Shown here: piece after piece, positions 1 through 64,000 of the stretch
Layout of the letters: each line of letters begins with the position of its first letter
Position numbering within the stretch: the stretch's first letter is position 1
Source of the DNA: Carcharhinus amblyrhynchos
Lineage: Eukaryota
Length of the DNA stretch: 64,000 bases
Direction of reading: 5' to 3'
Assembly: GCA_965287045.1 (NCBI GenBank)
Contig: OZ336893.1
Span: forward strand, 3,348,001-3,412,000
The notes under the pieces: model-generated
Told to the model about the DNA's origin: nothing
Seen by the model: the letters and a program-made list of their open reading frames with translations, nothing else
The model's database searches: none
Translations under genes and position numbers: made by a program

Positions 1-110
1 TACATCTATGTAACAATGTTCACAATCTTGAGATGTCCCAGAGTGGATTACAGCCAATTAAGTACTTTTAAAGTGTAATCACTGTTATCCTGAAGAACAT
101 TTTGCATAAT
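1..110 (-). mobile_element. Degenerate Deu-SINE (SacSINE1/AmnSINE1-like) 3' fragment
   Basis: gatgtccc...tacagccaat-aagtacttt-aagtgtaatcactgtt resembles the reverse complement of the Deu-SINE 3' part. Confidence 0.5.
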
Positions 111-219
111 AAACTGGAGGCTTTTTCAGGTATTTTAACAGTTTATCTCTTGACAATTCAAAAGATTGAAAGTATTTCAATTTCAATAGCTAGCTTTGTG
201 TTGGAGATGGCCCACATTT

Positions 220-517
220 ACATTAAATCTAGAACAGTTAGCCTCAGGACAAGGGGTTCATAATTTAAGACTCATTATAAAAAATTTCTTCATGCAAAGG
301 GTTGAGTATCTTTGGAATTATCTACTGCAGGAATTTGTAGATGCTCCTTCACTTACTATATTTAAGGCTGTGATAGATTTTTGATCTCTCAGGGGAATGA
401 AAGAATAGTGAGTGGGAAAGAGAAGTTGAGGCAGAAGATCAGCTATTGTCATAATGAATGGAAGGACAGGTGTGAGGGCACATATGGTCAACTCCTGATC
501 CTATTTCTTATGTTCTG
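220..517 (+). mobile_element. Old CR1 LINE 3' end
   Basis: Degenerate RGH.L...NFF.QRV..LWN.L peptide and tail cctatttcttatgttct. Confidence 0.75.
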
Positions 518-1414
518 AAAACTGGGCACAGAAATTGGTGCACCAGATTTGCATTGATTCCAGTTTTCTAAATCAACAGCTAATCCACTGAACCACAGAA
601 ATCCCCTCAAATGCAACTTCAAATTGTACTTGTCTGATAAAACTAGAAACAGAAAACAATGTGATTTATGCAAGTGCACCTTATCAGTACATTTTACAAC
701 ATTGATAAAGAAGTGCAATAGAAAGCTGTGGAGAGCACTTTTCATTGGAGCTGAAACATACAATGATATATCTTGCATTGTTAATCACAAACTGCTGTAG
801 AAATATCATCTCATACAGACTTACAGAATAAAGATCCAGTATCCCTTTGAGGTGGGTCTGCACCAGTCTGTGCTTTAGATACACTGAGAATCATGAAGTA
901 ATATATTTAATAAAAGCCTTAAACAACTCATTTGCCTGCCTCTCTTAAGCAACAGGTAAAATACATGTATCTTTTTAAGTCAGGCATATCTGACTTCAAA
1001 ATAAAACATTTTTTTTTCCAAAAAAAATCAAAGGTACAAACATATAGTTGAAAACACAGAGGTTTTGTCAAAATTTTTTTTTACAGTACTGAGGGAAGTG
1101 ATTATTTGAATTATGAGACTCAAAAATATGGCTAACATAACACACAAGGGAAAGGGAACAATATATTACTCAGGCCAAAGGAAAGCGACTGGTTCATTAA
1201 TGGAAAGATGGAAAAGTAAATGATTCATACATCAGGACGAGAAAAGGTAATCATTCAATGCAGAGAACAAGGAAAGGCTACTGATTTAACACTGAGGATA
1301 AGGAAAAGTGATTTGATTTAATCACAGGGCATCCTCACTGGAGGTGGTGGTACAATGGCACACAGTCAGAAAGGATTGGTCCTGCGAGCCCTTAACATTG
1401 ATTCTGGACCCAAA

Positions 1415-1790
1415 GAAATCATAAAATCCCTACAGTGCAAAAAGAGTCCATTCAGCCCATTTAGTTTGCCCTGACTCTCCAACAAAGCATCCCATCCCAG
1501 GCCCTATCCCTGTAATCCTACTTATATATCCCATTAATTCCCCCAACCTACACATCTTGGGGCATTAAGTGACAATTTAGCATGGTCAATCTCCCTAATC
1601 CTCACACCTTTCGACATTAAGGGGTAATTTAGCATGCTCAATCTACCTAACCTGTACATTTTGGGACTGTGGGAGGAAACTGGAACAGCTGGAGGAAACC
1701 CATGCAGACACAGGGAGAACTCAAGGCCAGAACTGAACTTGGGTCTATGGCACTGTGAGGCAGCAGAACTAGCCATTGTGCCGCCATGCA
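1415..1790 (-). mobile_element. HE1-type V-SINE with an internal ~55-bp tandem duplication
   Basis: tRNA-like head, V-domain ggtttcctcc...ggtttcctcccacagtcc and CR1-like tail. The aatttagcatg..caatct.cctaa unit occurs twice. Confidence 0.8.
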
Positions 1791-1839
1791 CATCTCATGA
1801 CACTAGATCAAACATGGACAAAGAATTTTCCTGTTAATT

Positions 1840-4570
1840 ACAACTTCTGCTTTCCCTCAGCTGATGAATCAGTGTTTCTCCATGTTGAGCACCAATTGAA
1901 AGAGCATTGAGAGTAGTAAGGATGCAGAATATACACTAATGTCTATCACTACTACTGAGAGTGCTAACTGAGCCCTGAAGATTATATCTGCCAGACTGGA
2001 CCTGTGGCAGATGATGATATAACCAACAATGGGGAAAAACCCATTTGATCTCTATCAGTCACAAATGCATGTGTCCATGACTGTAATGGTAGGGGTGACC
2101 ATCACACAGTCCTTGCGGAAGCAAAGTTGTGTTTTCACACTAAAGACACCTTACAAATGTTGTGTGGCACTATCGCCATGCTGAATGGAACAGATTCAGA
2201 ACAGATCTAGCAGCTCAAAGCTGGGCATCAATGAAGCATTTTGGGCCAGCCATCATCATCAGCAGCAGAATATTATTTCATTATATTTTTAAATCAATCT
2301 GTAATGTCATGGTCCAGACTATCCCTCATTCTACGATTATCATCAAGTCAGGGGACTAATCCTCATTCAGCTATGAGTATAGGAGAGCATGCCAGGAACA
2401 GCAACTGGTATACCTAAAAATGTGTTAACCTGATGAAGCTGCAACAGAGGAAAACATGTAGATTAAACAGCAGAAGCATCATGTGATAGACATGACATCA
2501 TTCAAACTAATGGACCATATCTGACCTCCGCAGTCCTGTCAGATCCTGTTGTGAATGGTGGTGGTTAATTGAACAACTGACTGGAGGAGGCGGCTCTACA
2601 AACATCCTAGTACTCAGAGATGGGGGTCCGAGTATGTCGGTGCAAGAGACAAGGCTGAAGCATTTGCAATCATTTTCAGTCAGAAGTGTCAAGAAACTGA
2701 TACGTTTTGGCTTCCTTCTAATGTCTTCACCATCATGAATGTGAATCTTTAGAAAATCTGATACACTCCAGATGATATCAAGAAATAGCTAATGGTATTG
2801 AATATGGCAAAGGCTTGGGTCCTGACACCATTCTGACTGTAGTAAGAAGACTTGTGCTCAAGAAATAGCTGTACAATTCGCCAAGTAGTTGGAGTACTGC
2901 CAAAGTAGAGGAAAATGTGGTAAATTGTATCGGTATGTACAGTCCACAAAGAAGGAAAAATCCAAAGTGATCAGTTACCCATTCCTCAATTTTCTCGCAA
3001 TTATCAGCAAAGATGTCATTGACAGTGTTTTCAAATGGTGCTTTCTCAGCAACAACCTGATTACCTATGTTCTGTTTGGTTTCTGCCAGGGCCACACAGG
3101 TCCAGATGTGGGCTGCACAGTGGCAAGCACTGCTGCCTCATAGCGCCAGGGACCTGGGTCCAATTCTCAGCCTGGGTCACTGTCTGTTCAAATCTGCAGG
3201 TTCTCCCTGTATCTGCGTGGGTTTCCTCTGGGTGCTCCGGTTTCCTCCCACAGTCCTTAAGACATTCTGGTTAGGTGCATTAGCCATGCTAAATTCTCCC
3301 TTAGCTTTTTACTTCTTTTTTAGGCTTACATTAACACTGCAAATGTACCTGAACAGGTGCCAGAGTGAGACGACTAGGGGATTTTCACAGTTACTTCATT
3401 TCAATGTTAATGTAAGCCTATTTGTGACACTACTAAATAAATTTTATATCCAGACACCACTTGCTCCAAACGTGGAAAAAAGAGCTGAACTCAAGGGCTG
3501 AAGTGAGAGTGACAGTACCTGACATTAAGGGATCATTTGACTGAGTGTGTGGCATCAAAGATTTCAAGAAAAGTGAAAAAAATGGGAATCAAGAGGAAAA
3601 TGCCACACTGGTTGGAGTTATTCCTAGCACAAGTTAAGTTGGTTGTGCATGCAGGAGGTCAATCATTTCAACCCCAGGATGTAGTTGCAGGAGTTGCTCA
3701 GGGATGTGTCCAAGGTCCAACCATCTTCAGCTGCTTCATCAATGTCCTTCCTTCCAACATGAAGTTAGAAGAAGGATGAATAGTCTGTGCCCGCAAGTAG
3801 CAAGAATTGGATAATGTTCAGGTTTGGGCTGATCAGCAGCAAGCAATATTGGTGCTACAATGCCAGACAATGATGGTCTCCAACAGAGAGAAATTATTTA
3901 TTATTTGGCCTTCAATGGTATGGCCATGCCACCACCAACAACATCCTGGGGGTTGCCAGAAACCTAACAGGGTCAGCAATATAAATAAAGCAGGTCAGAG
4001 ATTGGGAATTCAACAGACAGAAACTAACCTCCTGACTCCCTGAAGCCTGTCCACCATCTACAAGGCACAAGTCAAGACTGCGATGGAATACTCTGCTCTT
4101 GTCTGGATGAGTGCAGCTCCAGATAATATTCAATAAGATTAATACTATCGAGAATAAAGTAACCTGCTTGATAGGCACCCCATCCACCATCTTTAATATT
4201 CACTCTCTTCACCACTGACATGCAGTGTGTATCAGCGTACAGCAGAGTGTACCATATACAAGATGCACTGCAGCAACTTGCTGAGGATCCTTTGACAACA
4301 CTTTCCAAACCCTTAACCGCTGTCACCTTGAACGACAAGAGCAGCAGTTGAATGGGGACACCATCACCTACAAGTTCCCTTTATGCGCTATCCAAATTTG
4401 GAAGTATATCATCATTTCTTCACTGTTGCTTAAACAAAATCTTGGAACTCCTTCTCCAAAATCAGTGGCTGAAGAAGGCAGCTCACCACCTGCTTCTCAA
4501 GGATAATTAGGGATGGAAATTAAATGCTGGTCTTGACAACAATGCTCACATCCCAAGAACGAATGAAGAT
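1840..4570 (+). mobile_element. Old CR1-group LINE (family B), ORF2 remnant, interrupted by a SINE
   Basis: Broken RT peptides (QGCVQGPTIFSCFIN; LSTIYKAQV..MEYS) and 3' tail attagggatgg...aaatgctgg...cacatccc. Confidence 0.75.
3105..3445 (+). mobile_element. V-SINE with alternative (Rex1-like) tail
   Basis: tRNA-like head and V-domain; tail gttaatgtaagcctatttgtgacactactaaataaa. Confidence 0.8.
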
Positions 4571-5720
4571 AAACTACTGGGAACAAGAAGTAATTCATTA
4601 AATTCTGGGAGGAAAAATGACTGATCGGTTAATACCCAGTAAAGTGAATGAATAGCAATGGAAGTGGAGCAAGTGTCAGGAAAGTGAGAGTGACAAATTC
4701 AAGGCTTGAGACAAAGGCTCACCATGTCTAGGCAAAGAAAATGGATCAATTCAAGCTAGAATTGGATGATGCCACTGACTGAACAATAAGGACAATAGCA
4801 ATTGTTTCAACACCCAGGATGCAGGTTAATTACTTGAACAACAACTAGAGCAAATGGAAATGATTTAGTGCCTGCACCAAAGGATATCAAATAAAAGGGA
4901 AGTTGCCAATTTATTGGTCATGAAACTTTTGAATAGTCAATGTTTCTCATATTAAAATGCAGTGCAGTCCAAAGGTGCACACAGAAATGACAGAATATGA
5001 AGACTGAAGAGGTGACATGCCTTTTTAATAAAAAGTAACTTGGCAGATAATTTCACATATAGTGGTGTGCTGTCACTAAAGCAGCATCATTGTTAACAAA
5101 AATGTTTCTGACTGAGCTATCCTTGAAAATGAGAATTACTCAGGTGAATAACCACTATGAAAGACAGGCATGGAAAGTGGGACAGAATAAACTAATTAAA
5201 ACAGATCTTCTTCACTAAGTAAAATGGGTAGTTTTATTCTGGTTTCCACCCATTCTCCAGAAGATGCTGAATCATGCTGAGCTATGGATTATGCTGACAC
5301 AAGCATAATCCAAGTGTCCATATTACTCCTGAACCTTATAGGAGGCTCTTTGACAGTGGGTGGCACCACATGCAGATTTAATCCTGTCAGCATCAGGTGA
5401 TCATGCAAGGGTCACTGGATAGTGATCAGGAGCAGGAATGCGGACTGATTTAAATAAGGAGTACACGCATACAGACATATGGGGAAAGAGTGGGGAATGG
5501 GATTAGGATCAATTCAATAGCTCTTTCAAAGAGCTGACACAGGCACAATGGGCTGCAAGGCTTCTTCTGACATTTAATATTCCAAAGTATATACATTATC
5601 ACATATCTATTATAGTTACATTTATTTTTTGACATTTGAAACAGGCCAAGAAAAAGGGATACTTTCTCTTTTAAAGTTACCCATGATGCAAGAGTTAGAG
5701 ATCAAATGGATGAGACTAAC

Positions 5721-5819
5721 ATGGCGTTACTGGTGATGGTGGCAGATAATGCTGTAGTTGAAACAACTCCACACTTGGAACATTTGAGCATCAAACCGCT
5801 ACGGGCTTCACTCGCCTGA
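5721..5819 (-). CDS. ADGRB2: ADGRB ICL3 cassette-type exon: (G)[32 protein letters not shown](M)
   Basis: 99-nt phase 2-2 exon, acceptor tttgtttcaag|TCAG, donor GCCAT|gttagt. In frame with the 86-nt exon. Homologous to the ICL3 insert of BAI2/BAI3 (CxxCG...NAM). Confidence 0.88.
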
Positions 5820-7655
5820 CTTGAAACAAATGCAAAGCAAAAATGAGGACAAATAAAGACTCCAAGTTTAAATGCAGAGAAAACAAACAGTTGAGAAAAG
5901 CAGCACAGATGTAATTAGCTTGCAAAATTTAGAATGCGAGGAGTTGGAATACAATAATTAATCAATTCCAATCTTAAAATCTGTAAAGAAATTTTAGTTT
6001 ACAGATTCAGGCTTCCTTTTGCAAGATGGAATCATTTTCCTTGACCCATCTCTGAACTGCACTAGTTTTGACTGCAGCCTCATAATTGTGTCCATTGTGT
6101 CCTCAATTCCAGGGATACAAGGCATGTCCATGTGTTGCTGGCACGCACCATTGCTGATAGTTCAAAGTGGACAGAATTCATTTTTAAAAAATTGGTTCCC
6201 TTGCCACAACTGATCAATAAACCAACACATGCAGAAAAGAAATGCTTAGAAAAAAACAAGCAGGTTTTCTATTCACAACCCATGTAGTCTTGTGCTGTGC
6301 AAAAACGCTACTCTGTCCCATCCTCCAGGGGGAGATGTCCCAAATTGACTCTTCATGGATTGGGAGATCCTTGGCCTTAAGTAGTGTAAGGAGTGAGACT
6401 GTGGATGGCTGAAAGTCCTCTCATCTCATAATTTTGCCATTGGAACAGAACAAGAGGAAATCTAGAATCTTGATGTCAGCAAGTGTGATCAACTGCAGAT
6501 AACAGATCAAACAAGCCCAATCTTTGTGTCATGATATCCATTCAACCCTTCTAGCAGGTGATCGTTGGAAGCCACCTGTACTATTAAACAGGAAATGGGG
6601 TCAGAGTCACTTTCCAAACAGTTTGTGAAGAGAGGTCTTTATGACTTTGCTATTCCTGCTATACAGGGATGGAGTAAGGGCGGCTGTGACATTCTTCCAT
6701 GGATTGAAGTATCACCATTTCATGAAATGTAATCAGTGAATGTGGCACAATTGTTCTAGTGCAGAAATACCTGCCCATACTGACATCTATGTCATATGAA
6801 AATCAGCAATACGTTTGTACATTCCTCAGTTTAGGGAGGAATTACAGAACTTGATGAATAAAGAGAATAGAAAATAAAGGTGATATTTAAATAAAAATAG
6901 TTGTACCAAATACTGTTGAGTCAGAATATGTAGCTGAACATCAGTCAATTCCTGACCATGATTCCATCTTTCAAATTAAAGCCTTACTTTTTATTTTAGT
7001 TCTGACCTAAATAAAAATTACGGAAAATTTTCCAGGAAAATTTTTCAATACCTCTCATTCTGAGATTCAATACATAGACAATACAGAATTTAAAAAGTAA
7101 GTTTAGTAATTTCTAATTCTATTTATTCAATTAATCAGGGTGAGGGAACCAGTCTGATTGAGGATTCACCTTTTCCCTGTATACTGATAAATATTAAAAT
7201 AAGCATTTTGTTTAAGTTATGTAAAATAAAGTTTTTTTTGAAGTTAGAAGTAAAAGTTCATCTTTTGCATTTGTGTGGCAAGAAGACATCAGGAAATCAG
7301 GGTAAAGCACTCCATTCAAGCACCTTCTGATCATAAAAATTAACCTAGCTGAATTCCCATGAATATAGTACATCTCAATCTCAACCTTCCTCTTTGATAT
7401 TGTGCAGCTATTTAATACAGTATGTTCTACCCTATAGGTCACCCTTAAATCTGTCACATTCCTTACCCATCTAATCCCCCTGATAAGTCACATTCTTCAC
7501 TAGGCTGTACATCTTTAATGTGTCATATTGCATATTTGATATTGGGAAGCAAAATATGGGTATGATTTACATTGTGTTTGCAACAATGTTATTTTAGATG
7601 TAACTAATGTTATTAATTACAGAATCACATAAGTGATTACTCTTCATTGATAAGA

Positions 7656-8863
7656 TTTATTGGGATTTTCAGAAGGCGTTTGACAAGGTACCTCACAAGA
7701 GGTTATTGCAGAAGGTCAGGGGACATGGAGTTGGGGGTAGGGTGTTAGCGTGGATAGAGGATTGGTTGTCAAATAGGAGGTAGAGAGTAGGGGTCAATGG
7801 GTGCTATTCGGATTGGCGGTTGGTGACTAGTGGGGTGCCCCAGGGGTCGGTGCTGGGGCCTCAGCTATTTACCATTTATATAGATGATCTGGAGGAGGGA
7901 ACCGAGTGCAGGGTGTCGAAATTTGCTGATGACACCAAGATTGGGGGAAAGGCAAATTGTGCGGAGGGTGTGGAGAGTCTGCAGAAGGATCTAGATAGGC
8001 TGGGCGAATGGGCCAGGAAATGGCAAATGGAATTTAATGTTGGCAAGTGCGAGGTGGTCCACTTTGGTAGGAAGAATGGTAGGAAGGACTATTACTTACG
8101 TGGCGAAAAACTGCAGCAGGCGACGGTGCAGAGGGACCTCGGGCTCCTTGTGCATGAGTCGCAAAAACCCAGCTTGCAGGTGCAGCAGGTGGTCAGGAAG
8201 GTGAATGGGATGCTGGCCTTCATAGCAAAGGGGATTGAATATAAAAGTAGGGAGGTCTTGCTGCAGCTGTACAGGGCATTGGTGAGGCCGCAGCTGGAGT
8301 ACTGTGTGCAGTTTTGGGCGCCGCACCTGCGCAAGGATATTTTGGCCCTGGAGGGAGTGCAGAGGAGGTTTACTAGGCTGATACCGGAGTTGAGGGGATT
8401 GAGCTATGAGGAGAGGCTGAATAAACTAGGCTTGTACTCGTTAGAGTTTAGAAGAATGAGGGGAGATCTCATTGAGACGTATAAGATGATGAATAGGATG
8501 GATAGGATAGAGGTGGAGAGACTCTTCCCGCTCAAAAAAGACAGTAGGACTAGGGGGCACAGCCTCAAGATAAAGGGGAGGCGGTTTAGAACGGAGTTGA
8601 GGAGGAACTTCTTCACTCAAAGGGTGGTGAATCTCTGGAATTCTCTGCCCGTTGAAGTGGTGGAGGCTGCCTCGCTAAATATTTTTAAGAAGCGGGTTGA
8701 TGGGTTCTTGATAAGAGAGGGGATTAAGGGTTATGGGGAGAGGGCGGGAAAGTGGGACTGAGCCACGACAGATCAGCCATGATCTTATTGAATGGCGGGG
8801 CAGGCTCAAAGGGCTAGATGGCCTACTCCTGCTCCTATTTCTTATGTTCTTATGTTCTTATGT
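7656..8863 (+). mobile_element. Young 5'-truncated CR1 LINE (family A), RT domain
   Basis: ORF 7820-8761 with PQGSVLGP and FADD runs open to the natural stop; 3'UTR ends in (cttatgtt)n. Confidence 0.95.
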
Positions 8864-9847
8864 CCCTGATGGTTCATCCAATAAATAGTTGGTCCATAGA
8901 GACTGGAATGACTACAGTTTGATCTCTGAGCTGTACAAGTTCAGTTGACTTTACAGGGATATGGGTGGCATTCCTACACTAGGATTCAATGATCCCTAGT
9001 ACAGTGAAAGGAACAGTCAAGTTTCTTTTGATCACCATCCAGTCAAATCTGCTGGAGTACACGTGTGAATGGAATGCCTACTGCAGATCAGCAATCTAAC
9101 AGCATTCAGCACCTTGGCTCAGAAACAAAAGTTCACTTGAACGAGCTATCAGAGCGTCCCCAGAACCCACAGAACTATAACTATATCAAAGCATATGTAT
9201 TGTTCTAACAGAACTGGTGAAAGTAAGTTTTAAAAAAAAATCAAAAAAGCAACAGCGATTTTAACCATTGTCTGTTAATATATCTCCTTTGGTAGTAGAG
9301 GGGTTAATTTATTTCAGCATTTCAAAATATATTCAGAGATCAAAACTTGTCTATGATGTTAATAGCCACCAGTTTGATATGTATTACTTCAACAGGATGA
9401 TCAATAACCACTTATTTCTCATCAATAGTTCATTCAATAAAAAGCCTGAGCACTACCCTACGGCTTGGCTTAATGTTCAATCTTTAATTAAACATCCATA
9501 ATTTATCTTTTTAAAAACCACAGAAGATCTTTCTCCACAATTACATGATTATTTATACACTTAATCATCTGACAAGGAAGCATTAGTCCTCTTTGAAAAA
9601 TGCATACTAGTTTCTACTCTTACAGCATGTCTGAATTGTGAATTTTACAGATGTTAGGAACAATTTGCAATCCTTACTTAATAACTGAATTAAATACCAG
9701 CTGTCAAAGGGAAAGAATGTCAATAATGTAATACCACTTAACATCCACCTGTCTGGCATCCATTTTAAATGTATTTTACTGACCTGGCTTTCAAGTTAGT
9801 TGTTATATTTTGTAATGACACTGACCACAATTAATATTATTCTGATC

Positions 9848-12800
9848 ATAGAGACATAGAACATAGAACATTACAGCGCAGAACAGGCCCTTCGGCCCAC
9901 GATGTTGCGCCGACCAGTTAAAAAAGAATGACCCTCTAACCTAAACCAATCCCTTTCCATCCATAAACCTATCCACGGATCTCTTAAACGCCCCCAAACT
10001 AGGCGCATTTACAACTGCAGCAGGCAGGGCATTCCAATCCCTCACCACCCTCTGGGTAAAGAACCTACCCCTGACATCCGTCCTATAACTACCCCCCCCT
10101 TAATTTAAAGCCATGCCCCCTCGTGCTAGATTTCTCCATCCGAGGAAAAAGGCTATCACTATCCACCCTATCTAAACCTCTAATCATCTTATATGTTTCA
10201 ATAAGATCCCCTCTTAGCCGCCTTCTTTCTAACGAAAACAACCCCAAATCCCTCAGTCTCTCCTCATAGGACCTCCCCTCCATACCAGGCAACATCCTGG
10301 TAAACCTCCTCTGCACCCTCTCCAAAGCCTCCACATCCTTCCTATAATGTGGGGACCAGAACTGCACACAATACTCCAAGTGCGGCCGCACCAGAGTTGT
10401 GTACAGTTGCAACATGACGCTGCGACTCCTAAATTCAATCCCCCTACCAATAAACGCCAAGACACCGTATGCCTTCTTAACAACCTTATCTACTTGATTC
10501 CCAACTTTCAGGGATCTATGTACACATACACCTAGATCCCTCTGTTCATCCACACTATTCAGAGTCCTACCGTTAGCCCTATACTCGACACATCTGTTAT
10601 TCCTGCCTAAGTGAATTACCTCACACTTCTCCGTATTAAACTCCATCCGCCACCTCTCAGCCCAGCTCTGCAAAATGTCCAAGTCTCCCTGCAAACTATA
10701 ACACCCTTCCTCACTATCTACCACACCTCCGACTTTGGTGTCATCAGCAAATTTACTAATCCACCCAAGTATACCCTCATCCAGATCATTAATAAAAATT
10801 ACAAACAGCAGTGGCCCCAAGACAGATCCCTGAGGCACACCACTCGTAACTGAACTCCATGACGAATACTTACCATCAACCACCACCCTCTGTCTCCTAT
10901 CTGCTAGCCAATTCCTGATCCAATTACCTAGATTACCCCCAATCCCATACATCTGCATTTTCTGCAGAAGCCTTCCATGGTGAACCTTATCAAACGCCTT
11001 ACTAAAATCCATATATACCACGTCAACTGCCTTACCCCCATCCACCTCTTTGGTCACTTTCTCAAAAAACTCAATAAGGTTAGTAACGCACGACCTACCC
11101 GCTACAAAACCATGCTATCTCCAATCAATTCATTACTCTCCAAATAACTATAAATCCTATCCCTAATAATTTTTTCTAAAACCTTGCCCACAACAGAAGA
11201 AAGACTCACCGGTCTATAATTCCCGGGGAAGTCTCTGTTCCCCTTCTTAAACAATGGGATAACATTCGCTATCCTCCAATCTTCCGGCACTATACCTGAG
11301 ACCAACGATGACCTGAAGATCAGAGCCAGAGGCTCTGCAATCGCCTCTCTTGCCTCCCAGAGAATCCTAGGATAAATCCCGTCTGGCCCAGGGGACTTAT
11401 CTATTTTCAAACCCTCAAGAATATCCAGCACATCCCCCCTATCAACTGCAATACTGTCTAGTTTACACCCCTGTAACCCAGTGTTCTCCTCAGCTACATT
11501 TATGTCCCCCTGCGTGAACACCGAAGAGAAATATTGGTTCAATGCCTCTCTAATCTCTTCCGGTTCCACACACAACTTCCCTCTGCTGTCTGTAACTGGC
11601 CCTAATCTTGCCCTAACCAACCTTCTATTCTTAACGTATCTATAGAACGCCTTAGGATTCTCCTTAATCCTATCAGCCAAAGCCTTCTCATGTCCTCTTT
11701 TAGCCCTTCTTAACTCACTCTTCAACTCCCTCCTAGCCAATCTAAAGCTTTCTAGTGCACTACCTGAGCCCTCAAGTCTCATCCGAACATAAGTCTCCTT
11801 TTTCCTTTTAACCAGCGAATCAACTTTTTTAGTGCGCCACGGTTCCCTAGCTCGACCAATTCCTCCTTGCCTGATAGGGACATACCTATCAAGGACTCGC
11901 AGTAGCTGCTCCTTGAAAACACTCCACATTTCGGACGTTCCCAGTCCCTGTAGTCTCCTAGTCCAACCTATGCTTCCTAATTCTCTCCTAATAGCCTCAT
12001 AATTACCCTTCCCCCAGCTAAAACTACTGACCTGAGGTTCATGCCGATCCCTTTCTATCACTAAGGTGAACGTAACCGAATTGTGGTCACTATCACCAAA
12101 ATGCACACCAACTTCCAAGTCTAGCACCTGGTCTAGCTCATTTCCCAGCACCAAATCCAATATAGCCTCACCTCGAGTTGGCCTATCTACATACTGAGTC
12201 AAAAAACCTTCCTGCACGCTTTGTACAAAAACTGACCCCTCTAACGAGCTAGAGCTATAGCAATTCCAATCAATATTAGTAAAGTTAAAGTCCCCCATAA
12301 CAATTACCCTATTACTTTCACTCCTAACCAGGATCGTCTCCGCAATCCTTTCCTCAACCTCTCTAGAACTTTTAGGAGGTCTATAAAAGACTCCCAACAG
12401 GGTGACCTCTCCTCTCCTATTTCTAATCTCCACCCATACTACCTCAACAGACGAGTCCTCATCAAACTTCCTCTCTGACACTGTGATACAATCCTTGACT
12501 AATAATGCTACCCCTCCCCCCCTTCTACCTCCTTCTCTGCTCCGACTGAAGCATTTGAACCCCGGGACCTGCAACAACCATTCCTGACCCTGCTCTATCC
12601 TTGCCTCTGAAATGGCCACAACATCAAAGTCCCAGGTACTGATCCACGCTGCAAGGTCATCCACTTTATTGCGAATACTCCTCGCATTAAAGTATACGCA
12701 TTTCAAACCCTGCTCCGCCCCACCCCACGATGCCGTGCATTGCAGTCCCCATCTATGCCCCCCTCACTTTCACCCCCTCTACTCAGGATCCCACCCCCAC

Positions 12801-13228
12801 TCCGAATCAGTTTAAACCTCCCTGCATAGCCTTTGCAAATTTACCCCCCAGGATATTGGTTCCCCTCTGATTCAGGTGTAGACCATCACTCTTATAGAGG
12901 TCCCACCTTCCCCAGAATGAGCCCCAATTGCTCAAGTACCTGAACCCCTCCCTCCTGCACCATCCCCTCAGCCACGAGTTCAAACTTTCCCTCTCTCTAT
13001 TCCGCTCTAAACTATCCCGTGGCACAGGCAAGAGTCTGGAGATAACCACTCTTTCTGACTTGGCCTTTAGTTTCCACCCCAACTCCATAAATTTCTGCTT
13101 AATATCCCCTTCCCTTAACCTCCCCATGTCATGCGTCCTCACATGAATTATGACTTGGGGTTGATCTCCCTCTCCCCTAAGAGTCCTGAATACCCTCTCC
13201 GCTACATCCCGGACCTCAGCCCCTGGGT
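9848..13228 (-). mobile_element. Young HER1-like CR1 LINE: 3' part of ORF1 (SGNH esterase-like) and frameshifted ORF2 (APE endonuclease + RT)
   Basis: ORF 12807-13142 DGLHLN; ORF 11102-12706 NARSI..K, MGDFN, SDHN; ORF 10089-11057 DFSKAFD, PQGSVLGP, FADD. Frameshifts near 11105 and in the C-run near 10095. Tail (ttctatg)n. Confidence 0.96.
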
Positions 13229-13854
13229 GTCAGTATAGCATGGGTGTCAGTATAGCAGTATACATGTCAGTATAGCATCCAGCTTCAGCTGTTCTTTAGA
13301 AGATCAAAGTGTTTCTATTCTTTCAGAGTGCAGAATGGAGATTTTTGAGCATTGAAGACCCATAATGGATGAGGTCACGTTTTTCACATGCCGTAAGATA
13401 GTCAAGGTTCATTTATCATAAAAACAGAAGCAAAAGGTTGAAGTGACAACAAATAAAGTACTTCATCATATGTATTACATATATGTTAGACTCTTAATTC
13501 CATGCTATCGGTGTCACAAAATCACCGTAACATCAGGCACGAATTCTACAATGGGGATGGGGCCTCCCCACTACCAGTGTAAAAGTCAAAGTAAAGTGTG
13601 AGCCCACTTGACCTGGTAGACCTGCCCTTCAACAATTTAAATGTTGTCAGAAAAGGTATGTGAGGAGCTAGAGAAACAGGGCAGTGGGGAAGGGGAGATG
13701 AGTGCAGGGGAATACCTGGGTACCCCCAATGAGCATAAAAGGCCTGGAAAGGAGGCACCAGGCAGGCAGGACACATAGTGCTTCCCCCATCTACCAGCCT
13801 ATTCCTAGAGCATCGAGGGGCTGTAGAGTTACAGCCATCATTCCTGAATGTAAT

Positions 13855-14185
13855 AGGATATAAAACATAGAATACATTATGGTATGTGAGGCCATTTGGT
13901 CCATGATGTCTGTGCTGGTCAAAAAAGGTCCATAAAATCTAACACCACTTTCAGCTCTTATTCTATAGTCCTACATTTTCTCAACTGAATATTCAAGCAT
14001 TTTTTAAATGCCACTGCTAACCTTTAAAGCAATGAGTTCCAGACTCCCACTACCCTTTGGGTGAAATATTTTTCCTCAACTCCCCTCCAGTTCTTCTGTC
14101 AATTACTTGAAATCTATATTCCTGTATTGACCATTCTGCTAAGGGAAATTAGTACTTCCAATCAAATCTAGGATCCATTATCATG
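13855..14185 (-). mobile_element. Old CR1 3' fragment
   Basis: gagttccagactcccactaccctttgggtgaaata = reverse complement of the FTQRVV..WN region, plus a degenerate tail. Confidence 0.6.
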
Positions 14186-14929
14186 AGCCTAAGCTGCTGC
14201 TAAATTTATATATCTCTGTTGGGGTATTGCATCAGCTTCAATAGAGGGCAAATGATTCAATGCACGTCTCACAGTGCTTTTAGTATCTGCATAGTATACA
14301 GTTCAGTAGTGGAGGGGAGATTCAGTGTCTTGAGGTAGCACTTTAAAAAACTGACATTACACTGGGGTATTTGGATTGAATTATCCCATGTTATTCACCA
14401 ATCTATGAGCTCTTAAGTTTAGATAAGAAATTTGAAGAGGTGTGAGGGCCACGGGCACAAATCTGTGAAGGAGTTGCTTCTGATATGTATAAGAATAGCA
14501 CAAGGTGTATGGAATAGTAAAAGCAGGAGATAACAAGTTAAGTAAGGATAAAAGGTACAATACAAAACAGTAAAGCATCACATTCATTCAGATTTGGGGG
14601 AAGAAACTGTCAATCCCCAAAAATGGACAGTGTAATCTCGCTGTTTGATTAACCTGTGCCTGTTGTTTCCAATGCAGGCAACAGACAAACCTCATGGTCC
14701 CCATTAATTTGTACTGTGGGGAGGGGAGGCGAAGGCTTAGGGGTTCATGAGGGTCCAACACCACTTAAAGCCGTCAACATATTTTAAAGGCAAGGTGCAT
14801 TCTGAACGTAGCACTTATTGAAAGTGGCTGCAATCTTTTCAGGCCTGCAAGAAAGATGACTAATGGCACAACGGGGAAGAGCAAATGTTCCAAAGTTCTC
14901 GGGCATTGCAAGAGAATGAATGACTAGTG

Positions 14930-16850
14930 CAGGAAAGTGTGACAAAAGAAACACAAGGCATACCTAAAAATGAGGTATCAACCTGCTGGACCTACAACTC
15001 AGGACTACTTGCATCCAACAGTGAAGGCAGCTTGCAACTGACAGAAATAAGTGATCCCACAACCAATCCATCAGGTCTAAGTTCTGCAGTCCTTCCACAT
15101 CCAGTAATGAATGGTGGTGGGCATTTAAACAACCAACAGGTTGGGAAGGCTACACAAATACCCCATCCTTAAAGATGGAGGGGCACAGCAGATCCTTGAA
15201 AAAGATAAAGCATTCGCAATCAGCTTCCACCTGAATTTGTGTGTGAATGATCCACCTTGGCCTCCTCCTGAGGTCCTAGCATCATAGTTGCCAGTTTTCA
15301 GCCAGTTTCATTCACACCACATGATTTCAAGAAACTGCTGAAGGCACTGGAAACTCAACAGCTATAGGTCCGGACAACATTCCAGCAATAGAGGACTTGT
15401 GCTCCAGAGTGAATTGTGCCCTTAGCCAAACAGATCCCTGACTGCTACAACACTGACCTCTACCAGAAAATGTGAAACATTGTTCAGGAATGTTCTGTCC
15501 ACAAAAATCCAACACAGCCAATCAGTCTACTCTTGATTATCAGCAAAGTAATAGATGGGGTCATCGACAGGGCTATTAAATAGCACTCATTCAACAATAT
15601 CCTGCTCACTGATGTTTAGTGTGGGTTCCGCCAGGGCCACTCAATTCTGGATATCATTACAACCTTAGTACAACATGGGCAGAAGAGCTGAACTCAAAAG
15701 TGAGGTGAGAGTGCCTGCCCTTGACATCAAGGCAGCATTTGACTGAGTGGGGAAGCAGCCTTAGCAAAACTGGAGTCAATGAGAGTTGGAGGAAACTCAT
15801 CACTGGTTAGAGTTATACCTGACACAAAGGAAAATGGCTGTGGTTGTTAGAGATCAATCGTCTCAATCCCAGGACATCATTGCAGGAATTCCTCAGAGTA
15901 GTGTCCTAGACCCAAACATTTTTAGCTGCTTCATCAATGATGTTCCCTTCATAATAAGGCCAGAAGTTGGGATGATTGCTGATGATCACACAATGCTCAG
16001 CCCTATTCACGAGTCCTCAGACAATGAAGCAATCTGTGCTCATATGAAGAAGAACTGGACAACAGTAACTCTTGAGCTGATAAGTGGTAAATAATGTTTG
16101 TGCCACACAAGTGCCAGACAATGACCATCTCCATCAAGAGAGATTTCTGCTGTCTCACTTTGACATTTAATGGCATTACCATCACTGAATTTCCTGCAAT
16201 CAACATACTTGGGATAACAACTGACCAGAAACTGAACTAGACCAGCCGTATAAATACTGTGGCGTCAGGAGCTGGTCAGCAATTAGGAAATCTGCAGAGA
16301 ATGATTTTCCAAAGCCTGCCCACCATCTTCAAGGCACAAGTCAGGAATGTAAGGAAATACCCTCCGTTTACCTGGACCAATGCAGCTCCAACAACACTCA
16401 AGAAACTCAACACCATCCAGGACAAAGCAGTCCTGAATGGTGCTTAATTAATACTGCATCCGCCACCTGCAACATTCACTCCCTCCACCACTGATGCACA
16501 GTGGCAGCTTTGTGTAGTATCCACAAGATGCACTGCAGCAACTCACCAAGGTTCCTTCAATCGCACCCACAGCCTCTACCACCATGGAGGACCAGGGCAA
16601 CTGATACATGGAAACACCACTGATTGGAAGTTTCCTTTCAAGCCACACAATATCTTGACTTGGTACTATATCACTGTTCCTTCACTGTCAAAATCCTGGA
16701 ACTTTCTCTCTGTGGGTATATCTACACTACACATACTTCAGCGGTTCAAGAAGGCAATTCACCACCACCTTTTCAAATGCAACTAGGGAACTGGTAATGA
16801 AAATACTGGCTTAGCCAGTGACATCCATGCCCTGCTAAAGAATAATTCCA
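14930..16850 (+). mobile_element. Old CR1-group LINE (family B)
   Basis: GIPQSSVLDPNIFSCFINDVP...IADD and KAQVRNV..YPPFTW; same tail as 1840-4570. Confidence 0.8.
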
Positions 16851-17660
16851 AAAAGGCCTTGGTGCAAGAGGTTGAAAATAAGTCAGAAATTTTTTTTATT
16901 ACTCCATCCTTAAAGTTATAAAGCCAATGCTCAGAGTGGACTGAGCAAACCCAAATCTATTCCTTGCTTGCTCCAAGAACCAAATTCAAAATCCAGTTGA
17001 ATCCAATTCATGATCCACATAAAAGACAACCAAGATCCAAGCTGATAAGATAAAGCATTGCCTCCATTTTGGGTTTGATCTGACGCTTGCTCTTAGTCAA
17101 CAAGCTCAGAAACAAAAGCAGCTAAGGGGTCCTTTATCCATAGGAGGCTCAAGAAAGAAGACCTGTATCCACAGAGCACCAGGAGCCTTCCAGATACACA
17201 TAGAAAGGCAGTGGGAGCAGACAGCGGGAGCAGCCAATGCCAGGTTTCTAGCCTTGGATGCGATGCTGTGAGATGGTTATCGACATCAAACAAATGGTCA
17301 TGGTCAATAAATTAATCTTCCAATGTCATATTTTACCAACTGCACATTTAGCCTCAGAGACTGCTCAATTCACTACACCCCAATTTCTCAACTATCAACA
17401 ATCTCTCTCAATCAGATCTCATACCTAACATTTATATAGTGTCATTTCACTCTCACATCCTAACACTGACACAAACCACACTTAATATATCTAACAGCCC
17501 TTCATACAGAACCAGATATTCAACCACGTCTAAGGAAGGACACACTTGCCTGAAAGGCTATAGACTGGAGGTTTGCAGGAATGGTTCTTGGGATGAGAGG
17601 CTGAGCAAATTGGGCCCATACTCTGCGGAGTTCAGGATGAGGTAATCCCATTGAAACATC

Positions 17661-18774
17661 CAAAGTTCTTTGCGCATTCTTCTTTTGTCTGCGTGGGTTT
17701 CCTCTGGGTGCTCCGGTTTCCTCCCACAGTCCAAAAATGTACAGGTTAGGTTGATGGGCGGCATGGTAGCACAGTGGTTAGCACTGTTGCTTTACAGCTC
17801 TAGGGTCCTGCGTTCGATTCCCGGCTCGGGTTACTGTCTGTGTGGAGTTTTGCACATTCTCCTTGCGTCATATACTGGAGATGAGGGGGTTGGGCTATGA
17901 AGAGAGACTAAATAGACTGGGTCTGTACTCGTTGGAGTTTAGAAGGATGAGGGGGGGATCTTATAGAGACATATAAGATAATGAAGGGGATGGATAGGGT
18001 AGAGGTAGAGAGATTCTTCCTGCTCAGAAAGGACAGCAGGGCTAGAGGGCACAGCCTCAAGATAAGGGGGGGGGTGCAGTTTAGAACGGAGTTGAGGAGG
18101 AACTTCTTCACTCAAAGGGTGGTGAATCTCTGGAATTCTCTGCCCGTTGAAGTGGTGGAGGCTACCTTGCTAAATATATTTAAGTCACGGGTAGATAGGT
18201 TTTTGGTAGGCAAGGGAATTAAGGGTTATGGGGAGAAAGCGGGAAAGTGGAACTGAGCCACGACAGATCAGCCATGATCTTATTGAATGGCGGGGCAGGC
18301 TCGAAGGGCTGGATGGCCTACTCCTGCTCCTATTTCTTATGTTCTTATGTTATGTTCTTATGTTCTTATGTCTGCGTGGGTTTCCTCCGGGTGCTCTGGT
18401 TTCCTCCCACAGTCCAGGTTAGGTTGATGGGCGGCATGGTAGCACAGCGGTTAGCACTGCTGCTTCACAGCTCCAGGGTCCTGGGTTCGATTCCAGGCTC
18501 AGGTCACTGTCTGTGTAGAGTTTGTACATTCTTCTCGTGTCTGCGTGGGTTTCCTCCGCGTGCTCCGGTTTCCTCCCATAGTCCAAAGATGTGCAGGTTA
18601 GGTTGATTGGCCATGCTAAGAAATCACCCCTTAGTATCCAGGGATGCGTAGGTTAGAAGCATTAGTGGGTATAATATGTAGGGATATGGGGGTAGGGCCT
18701 CGGTGGGATTGTGGACGGTGCAGACTCAATGGACCGAAGTGCCTCTTTCTGTACTGTAGGGTTCTATGATTCTG
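17661..18774 (+). mobile_element. Head-to-tail HE1 V-SINE multimer containing a CR1 insertion
   Basis: Three V-domains, two heads (gggcggcatggtagcacag) and one tail. Confidence 0.85.
17870..18369 (+). mobile_element. Young CR1 (family A) 3' fragment
   Basis: ORF 17981-18256 RNFFTQRVVNLWNSLP; (cttatgtt)n tail. Confidence 0.93.
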
Positions 18775-19619
18775 AAGAGGTTTGAAAGAGTGGACACTAA
18801 GAAGTTGTTTCTTCTAGCTGGGGAATCTAAAACAGGGCACAATTTCAGGCTTAAGGGCTAATCATTTAGGACTGAGATGAGGAGAATTTTTTTGAAAAGG
18901 CTGCGAACCTTTGGAAATCTATCCCTCAGGGGATTGTGAATGTTCCATTGTTAAGTATCGTTATGGCTGAGACAGACAGATTTTTTGTTTCAGGGAATCA
19001 AGAAATACGCTAAGCAGTGGAAAAGTGCAGCTGGGGCACAAGATCAGCCATGGTTGTACTAAATGACGAAGCAGGTTTGAGAGGCCATGCACTCTATTCC
19101 TGATCTTTATATTCTTATGATAGCCATATGATCCAAACAGACTGCACCACACTTGCTGACACACTTGCTTCTCTCTTGCAGGACAAGGTGGCTTTTAACT
19201 GATGCAAGATTTACCTAAGTGGCAGGGGATAAGGACAGCTACCCTGTCCTCATTTACCCTTTGGAGAAGATGCTAGTTGCCAATATTGCAGCAGCCAAAG
19301 CAGTGACAGGGAAAAAAGTATTGAAGGTGATTTCCCTTCATCTTTTAATCTCTCCTGATTTACAAACTTCAGGTGGTATAAGCATGCACTTCTTGTTTTC
19401 CATACATGCTGTTATCATAATCCTATCTTTGTGCATTTCTCCATTCAGCTGGTGAAGAATTACAACCAAAGGGTAGAAGAGAAACTAGAAAAGCAGGAAG
19501 ACAGCAATGAAGTAGAAACACATGCAGACATCAGTTCAGATGCCGTATTGCATGTACTTTAGAGGATAGCTTAAAGGTGGAATCTGCATGTGCTGATACA
19601 CTGGGCACGAGTATCTAGG

Positions 19620-19985
19620 GCTGGGATAGGGTAAAGGTAGAGAGATTCTTTCCACTTAGAAAGGAAACCAGAACTAGAGGGCACAGCCCCAAAATAAGGA
19701 GGGGGGGTGGGCAGTTTAGAACAGAGTTGAGGAGGAACTTCTTCTCTCAGAGGGTAATGAATCTCTGGAATTCTCTGCCCATTGAAGTGGTGGAGGCTAC
19801 TTCATTGAATACATTTAAGTCAAGGGTAGATAGATTTCTGATCGATAATGGAGTTAAGGGTTATGGGGAGAAAGCGGGAAAGTGGAACTGATCCACTTCC
19901 GATCAGCCATGATCTTATTGAATGGCGGGGCAGGCTCAAGGGGCTAGATGGCCTACTCCTACTCCTATTTCTTATGTTCTTATGG
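19620..19985 (+). mobile_element. CR1 (family A-like) 3' fragment
   Basis: Same ORF2 end and 3'UTR as the other family A copies. Confidence 0.9.
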
Positions 19986-20329
19986 AACAAGGTTAGTACA
20001 AGAGCCAGCTTGCTGGAGGATCAGATTGACTATTATTTCTGCTGTAATGGCAGAGCATCATTGGAGTGGCCTGCAGCAGGAGGTGGATTGATAGGCCTAT
20101 AGAAATGTTTTGTGCCTGGTAGGCATTCTGGAAAGTCTGCGCTCAATGTCAATGAGCAGGGAGGAGTCTGGAGCACGGGCAGAGAGCCTGGAACCCACCC
20201 TCAGTAGTGTGGAAGTGGTTACAATATCCATGATAACATTTGCTGATCCATTCATGACTTACAAATTTGATCGTATGGTGGTGGGGGGGGTTGGATCCCA
20301 GTAAACTTTGTTTATTTAAGCAAATTCCA

Positions 20330-21680
20330 AAAATCTTTTGACAAGGGTACTACAGAAAAATCATCCCTACAAGATTGTATCTCAGATATCAGGGCATTAG
20401 CGATAATATATTGGTCTGGATTGTGGTTGGCTTGTAGATCAGGAAGTAGTTAAAGACGTCTTTGGATTTCTTTGGAGACCTGTTGCCAGCAGTGTTCCAT
20501 TGGACCCAACACTGAGCTGTTGCTCTTTACTTTTTTTAATTAATGGTCTAGTTGTAGGTGTAAAATTGTAAAAAATATACAAACATCATGTGGGAATGTT
20601 AGGAATGTAGATGGTGCTCAGGTAGGTCTTGATGTGTTGGGAGATTAGGTTTTTGTATGATCAGTGAAATTTAATTTGGAAAAATGCAGCATTTCACGCA
20701 TGTGGGCAGTTGAATGCTAAACATAAATACACCTCCAAGGAAAAGCATTAGAACATAAGAACATAAGAAATAGGAGCTAGAGTAGGCCATCTAGCCCTTC
20801 GAGCCTGCCCCGCCATTCAATAAGATCATGGCTGATCTGTCGTGGCTCAGTTCCACTTTCCCGCCCTCTCCCCATAACCCTTAATCCCCTCGCTTATCAA
20901 AAACCCATCAACCCGCGCCTTAAAAATATTTAGCAAGGCAGCCTCCACCACTTCAACGGGCAGAGAATTCCAGAGATTCACCATCCTTTGAGTGAAGAAG
21001 TTCCTCCTCAACTCCGTTCTAAACCACCCCCCCCTTTATCTTGAGGCTGTGCCCCCTAGTCCTACTGTCCTTTCTGAGCAGGAAGAGTCTCTCCACCTCT
21101 ATCCTATCCATCCCATTCATCATCTTATATGTCTCAATGAGATCTCCCCTCATTCTTCTAAACTCTAACAAGTACAAGCCTAGTTTATTCAGCCTCTCCT
21201 CATAGCTCAACCCCCTCAATTCCGGCATCAGCCTAGTAAACCTCCTCTGCACTCCCTCCAAGGCCAAAATATCCTTGCGTAAGTGCAGCGACCAAAACTG
21301 CACACAGTACTCCAGCTGCAGCCTCACCAGTGTCCTATACAGCTGCAGCAAGACCTCCCTACTTTTATATTCAATCCCCCTCGCTATGAAGGCCAGCATC
21401 CCATTAGCCTTCCTGACCACCTGCTGCACCTGCAGGCTGGGTTTTTGCGACTCATGCACAAGGACCCCGAGGTCCCTCTGCACCTTCGCCTGCTGCAGTT
21501 TTTCGCCATTAGAGCTGCAGGAGAACAGAAAAAGAGATCTGCGTGTTCTAGTGCATAGATCTCTAAAGAAGCAATGCTGTGAAGCATCAATTAGGGTGAG
21601 ACGAAAACTATTTTATCCTTGCATCCTTGGTCAGGCTTGAGTGAGAGTATATATCCGGTTTAGGTCTTCTCGTGTATATC
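20330..21680 (+). mobile_element. Very old CR1-like RT remnant split by a young CR1
   Basis: Degenerate F.K.FDK / SSVP.GP / KFNL.KC motifs; continues after 21513. Confidence 0.5.
20753..21506 (-). mobile_element. Young CR1 (family A) with 7-bp TSD cattaga
   Basis: ORF 21019-21483 is nearly identical to 7820-8761; cattaga at 20746-20752 and 21507-21513. Confidence 0.94.
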
Positions 21681-21699
21681 AACAAAAAGCAGAAGAAAT

Positions 21700-22898
21700 C
21701 CTATCTAGCCAATTATTGTCCCCTTAATCCATTCTCAATCATCAGTAATCAATCTCATGGAGGATGTAATTGACAATGGTGTCAACTGGTACTTATTCAC
21801 TAACAACCTGCTCAGTCAAGTTTCTGCTAGAATGACTTGGCTGCAGGTCTCCTTACAGCTTGGGTCCAGAATCAAATGCTAGAGATGAGGGGAAAGGAAC
21901 TGGCCTTGTCTCCAAGGCAATATTTGACCCAATGTTGCATCAAGAAGCCCTTGTAAAATTGAAGTCAATGGGAATCGAGGAAAAAACTTTCCACCGGTTG
22001 GAGTCTCATTTAGTATGAAAAATGCTGGTTGTGACATGTCCAAGTATAATCATCTTCAGCTCAATGATCTTCCCTCCATCATAAGGTCAGAAGTAGGGAT
22101 GTTCACTGATAATTGCAGTTTTAGTTTCATTGACAACTCCTCAAATAATGAAGCTATTAACATCTGGACATTATTCAGGCTTGGTTTGTAACATTTGCGA
22201 CACAAGTGCCAGGCAATGACAATCTCGAACAAGAGAGAATCTAACCATCTGCCCATGATATTCAACAGCATTACTATCACTGAATCCCCTACTATCAACA
22301 TCCTGGATGTGATGTGAAAGGGTCAACAATGACCAGAAACATTAGTGGACCAGCCGCAGAAATACTGGGACAAAGGAACAGGCCAGAGCTCAAGTAACCC
22401 ACTTCCTGATTCCAGAAAGCATTTTCACCATCTACAAGGAACAAGTTAGGCGTGTGATCGAACAGCTGGGTGAAGCTCCAAAAACATCTTGAAACTATCC
22501 AGGATAAAGTAGCCTAATCCCTTAGTTACCAACTTAAAGACTTGCTCTGTCCACCACCACTCCAAGTGGCAGCAGCATGTACAATCTAAAAGATGCACTG
22601 CTGTAACCCATCAAGGCTTCTGTGACAGTACCTTCTAAACCTATATCCTCTACCACCTAGAATGGCAAGGGCAGCAGAAACATGGGAACACTACCACTTG
22701 CAAAATTACACACCAACTTGGCTCAGAACTACATCGCCATTCTTCCAATGTTGCTGAATCAAAATCCTGGAGCTCCATTCATAAAAGCACTGAAGGTGTA
22801 ACTAAACATGCAGACTGCAGTGCCTTTCACCACTTTCTTGGGGTAATACGGGATGGACAATAAAGGCTGTCTTGTCAACAATGCTCATATCATGTGAA
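21700..22898 (+). mobile_element. Old CR1-group LINE (family B)
   Basis: Homologous to 3450-4570 and 15500-16850, including the tail. Confidence 0.75.
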
Positions 22899-22899
22899 T

Positions 22900-23380
22900 G
22901 GGTTTAATTTTTACCTTCATCCCATTTCCATTTGTTTTACTTTATTTTGTTTCTTACCATTCATCCATTTTATCATCCTTCTTTCTCATCTCCATTTTTC
23001 CACTTTCCACTCCAGCTCTCCTTCTTGCACCCATCCTGGCAATCCTTTAACAATCTGCACCTCTGTCCTGCTATTCTCGCATTCTGATCACTGAATGAAC
23101 ACTTTTTAGCACCTTCTCAGCCTTTTATATTTCTGTACCCTCATTTACATTCCCTTTGTCCCATTCCAGCCACACCCTGCCCCACATCCATCCCCCGAAC
23201 ACCCCATGCTCATCAAGTTTTACTGACTCTCTTTGCTCTCAGCTTTGACAAATGGTCATCCAGACTTGAAACATTGGCTTTATTCTCTTCCCACAGATGT
23301 TATCAGACCTGCTGAGATTTTCCAGCATTTTCTGCTTTTGTTTCAGATTCCAGCATCTGCAGTATTTCGCTTTTACATTG
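22900..23380 (+). mobile_element. Penelope-like element terminal region with decayed hammerhead motif
   Basis: Pyrimidine-rich segment, then ttgacaa..gtcatccagacttgaaac and cacagatg..agacctgctgag..ttccagcatttt; homologous to 60455-60950, which is linked to a GIY-YIG domain. Confidence 0.7.
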
Positions 23381-23691
23381 CTCAGCAAGTGCCACTTGCT
23401 CTTAATGACCACATTCATCATTTAACGATGACTGAGAGGTTGGTATTGTTGAGGTTTTTGAAAGGATACAGAGAAGTGGTACTAGATTAATTCCAAGCAA
23501 ATGAAGAAAAACATCTTTGTTACTCATAAACATACAGATGGAGCTGAGGAGGTATCATGTAGAGGTGTGTAAGATAATGAGGTGAATAAGGGAATTTGCT
23601 TAGTTTGAATTAATAGTTAAATATTAGAAGTGGATACATTAAAACTTGTATGAAGTCAGATCTAGGTGAGGTGTCTGCAGAAGGTTCAATT

Positions 23692-23882
23692 AGAACATAG
23701 AACATTACAGCGCAGAACAGGCCCTTCGGCCCACGATGTTGCGCCGACCAATTAAGAAAAAAGCAATGACCCTCTAACCTAAACCAATCCCTTTCCATCC
23801 ATAAACCTATCCACGGACCTCTTAAACGCCCCCAAACTAGGCGCATCTACAACTGCAGCAGGCAGGGCATTCCATTCCCCCA
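23692..23882 (-). mobile_element. Short HER1-like CR1 3' end
   Basis: Near-identical to 9855-10045. Confidence 0.92.
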
Positions 23883-24974
23883 CCGCCCAATTCCCAGAGA
23901 AGAGTGGATTTCTGGAAGAGGTTGCCCCTTCAGAAGAGAACTAAATCTCTTTCTGGTTGGGTGAAGATGATCTGGTGAAAAAGGTAGGTACGGCATTGAG
24001 TTGTCAAGGTTAGTGTTGTAGTGTGGACTTGGTTTGGTCACCTCGTGAGTATCAGAGAGGAATTTACTAATCAGGCCTAATTTAAAGACAACTGGAAATT
24101 TGTTCTTGCTTGTATTTTGCTGTCACACAAGTTGATTATAGACATCCACCCTGCCCAACCACCACCCTCCTGAAATCATCACAAAGAGAGAGGCCATTGG
24201 AGTGGTGCAAGCTCCACACCTGACCCACATCTGACTTAACTACTCTAATCGCTTTCTCCTGCCATTCTTTATTCTGTACAGTCTAATTGTGCACTTGTAC
24301 TATTCAGTTCAAGAAAGCTCTTTGATTTCTGGCAACTTAAGAATGTCAGACATATCCTTAACTTAACTTTAATTGTTTTTGTTCAATGTGACTTGGTTCA
24401 CGGTTTGCTAATAGTTGTAATGACAGGTTGAGACTGCATCATTAGTTTACTAAATTAGGAATGAGTCTTGTTGGCTTTTTCAAAGCTTTGATTGATTTAG
24501 TATTTGTCATGCTCTGTGGGCGTTCATTCTGTAAATTCACAATTTAAACTGTGAAGGAGATATGCTTTATTTTTGTGTTCTCTTCTAAGCAAAAAAAAAA
24601 AATTCCTCAGGTCCTTTTTCAAAGCTTTTCCAAATAGGGAACACACACTCTTGTTATGTTGCACCGTTCCTAACCTATCGCTGCCATGTGGTTTCCGGAT
24701 ATTAAAGCTTACATGATACTTCCAGCCTTCACTATAACAATTCCATGTGTTGTACACAGGTGGTCACATTTCTCCATGACTGTACTTTACATGGCAGTCT
24801 GCAACTTGTCTTGGTGACATCATTCATCTGTATTGTTCTCTGCTGGGTGAAAGTCATGGTGACTTTCAGTTGGTTGTTTACCCTGAGCATGCAGCACAAT
24901 TTTCCAATTGTACAGTTCAAAATGGGAAGTCAGTTGAGCTTGCGATTCCTGAAAATTCAGTCATCCTCAAAGAC

Positions 24975-25376
24975 CTCATGGGTTTGTATTCGTTGGAGTT
25001 TAGAAGGATGAGGGTGGCTCTTATAGAGACATATAAGATAATGAAGGGGATGGATAGGGTAGAGGTAGAGAGATTCTTCCCACTTAGAAAGGATAGCAGG
25101 ACTAGAGGGCACAGCCTCAAGATAAGGGGGGGTCTTCTTCACTCAAAGGGTGATGAGTCTCTGGAATTCTCTGCCCGTTGAAGTGGTGGAGGCTACCTCG
25201 CTAAATATATTTAAGTCACAGGTAGATAGGTTTTTGATAGACAAGAATTAAGGGTTATGGGAGAAAGCGGGAAAGTGGAACTGAGCCACTTCAGATCAGC
25301 CATGATCTTATTGAATGGCGGGGCAGGCTCGAAGGGCTAGATGGCCTACTCCTGCTCCTATTTCTTATGTTCTTAG
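24975..25376 (+). mobile_element. CR1 (family A) 3' fragment
   Basis: GLYSLEFRRMR..LIETYKIM and family A tail; ~290 bp from the exon at 25666. Confidence 0.92.
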
Positions 25377-25665
25377 AAATGGGGTCTTTATAAATTTTGA
25401 GCCATTCTAAGGGACCCTGGAGTAAGGCAATTAGGTATAAACATTACTCTTGAAATCAATCTGATCGGTTTCAAATGAATATTGAGGAATTTTAATTAAC
25501 AGAATTACAAACGAGAAAATAAACTTTACAGACAGTAAAAAGATAGTTGACAGGTGCAGTGTAGTGGTCATTTCAAATGTGACATTCAATATCACAAAAT
25601 AAAGTGCAAGCTAAACAAAATAAAATATGTCACATTACAGTAAAAACACAAAAGTCAATACCTAC

Positions 25666-25751
25666 CCAGCTCGCTGCTTTTTGGACTTATCTGAAATTCC
25701 ATCACGGGACATAAGTTTGTTGAATACTATGATCCCAATGAGCATGTTTAC
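25666..25751 (-). CDS. ADGRB2: ADGRB coding exon, TM5-ICL3: [28 protein letters not shown](G)
   Basis: 86-nt exon, acceptor tttacaag|GTAAAC, donor GCTGG|gtaggt. As I recall the paralogs, [23 protein letters not shown] is diagnostic of BAI2 rather than BAI1 or BAI3. Confidence 0.93.
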
Positions 25752-25983
25752 CTTGTAAATGAAAACCAAGAGTAAGGAGGCAATGCATTTCAGACAGTTC
25801 TAATCAAGAAGCATTTCTCACAATTGAAGCGAAGTCCACATTTTCTCCAGGGGAAAACAAAATTAAGCTCATTCAGGCTTTAATTCAGTTTACAAAAATT
25901 GCATTGCTCTGCGTCACTTGAAGATTTGACAAACATGTTGTGTTCTGGAGAATCATCAGTTTGTAATGTAATGTGCGAGAGTA

Positions 25984-26352
25984 GGAGGCGGTGGTAGTAG
26001 TATTGTTATTGGGCTTGTAATCCAGAGACTCAAGGCAATGCTCTGTAAACCTGGGTTTCATTCAGTCAATGGCAGATGGTAAAATTTGAATTCAATAAAA
26101 ATCTGAACTTAGAAGTCTAATAATGACCATGAAACCGTTGTTAAAATTGTCATAAAAACCCATCTGCTTAACTAATGTTCTTTAGGGAAGAAAATCTGCC
26201 ATCCTTACCTGGTCTGGCCTACATGTGACTCCAGTCCCACAGCAATGTGGTTGATTCACAAATGCCTTAGCAAACCACTCAGTTCAGTGGCAATTAGGAA
26301 TGGGCAATGAATGCTGGCCCAGCCAGCCACATCCACATCTAATTAATAAATA
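25984..26352 (+). mobile_element. tRNA-derived SINE sharing its 3' tail with LINE family B
   Basis: Core ccttacctggtctggcctacatgtgactccag; tail ggcaattaggaatgggcaatgaatgctggcc; second copy at 51645-51895 (-). Confidence 0.75.
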
Positions 26353-26855
26353 AAATTATTTTTGAGCTCCATAAATTGAGAGGTTTCACAGATGGTGTTT
26401 ATATAAAATTGGTGGTTTATTGATCAACTACTTTGAATCAAATTGATAAAATAATAATTAAAATATTTGTCCACATTCTCAAAGACCAGTTAGTTCTAAA
26501 AGATCCTAATGGAGGTAGTCTGACTTCCTTTTGTTGCCTTGTGTATCAGTATGCTAAAGAACTGCTAGTAAATTTCCTCTGGTCAATAACCTATGCTTTT
26601 TTAACATGTTTGTTCAAAATACAGAACGCAAGAATTGCTTAATAGAAATACTGATAAAGCAACACATATTCATTTGTGTATAAATGAATCCAGAAAAGCC
26701 AACAGTTGACAAAATTTGGGGATCAGAAACTCAGAGTTAATAACTTGTTCCTACAATTTCCAAAATAAAGCAAGTGCAAAGCACAGATTTCTATAAACGA
26801 TCTCCATGACTTATGGCATGCATCCATGTAAAACTGTTAATATTCAGTTACATGA

Positions 26856-27112
26856 TCTGGAGATGCCGGTGTTGAACTGGGGTAAACACAGTAAAAAGTC
26901 TCACAACACCAGGTTAAAGTCCAACAGGTTTATTTGGTAGGAAAAGCCACTAGCTTTCTGAGTGCTTGCTGCCCTTTCAGCAGGTGAGTGGGAGTTCTAT
27001 TCACAAACAAGGCACTCACCTGACGAAGGGGCAGCAAGTGCCTCGAAAGCTACTGGCTTTTGCTGCCAAATAAACCTGTTGGACTTTAACCTGGTGTTGT
27101 GAGACTTCTTAC
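26856..27112. mobile_element. Palindromic Penelope-type non-autonomous element with hammerhead motifs and 17-bp TSD
   Basis: 100-bp inverted arms at 26891-26990 and 27013-27112; TSD aatattcagttacatga at 26839-26855 and 27113-27129. Confidence 0.85.
27013..27057 (+). ncRNA. Minimal hammerhead ribozyme motif (Penelope type), activity unproven
   Basis: cac-CTGACGA-a-ggggc/gcctc stem II-GAAA-gc-TA; palindromic AGCT helix III; one mismatch in stem I (ctg instead of gtg). Confidence 0.6.
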
Positions 27113-27175
27113 AATATTCAGTTACATGACATTTGTCCAAGTCATGTAACATGCATCATTAAAAATACAATTTAC

Positions 27176-27242
27176 CAATACAATGATTGCAGCCGGTCCA
27201 ACAAATGCGTAAAGGAGGCCTCCTTCCAAAGACAACCAGCAG
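27176..27242 (-). CDS. ADGRB2: ADGRB coding exon, ECL2-TM5: [22 protein letters not shown]
   Basis: 67-nt exon, acceptor tgtttccag|C TGC TGG, donor GTATTG|gtaaat. [18 protein letters not shown] is the invariant BAI motif. Confidence 0.93.
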
Positions 27243-28827
27243 CTGGAAACAAGCAAAAAACATAATCAGTTTCAAAGGAACATATCTGTTATTGATAAAA
27301 AGCAAAAAACGGTGTTTTATTAAACTGTAAAGAGAAACATGAGGGATATGGGTTGACTCCCAAGTCCCTTTCTTCATTTCATTAGAGGGCATTGTTTCCT
27401 GCTCGGTAATCCACTCCCTTTGGAAAAAAAACTGAAATGCCATTTGCCTTCTCAATCTATGCTGTATCTGCTAACTTGCTGTGATCCTTGTACATGCCCA
27501 CCCAAGTATCTCTAAACATCACCACTGATAAGTTCATGACTTGTAAAAAGTATTCATTTTTCTATCCTTACTACCAAAATGAATAATCTCATGCTTGCCC
27601 ACAATATATTCTGTCACCTTGTTGTCCATCTATCAACATCCTCTGTCAGCCTCTTTTTGTCCTAGCTTTTCATGAACACCTTTAGGTATATTGCTCTCAA
27701 TTTCTCTTTCACAGCTGAAGCCCCAGCACTCATCCTTGTGACCTAGTTATATCCAGCCAATTTGAAAATGCCACAATGTGCCTGTACTTTGTTTGCTGTC
27801 CATTAAATAATCATCCACCCATGCTAATATATTGGCTTATCTCCGGAAGCCCTTATTTTACATACTAATCTTTTGTGCGACAATTTATCAAACTCCTTTT
27901 GGAAACTGACATATATTGTGTCCACTGATTCCCATTTATCTACTCTATTAGTAACAAGAATCACAGAGTGTAGATTTGACCAATCAAATTTACACTGACA
28001 CATCAGAACCACCTGACCTACTTACCTAATCCCATTTACCAGCATTTAGTCCATAATCCTGAATGTTATGATGTATCAAGTGCTTGTCCAAATACTTTTT
28101 AAAGAATGTGAGACAAATGACCATCACCCTCACAGGGAATACATTTCAGACCATCACCACCCTCTGGGTGAAAGAAGATTTTCTTCACATCCCCCTAAAC
28201 CCCCTGCCCCTACTTTTAACCTGTGTCCCCTCATGACTGATCCTTCAACTACAGGAAGAATGCCGCCATGTCCATGTCCCTCATAATCTTGTACACCTTG
28301 ATCAGATCGCCTCTCAGTCTATTCTGCTCCATCAAAAACAACCCAAGCCTATCCAACCTCTCTTCATAACTTAAACATTTCATCCCAGACAACATCCTGG
28401 TGAATCTTCTTTGCAGCGCCTACAATGCAATCACATCTTTCCTATAATGTGGTGACCAGAACTGCACACAGTACTCCAGCTTTGGCCTCAGCAAAGTTCT
28501 ATACATAAGAAAGTAAGAACTAGGTCTGCTCTCCCATTCAACAAGATCATGGCTGATCTTTTCGTGGACTCAACTCCACTTATTCTTCTGCTCACCATAA
28601 CCCTTAATTCCTTTACTGTTCAAAAATTCATCCATCTTTGCCTTAAAAACATTTAGCAAGGTAGCATCAACTGCTTCACTGGACAGGGAATTCCACAGAT
28701 TCACAGCCCTTTGTGTGAAGATGTTCCTCCTCAACTCAGTCCTAAATATGCTCCCCCCTATTTTGAGGCCATGCTCCCTAGTTCTAGTTTCACCCGCCAC
28801 TGGAAACAACCTCCTTGCTTCTATCTT

Positions 28828-31602
28828 ATAAGAACATAAGAAATAGGAGCAGGAGTAGGCCATCTAGCCCTCAAGCCTGCTCCGCCATTCAATAAGATCA
28901 TGGCTGATCTGATAGTGGTTCAATTCCACTTACCCGTCTGCTCCCCATAAATCCTTAATTCCCTTATTGGTCAAAAATCTATCAGTGATTTAAACACATT
29001 TAACGAGTTTCTTTACTGCTTCAATGGGCAGAGAATTCCAAAGATTTACTACCCTCTGGGAGAAGAAGTTCCTCCTCAACTCTGTTCTAAATTGACTCCC
29101 CTGTATTTTGAGGCTGTGCCCCCTAGTTCTTGTTTCCATTTTAAGTGGAAATAACCTCGCTGCTTCTACCCTGTCTAGCCCCTTCATTATCTTATATATC
29201 TCTGTAAGATCGCCCCTCAACCTTCTAAACTCCAATGAGAACAAGCCTAGTCTACTCAATCTCTCCTCATAAGTTAACCTCCTCATCTCCGGAATCAACC
29301 TGGTGAACCTTCTCTGCACCCCCTCCAAAGCCAATATATCCTTTCTTAAATAAAGGGACCAAAATTGTACACAGTACTCCAGATGTGGCCTCACCAGTAC
29401 CATGTACAATTGCAGCAAGACCTCCCTGCTTTCACACTCCATCCCTCTTGTGATAAAGGCCAACATTCCATTTGCCTTCTTGATCACCTGCTGCACCTGC
29501 AAACTGAGCTTTTGTGATTCATGCACAAGGACCCCAAGGCTCCTCTGCACAGTAGCATGTTGTAATTTTTCACCATTTAAATAATAGTCTATTTTACTAT
29601 TATTCCTTCTAAAGTGGCTAACCTCACATTTACCAATGTTATACTCCATCTGCCAGATTCTTGCCCATTCACTTAGCCTATCCAAATCTCTCTGCAGACT
29701 TTCTGTGTCCTCCACACAATTTGCTTTCCCACTCATCTTTGTGTCATCAGCAAACTTTGTTACCCTACACTCAGTACCCTCCTCCAGATCGTCTATGTAT
29801 ATGGTAAACAGTTAAGGCCCCAGCACCGATCCCTGTGGCATGCCATTTGTTACCGTCTGCTAACCGGAAAAACACCCATTTATTCTGACTCTCTGCTTTC
29901 TGTTAGATAGCCAATCCTCAATCCACACTAACACTTTACCCCCAACTCCGTGGACCTTTATTTTATGCAGCAACCTTTTGTGAGGCACCTTATTGAATGC
30001 CTTCTGGAAATCTAAATATACCACATCTACCAGTTCCTCTCTGTCAACTGCACTTGTTATATCTTCATAAAATTCCAGTAAATTCGTCAAACATGACTAC
30101 CCTTCATGAATCCATGCTGTGTCTGCTTGACTGAAGCATTCTTTTCCAGGTGTCCTGCTATTTCTTCCTTATTGATGGATTCCAGCATTTTCCCAACTAT
30201 GGATGTTAAGCTAACCGGCCTGTAGTTATCTGCCTTTTGTCTACCTCCTTTTTTAAATCGTGGCATTATATTAGCTGTTTTTCAATCAGCTGGCACCTCC
30301 CCAGAGTCCAGTGAATTTTGATAAATTACAACGAATGCATCTGCTATTACTTCTGCCGTTTCTTTTAGTACCCTGGGATGCATTCCATCCGGACCCGGGG
30401 ACTTGTCTACCTTTAGTCCCAATAGCCTACCCAGCACTACCTCTTTAGTAATAGTGATCGTTTTAAGGTCCTCACCCGCTACAGTCCCATGATTGTCAAT
30501 TATCGTATGCTATTTGTGTCCTCCACTGTGAAGACCAACACAAAAAAACTTGTTTAAGGCCTTGGCCATTTCATTGTTTCCCATTATTAAATCCCCCTTC
30601 TCATCTTCTCAGGGCCCAACATTTACTTTAGCCACTCTTTTCCATTTTATATTTTATATATCCATTTGTAAAAACTTCTCCTATCAGTTTTTGTGCTATC
30701 ATATTTTGTGCTAGTTTACTTTCATAACCTGTCTTTCCTTTCTTTATTGCTTTCTTAGCCGTTCTTTGTTGTTTTTTAAAGCTTTCCCAATCTTCTCGTT
30801 CCCCACTAATTTTGGCCACTCTGTATGCATTGGTTTTTAATTTAATACTCCCCTTTATTTCCTTAATTATTCATGGCTGGTTATCCCTTTTCTTACATTC
30901 CTTCTTTTTCACTAGAATATATTTTTGCTGAGTACTGAGAAAAATCTCCTTAAAAATCCTGCACTGTTCCTCAACTGTCCTACCATCTAATCTGCGTTCC
31001 CAGTCTACATTAGCCAACTCCACCCTCATCCTATTGTACTCCCCCTTGTTCAAGCAGAGGACACTGGTTTGGGACCCTACTTTCTCACCCTCCATCTGTA
31101 TTAGAAATTCAACCATATTGTGACCACTCATTCCAAGTGGTTCCCTCACAAGGAGATCATTAATTTTACCTGTCTCATTACACAGGACCAGATCTAAAAT
31201 AGATCGCTCCCTCATAGTTTCCTCGAACAGTATATTACAGAACCTATCTCAACAGCATTCTAAGAACTCTTCGAGTCCACTGCGTCCGACTTGAGTTGAC
31301 CAATCAATATGAAAGTTAAAATCCCCCATGATTCCGTTTTTACACGCATCTGTTATTTGTTTGTTTATAGCCCGCCCCACCTCAAGGTTATTATTTGGGG
31401 GCCTATAGACTACTCCCACCAGTGACTTTTTCTCCTTACTATTCCTTATCTCCACCCACATTGATTCCACATTTTACTCCTTAACGCCTATATCGTTTCT
31501 CACTAAAGCCCTACTCTTATCCTTAATTAACAGAGCCACCCCACCTCCTTTTCCTTCCTGTCTATCCTTCCGAATTGTCTGATACCCCTGGATATTCAAT
31601 TC
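28828..31602 (-). mobile_element. CR1 LINE ORF2 (APE + RT) with stops and frameshifts
   Basis: ORFs 31249-31470 (VYRPP, MGDFN), 30871-31215, 29860-30090 (DFQKAF) and 28990-29736; (cttatgtt) tail. Confidence 0.93.
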
Positions 31603-33342
31603 TGTTCTCTTCAGAATTTTATGTTTCTATAAGATTCCCCCCTCATTCTTCTAAATTCCAATGAGTATAGTCTCAGTCTACTCAGTCTTTCTCATAAGTC
31701 AACCCTCTCAACTCCAGAATCAACCTGGTGAATCTCCTCTGCACCAATAACAGCACATCCTTTCTCAAGTAAGGAGACCAAAACTGTACTCAGTACTCCA
31801 GGCTTGCCTCACTAGCACCTTAGGTGCAACATAGCCACACTGTTTTTAAACACTATCCCTCTAGCAATGAAGGACAAAATTCCATTTGCCTTCTTCATTA
31901 TCTGCTGCACCAGTAAACCAACTTCTTGTGATTCATGAACAAGGACACCCAGGTCCTGCACAGCAGCATGCTGCAATTTTTACCATTTAAATAATAGTCC
32001 ATTTTGCTGTTATTCCCACCAAAATGAATGATCTCACATTTACCAACATTGTATTCCATCTTCCAGATCCTTACTCATTCACTTAAACTATCTATATCCC
32101 TCTGCAGACAAACAACAAAGAAAATTACAGCACAGGAACAGGCCCTTCGACCCTCCAAGTCTGCACAGACCACTTAATCAAAATCCCTTAAACTTCCGGG
32201 GACCATATCCCTCCATTCTCATCCTATTCATGTATCTGTCCATGCCTCTCAAAACTCACTATCGTATCTGCTTCCACTACCTCCCCGCTAACGAGTTCCA
32301 TAACAAACAATAGGGAGCCCAACACAGATACCTGTGGTACGCCACTGGACACTGGTTTCCGGTCACTAAAGCAGCCTTCTGTCTCCTACAACTGAGCCAA
32401 TTTTGAATCCACTTTATTTAATTATTCTGTATCCCATGTATGTTTGCCTTCTTTACAAGCCTCCCATGCGGGATCTTGTCAAAGGCTTTGCTGAAATCCA
32501 TATAAACTACATCGACTGCACTATCCTTGTCTACACACTAGGTAAACTCCTCTAAAAATTTAATTAAATTTGTTAGGTGTGACCTCCCCCTGATGAATCA
32601 TGCTAGCGAATCATGTTAAAAACAGTGTGGCTATGTTGCACCCAAGGTGCTAGTGAAGCAAGCCTGGAGTACTGAGTCCATGATCAAGTTTTGCCTCTCT
32701 ATGTTAAGATAGATGCTCTTCTTTAGAAGGTTCTCTAATAGTTTCCCTGTCACTGACGTGAGACTCACTGGTCTGTAGTTCCGTGGTTTATCTCTACAAG
32801 CCTTCTTAAATAGTAAAACCACATTAGCTATTCTCCAGTTGTCTGGCACCTTCCCATGGCCAGAGAGGATTAAAAATTCGGAACAGAGCCCCTTCAATCT
32901 CCTCCCTTCACTCCCACAGCGGACAAGGGCAAAATTCTGGACCTGGAAATTTTTTCACTTCTAAGGCTGCCAGCACCTGCAATACCTTGTCCTTGCATAC
33001 ATCAACTTGCTCAAGAACCTCACACACTCTCTCCAAATTCCACACCATTGTCCTCATTCTCTGGGGTGAAGATAGATGTAAAGTATTCATTCAACACTCT
33101 ACCAATGTCCTCTGGCTGCACCCACAGCTTGCCCCTTTTGTCCTTAATGGGCCACACTCTTTTCCTGGTTATCCTATTCCCATTGAAATACTTATAGAAT
33201 ATCTTTAAATTTTCCCCACTTTTACCAGCCAGAACTTTAATCATATTCCCTCTCTGCTCTCATAATTGCTTTCTTAAACCCTACCCTGTATCTTGCCTCT
33301 GCTGATTGGTTCAAAAAACTCTAATGAATTTCTCGTACACGA

Positions 33343-33470
33343 TGGGTGGGATTTTATGGCTTCGCTTGAGCGAGACCAGAAATTCCTGCCCAAATACTAC
33401 AGACATTTCCATTGCCTGCCCTTCGCCCGCTCTGATTCTGTGGTGGGCAGAGCAGTAAAATTCCAGTGGA
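33343..33470. mobile_element. ~125-bp MITE-like element (Harbinger-like ends)
   Basis: gggtgggatttta...taaaattccag; related copy at 48598-48721. Confidence 0.55.
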
Positions 33471-33621
33471 TTTTTCTTTTGTAAAACCATGCTGACTCTG
33501 ACTGTGTGATGATTTTCTAAGTGAATTGTTCAAATTTTCTTCAGAACAGATGCCAATGATTGTTGTCAGGTTAACTGGTCTGTAGTTCTGCTCCCCCCCT
33601 TTCTTAAATACAGATGTTAAA

Positions 33622-33918
33622 TAAAGTTTAAAGTATATTTATTATTGTCACAAGTAGGCTTACATTGACACTGCAATGAAGTTACTGTGAAAATTCCCTA
33701 GTCGCCACATTCCAACACTGTTCGGGTATACTGAGGGAGAATTTAGCATGGCCAACGCACCTAACCTACATGTCTTTTGGACTGTGGGAGGAAACCGGAG
33801 CATCTGGAGGAATTCCACGCAGACATGGTAAAAACGTGCAGACTCTGCACAGACAGTGTCCCAAGCCAGGAATTGAAACCGGGTCCCAGGCACTATGAGG
33901 CAGCAGTGCCACCATGCC
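33622..33918 (-). mobile_element. V-SINE with Rex1-like tail
   Basis: Head, V-domain and tail aatgtaagcctacttgtgacaataataaat. Confidence 0.85.
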
Positions 33919-35959
33919 ATCTAACTTCCAAATTGTTGGGACAGTTTTAGAATCGAGGGAGTTTTTCAATGTATGTGCTTTTCTTCGTGCCAAGGTTATT
34001 GACCTAAACATTACTTGGAGGGGGGGAGTCAAGGGGTTGGTTGGGTCAGGTCTGAGGGAAAGGGGAATCTGCTTGACTCAGGTCTGTGGTGGCCTGGGGG
34101 AGAGGCGGGGGGGGGAGGGGAGCTGCTGTCAGGTTGGGAGTTGAGTGTGGAATGGGAATATCCAATAGTCCCAGTGGCACGGTGGAGGTAGAGATGCCAA
34201 GACATAATGGGGGAAGATCCTAAGTGGGTTGGGAGGGGTAATAGTGAGGTAATTAGTAGCAGGGTGGTGGTGAAGTCATATGGGTAGCTGGAAGGGTTAT
34301 GGGGAACAGGTGGAGGCAGTCCTGTAGGCAGATGGTCAGAGGGCCTGGTGTGGAAGAGGAGACACAGGGGTGGTGTCAGTGGTGTTAGTGGGTGGCAGGG
34401 GAATTCTATTGGATAGTGTGGAGGAGGTGGCAGTAGGGTGCAGGGACTTGGGGGTGACATGAGGAGGGAGTGTCCCATAGGTGGTCAGGCTGAATCAATG
34501 TTAGAGTCACACAGAAATAATTATAATTCTTCCAACCTTTTATGGGTAATTATTGGTCTAGGACAGTCCGCATCATTCAAAATTTGCCATTTGAACTGCA
34601 TCTTCCCAAAGCATGGCAACTGCCCTCCGGAAGTTTAAAGACTGCTGGGTAGCTGCTGCCCTTCTCCCAATGTTTGTTACAACAATGTTTGTTACAAACT
34701 CCAATTATTTTTTGCTTAATGTCCTACTCAAGAGCAAAGCTACTGTTCGGAGGCCCTATAAACCATTCTTACCGACATTTTATGACCTTTGTTATTCCTA
34801 ATCTCTGTCCACATTGATTCTATTTCCTGATCTTCTGAGCTAAGGTCCTTTTTTAAGACAGTCCTTATGTCATCATTTACTATCAACCTTTTCTTCCCAT
34901 TCTCCTCACTTTCTGAAAAGTTTTGTACCTTGGAATATTTATTTCCCAGCTTTAGTCACCTGGTCACCATGTCACTATAATCCAAACCATTTATTTCTAC
35001 TTGTGGCATGAGTTCACCCACCTTAAATAAATGCTTCACACATTCAGATAAAGAATACTTCACTTTATTTTTACTACCAATTTTTGCATCCTAATTTGCT
35101 ATTACACTTTTACTGGTAAGTCTAGTAAGGTAGAGACATGTTTGGCACAACTTTGTGGGCTGAAGGGCCTGTACAGTGCTGTAGTTTTTCTATGTTTCTA
35201 TGTTAAACCCTCTGACTCTTCCTGTCCACTCCTTTTTCTTTATCCAAATCAAAAATCTGATCTTCGCCTCTGCCTTTCCTTTGAAATTTCTAATTTTTGG
35301 TTTAAAGCCCTTCAATTCACCAGGACATGTATCTTTGCTCTATTTAAGTAGATCCCATTCCAATGTAACAGCTCCCCCTTTCCCCAGTGTTGGTGCCATG
35401 TCCCATGAATTGAAACTTCCTCTTCCCACAATACTCTGTGAACCAAGTGTTTAATTCTCTAATTTGTTTCACACTTTGTCAATTGATGCATGGTTTAGAT
35501 GATAATCCAGAGATTATTATCTTTCAGTTTGTGTTTTAATTTGGAACATGACTTTTGTAGCTGAATGTCATTACTGGCTCTTCCTATGTTGTTAGTTTAT
35601 ATTTGGATCACTGGATACTCCCCCTCCCATTCCAAGTTAATTCCAACCACAAGGATATGTCATTAATCCTGGTACCAGGCAGCATCACAGTTTTTGGAAC
35701 TCCTGGCTGGGGCTGCAGAGAACAGTATTCTATCCCACTAACTATACTGTACTCTATCAGCACCACATTCATGTTCACTCCCCCAAAGCAGAAAAATGAG
35801 GGAAAAAAACATACTGGAAAAAGATGTCGCCATTTGACTCTCTCCAATCTGTTTTACTATTCCACTATATTAGAAGCTGATCTGTGCTTCAATTCCATTT
35901 ACCCAATCTTGTCCTATAGCCTTTGGTATTCTTGCCTAATATAAACCTGTCAATGTCAT

Positions 35960-36305
35960 TATTTTCTAAAATGCAGGGGTTTAGGTGGCTGAATGCATTT
36001 TCAATGTTGGCAGGAAAGGAAGAGAACAGTTGTTAAGAGTTGGCAGGGCAAAGTGTTTGTGCTGGGATGTAGATTTGGAGAAGATTGCAGTACCATCAAG
36101 TGGTTTGAAGATAATGCTGATGATTTATTAGATGACCTTCTTGGGGAGGGGGAACAACTGAGATGGTAAAGCTCATGCATAATTAGACATGTGAGATAAT
36201 AGATAGGCCTTGGAGTTCTGTCCATGTAGGTTGCAGCTGGAGAGGTTGGGTAGAAAAGTGAAGAAGTCAAGCTTTGAGGTGACAAAGGCAAAGGTAAGGA
36301 TTTCA
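35960..36305 (-). mobile_element. Old L2-like LINE 3' fragment
   Basis: Degenerate AFVTSKLDF / F.PANIENAF-like peptides, related to 40700-41300. Confidence 0.5.
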
Positions 36306-37450
36306 TGGTGTGTCAACATCCTTTGGGTTACCACTGACCAGAAATTCGACTGGACTCACCACAGAAACACAGTGGCTACAAGAGCAGATCAGAGGCTAGG
36401 AATATTGGAGTGAGTAACTCACCTCCTGACTCCCCAAAGCCTGTCCACTATCTACAAGGCACAAGTCAGTGTGATGGAATACTCCCCTAATTACCTTAAT
36501 GGGTGCAGCTCCAACATCACTCATAAAGCTTGACACCATCCAGGACAAGCAGCCTGCTCAATTGGCACCACATGCATACACATCCACTCTTTCCACCACC
36601 GATGCTGAGTAGCAACAGGATGCACTACAAAAATTCACTAAAGATCCTTAAACAGCACCTTCGAAACCCGCGACCACTTCCATCTAGAAAGACAAGGGCA
36701 GCAGACCACCCCACCACATACAAGTTGGTATCAACTGAGAACAACTGAGATGGTAAAGCTCATGCATAATTAGATATGTGAGATAATAGATAGGCCTTGG
36801 AGATACCCATTGGTATCAATGGGTGCTATCCTGATTGGCGGTTGGTGACTAGTGGAGTGCCACAGGGATCGGTGCTGGGGCCTCAGCTATTTACCACTTA
36901 CATAGATGATCTGGAGCAGGGGGCTGAGTGTAGGGTGATGAAATTTGCTGATGACACGAAGATGAGTGGAAAAGCAAATTGCGTGGAGGGTGTGAAAAGT
37001 CTGCAGAGGGATCTGGATGTTAGATCGGAGTTGAGGAGGAACTTCTTCACTCAAAGGGTGGTGAATCTCTGGAATTCTCTGCCCGTCGCTAAATACATTT
37101 AAGTCACGGGTAGATAGGTTTTTGACAGACAAGGGAATTAAGGGTTATGGGGAGAAAGCAGGAAAGTGGAACTGATCCACTTCAGATCAGCCATGATCTT
37201 ATTGAATGGTGGGGCAGGCTCGAAGGGCTAGATGGCCTACTCCTGCTCCTATTTCTTACGTTCTTAAGTTCTCCTCCAAGCCACTATCCTGACTTGGAAA
37301 TATATTGCCATTCCTTCGCAGTCGCTGGGTCAAAATCCTGAATTTCCCTTCCTCGCAACTTTGTGTGTCAACCCACAGCACATGGACTGCAGTGTTTCAA
37401 CAAGGTATCTGACCACCCCCTTCTCAAGGGCAACTCAGAATGGGCAAATT
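36306..37450 (+). mobile_element. Old LINE family B 3' part, split by a CR1
   Basis: 36306-36726 resumes at 37266 and ends at gggcaactcagaatgggcaa. Confidence 0.75.
36812..37265 (+). mobile_element. CR1 (family A) with a large internal deletion
   Basis: PQGSVLGP..FADD..LQRDLD is joined directly to RSELRRNFFTQRVV; tail present. Confidence 0.9.
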
Positions 37451-38959
37451 GTACATGGGTGTGCAGTTGAATTGTTCCTTTTATTGAATTCAGCTGTGAC
37501 ATCCGTGGGTGGAATGCAATCACTACCCAAAGGCAAGGGAGCATCATTCCATGCACCTCTTGTTGTCTATTAGCAGCCAGTTTTCGAGAAGCCTTTGTAA
37601 ATTCTTCAGAATCAGACTATCATTCACCTCTGAGAGACCCAAAGAAGGGAATGAGAAGGAAGTATTTTACTATTTTGTCCTCATTATGTTAATGAACAAT
37701 AGAATATGAGTAGTGAAGACATCTAAAATTAGCAATAACATTTAAGGTTGCCATTTAAAATGCTGTACCTTTGAAGCTACATGTAATTAGGGCTTTTATC
37801 TCTGAGCATGAGTTTCTCTGTTTAATTTGGATCGGAGATCTTGTTTAACAAGCTTTGGCATTAATTAATGGCCAACAAGGATATCTGATTGCAATTCAAC
37901 AAAACAAAGTGAGATTCTTTATTTTCTAAAACATACATCATTCTCTGCACTTTAAAGAGGAGAATTCATCGTTAGTGATCTTTTAAAAAGCTACAAATAA
38001 GTCTATTAATTTACTAATCCCCTTTTGATTTCTCTTTATCTCTGATAATCATGAACACTATCATTGACTCTGGAGTGCTTCAGTGAGTGTGTCATTTCAG
38101 GGTTGTGTGTTAATTGAGGCTCATGTTGTTAAACTCAGTAATTCTTCCACTGAAGATATTATTAAATCAGGTCATTTTGCCCTGAGAAGAACTGTACTGT
38201 GTTGCAGTACCACTTTCAATGAGTGCAACTAATTGAGAATATACATACCCAAAACTAGGAAACTGAGAAAATAACAACGTCAAGGATCTCCTGCTGAAGA
38301 TATCTTATTAGGAGAAGTGTTGTGGGACACAGTAATGATGTGAAGTGAACTAGACAAAAATGTCAGAGCAGGCACTGGCAGCTGGTTATTCGGTCAGATG
38401 AAAAGAATGCTTTATAATTGAGAGGTTTTATTGATGTAAGCTAGAAAAGGCAATAATAGGCTTCCTCATTAACATGAGGTTTTAGCATAGAGCATTTTTA
38501 TCGTAAAATGCACTCTTTAAAAAAGGTTTCAAAGGCAAAACAGCCTCTATAAAAAATTAGAAAGCACCTGGAAATGTGAAATGGAAACATCCTTAAAAGA
38601 ACTCTATTGGGGAGAAATTGTATTGGTGAGACATATTTAAAAGAAGCACTGGAATGAAAAGCTTCACCATGAGAAAGAATCCTAATGGTGAGAAACATTT
38701 TAAAAGGAGTCCAAAACTTTGATTTTATAAAGTGTTCATGTGAGAGGAATCTCCCAATTTCTGCATCCCATTTTTGATTCTAAATACTTAGATACTGTAT
38801 TATTTGATAATTCTCTTCCTGATTGCACAGTTACCTACGAATACATCAGGATTGATCCGAAATCCAATCTTATTTCTCATCTACCTGCTTCCCCTTCTGA
38901 TACTCAATCTTTCTCTTTTGGAAGGTAGGCGTACTCTGATATCTGCTTGAAACTTGTTC

Positions 38960-40375
38960 ATCTAAACAAGTTACAGATTGGGATATTGTTCCCAGCCACA
39001 ATTTAATTCTCTCTCTTGACTCTAATCCATACTGAAAAGTGTCAGTGGTACATGATCATCTATTGCATACACTCCATCCCTCACCGTTTTCCCGCTCGTC
39101 ACGTTCTCACTCCTGCCTTCACCCGTTCTTGTCCAAAGATGGCCGCTTTGCCTGCTCTCCCTGTCACTCCCGCCCATTCTCCCCATCGCTCCCACCCACT
39201 CAACCCATGGCTCCGCTCTCTCCGTCACTCCTGTCCTCCCCATCACGCCTGCCCCCTTTTAAAATTCCTCTTCATCTTTGTCTTAAGTGATTGACCTCTT
39301 ATTCTGAGATTATGTCCTTTGGTTCTAAAAACTCCCCAACCAGGGGAAAGATCCCACCTGCATCCCCTGTCAAGCCCTGCAAGAACTCTATAAACTTCAA
39401 TTAACTCACCTCTCATTCTTCTAAGTTCTAGAGGATACAGGCCCAGTCATTCAACCTCTCCTCATAAGACAAACCCAACATCCCAGGGATTAATCTCATG
39501 AAACTTTCTTGAAGGCCAATATAACCTTTGGCCAGTATTTCCTTCTTTACATAAGATCAAAATTTCACTCAATACACCAAGGCTCAAGGCAGCTGCAGCT
39601 AGACTTTCTTATTCCAGTACTCAAATCCCCATGCAATAAAAGCTAACATACCATTTGCCTTCCTAATTGCTTGTTGCACCTGCAATGTTAGCTTTCAGTG
39701 CCTTATGAACGAAAATATCCAGGTCCCTTTGGATATAAACACTTCCAATTTCTCTCCATTTACTCTGCATTTTGATTTTCCTGCTGTAATGTAATAACTC
39801 AGGAAGCCTGACAGGAAAGGAATGGTATTTATTGTTAAACACAAAGAAAAAGCCGTCACTCTGTGGCGTGCATACACAAGACCCTGCTAGGATAAAGGTT
39901 CTGCAGACCCTTACCAGTGTCTGCCATATAAAGGGCTCCATCTGGGCAGATAATTGCCTGTTACCAAGGGAACAAGCACAAGGCAATCCCAGGGAGATAA
40001 TTGGAAATTCCCCATGGAACTCATAGGGACTATCATACCTGCCAAAGTGGATAACTTCATATTTTTCCACATTATAGTCAATCTACCATCTTCCTGTCCA
40101 AATCCATTGAATTCACTTTGCATCCTTCTCACACTCACATTCTCACTAAGTTTTGTGTCATCAACAATCTTGGAAATATTACATCAGTTCCCCACATCCA
40201 AATCATTGCTATAGATTGTGATCAGCAGGGGACAAAGCAATGGTCCTTGTGGTACTCCACTAGTCATAGCCTGCCAATCTGAAATGATCCATTTATCCTT
40301 AAGTTTTGTTTCATGTCCAGTGGAAAATCATCATCAAATATTAGCATATCCTATTTGTCCACACTTTATACTATA
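38960..40375 (-). mobile_element. Old CR1 RT region with insertions
   Basis: EKYEVIHFG and QRDLDIFVH peptides; interrupted at ~39075-39245 and 39785-40037. Confidence 0.7.
39785..40037 (-). mobile_element. Solo LTR (probably Gypsy-type) with 5-bp TSD cctgc
   Basis: Interrupts CR1 sequence; cctgc at 39780-39784 and 40038-40042; ends tgt...(c/t)a; AATAAA and a TATA-like motif on the minus strand. Confidence 0.65.
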
Positions 40376-40379
40376 CCCC

Positions 40380-41312
40380 TCAGGCACATCATCCAAAGGC
40401 AAGGTGTTCACACATGTACACTGATGGCAACCAGTATCACCTTAACTAGTCTAATGTTGCGAAATCGTGAGACAAGTGCAACATGAACAGAAATTTCCTT
40501 CAATTAAATATTGGAAACGGTGATGCCCTTGCTTCCGGTCACTGCTCCACATTCGACTCCCGAGCTACTGGCTCCAGCCCTCTCCCTGCAACAGCCCAAG
40601 ATTAAGGCAGTCTGTTTACGGGGTCACACTTTGATCCTGGGATGAACCATTCACGAGGTCGCCTAATTCCATCTCCAAATCATCATGTAATTTTGCCCTG
40701 TCGCAGCTCACCTGCTTCCTAAACTTTGATTCTTTCAACCCTTCATTACCTCTAGACTTGACTATTCTAGCACCCACCTGGCTGGTCTTCCACATTCAAT
40801 CCTCTCCTGTGAAAAATTGAGGTCATCCAAAATTCTGCCGCCAATGTCTAAACTTGCAGCAAGTTCCGTTCCCTATTAGCCCAGTGCTCGTTGACGTATA
40901 TTGGTTCTTGTTCAAGCAACATCTTGATTTTAAAATTCTCATCCTTGTTCTCAAATCCCTTCATGGCTTCACCCCTCCCTATTATTGAGATCGTCAACCC
41001 CACATGCTTCCAAGGTATCTGTGCTCCTCTAATTCCGGTCTCTTATGCATTCCCAATATTAACTGCTCCCTCACTTGCGACCATGCCTTCAGTTACACTA
41101 GCTCAAAGCTGTGGAATACCCTCATTACATCTTTCCACCTCTATGTGTTACTTTTAAGATACTACTTAAAACTTACCTCTTTTGGTCATTTACCCAATGT
41201 CTCCTTGTGCAGCTAAGTATTGCAGCTAGGTATCATACTTCGTTTTATAGTGCTCCTGTGACATTTCATTATGCTAAAGATTCCACACAAATATAAATTT
41301 TTGTTGTTGCTT
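40380..41312 (+). mobile_element. L2-clade LINE 3' region
   Basis: FITSRLDYS..LAGLP...IQNSAA motif; tail ending ttgttgttg. Confidence 0.75.
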
Positions 41313-42399
41313 ATTCAATAATAAAACGCTTCATTTTCGTCTCACTATTCCTCTTCATTTGTGCTGTTGTGCACACCATTGATATGAAGCATTCTTGGAA
41401 AAATCAGGTTATAGCCTTCCATAGCTGGGACTGTTTGTGAGCATGTACAAAATCACCGATGGAAGTGAACAAAAGATTGGCCTGTTGACCTGGATAGAAC
41501 CAGAGACCACTTTCTGTATTATTTATCCCTTTATACACATCGCTTCATTTACACAAATTGGTGTCATTTATAGATTTTCAGATGATATCAGATAACAAAC
41601 AAGAATAATTGGTGAGAAAGTATTTGTGTGCCACTCAAGTTCATTTAGCCATCTAAAAGGTGAAAGCAACACTAAAGAACAATTAGAAAGTTAAAAGCTG
41701 CAGGTCATTAACTTCTTCGGTCTCAAGTACTACTTTTGAAATAGTTTATATCTCAGCTTCCTGTAGCTCAGGGAATAATCTGTGTGAGTAAACAGGGCAA
41801 AGTAAGCCTAGATGTAATATTACAAGATCAGCATTGCAGCAGAACCTCTGGGGCTGAATTTTACATTGCAAAACCGAGTATGTCATCGACCTGCAGAACT
41901 GTAATATCTGTATGATGTTGTTGGGTGGCTATTCCAATGTCATCATGTCAATGCACATGAAACAGTAGGGAGAGGTTCCAAAATCGCCAGCCCATCTAAC
42001 ATTTTGAAATTATTCATTAAAGGTCACGTAAACACATTAATAATCCAACTGACTATAATAAATTCCAAAGCAATAAGGTACGTGTATGTTTTATGTACAG
42101 TGGGAAGCACAATATTTTCTGGGTTCTCATGAAACTTTAAATCAGGTTTATGAAACATTCATTTAAGGATCATAATCAGGGCTATCCCTCCGGGGAGGGT
42201 CAAAATAATTGGTGCTCTGGTCATCTTTGAGCATGGCAGCATGTAGGACAAGAAGGGGAAGGAAGAGGCTACTGTCCAGGGACAGGAGTGACATGAGGTG
42301 CAGGAAGGTGGGCAAACTGCTGAGGAGTGAGAGGCTGCAGAGGGTAGACAGCAAAGGCAATCAGATGAGGGCGAACCCTGTCAACCCGATTTATAGGGG

Positions 42400-43330
42400 G
42401 CGAATGTCATATCTTCAGGTAACAAGGTGATCAGATATTGACTTTCACAAAAGACTGTTACATCAATTTGTGACATGTTTGCGACAGCATAGTCTCCAAC
42501 TCTGTGGGTGACTACTTGATGCTTGTGGTATTCAAAGTGACAGCTGCTTTAACTTCTTTGCCTCAGGATCATTTCAGGGTACCCGTGGAGATTTGAGTGG
42601 GATCCTCAGCCTGCAGCACATCACAGCATAAAGATCTTCATAGATGTCATGAACATAACATAAAAAAAGGAGTAGATCACACAGCCCATCGAGTCTGCTG
42701 CATCATGTTTTGGTGTGCACATTGATATATCTCCATTACTACACACAACAGCAGTCAACTGAAAAGAGCCAGAGGATTTGCTAGTTTCCCATATGTGCAA
42801 AGGGTCATTAATTGTATCAATGCAGCCATCAAAGCATCAGCAGGATAGCCAAGGACTTCTATCAACTGCAAGCATACTATTCCACAAATATGCAGATTGT
42901 GTGCAACCACAGTCAAAGAATCATGCAGGTTTCTGTAAGGTACCTGGGGAGCAACCACAAAACGTACAATCTCAGACATTTCCGTGTGCCAGGCATGCTT
43001 TGGATCGATTGCAGCTCAGAGGCAATGGAATTCCCCTGATTAAGTGGCTGATAACACCAGTTCAAAGTGCAAGGACGGAATCTGAGCACCATGGATATGA
43101 AAGCAATGCAACAACCATGTCCATTTGTCTGCTCTTGTGATTGAGATGCAGTACAGATCAGGTGCAGTGTCCTGATATGCAGCAGAGTCTCAGTTATGGT
43201 AGCAGTCTGGTCAATGCTGCACAACCTAGTCCATCAAGAGGGGAAACCCTCCAGAAGTGGAATTAAGGGAGACTGCCCAGACCTCTGATGAGGAGTCAGA
43301 TAAAGTACTGCATCAGGTAGATGTCCAAGC
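42400..43330 (+). pseudogene. Harbinger (HARBI1-like DDE) transposase remnant
   Basis: NFFASGSFQG..GDLSGI; YYSTNMQIVCNH..RIMQVSVRYLGSNH; IPLIKWLITPV; MLHNL; multiple frameshifts. Confidence 0.8.
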
Positions 43331-43736
43331 CAGTCTCAGTTAGAGTCTGATGGCTATGGCACAAGGAAAGCTCTGATCATCAGGAGATTCCAAAGGATGA
43401 GTGTCTCTGACTTAATGCACTACCTGTCCAGCAATATCTTATCTGTGTAGCTCCATGACATGAACAACAGTGCTGCATGTGGGCAATGTTACTCAACCAA
43501 ACAATGCCAATTGCAAGAATGCAATTAATCACAGAATCAAACCAGAGCAACATTTGAATCCTTTTCCATACATGCACACACAATTAAGGAATGAATGCAG
43601 CCAGATAATATTTTGAAAATGCAATCATTGATGTACCATGAAAATGTGCAAATTGCAAAAATAAGGAAGAAATTCATGTGTAAACAAATGTGACTAATGT
43701 GGGGTTTTCTTGCATATTCCCCAGGTGCTATAGTGT

Positions 43737-44518
43737 GATTTGATTTATTGTCATGTGTATTAACATACAATGAAAAGTACAGTTTCTTGCGTGCTATACA
43801 GACAAAGCATATGGTTCATAGAGAAGGAAATGAGAGAGTGCAGAATGAAGTGTTACAGTCATAGCTAGGGTGTAGAGAAAGATCAACTTAATGCACGGTA
43901 AGTCCATTCAAAAGTCTGACAGCAGCAGGGAAGAAGCTGTTCTTGAGTCGGTTGGCAGGTGACCTCAGGCTTTCCTATCTTTTTCCCGACGGAAGAAGGT
44001 AGAAGAGAGAATGTTCGGGGTGCATGGGGCCCTTAATTATTCTGGCTACTTTGCCGAGGCAGCCGGAAGTGTAGACAGAGTTAAAGGATGGGAGGCTGGT
44101 TTGTGTGATGGATTGGGCCACATTCACGACCATTTGTAGTTTCTTGCAGTCTTGGGCAGAGCAGGTGCCATACCAAGCTTTGATACAACCAGAAAGAATG
44201 CTTTCTATGGTGCATCTGTAAAAGTTGGTGACAGTGATAGTTGACACGCCAAATTTCCTTAGTCTTCTGAGGAAGTAGAGACATTGGTGGGCTTTCTTAA
44301 CTATAGTGTTGGCATGGGGGAATCAGGACAGGGTTTTGGTGATCTGGACATCTAAAGACTTGAAGCTCTCGACCCTTTCTACTTCATCCCCATTGATGTA
44401 GACAAGGGCATTTTCTCCTTTACACTTCCTGAAGTTGATGACAATCTCCTTCATTTTGTTGACATTGAGGGAGAGATTACTGTTGCCACACCAGTTCACC
44501 AGGTTCTCTATCTCAGTC
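43737..44518 (-). mobile_element. Rex1/Babar LINE 3' fragment nested in the Harbinger
   Basis: TNFYRCTIESILSGCIKAWYG...HSLFYLLPSGKR is the Rex1 C-terminal signature; tail aataaatcaaatc. Confidence 0.88.
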
Positions 44519-45584
44519 TCGTGGTATTCTCCCTTGCTGCTAGCTGCATTGGAGACAGGCTACTGACCCTTATGCCTCCTTGTCTGCAATGACTTTGGTG
44601 GCCATCCTCTGGTCACTTGAAGCTGAGGGCTCTAGCGTGCTGGGAGTCCTATGTACAATTGCTGGACACCATGAAGGAATGTGTGCCAATGGCAGAGGGC
44701 AGTAGTGAGGTTGTTATCATCAGAAGAGTACTGAGACTTGTCCCCTATGACATCAGTTGCTGTTCATCCACTATCATGAGGTTCAATTGGCTTTCCCTGC
44801 TTTCCTGAGAGTGACCAGGAACAGCATGTGACTCCACATTCCTCATCTCTCTCTTTCATCATGATGCTGGGCCCTAAAGCTGAGAGACAAGGCAATGGAG
44901 TGCATTTCAGGACACAATATCACTATCACATCAGCAATTTGCTGAGTTTGGCCCTCCATGACAGTTGCCAATTTGTCAAAAGAGGAAGCCATACATTCTG
45001 GAGAGTGGGTGATTGCAGCACTCATGATTGCATGGTCTGGATGTAATCCTCCAAAGTCCATGTCAGAGTGCACAACCTTTTTCTGCCACATCTTCACAAA
45101 CCTCACATCGTATGTCCAGCACCCAGAAACTCACCATCAGTATCTAGGTTGGCTCCAGCAGCTCCCCCCAGTGCCAGATGCCTGTCCCATCTCAGTCTCT
45201 AGCAGCTGTATTTGCGACTGTGATGTGCTTTCACCAGTGTGCCTTTCCCTTACATTCGAGGCCCATATACCCACCGAGGTGCATGTATTTGTGCTGGTGC
45301 TGGGGTGCAGATGTGACACTGCACTCCCTGAGGCATCCCCTTCTTCCTCAGTGGTCAACATCAGTTTCTTGGAGCAGATGCATGTAGTTGCCAATGTTGC
45401 ATCTGTGTAGGAAACAAAAGAAGGAGTGTTAGGGACTCCTTCAAGGTGAGTGCTCTGAGACAAGTTTCCTCATTGCAAGCACTGAAACCTCTGGGAGATG
45501 TGACTCAGTGTTTGAATCTTACTTTATTCAACATAGTGTACACATCCCTCCCTGATGCAAATAAGCCTTGAAGTCACAAATCAT

Positions 45585-45720
45585 CAATGCTTCATTCTGA
45601 AGAAGAATCATACAGACCTGAAACATTAACACTATTATCTCTGGACAGATATTACCAGACCTCCTTAGCTTCTGCACCATTTTCTCCAACACCTGCCGTA
45701 TTTTGCTTTTATTTTAATGT
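45585..45720 (+). mobile_element. Short Penelope-like terminal fragment with hammerhead-like core
   Basis: CTGAAGA (45597-45603)...GAAAC (45620-45624), followed by the cagat..ccagacct motif. Confidence 0.6.
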
Positions 45721-47278
45721 GTCATTCTTGACAGCTTCCCCACCCTCAAGCACCTTCCCTTCCCGAGCCCTCCTAATAAATGTTTAGTGGAATTATAAAA
45801 GTGCTGCCTTGAAATCTCATCATTCCAGGGCCACCCTCCTATTTTGCTTTGACTAATGGCCCAGCTCCACTCATTGGCAGCCATCTGCAGCACTCCACTT
45901 TAATGAGAATCAATATGGCTAGTCTTGGCACACCACCTCTGGCCCTCTTTATCTCTTTGTCCTGTAGTCAAAAAGGGAAATTGTAATAACAAAGATGCTG
46001 TGTGACAATCCTGTCTCACATGTAAGGTCACTATGTACTCTGTCAGCAGAAAACTTTTCTTAATGCTCTTTGCCAATTAACAGATGTTGCATTCTGTCTC
46101 CCACACCCTCTTCAGAAATCCTGTTGCCATGATGAATGTCATGGGGACATGCTGCCTTAAACACTTGGGAAAACACAGAACAATCTCAAAACGGACCCAG
46201 AACATAACGTTCTGTATATGCACATTTCAAGAATGGTGACAAATTCACACTTGCAGATCTCAGAAGATCACTGAGCCTTTTGTAGAATGGAAGTCAGGTT
46301 CAATGAACGACCTCAAGGCTGCACATCTCTTCCGTGTCCAGGCTACTCTGGTTGAGAGATTTCTGCCCATCAGTTGGCATGAGGGCCCCCTACCTATCAT
46401 TGATAGTCTGGAGGAGGGAATCAATGCCAAACTTTGGGCCATCCTTGATTGTTTTCACTTCCCAGCTCCTGGCTCTGTTCTCTCAGTCATCTTTGGAGAG
46501 ACACAGAGAATTAACAATCTGTTGTTCGTTATCTCCCTAAACATTCATTGTTCATCAGAGTAATTACTCAGCTGTATTCCAGTGCTGAACGCTGAATACT
46601 TCCCAACTGAAAAAACGATCATATATATTTAAAAATTAACACTTACCTATGGAAATGATTGAAATTAATTCAAAATCTCCACCACAGAATTCTAATGTGC
46701 TGAACAATTTTTCCTGATGCAGATGCCACATTTCCATGTTGGGGGCCTTTTAAATGAGTGGCTGTGATTACCTTTTGGATACAGCTTGCACCCTTTGTTC
46801 CAGGACGTACCATCTTCAGTGGCTAATTAGGTGTGCTTCCCATCATTGTCCGATGCTGCTGGCCTGTTTTCCACCATGCAGCTGTTAATTGGTTGCTACA
46901 AGTATTATACAGGATTCTATAAAGGAGTCAGCATTTTTTTGACTTCTGGAATGGACTCCCACCCATTACCTAAATGTAAAATTCAGCCCTCAGTGTTAAA
47001 CTGAAAATATCTTGTACATTACTCATTGCATTACAAACCTTGTTATTCTTATCATTATATTAAAACTATCAGATTTTGTCATTGTAACTGGTGAATGTGA
47101 ACTGGCTGAGCAGAGTCAACAGCTCAGAAGAACTATAGCATTACGTTATGTACATACCTAACTTGGATGAGAAAAGACCACAACTGTATGTTAGAATAAA
47201 TAATTCAGCATCAAGTCTTGGATGGTACAGTCATAATACAGCAATATTTGGAGGGAGTGCTTTTCTACATATACTCAC

Positions 47279-47348
47279 TAATTTGCCGTTCCATATCCTT
47301 TGGCTTTTGTAAATCCTACAGAAATGGCTACAATCAGGGCAGGTAAAC
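47279..47348 (-). CDS. ADGRB2: Adhesion GPCR B (BAI family) coding exon, TM4-ECL2: (G)LPALIVAISVGFTKAKGYGTAN(Y)
   Basis: 70-nt exon, acceptor ttcctcag|GTTTA, donor AATTA|gtgagt. Peptide matches the BAI-family TM4/ECL2 motif. The phase-2 end (TA) joins the next exon's C to give Tyr. Confidence 0.9.
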
Positions 47349-47574
47349 CTGAGGAATAATAACACAAACATTTATGAAAGCTAGTTCTTGTACCATACAA
47401 TTCCACAGCCCCACACCTAGAAAGAAAAAGATGCAAATCATTCTGACAAAATGGATTTTAATTCTCTCTAGTAAAAAAAATGGAATCTCTATGATTGATC
47501 TGCAACGTCCTCGAACAGAAATTTTATATACTCTCGTACTATTATATAAACTAACATAAAGAAACTAGATTTTC

Positions 47575-47643
47575 TTAGCTGTGTTTCTCTCTCCACAGAT
47601 GCTGCCAGACCTGCTGAATTTTTCCAGCATTTTCTGTTTTATA
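47575..47643 (+). mobile_element. Penelope-like terminal fragment
   Basis: ctctccacagatgctgccagacctgctgaatttttccagcattttctg, homologous to 23285-23340. Confidence 0.65.
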
Positions 47644-48597
47644 TGAAATATGAAAGACCCCACTTTGCAGATGTCTTCCATCATCTGATTCTATAGTAAT
47701 TCCTATCCAATCTCACTGGCCCAATGTAACATACCCAACCCTTGAGTGTGCAATTGAATTGATGTGCCCAAATCATATTATGTGGTGAAGACACACTAAG
47801 GTGGAATTATATGTAATAGCTAAGGCTGACAACATCAGGTATTTTAATGAATGGTGCAATTAGTGGTAGAATTGATTACATTGCTCAAAGTACCCCAGCA
47901 TGCTTTATTTTAACATTTTAGCTCAATAATTGCTGTGCAAATGTGTGAGCAAAGCCAGTTTGGAAACTAGATGAAGGATGATAATCATCCAGAACAAGAG
48001 ATGGCCCTTATCAATATAAAGGGCTTTCTGAGAAACCACAGTAAGAGATGGTATCAAGCAGTCGAAGTTAAACAAAGTTGTAGATCAGGGATGAAGGTTG
48101 AAAGATTAAAAATGGATTAACATCTGAATACATGACCTTAGCATCCTTGCTCCTAAGCTGTTGTACATATTCACTACTCAAGCTAGCTGAACAATTTAAG
48201 AGTGGAACATTTTTCTTTCAAAAAGTTGATGACAAGAAGTTAGAAAGTTCTCAGGGCAGTCAAGAAACATGCAGCTGGGCAGATGACCTGGGGTCTGGTG
48301 CTGGGAACTAGGCTGTGTGGATGTCGTGAAGGGGTGTGTAGCATTCAGAGGTTAAACAAACATCACACAGGCAATCGAGAAAGCCAAAAATGATTCTCCG
48401 GACCTAGGAACCAGTGTGCCTTATTTGTATGATATTCTTGATCTAATTATGCCAGCACAGAATATTCATGAGGTGTTGAAATAAAGAAAACTCTGATATT
48501 AGCAAGAACCATCTTCGAGTCGCTGCAATTTGCAATGAGGTCTACAAGAGAGAGCAAGATCATGTAATGTTGCATCACTTCACTGTGTGGTATATTG

Positions 48598-48721
48598 GGT
48601 GGAGCTTTATGACTCGATTGGGCAAGATCATAAAATTCCACCTGAGGCCAACGGAGATTTCCGTTCTGCGAGCCTTGCCCGCCGCCGATTCCAGGAGGGC
48701 GAGGCGGTACAATTCCAGCCA
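48598..48721. mobile_element. ~125-bp MITE-like element
   Basis: Related to 33343-33470. Confidence 0.55.
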
Positions 48722-48729
48722 TTGTGTTT

Positions 48730-49263
48730 CATAGAACATAGAACATTACAGCGCAGAACAGGCCCTTCGGCCCACGATGTTGCGCCGACCAGTTAAAAAA
48801 AAAACAATGACCCACTAATCTAAACCAATCCCTTTTCGTCCATAAACCTATCCACGGATCTCTTAAATGCCCCCAAACTAGGCGCATTTACAACCGCAGC
48901 AGGCAGGGCATTCCAATCCCTCACCACCCTCTGGGTAAAGAACCTACCCCTGACATCCGTCCTATAACTACCCCCCCTTAATTTAAAGCCATGCCCCCTC
49001 GTGCTAGCTTTCTCCATCTGAGGAAAAAGGCTATCACTATCCACCCTATCTAAACCTCTAATCATCTTATATGTTTCAATAAGATCCCCTCTTAGCCGCC
49101 TTCTTTCTAGCGAAAACAACCCCAAATCCCTCAGTCTCTCCTCATAGGACCTCCCCTCCATACCAGGCAACATCCTGGTAAACCTCCTCTGCACCCTCTC
49201 CAAAGCCTCCACATCCTTCCTGTAATGTGGGGACCAGAACTGCACACAGTACTCCAAGTGCGG
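48730..49263 (-). mobile_element. Young HER1-like CR1 3' fragment
   Basis: ORF 48820-49329; near-identical to 9855-10385. Confidence 0.94.
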
Positions 49264-49444
49264 TTTCATCAGCATATCAATTAAAATTAACCCTTGTATA
49301 TCTTCCCCCAAATCCATGATTCTCCCCATTATATTATACTTCTCCCCAAGTATCTGACTTCAATTTATTTTGTTATAGGGACAACCATTGTAGTGGTTTC
49401 ACTGTTCTACATGAATGGATCTCTGCTCCTTTGGGGATTAAAGC

Positions 49445-49742
49445 TAAAGTTTAAATTTATTTATTAGTTTGACAAGTAGGCTAACATTAACACTGCAATT
49501 AAGTTACTGTGAAAATCTCCTAGTTGCTACATTCCGGTGCCTCTTCGGATATGCTAAGGGAGAACTTAGCATGGCCAGTGCACTTAACCAGCACATCTTT
49601 CAGACTGTGGGAGGAAACTGGAACGCCTGGAGGAAACCCATGCAGACACAGAGAGAATGTGCAAATGCCACACAGACTGACACCCAAGTTGGGAATCGAA
49701 CCCAAGGCCCTGGCGCTATGAGGCAGCAGTGTAAACCACTAT
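49445..49742 (-). mobile_element. V-SINE with Rex1-like tail
   Basis: Homologous to 33622-33918. Confidence 0.8.
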
Positions 49743-49924
49743 CCTGTAGGATTGGGGTCCCACAGGTGATTCTCCAGATTCTGTTGAGCAGAAAGAGAAC
49801 TAATAAATAAATCAGGTTTGATTTGCATCAGTAGCTGAATGCAACAACTCTGGTCTGTCTAATGTGATAGAGAACTGTTTTGACTAGTGCACATCTGTTC
49901 CAACTCAGCATACATGGAAACACG

Positions 49925-51265
49925 CATAGAAAATAGAAGCAGGTATAGACTATTCGGCCCTTCCAGCCATTCATTATAATTATGGCTGATCAAATTCCAT
50001 ATCCTGATCCCGCTTTCCCCCCATATCCCTTGATTCTTTTAGCCCCAACAGATATATTTAATTCCTTCTTGAAATCACACAAAGTTTTGGAGTTCAACTA
50101 TTCATTCCTTGAATGCTTGCCATATCCTGTCCACTGTCTTTCCTTTCAGTAATGTTTGCCAATCTATCATAGCCAATTCACGCATAGTTACCTTTATTGA
50201 GACCCTGGTCTCAGAGTCAACTTTCCACTATCCATCCTGATAAAGAATTCTATCATATTAAGGTCACTCATTTCCAAGGTTCACAGCAAGATTGCCAACG
50301 AATTCCTTCTCATTGCACAATACCCAAGATGGCCCGCTCCCTTGTCGGTTATACACTCCAATTTCACCCTATTTTACTGTGACTATTTGATTCATCCAAT
50401 TTACATGCAGTTTAAAGTCACCCATAATTGGAGATGTTCCTTTATCACATGCATCACTGAGTTCCAGTTTAACGATTTTCCCAACATTACCACAACAATT
50501 TGATGGTCTGCATACCACCCCCACAAATGTTTTTTGCCCCTTGGCGTTTCTTAACTTGACCCATACAGATTCCACATTGTGCTAATATCTTGCCTCAATA
50601 TTGTGTCAGTAGTCGAAATTTGGCAACTTCCTGCACGCTGTGCCCAGAATACTTTCTAATTTTATCTTTTACTCTTGTTCTATGCTTCTCAGCATTCCAA
50701 TTCTTTTAAACTCTCTCATGAAGCTGATCTTTCTCTACACCCTATGACTGTAATAGTACATTCTGCACTCTCTCCTTTTCTATGTACAATACACTTTGTC
50801 TATATAGCACGCAAGAAACAATACTTTCACTATATACTAATACATGTGACAATAATAAATCAAATATTTAATCTACAATGCAATGCCACCATCTTTTCCT
50901 TTCTGTCTGTTCTTCCTAAACACTGAATAGCTCTCAGTTTTTAGTTCCCATCCTTGGTCACCTTAGAGCCATGCCTCCGTGATCCCAACTATATCTAACT
51001 TTGTATATCTAGCTGCACAACTAATTCATCCATTTTATTTTGAATGCTTTGAGGGTTCAGGTACAAAACCTTAAGGCTAATCATTTCAATGCTCTTTTTC
51101 CCATTCCTATTATTTTTACTGTGCCTTATCTGTTTCTGGACCCTGATTTCTCTGCTTATCTCTTTTCTTATTTTCCTTGTTGTCTTTTTCTCTTGTTCTT
51201 GATTCCACCTGCTCCTTACATAGATTCCCATCCCCTGCTACATTAGTTTAAACCCTCCCCAACCA
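49925..51265 (-). mobile_element. Old, internally deleted CR1 (tail plus APE-region fragments)
   Basis: ESVWVKLRN..VGVVCRPSN..MGDFK; LKVLYLNPQSIQNKMDEL. Confidence 0.7.
50700..50866 (+). mobile_element. Rex1 3'UTR fragment
   Basis: Homologous to the reverse complement of 43737-43890. Confidence 0.75.
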
Positions 51266-51444
51266 CTCTCAAAAGTACCATGCTATTATCTTTTTAGGTG
51301 AGTTAGGATCTTGGATGTGGTGTTTGTTCAATCATCCATTGTGAGCTTGGTCTCGGATCCAAACCGTCTCTCCTGGTTGGGAGGCTGGCAGGTAATGTCA
51401 TATCTGGCTGAAAGGTACTTATCCTCTTTCTCCCTCATCTTGTC

Positions 51445-51620
51445 CAAAGACATGTGGGTTAGGCACATGACTGGCCATGCTAAATTGCCACTTAGTGTTA
51501 GGAGGACTAGTACAGTAAATACGTGGGGTTACAGGAATATGGCCTGAGTGGGATTGTTGTTGGTGCAGGCTCAATGAACTGAATGGCCTTCTTCTGCACT
51601 GTAGGGATTCCATAATTCTA
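51445..51620 (+). mobile_element. HE1 SINE 3' half
   Basis: gtccaaaga..ggttagg..ggccatgctaaattgcc...ctgtagggattc. Confidence 0.75.
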
Positions 51621-51644
51621 AGTTATCAGTTGTTTAAAATTCTT

Positions 51645-51895
51645 ATATGGGATGCAGGTGACGCTGGGCCAGGATTTACTGTCCATTCCTAACTGAGTGG
51701 TTTGCTAGGTAATTTCAAAATGCATTTAAGAGTCAATATTGTCTGGAATGCCCTGCAGACCAGGCCAGATAAGGACAGCAAATTTCCTTCCCTAAAGGAC
51801 ATTGGTGAACCAGATGGGTTTTTTTTAAATAACAATCATAATCACTGGATTTTTAATTCCAGATTTTTAATTGAACCTGTGTCCCCAGAACATTT
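51645..51895 (-). mobile_element. SINE of the 25984-26352 family
   Basis: Reverse-complement homology to its core and tail. Confidence 0.65.
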
Positions 51896-52652
51896 TCGTA
51901 TGTCTCTGCACTATTGCCTCCCCTCAGCTGATACACTCAGCATATGCATGTGTATGGGAGAGATGGGAGTCACATTCACAGTCTTCTTCTTCTTGAGGAA
52001 TTCAAATGATGTTAAGTCCCAGCCAAAATCCTACCCACTTACCTACCCTTTGGCTTGTTAAAGACCTTTAAACCTGGCTGGAACTTTAAACTTGCCTGAC
52101 AGGATCAAAAAAAGTTAAAGGTAAGACATTGATTCTGATTGCCACTCCGTGAAAGTTCAAGCCTAATACCAATGATTCTTTTGTCTCCTGATGATGAATA
52201 GCATAAGTAATACAGTTTTTTATAACTTCTTCCAAAGACTGAGACCCATAGCCATTAAAGAGAGTAATTTTCCCCGGCTCGACAATTTGTGATGTCTAAA
52301 TGTCCTTGGTGTAACTGTTGCAGTATATTAGGTCTCAGAACTCTTGGCGCAACCACTCTCTCATCATAGGTGTCTAAGTCATCAACTACACTGAAGTGTC
52401 TTCTCTGTTCAAAAGTGCTGCCTGGGAAGGGATTCTGGCACGTATGCTGGCCATTCTTTGATGCAATACTCTCAGACCTGAGTGCATTCTTCATTAGATT
52501 TTGGCACATCTTAGATTTAATTCAGTCACTGAGTTGTAGGTAGAGCTGTGGTTGTTGTTGATGTCAAAGTTTTTACCTCTTCAACAAGGGCTGTGTCACC
52601 TTGTTCAGGCCTTGTTACTCAGATTTAGGACAATGCATCTGCAATGAAGGAC

Positions 52653-52970
52653 TTTTTAGCAGTTGAAGGCTCTCAGTATAGTCGTGTCACTACACAATAC
52701 TATTCTTCGTGATCTGCTTGTGCTCTTCAGTGTCTAAGATCACTTACAATTACATAGCAATTTTCAATACCAATTAATTCCCACATATGAGAATAAATGT
52801 TTTGCAAAACTAGCATAGATCAGAAGATTGTGGACTATGCTTTTTCAATAATGATGCAGCAGGTTGTCACAAACTGGTGCTTTGTGTTACATTTATATTG
52901 CAGTGAGTAATGTATAAAATTGAAGCACATGGGATTGGGGGTGGTGAATTGAGATGGATAGAAAACTGGT
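52653..52970 (+). repeat. 318-bp dispersed direct duplicate of 55286-55604
   Basis: Near-identical by eye, with only scattered substitutions. Confidence 0.95.
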
Positions 52971-54529
52971 TTCCCAGATCATTCTCTGGTTGGGCTTTTC
53001 CAACCCTCCTGCTGGTGGGGACTTTTGGTCTCTCTGAAGGCAACCCAGCAGCATGGCCAGCAGGCAACAGAAATGGCCTCAACTCCAAGCAGGAACACAA
53101 GATCTCACCAGCAGCCAATGGTGAATTACTTCCACATCTGGGGCGGGGGAAAGACAGGAGAGCAGAAAATCCCAGCCTCTGCCTTTGCATCAAACATCAT
53201 CATCTGAAGTCTGAAACTTCGTACTCATTGGGGCATTTTTGCCAACTAGGGTTTGTGGTCAGTCTCTGTGTTGAATTGAGAACACAAATGTAATCTGCAA
53301 ACATTTCACATGCACTTGTAGCAACCAATGCTTCTTTCTCTATCACTACATATCTCTGTTTGGTCATTTGTCAATTAACGGTATGCATAGTAAGCTGGTC
53401 AATACTTTCCATCAGTGTGTAACTGAAAGATTCCAGTCCTTTTGAAGTTTGCAACAATGGGTCATAGTAAGCTAAAATGTCAGATGATATCAGCACCTCT
53501 TTGATTTTCTAATAACAGCTGTATAGTGGCTCCTCCCCATTATCTTGTAACAGCTGACATAGTGGCTTATTGATAATGACTAGTTTAGGCAAGGGCTTTC
53601 CAACTTGGTTCACCATATTCATGAATCTCTGGAGCTCAGCCACATTGGGAGGAGCTGGAAACACCTTATTGCTCTTGTCTTCTATGGATGAACTCCAGAT
53701 CTATAATATGCCCAAGGAACTTGACAGTTGGCTGTGACAATTCACATTTGTTGTTAAATGTAATACCTACTTCTTGTAGTCAACACAGGAATGTTCTGTC
53801 TGAGTGGATCAGGATATCATCCATGAGACTAATGACTCCATCCAGTCTTTCTAGGATGTTCAACATTGTCCTCTGGAAGATTTCTGGCCTGATGTAATGC
53901 CGAAGGGTAATCCGTTGAAACAAAAGTTCTCAAAAGATGGAATGAAAATTGTGAGCAACTTAGACACTTTAGTGAAGCATAGTTGCCAAAAACCGTTATT
54001 TGCATCTAGCTTCATGAAGATTGAAGTCTTTCCCAATTTTGCGGAGCTCTTATCCAGACGGCAGAGAATGAAATTCACATTCATCTGCTTTGTTTAGCTG
54101 GATAAGGTCTATACAAATTCTGCTAGACACATTGGGCTCTGGCACTGATACTATCCTCAGTGGGAACCAACCAGCTTGTTTGCTCTATCACAGGTGAAAT
54201 AGTCTCTTGCTTCAAAAGAGAGTAAAATACCTTTCTTATCTTTGCAAGAGTGGATGAGAAACTTGCATGCAAAAAGGCATACTGGCTTTGTTTCTGGACA
54301 TAGAGTGATGTGGTATGCGGTCTTCAGCTTTCCTGTGAACAGCTACGGAAATTCAGCTCTGAATTTTTTAGGCTGATCTTGACTTTTCTTTCCTTCTGCT
54401 TTGCAAGTCAGATGTAAGTTGGCAAGTTTTCCTGTGTAAGAAGAAATGACTCTGGTACAGGATCACATTTAAGGTCTCAGTGACTTTTCTCTCTTTATGT
54501 TGGAAGGTTGCATTCAGTTGTCTTACAAC

Positions 54530-54660
54530 CATAGAGCCATAGAATCCTACAGTGCAGAAAGAGGTCCTTCGGCCCATTGAGTCTGCACCGACCACAATCC
54601 CACCCAGGCCCTACCCACATATCCCTAAATACTTTACCCGCTAATTCCTCTAAGCATCTC
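54530..54660 (-). mobile_element. HE1 SINE 3' fragment inside the Gypsy remnant
   Basis: catagaatcctacagtgcagaaagagg..ttcggcccat.gagtctgcaccgaccacaatcccaccc. Confidence 0.8.
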
Positions 54661-55543
54661 ATAGCATCTCACCTTGAGTGCTGTACCTCTTAGCTTCTTG
54701 TATTACATCTGAGGAAAACTTTTCTTTAACTATGGTTCAGCATCAAGAACCACCGAAACTGCTACACCTGTGTCCAACTTAAAATGAGTCTTATTCCTTT
54801 GACTAGGATATCGGTGCTGCAACAATTCCCGCTTGGTTCCTGGATCTCTCTAAGGAAAGGTATGTCAATATCATTGATATCTTTGACTTCTCCCAATTAT
54901 ACTGCAATTTGCATGTCATTTCATATAATGCAATCGCATAAAATCTAATATTGCCAGCAGTTAGTATAAATAATGTTTATTTGGGCTAGAATTTGAGAGG
55001 ACTAACAATCATTTGTTGCAAATTGGAAAAATCTACTAACACTAGGGTGAACCCCTTTGTCATCTCCATTAAAATATTTTAAAATAATAAGTGAATTCTA
55101 ACAATTATAGAAAATACAATACCAATCTCAATAGCTACTTTCTTTTGTAACAAATATAGGGTTTGCAACCCATGTCACAACATCACTAAACACAGTATTA
55201 CCAAAGGCTCAAGAGTAAGAATGGATGATAATTTAGTGTGTATTTGCGCAGTAGTGATGATGAAGGCCATGTTTCCATTCTTTTATTTTTAGCAGTTGAA
55301 GGCTCTCAGGATAGTCGTGTCACTACACAATACTATTCTTCGTGATCTGCTTGTGCTCTTCAGTGTCTAAGATCACTTACAATTACATAGCAATTTTCAA
55401 TACCAATTAATTCCCACATATGAGAATAAATGTTTTGCAAAACTAGCATAGATCAGAAGATTGTGGACTATATTTTTTTCAATAATGATGCAGCAGGTTG
55501 TCACGAACTGGTGCTTTGTGTTACATATATATTGCAGTGAGTA

Positions 55544-56582
55544 ATGTGTAAAATTAAAGCACATGGGATTGGGGGTGGTGAATTGAGATGGATAGAAAAC
55601 TGGTCGGCAAAACAAATGGCAGGCAGTAGTGGGGGAACCACAGGAACCCAACAATTCACTATGTATATTAATCATTTAGTTGAGGAAACTAAATGTAATG
55701 TCTTCAAATTTGCTGAGTGCGCAAAACTAGGTGGGAGATTGAGCTGTGAGAAGGATGCAGAGATCCTTCAGTGTGATTTGGAAAAGTTGAGTGAGTAGGC
55801 AAATGCATGGCAAATGCATGATAATTTGGATAAAAGTGAAGTTACTCACTTTGGTAGTAAAAACAGGCAGATTATTATCTGAAGGGTCATAAATTAGGAG
55901 AGGTGAATGTGTAACGATACCCTTGTATACCAGTCACTGACGGTAGGCATGCAGGTGCAGCAGCCAATAAAAAAAGGCAAATAGTATGTTGGCCTTCATA
56001 GCAAGAGGATTTGAGTGTAGGAACAGGGATATCTTGCTGCAATCATACCGGGCCTTGGTGAAGCCACACCTGGAATATGGTGTGAAGTTTTGGTCTCCTT
56101 ATCTGAGGAGGGAAGTTCTTGCTCCAGAGAAAGTACAGAGAAGATTTACTGATTCCTGGGATGGCAGGACTGATATGAATCGGTTTGGATTGTAATAACT
56201 GGAGTTCAGAAGTATTAAGGGGAATCTCATAGAAGCTTATAAAATTCTAACAGGACTAGACAAGGTACATGCAAGAAGAATATTCCCGATGGTGTGGGTG
56301 TCCAGTACCGGTGGTCACAGTCTAAGATAATAGGCAGATCATTTAAGACAGAGATGAGGTGAAATATCTTCACCCAGAGAGTGGTCAGCCTGTGGAATTC
56401 ACTACCATGGAAAGTAGTTAAGGCCAAAACATTGTATATTTTCAAGAAGCAATTAGATATAGCACTTGGATGAATGGGATCAGGCAACTAAATTAGATGA
56501 TCAGCCATGATCATAATGAATGGTTGAGCAGACTTGAATGTTGAATGGCCTCTACCTGCTCCTATTTTCTATGTTTCTATGT
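55544..56582 (+). mobile_element. Old CR1 RT region and tail
   Basis: KIKAHGIGG..LRWIENW; MLAFIARGFE; tail ttctatgtttctatg. Confidence 0.85.
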
Positions 56583-57044
56583 GACTGGTTTCAGCTGTGA
56601 TACCTATCAAATTAAAGCTCAGAGAAGGTAGGCGGCAATGTGAGCACTGCCTAAGCTCAAAATTAACCATCTCAGCTCCAGTTCCACAGGCCAAAGAGGG
56701 TGGCAGTACCACACAGTAAGACCCCAAAAGCAGGCTGGAACCCTTCAGGCCTTGGCCCTCTAGAGATTATCACAGTCAACACGGATGTAGCAGAAGGGTA
56801 AGAAAGGTGAAGAAGGTCTAGTTGGACAGCGTGGACACACATGTTAAGCATCTGTGAATTGCTTCCACCTCTGTAAATAAACTTATTTATTGCATCTTGC
56901 TCCTTGCTTTGATGAAATGTTTTCCTCTAGTGCTGACCAGACAACTTTGAGGATCTATGCATTATCCCCACTGCAAATTGTCATCATCCTCCTGCAATAG
57001 GACGATGGGAAAACGCTCTCTCCTCATGGTGTGAGCCTTATCAA

Positions 57045-58660
57045 AGAACAAAGGAGATGTGAGAAGCAAGTTTTTTTACAGCACAAGAATCAGCCCTTTG
57101 GCCCATCACGACTGCACCATCACATGACACCTTTCTTAACTAAAGACATTTTGTGTCAATGTGGTCCATCTCTCTCTCTTCACCACCTCTTCATTTATCT
57201 GTCAAGATGCCTCTTAAACATTGCTATTGTACCTGCTTCTATTAAGTCCTCTGGCAGTGCATTCCGGGCACCTCCTTTAAACTTTCCCCCTTTTTATGGT
57301 AAACTTATATCGCTTAGTAATTGATGTCTCTACCCTGGGAAAAAGACTCTGACTAGGCATTCTATGTCTTTCATACTTTTGTAAACAGGTCGTGTCCTTA
57401 GTCTCCAACGTTCAAGAGAAAATAAACCAAATTTGTCCAATTTCTCTTAATACCACCTCAGGGTGGCACGGTAGCACAGTGGTTAGCACTGCTGCTTCAC
57501 AGCTCCAGGGACCTGGGTTCGATTCCCGCTCGGGTCACTGTCTGTGTGGAGTTTGCACATTCTCCTCGTGTCTGCGTGGGTTTCCTCGAGGTGCTCCGGT
57601 TTCCTCCCATAGTCCAAAGATGTGCAGGTTAGGTTGATTGGCCATGATAAAATTGCCCCTTAGTGTCCTGAGATGCATAGGTTAGAGGGATTAATGGGTA
57701 AAATATGTAGGGATATGGGGGTAGGGCCTGGGTGGGATTGTGGTCGGTGCAGACACGATGGGCCGAAGGGTATCTAATACCGACCAAGCCAGGCGACATC
57801 CTGGTGAAGCTTTTCTGTATCTTCTCCAAAGTCTCCATATCCTGCTGGTAATGTGGTAGCCAGAACTGTACACAGAATTCCAAATGTGGCCTAACTAAAA
57901 TTCTATACAGCTGCAACATGACTTGCCAACTTTTATATTCTATGTCCTGACTGATGAAGGCAAACATGCCATATCTCTTCTTGACCACCTTATCCAATTG
58001 TGTTGCCACTTTCAGGGAACTGTGGATCTGTATGCCTAGATTCCTCTGTATGTTAATGCTTTTAAGGACCTTTCACTGTATTCTTCCCTCCTGCATTAGA
58101 CCTTACAAAATGCATCACCTCTTTTGCCCAGATTAATTTCCATCTGCCATTTCTTCGCCCAAGTCTCCAGCCTATCAGTATCCTGCTGTATCCTCTGGTG
58201 ATCCTCCTCACTCCCTGCAGCTCCCCCAGTCATTGTGTCGTATGCAAACTTATTAATCAGACCACTCACATTCTTCTCCAAATCATTTATAAATATAACA
58301 AACCACAGGGGTCCCAACACTGACCCTGCAGAACACGACTGGTCACAGGTCACCAGACAGAAAAACATCCTTCCACTGATGATCTCTCTTTTACGACTAA
58401 GCCAGTTCTGTATCCATCTTACCAGCTCACTGCAGATCCCACGTGACTTCACCTTCTGCATTTGGCTGCCATCTTGTAAAAGGCCTTGCTAATATCAATG
58501 TAGACAACATTCACCACCCTGCCCTCACAAATCATCTTTGTCACTTCCGTGAAAAACTCAGTCAAGTTTGTGAGACACGATCACCCCTTGTACAAAGCCA
58601 TTCTGCCTATTGGTAATAAGTCTATCTTTTTCCAAATTTGAGTAAATCCCTTCCCGAAGA
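57045..58660 (-). mobile_element. Old CR1 RT region split by an HE1 SINE
   Basis: GSVLGPLWFVIFINDL..KFAYD; VRPHLEFCVQFW. Confidence 0.85.
57461..57770 (+). mobile_element. Nearly full-length HE1 V-SINE
   Basis: A box tagcacagtgg, B box ggttcgattcc, V-domain, tail ggtcggtgcagacacgatgggccgaaggg. Confidence 0.92.
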
Positions 58661-58669
58661 AATCAGTGA

Positions 58670-59950
58670 GGGTATATGCTGTCGGCAGTCAGATAGAAGA
58701 GGAATGTCCATAGAAGGGGCACAAGAATGATAGGATGTCCTCAGTCGTTCATCTCATCACTCTCCATGAATCACATGGCAATGAGGAGACCCAAAGTCAT
58801 CTACCCCGTCTGGCCATTGTCACTGCCCCAAGGCTAATATCCTCTCCCTCTGGGATCTTCTCTTCCTCATCCATCTCAAATTCCTCCTCATTCTAGGAAG
58901 TGTACCACTTCTCCAAATCTTCCTCAGGCAGTTCCTCCCCCCGGTGAAGCACCAGCTTGTGAAGGAGCAACAGATGACCACGATGCACAATACCTTCTGT
59001 GGACTGTACTGCAGACTGGTATTGGGACCAAAATGCCAATGATCTGCTTCAACAAAGTATGAGTAGCAGTATGAGCCTCACTGTATCTACTTCATTGCTG
59101 CATTCTGCAGTCTCTACAAAGGTGACATCAGCAACATCCTCAATGGTTATTGCCTGTCTCTGAGAAGCCAACCCATAGCCGCCATGGACCCTCAAACACG
59201 CCAGGGATCTGAGAGCAGTTTGGAGTATGTGAATCGTGTACCCTCAAGACACGCCTGGAAGATTCGCTTTGTGTGGCTGCAGACCAGCTGAATATTCAAG
59301 AAATGGGAGCCCTTGTGTTTCATGAAATGCATTTCTTCATGCCACAGGAATTGGAGAACATGTGAATTCAGACGATGGTACCTGCACCTGTGAAAAACCA
59401 AATATCCGCACGAATCCTCTGGTTCTAGCCTGATCCAGCTTGAAACAGACAAAGCTTTCTGCCCTAACAAAGAGCGCATCTATCATCTCCTGGATACATT
59501 TACACATGAAGGTTTATGGGATCCTGCAAAGGTCACCCATGAAGCCAGGGAAGGATCCAGATGTGTAAAAGCTAAGGTGTTTGAATTTCAACACCACAGA
59601 CAGTTGATGTCCTCCAGTCCCCATGCTGCCAAATCCTGCAGAAGGATGAATAGAACATAGAACATAGTATAAGTGAGCCATCAGTTTCCTTGCCAGATGT
59701 CTTTGGTGACACTGTTTCTTGCTCCTTTGCATAAAGGCCAGGTGCTGTAAGTAGTCCATGGGTCAAGAAAGGTGGTCTGAGCAATCACTATCGGGGCTAT
59801 CTCCTGTGCCTATAGAGAAGCCCTGCTACACCTTCTTCCTCAAGGTTCTTCTTGGGCCTGTGGAAAGTCAAGTACCTTTGCTGATGTCTTCTCTCCTCTC
59901 TGAACCAGAACAATGGTAGTCTGTTCCACAGACTCCATTTCTCCCTCATT
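58670..59950 (-). pseudogene. Second Harbinger transposase remnant
   Basis: FMKHKGSHFLNIQLVCSH (compare NRKG.HSLNVQ.VCD), FYTSGSFPG..GDLCRI, LHKL followed by an acidic tail. Confidence 0.75.
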
Positions 59951-60454
59951 CAAATCATTAAAAAATAAAGCAGACACTTCACTCGAAGCTTGTGTCTCCT
60001 AAGTTGCACTGTTTGCCCAAACCCCTTCAGGAGCTGTGTCTAGATGACCAGTAATTCATATGCTGGCTATCACATTGAAATTCCCACCCCACCTTGATCA
60101 AGTGGCCATAGCTTTGGTTGTGCTGCGGCATCTGGGGCTCTCATCTCAATATCCTAAGCTTGTCTCTAAGGCCTTGTGTACAGCCTAATCGAAAGGGAGC
60201 ACCTGTCAGAACACACACAGCATACTGGCTGGAGCAGTCACCTCAGCCAGTGTGCTCTTGCTAACCGTCAAAGGGAATGTACGTACTTACCCAGTTAGAA
60301 AATGGTGCAAGGAGACCTTGGTAGTCACTGAATTTGGTAGTTACTGCACCAGGTGCAGAGTGGCATTCAGTGACATTCACTCATCAGTGGTGATTTAGTG
60401 GGCACAGTTGAGTGAGCAGTCAGACTATAAGCATGTTAACTGACTAAGAAGGAA

Positions 60455-61240
60455 GTTACTGCATAAGCTGGAATCTGAAACGTAATGAGAAAATGCTGGA
60501 AAATTGTAGCATGTCTGACAGCATCTGTGAAGACAGAACAGAACAGGCGTTCAGTTTGGATGACTCTTCATCAGAGCTGAAGACAACTGGAAATAGGATG
60601 ACATTTGTGGGGGCAGGAGTGTATGTTGAAGCTGTGGGGCTTGATAGAGGGCTACTGATAGGTGGAGGCAAGTGAGAGATGGACAAAAGGACGAAGAAAT
60701 TGATGATGATCATGGCCAAGAAGTGTTTTGATAGTGGCACATTAAGAGATCAGAATGTATTACTGGCAGAATAAAGCTGAGCAGTGTGACAAAGGACAAC
60801 CTGAAACAGGCAACAGATGGCCCTAGTTGGTGGAATGGTGGGAGGGGAGACAGTGCTAAAGGAAAAAAGATGGAAAATGATTTAAGAAAAGGGGAATGGA
60901 AAAATTTATGGAAGTAATGAAAAAAATTGATGAAAACGGGGCAAAGGGAGAGGAGAGAGTTCACAGTCTGAAGTGCAGGCAAGGGAACTCAACGTTCGTT
61001 CAGAAAGCTGTAAAGCGATGAGGTGCAGTTCCTCCAGTTTGTGTTAGGCTTCACTGGAACATTGCAACAGGCCAAGGGTGGACATATGGATACGAGAGCA
61101 GGATGGTGTGTTGAAATGGCAAGTGACAGGAAGGTATGGGTCCTGCTTGCGGATGGATTAAATGTGTTCTGCAAAGTGGTCACCGAATCTGTGTTTAGTC
61201 TCTCCAATGTAGAGTAGATTGCATTGGAAGCAGCAAGTGC
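60455..61240 (-). mobile_element. Penelope-like retroelement: GIY-YIG endonuclease end and terminal region
   Basis: CFQCNLLYIGETKHRFGDHFAEH; downstream CTGATGA..GAAC hammerhead-like motif at 60549-60574. Confidence 0.85.
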
Positions 61241-61551
61241 AATAATGATAATTCTTGTGTGGAGGCCCGATAATGAGATGTTGATGTATTGAAATAAGGG
61301 ACCCAACTTGCATGGTGGGAAACATGGCCCGCCACTGACAGGGGGAGGGGACAATCATAACATTCTGGCCAATGTAAAATGCAATCTGGGCTTCTCGTGA
61401 GATTTTCCTCTCCTGTTGCCAAATCTATCCAAAAAAACTGGAATGGAAAATCTTGGCTATAGTGTCCAACATTAGACGTAATTCTGTCATTGGACAACAT
61501 TTGCTACATACTCTTCAGAGTGCTAAGAATTACTTTGACAATGAATTTAAA

Positions 61552-61825
61552 AGCTTAAAGTTTCTTTATTATTGTCACAAGTAGGCTTAGATTAAAACTA
61601 CAATGAAGTTACTGTGAGAATCCCCTAGTTGTCACATTTCAGCACTTGTTTGGATACACTGAGGGGGAATTTAACATAGCCAATGCACCTAACCAGCAAG
61701 TCTTCTGGATTGTGGGATGAAACTGAAGCACCTGGAGGAAACCGATGCAGACACGGGGAGAACGTGCAGACTCCACACACACAGTTGGGAATCGAACCTG
61801 GGTCCCTGGCACTGCGAGGCAGCAG
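61552..61825 (-). mobile_element. V-SINE with Rex1-like tail
   Basis: Homologous to 33622-33918. Confidence 0.83.
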
Positions 61826-62294
61826 TCAGGCTTGCATTATGGCATGTATATGTACTGAAAGCTACATATATTAATACAGAAGATCCTATCCTTTGCACAC
61901 TGATAGAACATGTTTACACACTGCATCTGTTTCAGCTGAACAAAGTAGATGACGGCCATTATTTGATTCATTCCTCAGGGCAATTCCTTGATCAATTGGT
62001 CAAATCGCCCAGTTTAAATTTCAAACGAAGCTTGGCCGTTATTTGTCAGCCACATCTGCTGGTGCGTTTTTCATCATAGCACCTCTACTAATCAGAGTCC
62101 ACCTGCCAATCCAATCAGCATTCTCTTCTCACAGTATAAATTGTTGCTTTCCCCTTTTATTCTGTATATTGTATTATCAAATGACAACTGTCTCTTACAT
62201 CAAGCATTTAATGGTCAATCAAGTAACTAGTTTCCTGATGTCATACTTGTTTCTTTTCTCTTAGTTTGTTCAATCTCAGGATCCTGCTTTATAA

Positions 62295-62855
62295 GCCTTC
62301 TCTTTGAACTCTGTGCTACTTGATGTACTCTCTTTCTCTCTCTGAATTTCATGCTGCATTATGGCTCCTCTCACTCTCTCTCCGAATTGCTTCATGGGCT
62401 TTTGCTCTTAAACGTCTTTATAGGCTCTGTACTCTCTCCAACTACTCTTTGTTTCATGGACTTGCTCTCTCCAACTCTATGCTGCTTTATTGGCTCTCTC
62501 TGTCTCCAAATTCCGTGCTGCTTTACGGACGCGCTCCAAACTTCATGCGGTTTTATGAATTCTCTCTCAAAACTCCATGCCACTTTATGGACTCTCTCTC
62601 TCCAAACTCCATCCTGCCTAAAGATCTCTCTCTCCGAATTCCACGACGCTTTATGGTCTCTCTCTTTCTCCAAACTCCACACTGCTTTTTGGGCTCACTC
62701 TCTCTCTAAACTCCACGCTGCTTTTTGGGCTCACTCTCTCTCTAAACTCCACGCTGCTTTTTGGGTTCACTCTCTCTGAACTCCACACTATATGTGCTGT
62801 CTCTCCCATCCAACTGTATGTTGTTTTATGGGCTTTCTACTCTCTCCAGCTAAGC
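62295..62855. repeat. Degenerate ~36-bp minisatellite, about 15 units (ctctctctaaactccacgctgctttttgggctca)
   Basis: Periodic aactcc..gctg.ttta/ttgg.ctc(tc)n; the best-conserved units are at 62665-62780. Confidence 0.85.
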
Positions 62856-63486
62856 TTCATTTCATGAGCTCTGTCACAAAATACACAAACTGAATTGTAG
62901 CTGTTCTCTGATCTACACTGTGGGCAAGAATTTCTAATTCGATTATGCAATTCACCTCACATTAATGTAACGTGTGCAACATATTGTGGAATTTTAAATG
63001 CATATTGCATTCAGCATAACTTGAGCTCTGTTGTGCAACCTTAAACCTTTGCATACTAGAAGCTGCCTCCACCCATAAAATTGAAGATGTCCCGAGGTTG
63101 ACTTAATCACCATTATGAGTTTCTGCAAAGTGTTGTTTGTAGATCTTCATGGAGACTGCAGATATTAAGCTTATTCTTTTGGGCACAGGGATGATAAAAA
63201 GGGGACATTTTAAAAGCTTTTGAATGTAAATTTACATTTAATAAAATGACTATTGCACCACAGTATGACTAGCAAACGGTTTTGAAGATGCTTTAGAAAT
63301 TAGGTTACTTACAAGTGGTGGATTGACATTGAATAATTAATCCTTTTCTTATATAAACCGATTTTCAGTTGGATTAATCAATCTATACAAAGATCCATTT
63401 CTATAGATATGAAAGAATGTACTTGAAAGCAATTTGCTTAAAAAAGCTATGTTTAAAATGCTGCCCAATTTGTGCTGGTTGATGGC

Positions 63487-64000
63487 ACATAAGAACATAA
63501 GAAATAGGAGCAGGAGTAGGCCATCTAGCCCTTCGAGCCTGCCCCGCCATTCAATAAGATCATAGCTGATCTGTCGTGGCTCAGTTCCACATTCCCGCCC
63601 TCTCCCCATAACCCTTAATCCCCTCGCTTATCAAAAACCCATCAACCCGCGTCTTAAAAATATTTAGCGAGGCAGCCTCCCCCACTTCAATGGGCAGAGA
63701 ATTCCAGAGATTCACCACCCTTTGAGTGAAGAAGTTCCTCCTCAACTCCGTTCTAAACCGCCCCCCTTTATCTTGAGGCTGTGCCCCCTAGTCCTACTGT
63801 CCTTTCTGAGCAGGAAGAGTCTCTCCACCTCTATCCTATCCATCCCATTCATCATCTTATACGTCTCAATGAGATCTCCCCTCATTCTTCTAAACTCTAA
63901 CGAGTACAAGCCTAGTTTATTCAGCCTCTCCTCATAGCTCAACCCCCTCAACTCCGGTATCAGCCTAGTAAACCTCCTCTGCACTCCCTCCAAGGCCAAA
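63487..64000 (-). mobile_element. Young CR1 (family A), runs off the window end
   Basis: ORF 63742-63999 is near-identical to 7820-8761 and 21019-21483. Confidence 0.95.

Follow-up and report, generated by a model that had tools for sequence, protein, structure and literature searches.

A decayed inverted Penelope-like insertion carrying two hammerhead motifs in an intron of shark ADGRB2

Introduction

An intron of a shark adhesion receptor gene carries, close to a splice donor, a palindromic insert with a hammerhead ribozyme core on each strand. How was such an insert made, does it move as a unit of its own, and could its ribozymes cut the receptor pre-mRNA? The preliminary description of the locus saw in it a tiny, non-coding, ribozyme-bearing mobile unit whose gene-sense ribozyme had been disabled by selection. 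Palindromes of related origin are already known. Inverted 5′-truncated copies with a one-sided tail of 30–40 bp have been described (PMC8557442, PMC3846280), and in Schistosoma hammerhead pairs lie on opposite strands 100–700 bp apart (PMC4209133). Minimal hammerheads of Penelope-like elements (PLEs) cleave weakly, as dimers (PMC4209133). In the in vitro system of the Anolis element PAc both DNA strands are cut and extended, and the Anolis hammerhead cleaves only with protein and is dispensable for insertion (PMC11167929).

We have analysed the insert in its window (the whole stretch of 64,000 nucleotides examined here) and its relatives in the shark genome. The insert is very probably the dead, 5′-truncated, head-to-head 3′ end of an endonuclease-bearing Penelope-like element, likely made in one event in which both ends of a staggered cut served as primers; its hammerheads are predicted to be folded shut.

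Results

Anatomy of the insert

The insert measures 257 bp and lies in a region of 291 nt bounded by two identical direct repeats (26839–27129; Table 1). The layout given earlier stands: a leader of 35 nt (26856–26890) is followed by two inverted arms of 100 nt (26891–26990 and 27013–27112) with a loop of 22 nt between them. The arms mismatch at 12 of 100 positions, i.e. they are 88% complementary. A single one of these mismatches falls in the outer 47 nt (26891–26937 against 27066–27112) and 11 in the hammerhead region, with four at CpG. Compared with the family, the leader reads as the known one-sided Penelope tail. The perfect 17-bp target-site duplication of the preliminary description was correct only in part. 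The 17-nt repeats are indeed identical, but the left repeat shares its final 5 nt with the end of the family's tail, so the duplication comes to 12 nt plus 5 nt of microhomology with the tail.

Table 1. Features of the insert and of the neighbouring ADGRB2 exons (window positions).
Feature	Position	Strand	Basis or remark
Left 17-nt direct repeat	26839..26855		~12-nt target duplication; 26851-26855 also form the Penelope tail end
Right 17-nt direct repeat	27113..27129		identical to the left copy
Penelope tail (3′ extension of about 37-40 nt, on a single arm only)	26851..26890	-	family comparison; PMC8557442, PMC11167929
Tail-bearing arm, 3′ end of the Penelope terminal repeat, through the 22-nt loop	26891..27014	-	93% identity over 157 nt to L031
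Tail-less arm: the terminal repeat again, with a shorter 3′ end at the family's second end site	27013..27112	+	
Inversion junction, arms overlapping by 2 nt; genome-unique	27013..27014		
Decayed minimal hammerhead in gene sense: A6>C, no 10.1-11.1 pair, closing pair of stem II disrupted	26948..26986	-	
Minimal hammerhead in antisense to the gene, with an intact core and a disrupted helix I pair beside the cleavage site	27017..27055	+	
AATAAA of the element in gene sense, in a paired part of the predicted hairpin	26929..26934	-	sequence and fold
Cryptic splice donor CAG/GTGAGT, consensus-like, on the pre-mRNA strand; predicted paired in the hairpin	27014..27022	-	
ADGRB2 7TM exon, upstream of the insert	27176..27242	-	protein mapping
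Next ADGRB2 exon	25665..25751	-	named protein matches and catshark mapping

The arms belong to an endonuclease-bearing Penelope-like family

Searching the 2.9-Gb genome with the 257-bp insert gave 5,402 candidates, and among the 40 scored many match over the whole length at 76–88%. Exact matches of the tail-junction 31-mer number at least 9,618 genome-wide. A pattern requiring both outer arms 125–155 nt apart yields 406 exact palindromes, and the intact-core pattern for the loop subfamily of the window copy 193 matches. One relative, L031, matches the tail arm and loop at 93% identity and is contiguous with a broken frame of GIY-YIG-type coding sequence. Its peptide is 84% identical to a stop-free frame of 829 aa in a second copy (L126:2820-5309, G000:C5). 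This frame matches reverse transcriptase (PF00078, E 1.4e-9) and holds the motifs DKG, YIDD, CX4CX2C and IVYL..YIG; a hammerhead arm lies about 140 nt past it. Pfam searches of the L031 fragments and the L126 frame returned RT only and no GIY-YIG match, and the endonuclease is called by its motifs. L126 represents another subfamily, 73–87% identical to the window arm, and genome searches found no intact master of the window copy's own subfamily. Arm-like sequence is present at all 30 loci matched by the protein search. Together with L031 and L126 this identifies both arms, at the level of sequence, as the terminal repeat at the 3′ end of an abundant Penelope-like family with RT and GIY-YIG. 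An element of this kind sharing the arm sequence had been postulated from the insert, and it has been found, with its RT recognised by profile and its endonuclease by motifs.

As to the type of the element, the CX2-5CxxC linker of Neptune, which is shared with Nematis, is present (CHSNLCKTC at 668 of the L126 frame), and by this linker the family would be of the Neptune or Nematis type (PMC8557442). Two other loci of the family deserve mention. The 829-aa frame of L126 is inserted into another LINE, and a short palindromic stump lies at L126:974-1232. L129 (G000:C1004:500-9500) is a tandem array of ~2.0-2.3-kb units with Penelope 3′ ends at 2201, 4155, 6321 and 8589, each consisting of an endonuclease piece, a hammerhead and a tail.

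The insert itself shows the features of Penelope-like insertions: an inverted 5′-truncated head-to-head copy, a tail at one end and a target duplication. In the head-to-head truncated layout, the 30–40-bp tail at one end and the target duplication it resembles the inverted-pLTR-plus-tail insertions of endonuclease-bearing PLEs (Craig et al. 2021, PMC8557442; Adineta Pen2a/Pen2, PMC3846280). The duplication is 8–10 bp in Adineta (PMC3846280), whereas its median is 12 here. Unlike the elements in the parts of PMC8557442 and PMC3846280 available to us, both halves here consist of terminal repeat only, without coding sequence.

Hammerhead motifs and the predicted fold

The core strings quoted earlier for both arms read as claimed. 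The motif of the family is like the minimal hammerheads of metazoan PLEs (Cervera and De la Pena 2014, PMC4209133) in the CUGANGA and GAAA cores, the extra base between positions 9 and 10.1, the G10.1–C11.1 pair, the palindromic helix III and the short helix I. The conserved cores, the bulged base, G10.1–C11.1 and the palindromic helix III recur in the family, in agreement with the Penelope-type assignment of the preliminary description, and CUGANGA/GAAA is the majority state in 100 arms. In 85 arms stem II covaries: one pair is A-U in 44, G-U in 20 and G-C in 19, the next G-C in 59 and A-U in 11. An Rfam scan at E≤10 gave no hammerhead match, and the hammerhead call draws on motif, covariation and literature. 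A literature search for a shark Penelope hammerhead family found none, and supplements may hold shark hammerheads.

One lesion per arm had been counted. This holds for the plus arm, where a helix I pair is broken and the core is intact among 5 changes from the family majority. It does not hold for the minus (gene-sense) arm, whose 7 changes include A6>C, replacement of G10.1–C11.1 by A-A and a broken closing pair of stem II. Neither arm of the window copy has both core and helices intact. In this decay of both hammerheads the window copy differs from the minimal hammerheads of PMC4209133.

Regarding the fold, the hairpin has a z of −18.8 on the plus and −19.8 on the minus strand, and 0 of 200 shuffles were as stable. 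The long hairpin proposed for the receptor pre-mRNA is thus borne out as a prediction. In the model, forcing the ribozyme fold within the hairpin costs 26.4 kcal/mol (plus) or 35.9 kcal/mol (minus), and a transcript cut just after the cleavage site would already fold as hairpin. On either strand the complementary arm would be transcribed first and would capture the hammerhead as it emerges. Both ribozymes are predicted to be buried in the hairpin, and cleavage seems unlikely with or without the lesions.

Palindromic copies in the shark genome

The shark genome holds hundreds to thousands of such palindromic stumps. Fifty of them, the first 50 of the 406 (contigs C1–C3), were chosen by outer-arm sequence only; the choice required two exact 17-mers and favours younger copies. 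The tail is on exactly one arm in 48 of these palindromes, on neither in two and on both in none. Tail-less arms end mostly at +21 to +24 (30/50) and tail arms at +57 to +62 (35/50). A clear target duplication accompanies 33 of the 50 copies, and in these its median length is 12 nt. By a crude extension against 10 reference copies, with unexplained inserts at many junctions, the tail arm is longer in 15 copies, the tail-less arm in 23, and 12 are level; by the same crude extension 49 distinct pairs of arm endpoints occur among the 50. Outside this sample, in the near set, L007 (G000:C15:25314212-25314484) has a tail on both arms and is an exception to the one-tail rule.

The junction 24-mer of the window copy occurs a single time in the genome. 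In other copies the inner spacing varies between 26 and 845 nt, in some leaving no room for a hammerhead, and inverted multi-kb copies with coding sequence occur. The best reading is that Penelope RNA gave rise to each palindrome anew.

Subfamily haplotypes differ between the two arms in three of 35 copies (L060, by six characters, L052 and L071) and in L024 of the near set. Over the 35 copies the discordant diagnostic characters average 0.97 per copy against 3.37 in random pairs (minimum 2.51 in 5,000 shuffles), and this mean is close to what a 7% arm–arm mutation background would yield over 11 characters.

Lesions were counted in 85 arms, after 15 of the 100 had been dropped where a junction or deletion cuts the hammerhead. 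A core lesion is present in 51 of the 85 (60%), mostly at the CpG sites G12 (25) and G8 (16). Among the 35 copies with two whole arms, seven are free of lesions, 18 have one lesioned arm and 10 have two. Changes at A6 are rare (2/85 arms, both A>G, with further ones at L033, L039 and L041). Core sites outside CpG are slightly less changed than the flanks (23/680 vs 102/2035, p = 0.09).

Host gene and age of the insertion

The insert sits in ADGRB2, which runs on the minus strand. The best named matches of the downstream exon are almost all ADGRB2, and a catshark ADGRB2 protein maps onto four exons within the window; the downstream exon found nothing above 0.9 in the protein atlas. The insert-bearing intron (27175–25752) is 1,424 nt long. 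Its donor GT stands at 27175. From there it is 63 nt to the end of the insert, in line with the distance of about 60 nt reported before, and 46 nt to the outer repeat. The cryptic donor of the insert is nearer to consensus than the real ADGRB2 donor, TTG/GTAAAT, which lies 156 nt upstream of it. Such a CAG/GTGAGT donor, the reverse complement of the hammerhead 5′ side, is offered on both strands by every palindromic copy of the family. Decayed LINE reverse transcriptase fragments, which by their motifs we take to be CR1/L2-like, are found near exons at 25002–25248 and 27827–28863.

Three DNA runs (organisms C, D and E) yield contigs that lead from the unique flank through the left repeat into the leader as far as 26887. 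On the other side, contigs from the same runs pass from 27090 through the right repeat into the flank; the contigs break inside the arms. On the left flank side 4, 12 and 10 letters differ in about 487 (organisms C, D and E, respectively). A further run, X1, which may be DNA, covers only parts of the repeat and part of the exon, and another, X3, may derive from the source of the window itself. Among the runs listed as containing the locus, none was identified as RNA. No empty site was seen in the sequencing runs examined. Since both edges of the insert are present in C, D and E, the insertion is shared with these organisms and predates their splits.

Discussion

How the palindrome was made

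In the window copy one arm reaches the tail site, whereas its partner stops about 37 nt short of it. The copy has a junction and arm lengths of its own, and each arm has decayed by ~6% since insertion. That the insertion was target-primed, as proposed earlier, we judge to be right, with the 17-nt repeat resolved as above. We infer that priming was two-ended. The GIY-YIG domain of the element would have cut both strands ~12 nt apart. One 3′ end would have primed at the tail site with the help of 5 nt of microhomology and the other at the inner site, and both cDNAs would have been aborted just past the hammerhead and joined at the 2-nt overlap. The strict one-tail rule, the two fixed end sites and the finding that either arm may be longer support such priming. 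It is also favoured by the two-strand extension and the predicted dimer described for PAc in vitro (PMC11167929), and in PAc, as in our family, the tail is delimited by two sites of RT initiation (Frangieh et al. 2024, PMC11167929). Note that PAc belongs to the Poseidon clade (PMC11167929), whereas the shark family has the CX4CX2C linker of the Neptune or Nematis type.

The main alternative is that a single cDNA folded over and served as its own template, i.e. the self-priming proposed for rotifer Penelope elements in PMC3846280. It would account for the low discordance between the arms of a copy relative to random pairs, for rare variants that are often common to both arms, and, in the window, for the longer tail arm (92 vs 68) and the 2-nt overlap, which a tail-primed strand predicts. 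However, either arm may be the longer one among the palindromes, and the tail-less arm stops at a fixed inner site that corresponds to one of the two places where initiation was seen in vitro (PMC11167929). In a few copies, moreover, the arms are of different subfamilies. We therefore regard fold-back as rather unlikely, though it keeps some weight.

Evidence in the family for two templates is modest, and one-arm gene conversion is an alternative explanation for L060, L052, L071 and L024. For the window copy two templates were considered because its tail arm shares two variants with L031. This was rejected: the two variants are found together in 15 of the 9,618 matches against about 6 expected (marginals 3 and 2 in 100) and also in unrelated subfamilies, so recurrent mutation is the best reading.

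Returning to two-ended priming, the palindromes taken together are, on weak evidence, compatible with it, at times from two RNAs. We propose, tentatively and with slightly less than even confidence, that the palindromic stumps are a natural record of a dimeric enzyme that starts synthesis on both sides of a single cut, invariably with the tail site used on one side and the inner site on the other, and at least sometimes with two different RNAs. If this is true, dimer priming of both ends would replace the published self-priming model. Our literature search found no application of twin priming to Penelope elements; supplements may hold integration models.

Ribozyme decay and the receptor gene

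The preliminary description explained the gene-sense core change by selection against cutting of the ADGRB2 pre-mRNA. Several points would agree with this: the core change is in the gene-sense arm, which is also the more changed one (7 vs 5), A6 is seldom changed in the family, and presence of the insert in the runs of three other organisms implies that it is fixed. Decay alone, however, produces the same picture readily. With 60% of arms lesioned in the core and 18 of 35 copies lesioned in exactly one arm, the combination of a hit sense arm and an intact antisense arm arises by chance in about a quarter of copies, and with 7 changes per 100 nt a hit among 11 core positions is expected in about half of cases, as simple arithmetic shows. 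In addition, a hammerhead of this kind requires dimer formation, and its cleavage is poor or depends on protein (PMC4209133, PMC11167929), and in the hairpin, where the ribozyme would be buried, its fold would cost 26–36 kcal/mol on either strand. Selection is thus very unlikely. Where an arm is captured by its complement during transcription, A6>C would be neutral decay. If the insert affects ADGRB2 at all, the cryptic donor, the poly(A) hexamer or the long double-stranded stem near the donor is a likelier cause than ribozyme cleavage. The cryptic donor, if used, would add a stop codon.

Not a mobile unit of its own

That the 257-bp unit moves whole, as a SINE or a retrozyme does, is hardly credible: many copies of similar length match all of it and bear target duplications, but this size class was selected by the query itself, and the once-occurring junction, the endpoint pairs differing in 49 of 50 copies, the spacings of 26–845 nt (some leaving out the ribozyme), the multi-kb inverted copies with coding sequence and the lack of a tandem array of the unit at the locus all speak against the tiny mobile unit first suggested. 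More specifically, SINE- or MITE-like elements would show multiple copies of one internal structure, and here the junction and nearly all endpoint pairs are private. The insert is like non-LTR retrozymes (PMC7229834; bioRxiv 10.64898/2026.07.22.740005) in being short, non-coding, PLE-derived and equipped with a type I hammerhead. Retrozymes as presented in the accessible parts of these sources are head-to-tail tandem units, each with a hammerhead, whereas the window holds a single head-to-head pair.

Conclusions

The locus is a real but ordinary decayed Penelope stump and follows a known insertion pattern. For the question of how Penelope elements make inverted one-tailed insertions the family may matter a little: a genome with hundreds to thousands of palindromes permits a counting test, in which so far 48 of 50 are one-tailed and a few have arms of mixed subfamily.
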